From Pristiophorus japonicus (Eukaryota), in assembly GCF_044704955.1 (NCBI RefSeq), contig NC_091977.1:79484001-79548000 (forward strand): DNA of 64,000 bases, written 5' to 3'. The notes under the pieces were generated by a model. It was not told where the DNA came from, made no database searches, and saw only the letters and a list, made by a program, of their open reading frames with translations. Shown piece by piece: positions 1 to 64,000 of this stretch. The position numbers and the translations under genes are program-made. Numbering within the stretch: position 1 is the first letter of the stretch; the number at the start of each line of letters is the position of its first letter.

Positions 1-55
1 CTGGAGCACGGCGCGGGCTGTTGTTGGCCGGGGCGCCCGGCGGGGGCGGGCTCAC

Positions 56-160
56 CTCGGTGGTGCTCGAATCCGAGTTGAGCCGCTTCCTCTCGCCGTG
101 AGGCTCCTCGCCGTGACAGCGCTTTCGCTTCTTGTCTTTGGCCGATTTCTTGCCCGCCAT
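56..160 (-). CDS. CAAP1: CAAP1 (caspase activity and apoptosis inhibitor 1) coding exon 1; gene continues off the left edge
   Basis: ATG at 160 reads MAGKKSAKDKKRKRCHGEEPHGERKRLNSDSSTTE, then a GTGAG donor at 55-51. Resembles the human CAAP1 N-terminus (MTGKKSSREKRRKR) and matches the CAAP1-PLAA order and orientation in human. CpG-rich context. Confidence 0.8.
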
Positions 161-330
161 CGCACGCCGCTTCAAAAATCCGATTCCGCTCGTGCCCGCC
201 GGAAGTGACTTTCCGCCCCGCCCATCGGTTCTGGTGACCTCTGACCTGTGTGTTCAGGCGGGGTCACGGCCCGGCCTCATCTGGGCGGCTCGCTCGCTGC
301 ACGTGGGCCGGGAGCTCAGCGCTCGGAGCT
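161..330 (-). promoter_or_regulatory. CAAP1 CpG-island promoter/5'UTR with ETS site, GC box and DR1
   Basis: CCGGAAGTG at 199-207, CCGCCC at about 213-218, TGACCTcTGACCT at 235-247, directly upstream of the ATG. Confidence 0.6.
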
Positions 331-574
331 TCCCTAAAACATTTGATAATCAAGGGTGGGAATTAATTTCCCCAATGTCTTCAAGGAAAAAACAATTTTG
401 CAAATACCCGCCTTATGTTCAGGTGGCTCAACTCATTAAAATAATTTAGGCATATTTCTGGTTCGAACAAAACGAAGGGAAGCTCGTTCTCGACAATCTT
501 AATAATGTCCCCGTCTGTCAGACAGTATTCTCTGCGGTGCAAACTGCTCGCGGAAGGAGATGGTTCTGGGGCTA

Positions 575-2030
575 CAGAAACAAAATACTGCGGATGCTGG
601 AATCTGAAATAAAAACACAAAATGCTGGAAATACTCAGCAGGTCAGGCAGCATGGTGGAGCGAGAGAAACAAGAGTTAACGTTTCAGGTCGATGGCCCTT
701 GTCAGAACTGGAAAAAGTTACAGAAATAACAGGTGTTAAGCAAGTGCAGAGGCAGGAAAGGGTGGAGGGGAGGAAAGAACAAAAGGGAAGGTCTGTGATA
801 GGGTGAAAGGCAAGAGATTAAGAGACCAAAGGGATGCTAGTCATCATAGCAGTCCCTCAGAATCGAGGAAGACTTACTTTCACTCTTAAAATGAGTCCTT
901 AGGTAGCTGACCAATCTAATATGAGAACCACAGTCCCTGTCACAGGTGGGACAGATAGGCGTTGAGGGAAGGGGTGGGTGGGACTGGTTTGCTGCATGCT
1001 CTTCTGCTGCCTGCGCTTGATTTCTGCATGCTCTTGGCGATGAGACTCGAGGTGCTCAGCGCCCTCCGGATGCTCTTCCTTCACTTAGGGCGATCTTTGG
1101 CCAGGGACTCCCAGATGTCAGTGGGGATGTTGCACTTTATCAGGGAGGCTTTCAGGGTGTTCTTGTAACGTTTCCTCTGCCCACCGTTGGCTCGTTTGCC
1201 GTGAAGGAGTTCCGAATAGAGCGCTTGCTTTGGGAGTCTCGTGTCTGGCATGCGAACGATGTGGCCTGCCCAGCAGAGCTGATCAAGTGTGGTCACTGCT
1301 TCAATGCTGGGGATGTTGGCCTGGTCAAGGACATTAATGTTGGTGCATCTATCCTCCCAGGGGATTTGTAGGATCTTGTGGAGGCATCGTTGACGATATT
1401 TCTCCAGCAACTTGGTGTCTACGGTACATGATCCATATCTCTGAGCCATACAGGAGGGCGGGTATTACTACTATGACCATGAGCATGGTGGCAGATTTAA
1501 GGGCCTGGTCTTCAAACACACTTTTCCTCAGGTGGCCAAAGACTGCACTGGCGCACTGGAGGCGGTGTTGAATCTTGTCGTCAATGTCTGCTCTTGTTGA
1601 CAAGAGGTTGTCGAAGTATGGGAAATGATCCACGTTGTCCAGGGCCGCCCCATGGATCTTGATGACTGGGGGGGGGGGGGGGGGGGCCGGGGGTAGTGCA
1701 TTGTGGCGAGGACAGGCTGTTGGAGGACCTTTGTCTTACGGATGTTTAGCATAAGGCCTATGCGGTCATATGCCTCAGTAAATACGTCGACTAGGTCCTG
1801 GAGTTCAGTCTCTGTGTGCAGACACAGGGATGCTAGTGCAAGGCAAAAGGAACTGGTAATGGGACAAGTTAAGATACAAAAGATGAGTCCAGGTAGGGTG
1901 TAAATGGTGATGGAAGAAACATTAACAGCTGCCATGGGAAAGAAACAAATAGGGGCAGAGGTTATGCTTTGAAATGGTTGAGCTCTTATGTTGAGTGCAG
2001 ACAGCTGTAAAGCCTGCCGAAACAAAAGAC
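575..2030. mobile_element. Penelope-like element remnant (shark-type terminal repeat), interrupted by an RTE
   Basis: aaaatactgcggatgctggaatctgaaataaaaac...gttaacgtttcaggtcga recurs at 23017-23220, about 36655 and about 62375. Family assignment is from recalled shark repeats. Confidence 0.5.
842..1825 (-). mobile_element. RTE-clade LINE 3' fragment
   Basis: ORF fragments HFPYFDNLLS, WAGHIVRMPDTRLPKQALY, GGQRKRYK. (CAT)n tail on the + strand. 12-bp TSD AGGGATGCTAGT at 830-841 and 1826-1837. Confidence 0.9.
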
Positions 2031-2746
2031 GAGGTGAGAGAAGGAGGAACTGAAGGGAATCCTTATTAGTCAGGAAATTGTGTTAGGGAAATTGAGGGGA
2101 TTGAAGGCCGATAAAGCCCCAGGGCCTGATACCAGAGTACTTAAGGAAGTGGCCCTAGAAATAGTGGATGCATTGGTAGTCATTTTGCAACATTCTGTAG
2201 ACTCTGGTTCAATTCCTATGGATTGGAGGGTAGCTAATGTAACCCCACTTTTTAAAAAAGGGAGAAAACAGGGCATTATAGACTGGTTAGCCTGATATCG
2301 GTAGTGGGGAAAATGCTGTAATCAATTATTAAAGCTGTAATAGCAGTGCATTTGGAAAGCAGTGACGGGATCGGTTCAAGTCAGCATGGATTTATAAAAG
2401 GGAAATCATGCTTGACAAATCTTCTGGAATTTTTTGAGGATGTAACTAGTAGAGTGGATAAGGGAGAACTAGTGGATGTGGTGTATTTGGACTTTCAAAA
2501 GGCTTTTGACAAGGTCCCACACAAGAGATTAGTGACAAAATTAAGGCATGTGGTATTGGGGGTAATGTACTGACGTGGATAGAGAACTGGTTGGCGGACA
2601 GAAAGCAAAGAGTGGGAATAAACGGGACCTTTTCTGAATGGCAGGCAGTGACTAGTGGGGTGCCGCAGGGTTCAGCTTTTTACAATATACATTAGTGATT
2701 TAGACGAAGGAATGGAATGTAATATCTCCAAGTTTGCAGATGACAC

Positions 2747-3088
2747 TGATAGAGAATTCAAACAGGTTGCAGACAGGCTGCAAAGTTGAGAAAACACAGA
2801 CTCCATGTCTACGTGCTAGTGAGCACATTGTGTTAAATCATCAAAATCAACTTGACATTTCAGGACCTTTGACAATGAGCCAATTAGGGGTTAACAATAT
2901 ATCAATTGAGCCAATAAGGTCAAAGGAGGCAAGTTCTGTAAATTCATCCAGGATAAGAACAGCCATGTGTTCTCAGAAGGACAAAGGAACTGGCAATCAG
3001 CCAAAAGCTTCTATGCTGCTGTTGGAATAAAATTACGTTAAACCTACAACCGGAGTTCGCATTTCATTGAAAATTAAGAGATCTAACA
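2747..3088 (+). repeat. ERV 5' LTR (342 bp)
   Basis: TGATAGAG...CTAACA, direct repeat of 9273-9610, AATAAA at 3026-3031. Confidence 0.95.
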
Positions 3089-3092
3089 ATTT

Positions 3093-3110
3093 TGGCGTCA
3101 CAAACAGGAT
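3093..3110 (+). other. Primer binding site, tRNA-Ser(CGA) type
   Basis: TGGCGTCACAAACAGGAT, 4 nt after the LTR. 17/18 complementary to the recalled vertebrate tRNA-Ser-CGA 3' end (ATCCTGTTCGTGACGCCA). Confidence 0.8.
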
Positions 3111-3378
3111 TGCTGAGGCAAGAAACTGAATTTTGGACATCAGTCCTACATACTGAGGTAAGGACTCCTCTTTATAAAAAGTCCTCGGTCAATTGTCTAA
3201 ATTCGCCTCCCCTTCTAGGCGATTCTGAAAGCCTCCGGTTTGCGAATCCTCCGGTTGGTGATCGGCTTGAGATCCCACAGACGTCTAAACTTCGGCGGTG
3301 TGTTAGTTAATTCATCACCGACCCACTGATTCGGCTGGAAAGCCTACGACTCAAGACCCCAGTAAAGAAATTAATAAT

Positions 3379-4925
3379 ATGGCAGCTGAAGACAAGAGCA
3401 AATAATTGCCTACTACTGTTAAAGGTGGATGGGCAACACCCGAGGTTTCGATAGATGAAATCCTCGAACAGTTGAAAGAATACATCGAGCAACAATTCAA
3501 CTTATCTAAAACCTGTGTTAAGATCGAACGAAAATACAGTACCTCCAAAGGACAATGGTCCTTGGATGAGATCAAAAGGGTCTGGGGAAAAACGACCTGT
3601 ATGAAAAATAAACAAACGAACCAGATGGTCCCTTGCTGTTGTGGGACAGATCCAACAGCGGAATGAAATTATAACGTGTTCGCAATATGATAGGGACCTG
3701 ACCAGTACAAAGGACCAATTGCAAGCGGTTTGTGAACAGCTGAGACAGAAAAAGCTTGAACTTGAAAAAAGTCAGAAGTGGAAGTTAAAGATCTTAAAAG
3801 GTGAAATTAAAGAATGGAAAAAATCATTAGGTCAAGAGACAGTAATAGGAAAAGGAAAATGTATCGGTCAATTCCCAAGGTACCCATGTTTGGATAAATT
3901 AAAAGCGCAAACCCGAAGACACGACCAAGGAATAGAGATACAGATTGTGAGTCCTCCGACGATACAGGGTCGGAGGATGAAGAATTAGGGATGCGCTTTG
4001 CCCCGTTTAAAAAAAAGACGAGTTGTAGTCAAATCAGAAGAGACTGCGGATGAGGACGGAACCAAAAAAACGAAGAAAAGGGTATATGCAGAATACTTAT
4101 TTCATGATCCGGCATACCCAGAGAAAATTGATAAATGGTCCAAGGAGTTGCCCAATCCAAAGAAAGGGGAAGTGAAAACGTGGGACCAATTGGACCGCTG
4201 AAGAAATATATATCAACTTCATCCCTGGGATGGAGTGCAAATTTTGACCATAATGATGCCAAAAACACAAGGAAGAAGCAGCTTTGGGGCAGGATGAGCA
4301 AGAATTAAACGCAGGATGGGAGGCGATTAAACACTGGCTGCAAGCCTTCTATCCAGCTAAGACTGACTGGGGAAAAATTGCAGCCTGCCAACAGAAAGGA
4401 ACAGAGGAGGTCCTGGAGTATGACGAACGGTTTAGATGCACGTGGCTAGAACATTCGGGTATGAATAATACGGATGAGGAAATGGATGAACAAGAGTTTG
4501 GACCCCTGAAAGCAGCTTTCGTGGCAGGTCTAAAGCCAGAACTGTCCAAAATGCTTAAGGTAGTGTTACCAGACTGGGAAGGCAGAGGAACTACCTTTGC
4601 AGCATTGGTGAATCGATGTAACCAATTAGACAGGGATATGGGAGCTAAAGTTCGAGCTGTGCAGGCTATGGGATGGAAATCCCAGGATTCCGATAAACAG
4701 TCATTGGGAAAATTACCCGGAAAATGTCATTATTGTGGGAAAAAAGGTCACTGGGCCAAGACGTGCAGGGCGAAATAGCAAGGTCGCGGCCGGGGAAGAG
4801 GACGTGGCCAGGGATACAATTCAGCCAATAAACCAGGCTTGCCACAAGATAACGACCTCATAGAAGCATTTAAGCGCCTGACAATACAACAGAAGGAGTT
4901 ACTTGGGATAGCAAAAAACGATTAG
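3379..4925 (+). pseudogene. gag: ERV gag (stops and frameshifts)
   Basis: ORF fragments 3406-3666, 3641-3988, 3998-4201, 4284-4778. MHR-like QKGTEEVLEYDERF, single CCHC knuckle CHYCGKKGHWAKTC, RG-rich tail, frame ends at TAG 4923-4925. Confidence 0.85.
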
Positions 4926-7900
4926 AGCCCACCCTGGCCCCCCTCCTTGCACTAATACAACAGAGGGGAGATGGGCTATATATAACTGAGGGTGGGCGAT
5001 AAGGATGTGGACTGTCTTTTAGACACAGGGGTGGAATTAACATGCTTACCCCTACAATATGGTAGGGCACATACAGCCTTTGGAGTTGGGGGCCATAAAA
5101 TGGAAATTAAAAGGACAACACCGGTACTTTTCGGGCTGGGTCCACATGAACTAACCACGCCGGTCTGGATAGGCCCAGTAGATCAACCCCTTTTGGGAAT
5201 GGACATTCTAATCCAAGTAGATTCATCGTTGCATTGAGGATGATCAGGTGACATGGTCAATTAGAACTTAAAGAAGAATTGAAGGAACACCCGATATGGG
5301 CTAAAGACAAGAATGATTGTGGCCTATTCCAGATGGAGCCTGTGTCATTTACCGGGACCAAGCCTCCATGCACTAAACAGTTTCCCATCAGTCCAACTGC
5401 CATCGCGGGAATCTTACCGGTTATTCAGCAATTGGAGAAACAAGGGGTGCTTATTAAAACGCATAGCTCCTCCAATAGCCCCGTGTGGCCGGTACAGAAA
5501 TCTAATGAAACTTGGCGTTTGACTGTCGATTATAGGAAAGCTAACCAGTGTATTGATCAAAAAGCTCCTTTGGTCGCAGATCCCTCCACCATTTTTAATG
5601 CCCTCAAACCGGAACATAAATATTTCTCGGTTGTAGATATGGCCAACGGATTTTGGTCAGTGCCTCTGGAACCGGAGGTTCGACAGTGGTTTGCTTTCAT
5701 GGTCCAAGGACAACAGTATACTTGGACCCAGTTACCGCAGGGTTTCCACAACAGCCCTACGGTATTCCACATGGCTTTACAATGCCATTTGCGAGAATTA
5801 CCTCCCCTGTCATCCAATATGTAGACGATATCCTGCTAGCTTCAAACACGGAAGAACAGCATGAACAAGATTTATGAGCTTTGCTGGATCACCTTTGGCT
5901 GAAAGGACATAAAGCCAGCATCGACAAAGCACAAATATCCCAAGAAGAGATTGTATACCTGGGACAAAAGATTTCACAAGGAAAGAGAGAACTTACCCAG
6001 GATAGAACTGCAGCCATTCAGGCTGCTAAAAAACCCATCACTATTCAGGAACTAAGATCCTTTTTGGGATTGTGTAACTTTAACAGAAATTGGATTGACT
6101 CCTTCACACAGCTTGCTTAGCCATTGAATGATATCTTAAAGGGGAAAGTGCCTCTAAAGAAGCCATCACCCTCACTAACAGCAAGAGGCCTTCCGGAGTT
6201 TGAAAAAGGCTGTGTGTTCAGCATCGGCTCTGGGAATCCCCGACAGTGGTAAGCCATTTACCCTGTTTGTCCATAAGAAAGAAGGATACATGACAGCTAT
6301 ACTGACACAAGAACATTGGGGATCAGCAAAGACCAAATGGCTATTATTCGGCAAAACTGGATGCGGTAGCCCTCGGATGGGGAAGTTGCCTAAGGGCCAT
6401 GGAAGCTACATGTCGAGCGGTAATGACCACTGCGGGACTAGTCCTCGACCAAAGATGATTGTCAAGTGTCCCCACACTGTACACGCTTTGTTGTCTGAAT
6501 AGAATGTCTCAGGTGACGGCAGCTAGATGGACCCACTGGACAGCAGTTTTGGAAACTCCTAATCTCCATATCGTCCGGGCAAACCCGGTTAATCCTGCAA
6601 CTATGCTCCCGATGTCAGAATCGAGGGAGCAAGAGGGGGGAGAATGTGAAGAGCATGACTGCGTGGAGATTTTAAAAGAAACAGAAGCAGCAGCCTTAGC
6701 AGCAGAGGAGCCTCTGCACATCCCAGACCTCATCCTGTTTACAGATGGTTCCTCCTTTGTTGACAATGGTACCAGAAAAGCAGGATGGGCAGTTACAACC
6801 TTATATGAGGTAGTGGCAAAAGGATGTTTACCCTCAGGAACGTCAGCACAACAGGCCGAGTTACGGGTCCTGTCAGAAGCATGTTGAATAGCAGAAGGAC
6901 AGACTGCTAACGTCAACACAGATTCGCGTTATGCTTTTGGAGTCACTCACGACTTTGGTCTGTTATGGCGGAAAAGAGGATTCCTCACTGCCGCTGGTAC
7001 ATCTATCCGAAATGGAAAAGAAGTCCGAGACTTACTAGAGGCCATACAATTACCTCAGGAAGTATCCATCCTGAAGTGTAAGGCCCATACCAAGGAAAAT
7101 ACCACGGAAGCACAGGGAAATGCCCTAGCCGACCAGGCAGGACGCTCCCCCAGAAGAACGAACACAGATGTGCAGATTGAAAGCACTCAGGACTCAGACA
7201 CAAGACCTTCAAACAATGCAAGGCGAGTGCTCCAGAGAGGAAAAGTGGACATGGATTAGGCAGGAATTAAGCTATGCGAAGATGGTGTCTGGAGACAAAG
7301 TTACCAACAAGCCAGTCACACCACAAGCGCTTATGCCTTTTTTAGCCCAACAGATCCACTCGTGGGGACACTTGACCTCACAACAGATGACGGCACGGTT
7401 CCAGAAAAGCTGGTGGGGTCGTAGATTTAAAAAACACACCCAGCTGGTAGCAGACCGATGTGTGATCTGCCAGAAAAATAATTCTGGACCCATCACGGTA
7501 ATGCCCCAACTGAGGCCCCCTGCCAGTGTCAGACCATTCCAGCATCTGCAGGTTGATTATATATTTCTCCCTCCATGCCAAGGATACAGTAACATTTTTG
7601 TCATGGTCGACAGATTCTCTAGATGGGTAGAAACTGTCCCAACTAAAAGAGCCACAGCCAATCACACTGCAAAAGATCTTGTGTAAGGATTACATTCCCC
7701 AATGGGGAGTCCTGAGTAGCATTGACTCAGATCAGGGAACACATTTCACAGGTGCTGTCTGCCAAGAAGTCTGTCGGTTACTGAACATTACGTGGGATTT
7801 ACATAGTCCTTATCACCCACAATCATAAGGACAAGTAGAGTGAATGAATCGAACTCTGAAACAGTGGCTTGCCAAATATCACCAAGAAGGAACACCATGG

Positions 7901-8330
7901 TCCCAGGCACTACCAATAGTGCTATGTAGCATTAGGGCAACCCCAAACAGAACTACAGGTCTGAGCCCATTTGAAATTATAACAGGAAGACAACCCATGT
8001 CGCTGCCAGGAAATATCGATTTACAGAAAGCTGATGTTCACTTAATGAGTGACACTTTGTTATCACACAGTCAGGACCTAACCAATGCTATTAGTTCTGT
8101 TTCCCGACAGGTATCGTCAGCTTGGGGTAATCCACCCGAAGGAGGACACGACATCATCTCAGAAGTTTGGGTGTATGTGAAAAAGTTGCATAAAGAACCT
8201 TTGGGTGCCAAGTGGGAGGGACCTTATCAAGTGTTATTGACCACCCAGGCAGCTGTTGAAGTCCAAGGAAAGAAAGCCTGGATCCACGCTTCACACGTTA
8301 AATGAGCACCCGTAACTGAAGCTGAAATCT
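4919..8330 (+). pseudogene. pol: ERV pro-pol (protease, RT, RNase H, integrase), disrupted
   Basis: PR LLDTG. RT WRLTVDYR, LPQGFHNSP, QYVDDILLAS. RNase H FTDGSS, SAQQAEL. IN HHCC (H-SWG-H...CVIC), LQVDY, DSDQGTHFTG, WEGPYQV. Confidence 0.95.
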
Positions 8331-8356
8331 GACAAAGACAATTACTTTTTGCCAAA

Positions 8357-9014
8357 ATGTATAAATTTACTGTATTACTGACTGCAGGTATTCTAGGCAT
8401 TTGCCTACTTACTAGCCGACCCTCTGCACCAAAGGGAAATAGTAGAGTACCCAGGGAATTACATGTAAATACCTTTTTACATATGTCATACATTTATGCC
8501 AAAGTAACACTTCTAGTTGTTGGGTGTGTGCACACATATTCCTATTCACTCAAATGATACTTCAGAGGCCCTAGTTAAAATCAATGCAGAAATGGTAGCA
8601 ATCCGCACAGTAGCCCTACAGAATAGACTGGCCCTTGACTACATCCTGGCTGAAAATGGAGGTACTTGCGCCCGACTCGGAACTAAGTGTTGCACATATA
8701 TTCCAGATCGCGCCGAAGAAATTACCCACTTAGCGGAGCATATCCAAAAGGAGATAGAAAAAATTAAGCAACCCCCATCATTCACTTTGTGGAGCAGAGC
8801 CACTGAATGGCTAGGTTCAATAGGAACTTCATTGGTGGAAGGTTTAATTCTATTTGTAATTATTTTACTTTTATATTGTTTGTTTATGTTGATTAAATGT
8901 TGTTGCAACCAGGCGGCTGTAGCTGCTGTCCCACCTTGCAGGTTCCAGCAGACCGTCTGTACGTGGCACAGGGGTATGTTATGCTTAAGGGAAGGTTGTT
9001 TACTGATTGAATGA
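8357..9014 (+). pseudogene. env: ERV env, gamma-type, frameshifted with a large internal deletion
   Basis: Signal peptide MYKFTVLLTAGILGICLL, NTSSCWVC, ISD LQNRLALDYIL, CX6CC (CARLGTKCC), membrane-spanning helix. Confidence 0.9.
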
Positions 9015-9250
9015 AGATATTGATTTGGATTAAATTGGAATGAGGTTAATTAACCTACTAAAACCAGACTTCCATTGTGGCCACGATGGAATTCAGGTTG
9101 ATGTAAATTTGTGTGGAAGCTACTAGTCCGGATATGTGGTGAAACACATCAACAAATTTTAGAAGGAAACTCTTAACATGTATGAAATTATTTTGTAGAA
9201 TGTTTAACCAGTGATGCCTGATGTTTTATGATTCAGTTTGTGAAAGAATC

Positions 9251-9270
9251 AAGGGGAGGGGGGGGGGGGG
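9251..9270 (+). other. Polypurine tract
   Basis: AAGGGGAGGGGGGGGGGGGG, 2 nt before the 3' LTR. Confidence 0.85.
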
Positions 9271-9272
9271 AT

Positions 9273-9610
9273 TGATAGAGAATTCAAACAGGCTGCAAAG
9301 TTGAGAACAGACTCCATGTCTACGTGCTCGTGAGCACATTGCATTAAGTCATCAAAATCAACATGACATTTGCAGGACCTTTGGCAGCGAGCCAATTAGG
9401 GGTTAACAATATATCAATTGAGCCAATAAGGTCAAAGGAGGCGAGTTCTGTAAATTCATCCAGGATAAGAACAGCCATGTTTTGCCATGTGTTCTCAGAA
9501 GGACAAAGGAACTGGCAATCAGCCAAAAGCTTGTATGCTGCTGTTAGAATAAAGTTACGTTAAACCTACAACCGGAGTTCGCATTTCATTGAAAATTAAG
9601 AGATGTAACA
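9273..9610 (+). repeat. ERV 3' LTR (338 bp)
   Basis: Repeat of 2747-3088, followed by the ACAC TSD. Confidence 0.95.
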
Positions 9611-12600
9611 ACACTACGCTGGGTGGCAGTGCGAGCTGCGAGGATGCTAGGTGGCTGCAGGAGGACTTGGACAGGTTAGATGAATATACTGCATCTGCCC
9701 AATGTGAGGTTATCCACTTTGGTTGCAAAAACAGGAAGGCGGATTAGTAAAAAGGGGAGGTGCAACAAGACCTGGGTGTCATGGTACATTAGTCATTGAA
9801 GGTAGGCATGTAGGTACAGCAGGCAGTACAGAAGGCAAATGGCATGCTGGCCTTCATAGCGAGGGGATTTGAGTATAGGAGCAGGGAGGTCTTACTGCAG
9901 TTGTACAGGGCCTTGGTGGGACCACATCTTAAGCAGTGTGTGCAGTTTTGGTCTCCTAATCTGAGGAAGGATATTGCTATTGAGGGAGTGCAGCGAAGGT
10001 TCACCAGACTGATTCCTGGGATAGCAGGACTGACATAAGACTGGATCGTCGAGGCTTATATTCACTGGAATTTAGAAGAATGAGAGGGGATCTCATAGAA
10101 ACATAAACTTCTGACAGGATTGGACAGGTTAGATGCAGGAAGAATGTTCCCGATGTTGGGAAAGTCCAGAACCAGGGGTCACAGTCTAAGGATAAGGGGT
10201 GAGCCATTTAGGACCGAGATGAGGAGAAACCTCTTCATTCAGAATTGTGAACCTGTGGAATTCTCTACCACAGAAAGTTGTTGAATCCAGTTCGTTAGAT
10301 ATATTCAAAAGGGAGTTAAATGTGGCCCTTACGGCTAAAGGGATCAAGGGGTATAGAGAGAAAGCAGAATGGGGTACTGAAGTTGCATGATCAGCCATGA
10401 TCTTATTGAATGGTGGTGCAGGCTCAAAGGGCTGAATGGCCTACTCCTGCACCTACTTTCTATGTTTCTGTGTCATCCAGTCTAATCCCAATTTCCAGCT
10501 CAAGGTCCATAACCCTGCAGGTAACTGCACTTAAAGTGCCCATCCAACCATCTCTTAAAAGTGGTGAGGGTTTCCTAGAGGATCTTTTACAAAGAGATCA
10601 TTTATTAATCCTGCCTCATTACATAGTACTAGATCGAAGATAGCCTGCTCCCTGGTTGGTTCCGCAACTTACTGTTCAGGGAAACTATCCAGAATACACT
10701 ACGAACTCTGAGGAGATATAACAATTAACACTATCAGCTAAACTGAGGGCCAGGAAGGGAAGTTGGGTGCTCAGCAGTTTAATGGAAATAAAGTCGTGGA
10801 AGCAGGAGGTGGGTCTTATGTACAAAATAAGCTCAGAGGGCATGAGTGGGGATAAGAGAGAAATTAGACAAAGTTGTAAGTTCAGGACTAGGGCAGGGGG
10901 GAATCTTAAGAGGAAGTTTGGCTCGGTGTGCTAAAGGAAGGGAGAGAAGCGGCAGAGGCAGTTGAACGGATGGTCTGAATCTTGGTGACGAAGGAGTCTA
11001 TTTAGCTCCTCATACTTGTTGGATGTGAGGCTGGAGGAGACAGGGGAGAGGGGTTTGCAGTAAAGAAGCCTGGGGTTATGTTTGCATTCTAGGATGATCC
11101 TGGATTAGTGAGCAGTTTTGGCAAACTAAAGCAGGACCCGATGGTGCTTTATGTGGTCGAGCCAGATCTGGCAGTGAATGGCTAAACCATATATAAACCG
11201 ACATATATGTTCAAGTCTGTGTCCCTTAGACGCAAGGGAGCAGAGGAGAGGGCTGTACCAGGGGGAACGACCAGGGAGAGAGACCATTAACATCTGGGTC
11301 CCTTGTATGACCTCATACCCAAGAATAAATTCAATTTGGTATCAGTCTTCACATCAAGACTTGTACAATGTTGTATTCTATGTGCAATACCAAAATTTGC
11401 AACTCCATTTACCAAACACAAAAGTGGGGGGGGGGGGGGGGGGGGGGAAAAGAGAGAAGGTGCAGGGTGAATGTTCCCTCCATCATGGAAGATTTAATGG
11501 CAGGTGGTGGAAGTTCCATAATGCAACATGTGAAGATGTTATACACAGAAGCAATTGAATTGGGTAACAAAAATTGTCACAACATACTTGAGAAGCCCTG
11601 AATCCTGTCAATAATCCTCCCCAAGTGTCTGTGGAATAAAAGAGCAATTTAGTTTGGTAATTATTCACTGACCAGTAAAAGGAATTACAAATATAGGAAC
11701 AGTGACGAACAGTAATGACCCTTACATATCACAATATATACTCTCCACCCCAATCAAAATCATGTGATCTCCTGGGAGAGGTGAAAAACCAACTTTCAAA
11801 AAAAAAACAGGCCCATTTGGGGGAGAAAAAAAAATCTGGGTAATTCCTCTCCAACCCATCGAGGTGATCAAAATTAGTCCAGGTCCACTGGCCTTGAATT
11901 CACTGCAGTACCAACCTTTTGCAAGAGGTGATCGCTACACCAACCAAAAACAGGTTCAGCTCTAGCTTGAAATAATTCAGTCAAGCAGCATCCACCATGC
12001 AAAACAGCAGCCTGTTCCAGAGGTACACTATTCTCTGGGAAAAGAACCACTTCCTGACATCTAACCTAGATCTGGCCTTTTACAACTTAAAATTTGTGAC
12101 CTCTGGTCCTCTCTAACCTACTGGAACAAACTGTCAACTGGAACACAATCTATTATCTTATAAACCTCAATTCAATCACCTCTTAGTTTACACTTCTCTA
12201 AAGTGTAGAGTCCCAATTCTTTTAGCCTATTTTGCAAACCAAGATGTTTTAAACTGGGAATTTAGTGGCCCTGCTCTACACCCTTTCCAAAACCTCAATA
12301 TCACCCCCATGTGAGACGACCAACACTAGACACAATATTTCACGTGAGGCCTGACCAAGATCTTGTTCAAGGGTAAAATAGTATGCCTCGTCTTGTACTC
12401 AATTGGCCTATGGATAAACCCCAACTCCCTATTTGCTTTAGCTATCACTTCACGGCATTGCTCATGCACCTTTAGCGATATATGCACAAGAATGCCCAAA
12501 TCTGTTTCTAACTCCACCTTCTTTAATGCTTTTTCCTAAAGGGTATATGAATGTTGCCCACATACATAACACTGCACTTATCCAAGTTATGCATCGTTTG

Positions 12601-12861
12601 CAGTCATGAGCCCAATCTCCCAACACATTAGGATTCACCTGAAGCAGATAAACATTTTCTACAGTCCTGACATTCACATGGATCTTAGTATCATCTGCAA
12701 ATTTGTAGAGTCTGCCCCCAAAACCCACATCATTAATAAAAATAAAGAGCAACAATCCCAATAACGATTCCTGTGGGACATCACTGGTGACCGGTCTCCA
12801 AACAGATCCAACTACTTTTTGCCTATGTCGTGCCAGCCAGTTCTCAATCCAGCTCAATATA

Positions 12862-13271
12862 CAGGTGTGACGTCCAAAATCCGAAAACCTCAGGATAGAG
12901 GCCGTTCTGGATATTTCCAGATTTTGGAACGTTTTTGCCTGGGCCGAGGAAGGTCGGTAGAGAAGGTCAGTTGGGCGAGCCTGGGGGAGGTCGGACGGGC
13001 TGAGGGAGGTGGGCCACGGCGGGGTCGGGCAGCTGAAAGTTGGGCTGAGGAAGGTTGGTTGGGTCGAGGTCGGGCTGAGGCCGGGAAAGGTTGGTCGGGT
13101 TGAGGTCGGGCCGTGGCGGAGGAAGGCCAGGCAAGGTCGGGCCGAGGCTGGGGGGAGGTCGGGTCGGCGAGGCAGGGGAGTCCGGATTTCGTGACATTTT
13201 CCGGTTTTTGGACGAGCCACCACGGATCGGCCTGGTATCCGGATTGCGGAACATTCCGGACGTCGCACCTG
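12862..13271. mobile_element. Tc1/mariner-type MITE with a GC-rich low-complexity core
   Basis: TA|CAGGTGTGACGTCC...GGACGTCGCACCTG|TA. Related to 45843-46077. Confidence 0.8.
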
Positions 13272-13358
13272 TATTACCACTAATACCAGAGGCTTCGATC
13301 TTAGAGAAGCCTCTTGTGCGGTACCTCATCAAAAGCTTTTTGGAAGTCTACGTACATA

Positions 13359-14227
13359 GGGGCCAAGTTTCGGCCTGAGTTGCTCCTGTTTTTTTTGGAG
13401 CAACTAGTTTAGAATGAGGTATCTTAAAAATTGCAATTCTCGGCATCGAGTTTGCTCCAGTTCAAGTTTGGAACAGATTTTATTTCAAAACGGGGCATAT
13501 CCGGCCACCTATGCCTGTTTTGAAAGTTTAGGCAGTGAAAACTTACTCCAAACTAACTTAGAATGGAGTAAGTGTAGATTTTTGTACGCTCAGGAAAAAC
13601 CTTACCGACACTTAGAAAATCAGGCATCGGTTACAAATCAGGTGTAGGGAATGGGGGTAGGGGTTTAAAGGGAAGTTTACAAACATTAAACACTTCAGTT
13701 TTACAAATAAAGAGCCATCAATCAATAAATCAATCAAAAAAAATTTTTAAAAAACATTTTCTACTTACCGACTGCAGCACCAGGAGCCCTCCAACAGCGT
13801 GCTGGGACGGCCCCCCCCCCACCCCCTGCAGTGTGTCTCTATCTCTGTCTGTGTCTCTCTCACTCTCTGTCTGTCAGTGTCTGTGTTTCTAACAGCGAGG
13901 GGAGGGAGGGAGGGAGGGAGGGTGGGAGGGAGAGGCTGATCCACGCAGCCCCAGTGAGGCCATTCGGCCAGGGCTAGGGGCTGCGTGCATTGGGCCCCTC
14001 CCACACAGTTTTGGGCGTCTGGAGCTACTGCACATGCGCGCCCACTGTATTCAGCGCAGGGACCTGGCTCCGTCCCCCCACAGCTCGTGCTGCGCCGTGC
14101 CCAGCTCCAGAGGACCTGCAGGGAGCTGGAGAATCGGTAAGTATTTTTTAGGCGCACTTTCTGGCGCGAAAAACAGGCGTCCAGGTCGGGGCTGCGCCAT
14201 TCTAGGCGCGGCCCGAAACTTGGGCCC
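13359..14227. mobile_element. PIF/Harbinger-like MITE
   Basis: TIR GGGGCCAAGTTTCGG...CCGAAACTTGGGCCC, 3-bp TSD ATA. Confidence 0.8.
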
Positions 14228-15127
14228 ATAATGTCAATGGGCTTCCCTCATCAACCAACTTAGTAACTTCTTCAAAAAATACAATTAGATTTAACTTTTT
14301 TTTAAATGAAGGGTGCCCCCCCCAATATGACCCTTTCTATCCAAGCATTCGTATATTGCATCCCTAATGGTTCCCTCATACTGATGTCAAACTAATGGGC
14401 CTACAGTTACCCAGATTCATCTTGTCATCTTTTTTAAAGATGGGAACTACATTAACCTTCTTCCAGTCTGCAGGAACCATTCCAGACTGCAGTGAACTAT
14501 TAAAAATACAGACTAGGGGCTTGCATAGCACATGTCCCTTCTCCCAGAAGACCCTCAGTGGATATCATCTGGCCCGCATGCTCTATTCTCAAGTTTTTCA
14601 TTCTTTCTAAAACAATGCGTTCATCTATGATAATATTACTAGTTTTGTTATTAAATTCTATTGGTTGAGCAGCATCTTTAAGAATGAAGACTGATGCGAA
14701 GTACTCGTTTTATATTTCTGCCATACCCAGCAAATCCTTTTTAACCTGTCTTTGAACATCCTTCAATGGCCCAATACAGTGTTTAAGACAATTCTGTCTT
14801 TTCAAATAACTGAAAAGCTTTTCCCATTACTGCCACAAATGTCTAGGGTCCTGTTTTCCATTAGCCTTTTAGTTGATTGAATAGCAGCCTTTATCTTCTT
14901 TAGTAGTTCCTCAATTCTAATTCTGTTTAGTGGAGTATTGAATGCCTTTAATTTATAGAAACATTTCTGATTACATCTTATTTGTCTTTGTGGTAAGGGA
15001 AATTTGAATGTTTGTAAGTACAGTTTCACAAATAAAATGAAAGGTCAAGTGTCTTAATTTACTTGGAAACATTTTACAGAAGTACAGCAAGTAAAACATT
15101 CAAACAATCACATATTTTTGCAAATCA

Positions 15128-15133
15128 TTTATT
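15128..15133 (-). terminator. Candidate PLAA polyadenylation signal AATAAA
   Basis: TTTATT on the + strand, about 170 nt downstream of the stop codon. Other AATAAA hexamers lie nearby. Confidence 0.4.
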
Positions 15134-15304
15134 CTTAATATTTTATTTATATGTTGCAATTTTCTTCTGCAACCGTTTCATCACGAGAATCAAACACTTC
15201 AGAATTTCTTCCTGCCATACGTCTCATTTGTCAGAGTTTACAGAACAATGTAAATCAAAATTGATACCACTTAGCCGTAACACATCAAAATCTACAATCG
15301 GCAA

Positions 15305-63520
<48,216 letters not shown>

Positions 63521-64000
63521 GTCGGCCTCCTTGACTCTGCGGTCCGGGTGCGGCGCCACTGCATTCTGGGAGAGGGGAAACCACACCTTTTTAAAATATC
63601 TTATAAAATATACAACTCGAGTGAAAACCGCAAATTATTTGTCCGCGTATATATTAAAATATATATATATATATATATAGGTATATACACGTTAACCATT
63701 ATTAACGTGCCGCGGACAGGTCAGAGGTGCGTCGCCATGGTAACCGCCATCAAAGGCTGATGATTATAATTGCCCGCGCCGCACAAAGATCGTCATTTCA
63801 TTCCGGTTAGAAAAAAAATTAACGGCAGTTTTTGTTATAATCAGTTAAGGGAGAAATAAAACAAGACGTTAATTTTGTCTTGTGTCGGTAGTTGAAGGAA
63901 ACATTGCGACAGCAAACAAATTCTGTCCGCCGGCGGAGGGAGAGAGACGGAAAGTGAGCGTCTGCAGCCCCTCACAACGACATCTAGAGGTGCGGATGAG
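63521..64000. promoter_or_regulatory. Putative bidirectional promoter for PLAA and a divergent gene (IFT74 expected from synteny), with an RFX X-box
   Basis: CpG-rich; GTCGCCATGGTAAC at 63731-63744. No IFT74 coding sequence lies in the window. Confidence 0.6.

Follow-up and report, generated by a model that had tools for sequence, protein, structure and literature searches.

The window, i.e., the whole 64,000-nt stretch of DNA that was analysed, carries a real retroviral insertion at positions 2747–9610 with the layout LTR-PBS-gag-pro-pol-env-PPT-LTR. The limits proposed in a first-pass annotation hold, as both TG...CA LTRs (342 and 338 bp) are present. The Pfam domains RVP, RVT_1, RNase_H, rve, MLVIN_C, TLV_coat, and zf-CCHC follow in retroviral order (Table 1).

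Table 1. Features of the insertion, in window coordinates.
Feature	Position	Strand	Details
Left target-site duplication, ACAC	2743..2746	+	Right copy 9611–9614; 4 bp in the window copy
5′ LTR, 342 bp, TG...CA	2747..3088	+	AATAAA at 3026
Primer binding site, tRNA-Ser(CGA)	3093..3110	+	4-nt gap (3089–3092) after LTR end
gag, broken	3379..4925	+	No Gly2, coiled-coil-like stretch, capsid domain, one CCHC
gag CCHC	4725..4766	+	
Predicted −1 frameshift signal	4913..4980	+	Heptamer A AAA AAC at 4913–4919, G+C-rich stem ~6 nt downstream
gag stop	4923..4925	+	
Protease, broken	4950..5250	+	Opens the pro-pol frame; LDTG at 5019
Reverse transcriptase (fingers, palm, thumb), broken	5252..6130	+	
Tether and RNase H, broken	6131..7140	+	Close to class I; FTDGSS at 6738
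Integrase, broken	7141..8305	+	HHCC, core, GPY/F-type C-terminal domain; WEGPY at 8213
pol stop	8303..8305	+	
Gamma-type env remnant	8357..9014	+	Signal peptide, ~700-bp gap at 8553/8554, TM
TM of env remnant	within 8357..9014	+	ISD, CX6CC, membrane anchor
Polypurine tract	9251..9272	+	Tract followed by 2 nt up to the 3′ LTR
3′ LTR, 338 bp	9273..9610	+	

The provirus had been described as complete. Instead, gag, pol, and env are all broken. Measured against the natural frames of sibling copies, gag falls into 3, pol into 9, and env into 5 pieces, which lie in shifting frames and in several cases contain stops; YVDD is read in a different frame than the upstream RT motifs. The env deletion removes most of SU, the furin site, and the fusion peptide. 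The window copy is inert. Its LTRs differ by 13 substitutions in 327 aligned bases (K2P 0.041). Han's assumed rate of 2.2e-10 translates into ~93 My for the window copy and 14–73 My for 15 siblings, values that we do not treat as firm ages because they rest on this assumption.

Despite this decay, the motifs quoted previously are readily located. RT contains WRLTVDYR (5513), DMANGFWS (5636), QQYTWTQLPQGFHNSP (5711), and YVDDILL (5818), while FTDGSS (6738) and SAQQAE (6843) mark RNase H, and ISD (8616) and CX6CC (8667) mark TM. Gag starts without Gly2 and holds a single CCHC, as had been read. The proposed Ser primer site is also borne out, as it complements the 3′ end of the host tRNA-Ser(CGA) gene (two loci found, one of them called as tRNA). 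In the ancestral virus, minus-strand DNA would thus have been primed by tRNA-Ser.

The insertion belongs to a large family. Exact matches to the LTR-PBS junction in the genome give at least 2,270 copies, with two Ser primer types in 1,685 and 600 copies. An env-less subfamily with the second Ser primer site probably spread further in this genome via intracellular copying; in a nucleotide tree of 21 copies no branch was starred, and the env-less copies do not form one clade. Among 20 siblings surveyed for target duplications, four were unscorable, and the remaining 16 display 5 bp (14 copies), 4 bp (one copy), or none (one copy). The typical class I duplication is 4 bp (PMC4299795, Table 1).

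Both this 5-bp duplication and the organization of the gag-pol junction went unnoticed in the first-pass annotation. The heptamer A AAA AAC is positioned one codon ahead of the gag stop, where the −1 pro-pol frame overlaps the gag end. Five siblings with a long gag frame were examined; in all of them gag terminates one codon past the heptamer, and pol occupies a long −1 frame. Exact matches to the junction occur 1,632 times in the genome; the heptamer is intact in 96 of the 100 matches listed, and in none of these 100 has the gain of one base joined the two frames. The stem that follows is modest, with z values of −1.6 for the window and −0.6 to −3.5 for four siblings. From this sequence pattern, we predict that Pro-Pol is expressed through a single −1 ribosomal frameshift. 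In the ancestral virus, most ribosome passes would have yielded Gag, while a one-base backward slip at the heptamer would have given Gag-Pro-Pol. Cyprinid-type relatives point in the same direction: All five stand-alone Gags end in ..QEKN, while three ORF-caller fusions enter via ..GKKL. As these are two frames of one heptamer, the cyprinid branch appears to share the −1 junction, a reading that comes from protein sequences rather than DNA and covers this branch of the fish relatives only. The zebrafish gene model P0074 reads straight across the junction.

To place the family, RT, tether/RNase H, integrase, and whole Pol were analysed in separate trees. SnRV is represented by P0167, which matches the SnRV rows in the supplement of PMC7947760, and WEHV-1 by P0121, which bears this name; the “class I” rows were picked by motif together with the WEHV-1 anchor. 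Their sampling does not extend to class II or to a named gammaretrovirus, WDSV, SSSV, ZFERV, or CmiERV. P0106 was left out of the common alignment, as were rows with <60% domain cover, and a second taxon set was thinned by nine rows (P0138, P0123, P0143, P0160, P0173, P0135, P0142, P0233, and P0006). The shark family forms one clade with elements of carp, zebrafish, gar, tetra, and anchovy in RT, tether/RNase H, and integrase (100/99 each), and the RT piece from the window itself groups as sister of the sibling copy that served as query. In the RT tree (mixture model, loki root), this lineage is recovered at 100/99, class I without it at 99/98, and both together at 87/91. The integrase tree repeats this order (86/81 and 91/93; second taxon set 91/91), and whole Pol unites lineage and class I at 100/99, with class I excluding the lineage at 100/99. 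Tether/RNase H groups both at 96/99 and 88/96 and does not reject class I without the lineage (p-AU 0.42 and 0.40). Consequently, class I (gamma and epsilon) is likely the sister group of the lineage, and SnRV branches further out; this arrangement fits all four data sets.

RT by itself is weak, giving lineage plus class I at 79/33 and 79/0 under LG+G4, and its derived-looking columns nearly tie (five with SnRV versus three with class I). Several other RT groupings are absent from the best trees and escape firm rejection, namely with SnRV (p-AU 0.20 and 0.13) and with ERV-L/S (0.058, rows without crocodilian ERV4); a Huo-like grouping reaches 0.052. Grouping with WEHV gives 0.051 on RT and 0.12 on integrase, and grouping with SnRV gives 0.14 on integrase. 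On tether/RNase H, SnRV is rejected (0.027), and the Huo-like grouping is rejected there (3e-5) and on integrase (5e-4). Lokiretroviruses, whose RT is sister to that of all retroviruses and whose Env resembles the Mononegavirales fusion protein, were discarded as an identity: The loki-type P0192 and P0220, recognised by motif, are distant in the trees, and the Env is TLV_coat. Foamy virus and crocodilian ERV4 were excluded on features.

Taken together, the insertion is most probably a broken, env-deleted copy of a high-copy ERV family from a lineage present in both sharks and ray-finned fish, with class I as its likely sister group and a Pro-Pol reached by a predicted −1 frameshift. The earlier description of a poorly sampled lineage is fair, since in the trees it lies outside class I and the SnRV branch and has no name. 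A chondrichthyan lineage, in contrast, it is not: In whole Pol, the closest relatives with a name come from ray-finned fish, and the lineage, which carp, zebrafish, gar, tetra, pike, and anchovy share, had been sampled in print. The nearest integrase and TM matches are shark proteins, with which a likely shark host is consistent. Database proteins of carp, gar, tetra, anchovy, and zebrafish share 58–67% RT identity with the family. Scans of viral contigs for relatives with DNA context confirmed 0 of 1 and 0 of 61 candidate stretches, and the metagenome contig scan returned no close relative with DNA context, only nine distant loci (27–32%). Among sequencing runs, no RNA holder was listed, a result that speaks neither for nor against.

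The mixed appearance that had suggested a recombinant is real at the level of similarity. With the RNase H frame, the best six MLV/XMRV chains reach 143–165 bits and foamy virus 28; with the RT piece, foamy virus reaches 116 and MLV 95. For the integrase piece, foamy integrase is the sole match in the PDB, which we take to reflect the solved structures rather than kinship. One explanation of the contrast is an ancient recombinant, in which SnRV/class III-like RT fingers and palm were joined to early class I sequences for tether, RNase H, integrase, and env at a time when the lineage had not yet spread among sharks and ray-finned fish. Retroviral domain replacement is documented, and sliding identity follows the expected course: The fingers are 40–46% identical to SnRV and SnRV-like rows versus 29–37% to class I groups, whereas these values are 23–31% versus 36–47% at the tether start and 24–35% versus 41–55% in RNase H. 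Likewise, RT allows SnRV, ERV-L/S, and Huo-like groupings, of which tether/RNase H rejects SnRV and Huo-like; the best LG tree of tether/RNase H sets the lineage beside WEHV at 54/36, as recombination would give; and three traits, namely the 5-bp duplication, the Ser primer, and the lack of Gag myristoylation, are not those of class I.

Nevertheless, we regard such a recombinant as improbable, and the mosaic proposed in the first-pass annotation is not upheld. None of the domains favours a tree at odds with the others. In the best RT tree, the lineage already stands beside class I, integrase places it outside class I as RT does, whole Pol agrees, and tether/RNase H is compatible with the sister position. 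Moreover, the capsid, which is the other flank of RT, matches class I best, so that two crossovers would be required. In the capsid model (pLDDT 79), the best named-retrovirus matches are the Gags of WEHV-2, a Rhinella ERV, and WDSV, and the best match in the PDB is the MLV capsid. P0079 displays the same gradient one node deeper, as in a stepwise stem series. Most RT residues shared with SnRV are also present in outgroups: Among 13 RT columns common to SnRV and not class I, eight occur in at least two of seven loki, foamy, or ERV-L rows. WRLT(V/I)DYR also occurs in loki, ERV-L/S-like, and SnRV-like rows, and “SnRV-like” RT motifs are found in loki, foamy, and ERV-L viruses as well. Thus, these motifs look ancestral rather than like a donated segment.

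According to the sister-lineage model, the RT finger motifs of class I would have changed after the split (WRLTxDYR to YRxVQDLR, NGFW to DAFF/NAFF), by which time the features of tether, RNase H, integrase, and capsid that the lineage has in common with class I already existed. The mixed look of the lineage would follow from this order of changes. MLV-like RNase H is expected in most non-foamy, non-lenti retroviruses (PMC7947760), and the SnRV integrase itself bears an MLV-type C-terminal motif. The ancestral virus would have entered cells through a gamma-type Env. In the TM tree, which covers 38 of 43 env rows, only shallow pairs are resolved, the window TM joining a Heterodontus env at 98/88; as it contains no MLV, SnRV, or WDSV row, it cannot test env recombination. 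Gamma-type Env is general in fish ERVs of all Pol groups.

Less probable still is ordinary membership in the SnRV/ERV-L-related clade Huo, with the pull toward class I being a taxon-sampling effect. The trees used here hold no class II rows, the label order in S2 Fig of Xu et al. 2018 puts the relatives in the Huo block, SnRV Gag is also unmyristoylated with a coiled coil and one zinc finger (PMC2717909), and the SnRV integrase tail is GPY/F-type as well. However, integrase and tether/RNase H both reject a Huo-like clade with the lineage in it, whole Pol unites lineage and class I at 100/99, RNase H identity is 36% to SnRV versus 45–52% to two WEHV-type rows, and SnRV, XtERV-S, and Ovex1 have gag and pol in frame. 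Finally, a divergent epsilon-like element inside class I with a few reverted or converged RT motifs is very unlikely: Tether/RNase H does set the lineage in a basal class I polytomy, grouping with WEHV is not firmly rejected on RT or integrase, and zinc finger, GPY/F motif, and absence of dUTPase fit ERV1, but class I forms without the lineage on RT (99/98) and whole Pol (100/99), a readthrough junction is absent, and 14 of the 16 siblings scored carry the 5-bp duplication.

A more far-reaching version of the sister-lineage reading has, in our estimate, about even chances of being correct. It holds that sharks and ray-finned fish share a genus-level lineage that is the closest outgroup of gamma and epsilon, with a single −1 frameshift, a heptamer conserved from sharks to cyprinids, and a readthrough/frameshift switch that arose independently outside class II. 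In reviews, readthrough is associated with gamma, epsilon, SnRV, and fish retroviruses, and frameshifting with alpha, beta, delta, and lenti (PMC13517186). If a frameshifting lineage does lie between SnRV and class I, such a switch must have taken place more than once. As a single copy, the insertion is ordinary paleovirology, and greater weight lies with the lineage. Should class I indeed be its sister group, the lineage would show which traits at the root of the largest retroviral group are old and which are derived: The RNase H, the integrase tail, the capsid type, and a gamma-type Env would predate the class I RT motifs and the 4-bp duplication. Short RT motifs, moreover, lead to misfiling of fish ERVs under “SnRV-like”. 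Relatives with identical LTRs occur in pike and a cyprinid (PMC10435555), which suggests continuing activity of the lineage in fish.

Relatives of the family are already sampled, in Xu et al. 2018 (PMC6001957), where they are listed with clade Huo, and in Wang and Han 2023 (PMC10435555). By-eye comparison of unaligned supplementary rows reveals the same RT signature (DMANGFWS or DMSNGFFS, ADPS, GHKAS) in Le_oc_ERV2, Cy_ca_ERV4, and Es_lu_ERV3 of the former and in Eluc.ERVi.2 and Mamb.ERVi.1 of the latter. A motif from the carp row recurs in 41 of the collected proteins, including P0023, which falls inside the lineage. These unnamed published rows are from ray-finned fish and appear as tree tips only; the gar, carp, and pike relatives stand in the Huo block of Xu 2018 (by label order only) versus beside class I here.

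With class I (ERV1, clades Jin and Mu; e.g., WEHV-1, WDSV, and MLV), the family shares its tether and RNase H, both the core and the tail of integrase, the capsid fold, one CCHC, the lack of dUTPase, and a pro in frame with pol. It thereby has the 1–2 Gag zinc fingers, GPY/F motif, and missing dUTPase expected of class I, the first two of which are also found in SnRV. In contrast, it falls outside class I in the RT, integrase, and whole-Pol trees, has mostly 5-bp instead of 4-bp duplications, and carries pol in the −1 frame, while class I is described as having gag and pol in one frame with stop-codon readthrough (PMC13517186). Exogenous epsilon Env is not gamma-type, unlike the Env of the shark family. 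SnRV and SnRV-like ERVs, which include CmiERV lineage I of the elephant shark (Han 2015, PMC4422223), have the RT finger motifs, a Gag without Gly2 and with a coiled coil and one zinc finger, and the GPY/F-type tail in common with the family; a search of the CmiERV file of Han 2015 for five short DNA motifs gave no match, but line breaks in the file can hide matches. SnRV differs in its readthrough and accessory ORFs, is never sister in a best tree, and is only 27% identical in the tether and 36% in RNase H.

Class III (ERV3/ERV4) has the 5-bp duplication seen in most shark siblings, but neither the Gag zinc finger nor the GPY/F motif, both of which the shark family possesses (PMC4299795, Table 1). 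XtERV-S, a published mosaic of class III pol and class I env (Yedavalli et al. 2021, PMC8278194), resembles the family in its Ser primer site, 5-bp duplication, short gamma-type Env of ~440–450 aa, and Gag of ~520–530 aa. XtERV-S, however, has no zinc finger, a dUTPase region, and an in-frame gag stop, while the shark family combines one CCHC with no dUTPase hit, a −1 junction, and a class I-like RNase H.

The element is real but decayed, one copy among those of a very large family. Its bounds had been placed exactly (see table), all motifs quoted in the first-pass annotation are found in it, and the host has a tRNA-Ser(CGA) gene that matches its primer site. The LTR pair carries 13 substitutions over 327 aligned bases (K2P 0.041), ACAC stands on both flanks, and the Pfam domains follow the retroviral order protease, RT, tether, RNase H, integrase, MLV-type integrase tail, and TLV_coat. 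Contrary to what had been proposed, the provirus is not complete, since gag, pol, and env lie in pieces (3, 9, and 5, respectively, measured against the natural frames of siblings), and a gap of ~700 bp in env takes out the cleavage site, the fusion peptide, and most of SU. The spacer preceding the primer site is found family-wide; two is the usual number of spacer bases. The provirus lies between a gene start and a PUL-domain exon, ~2.6 kb upstream of the former and oriented away from it, and splits a LINE reverse transcriptase remnant, presumably CR1-like, exactly at the FADD motif, with the reading resuming beyond.

Features of the provirus and its surroundings (positions in the window)
Feature	Position	Strand	Remark
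Gene start	1-160	-	ATG ending at 160, basic N-terminus; looks CAAP1-like
LINE remnant, first part	2038-2746
Provirus	2747-9610	+
5′ LTR	2747-3088	+
Spacer, 5′ LTR to primer site	3089-3092	+	4 nt
Spacer, purine tract to 3′ LTR	9271-9272	+	2 nt
3′ LTR	9273-9610	+
LINE remnant, second part	9611-10430
PUL-domain exon	15305-15919	-	Pfam E 1e-43; taken to be PLAA

Within its own genome, the RT piece of the window yields 150 of 150 scored matches at 92-100% identity, seven of them within frames that stay open for ≥1,000 codons, and exact pattern counts, which are lower bounds, give at least 2,270 LTR-PBS and at least 1,632 gag-pol junctions. The siblings analyzed are the 20 top-scoring copies. Sixteen are scorable for the target duplication, which measures 5 bp in 14 and 4 bp in one and is absent from one; LTR divergence is 0.077 in the copy lacking it and 0.006-0.032 in 15. 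Two serine primer types occur in the genome (1,685 and 600 matches), the second of which matched host genes called tRNA-Ser at two of four loci examined. Most of env is lost in all 10 siblings with the second type, via several different deletions, while all eight scorable siblings with the first type retain a full-length env region; these 18 copies are related and thus do not represent 18 independent events. Primer type tracks env state, a pattern suggestive of an env-less subfamily of ~600 copies. One env-less sibling, L019, carries a 2.9-kb insertion in the integrase region (its positions 5778-8580) with a 934-codon open frame. Three evenly spaced copies are located on C7 of G000 (7.42-7.43 Mb, ~6.1 kb apart) and three on C1 (266.04-266.06 Mb, ~5.4 kb apart); each set is either a tandem array of proviruses or a segmental repeat.

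Among whole Pol proteins, those of carp, tetra, gar, anchovy, and zebrafish come closest (RT identity 58-67%), whereas the closest partial matches are shark proteins (integrase N-terminus 85%, TM 76%). Relatives of the env are present in numerous sharks, in rays, and in some ray-finned fish. Parts of the family's Gag, protease, RNase H, and integrase, at 67-85% identity, are contained in P0131, a gene model from a shark that bears the name zinc finger protein 850-like and is probably an annotation chimera.

The asymmetry between RT and the remainder of Pol, from which a recombinant of an SnRV-like RT with gamma/epsilon-like RNase H, integrase, and env had been proposed, is real; a mosaic origin is not shown by the domain trees, which are free of conflict. 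When the natural Pol frame of a sibling was searched against cluster representatives, the proteins found included WEHV-1 (named), a match to published SnRV rows, and loki-type proteins; a second search added bird class III and a dUTPase-bearing ERV-L-like Pol. Class II proteins are absent from this set. In the RT tree (mixture model, loki root), the lineage formed by the element and its fish relatives joins class I as its sister group at 87/91, class I excluding the lineage has 99/98, SnRV and ERV-L/S lie outside both, and the integrase trees reproduce this branching order. Whole Pol gives 100/99 for lineage plus class I and 100/99 for class I without the lineage. The next branch, at 98/97, is a second unnamed lineage (P0079 with P0028 and P0206), in which old RT motifs are likewise combined with a class I-like RNase H. 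Tether/RNase H places the lineage within a basal class I polytomy, does not reject the sister position (p-AU 0.42, 0.40), and rejects groupings with SnRV and those resembling Huo, the clade of SnRV and ERV-L-related viruses. Weighing against the sister position, RT alone under LG+G4 unites lineage and class I at only 79/33 and 79/0 and rejects none of the partners SnRV (0.20, 0.13), ERV-L/S (0.058), Huo-like (0.052), and WEHV (0.051); integrase rejects neither SnRV nor WEHV. Judged from alignment columns, the derived signal in RT appears small and the motifs behind the proposal mostly ancestral, because 8 of the 13 columns common to lineage and SnRV but absent in class I are also seen in loki, foamy, or ERV-L viruses, and 3 of the 11 common to lineage and class I but absent in SnRV look derived.

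The env of the element is gamma-type, which, in the accessible part of the literature, is the rule among fish ERVs of any Pol group, whereas exogenous epsilon Env is not gamma-type. A capsid model from one sibling (pLDDT 79, pTM 0.50) matches epsilon-type Gags best among named retroviruses, and the MLV capsid best in the PDB, with HIV-1 narrowly behind. The rank 1 fold match of the model, BFVD entry V5NX06, is labelled ICP4c of a turtle herpesvirus; it may be a retroviral Gag under a wrong label, or one that was captured.

The best reading assigns the element to a fish lineage that is sister to class I and that, although sampled before, is undescribed. Gar, carp, and pike members appear in Xu et al, 2018 (PMC6001957), where S2 Fig lists them with Huo, by its label text alone, without visible branches. 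In the accessible part of Wang and Han, 2023 (PMC10435555), the elements whose LTRs are identical include members from pike and a cyprinid. S3 Fig of bioRxiv 2021.11.23.469661, a source available in part, may already place the lineage. In the openly accessible literature, we found no paper describing its frameshift or its place next to class I.

The distinctive trait of the lineage is a predicted -1 gag-pol frameshift. Of the siblings that have a long gag frame, all five examined close gag one codon past A AAA AAC, and their long frame downstream of it lies at -1 and is open 17 codons upstream. This heptamer, which functions as a slippery site in class II viruses, is kept in 96 of the 100 junction matches listed (two with a base lost, two with substitutions), and is followed after ~6 nt by a stem whose z value is -1.6 for the window and ranges from -0.6 to -3.5 among four siblings. 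In the cyprinid branch, all five stand-alone Gags end in EKN while three fused ORF calls enter via GKKL; to judge from these proteins, the two would come from one heptamer read in frames 0 and -1. In contrast to this predicted frameshift, in-frame readthrough is described for gamma and epsilon viruses, SnRV, SSSV, and ZFERV (accessible part of PMC13517186), for XtERV-S (that of PMC8278194), and for Ovex1 (that of PMC2717909).
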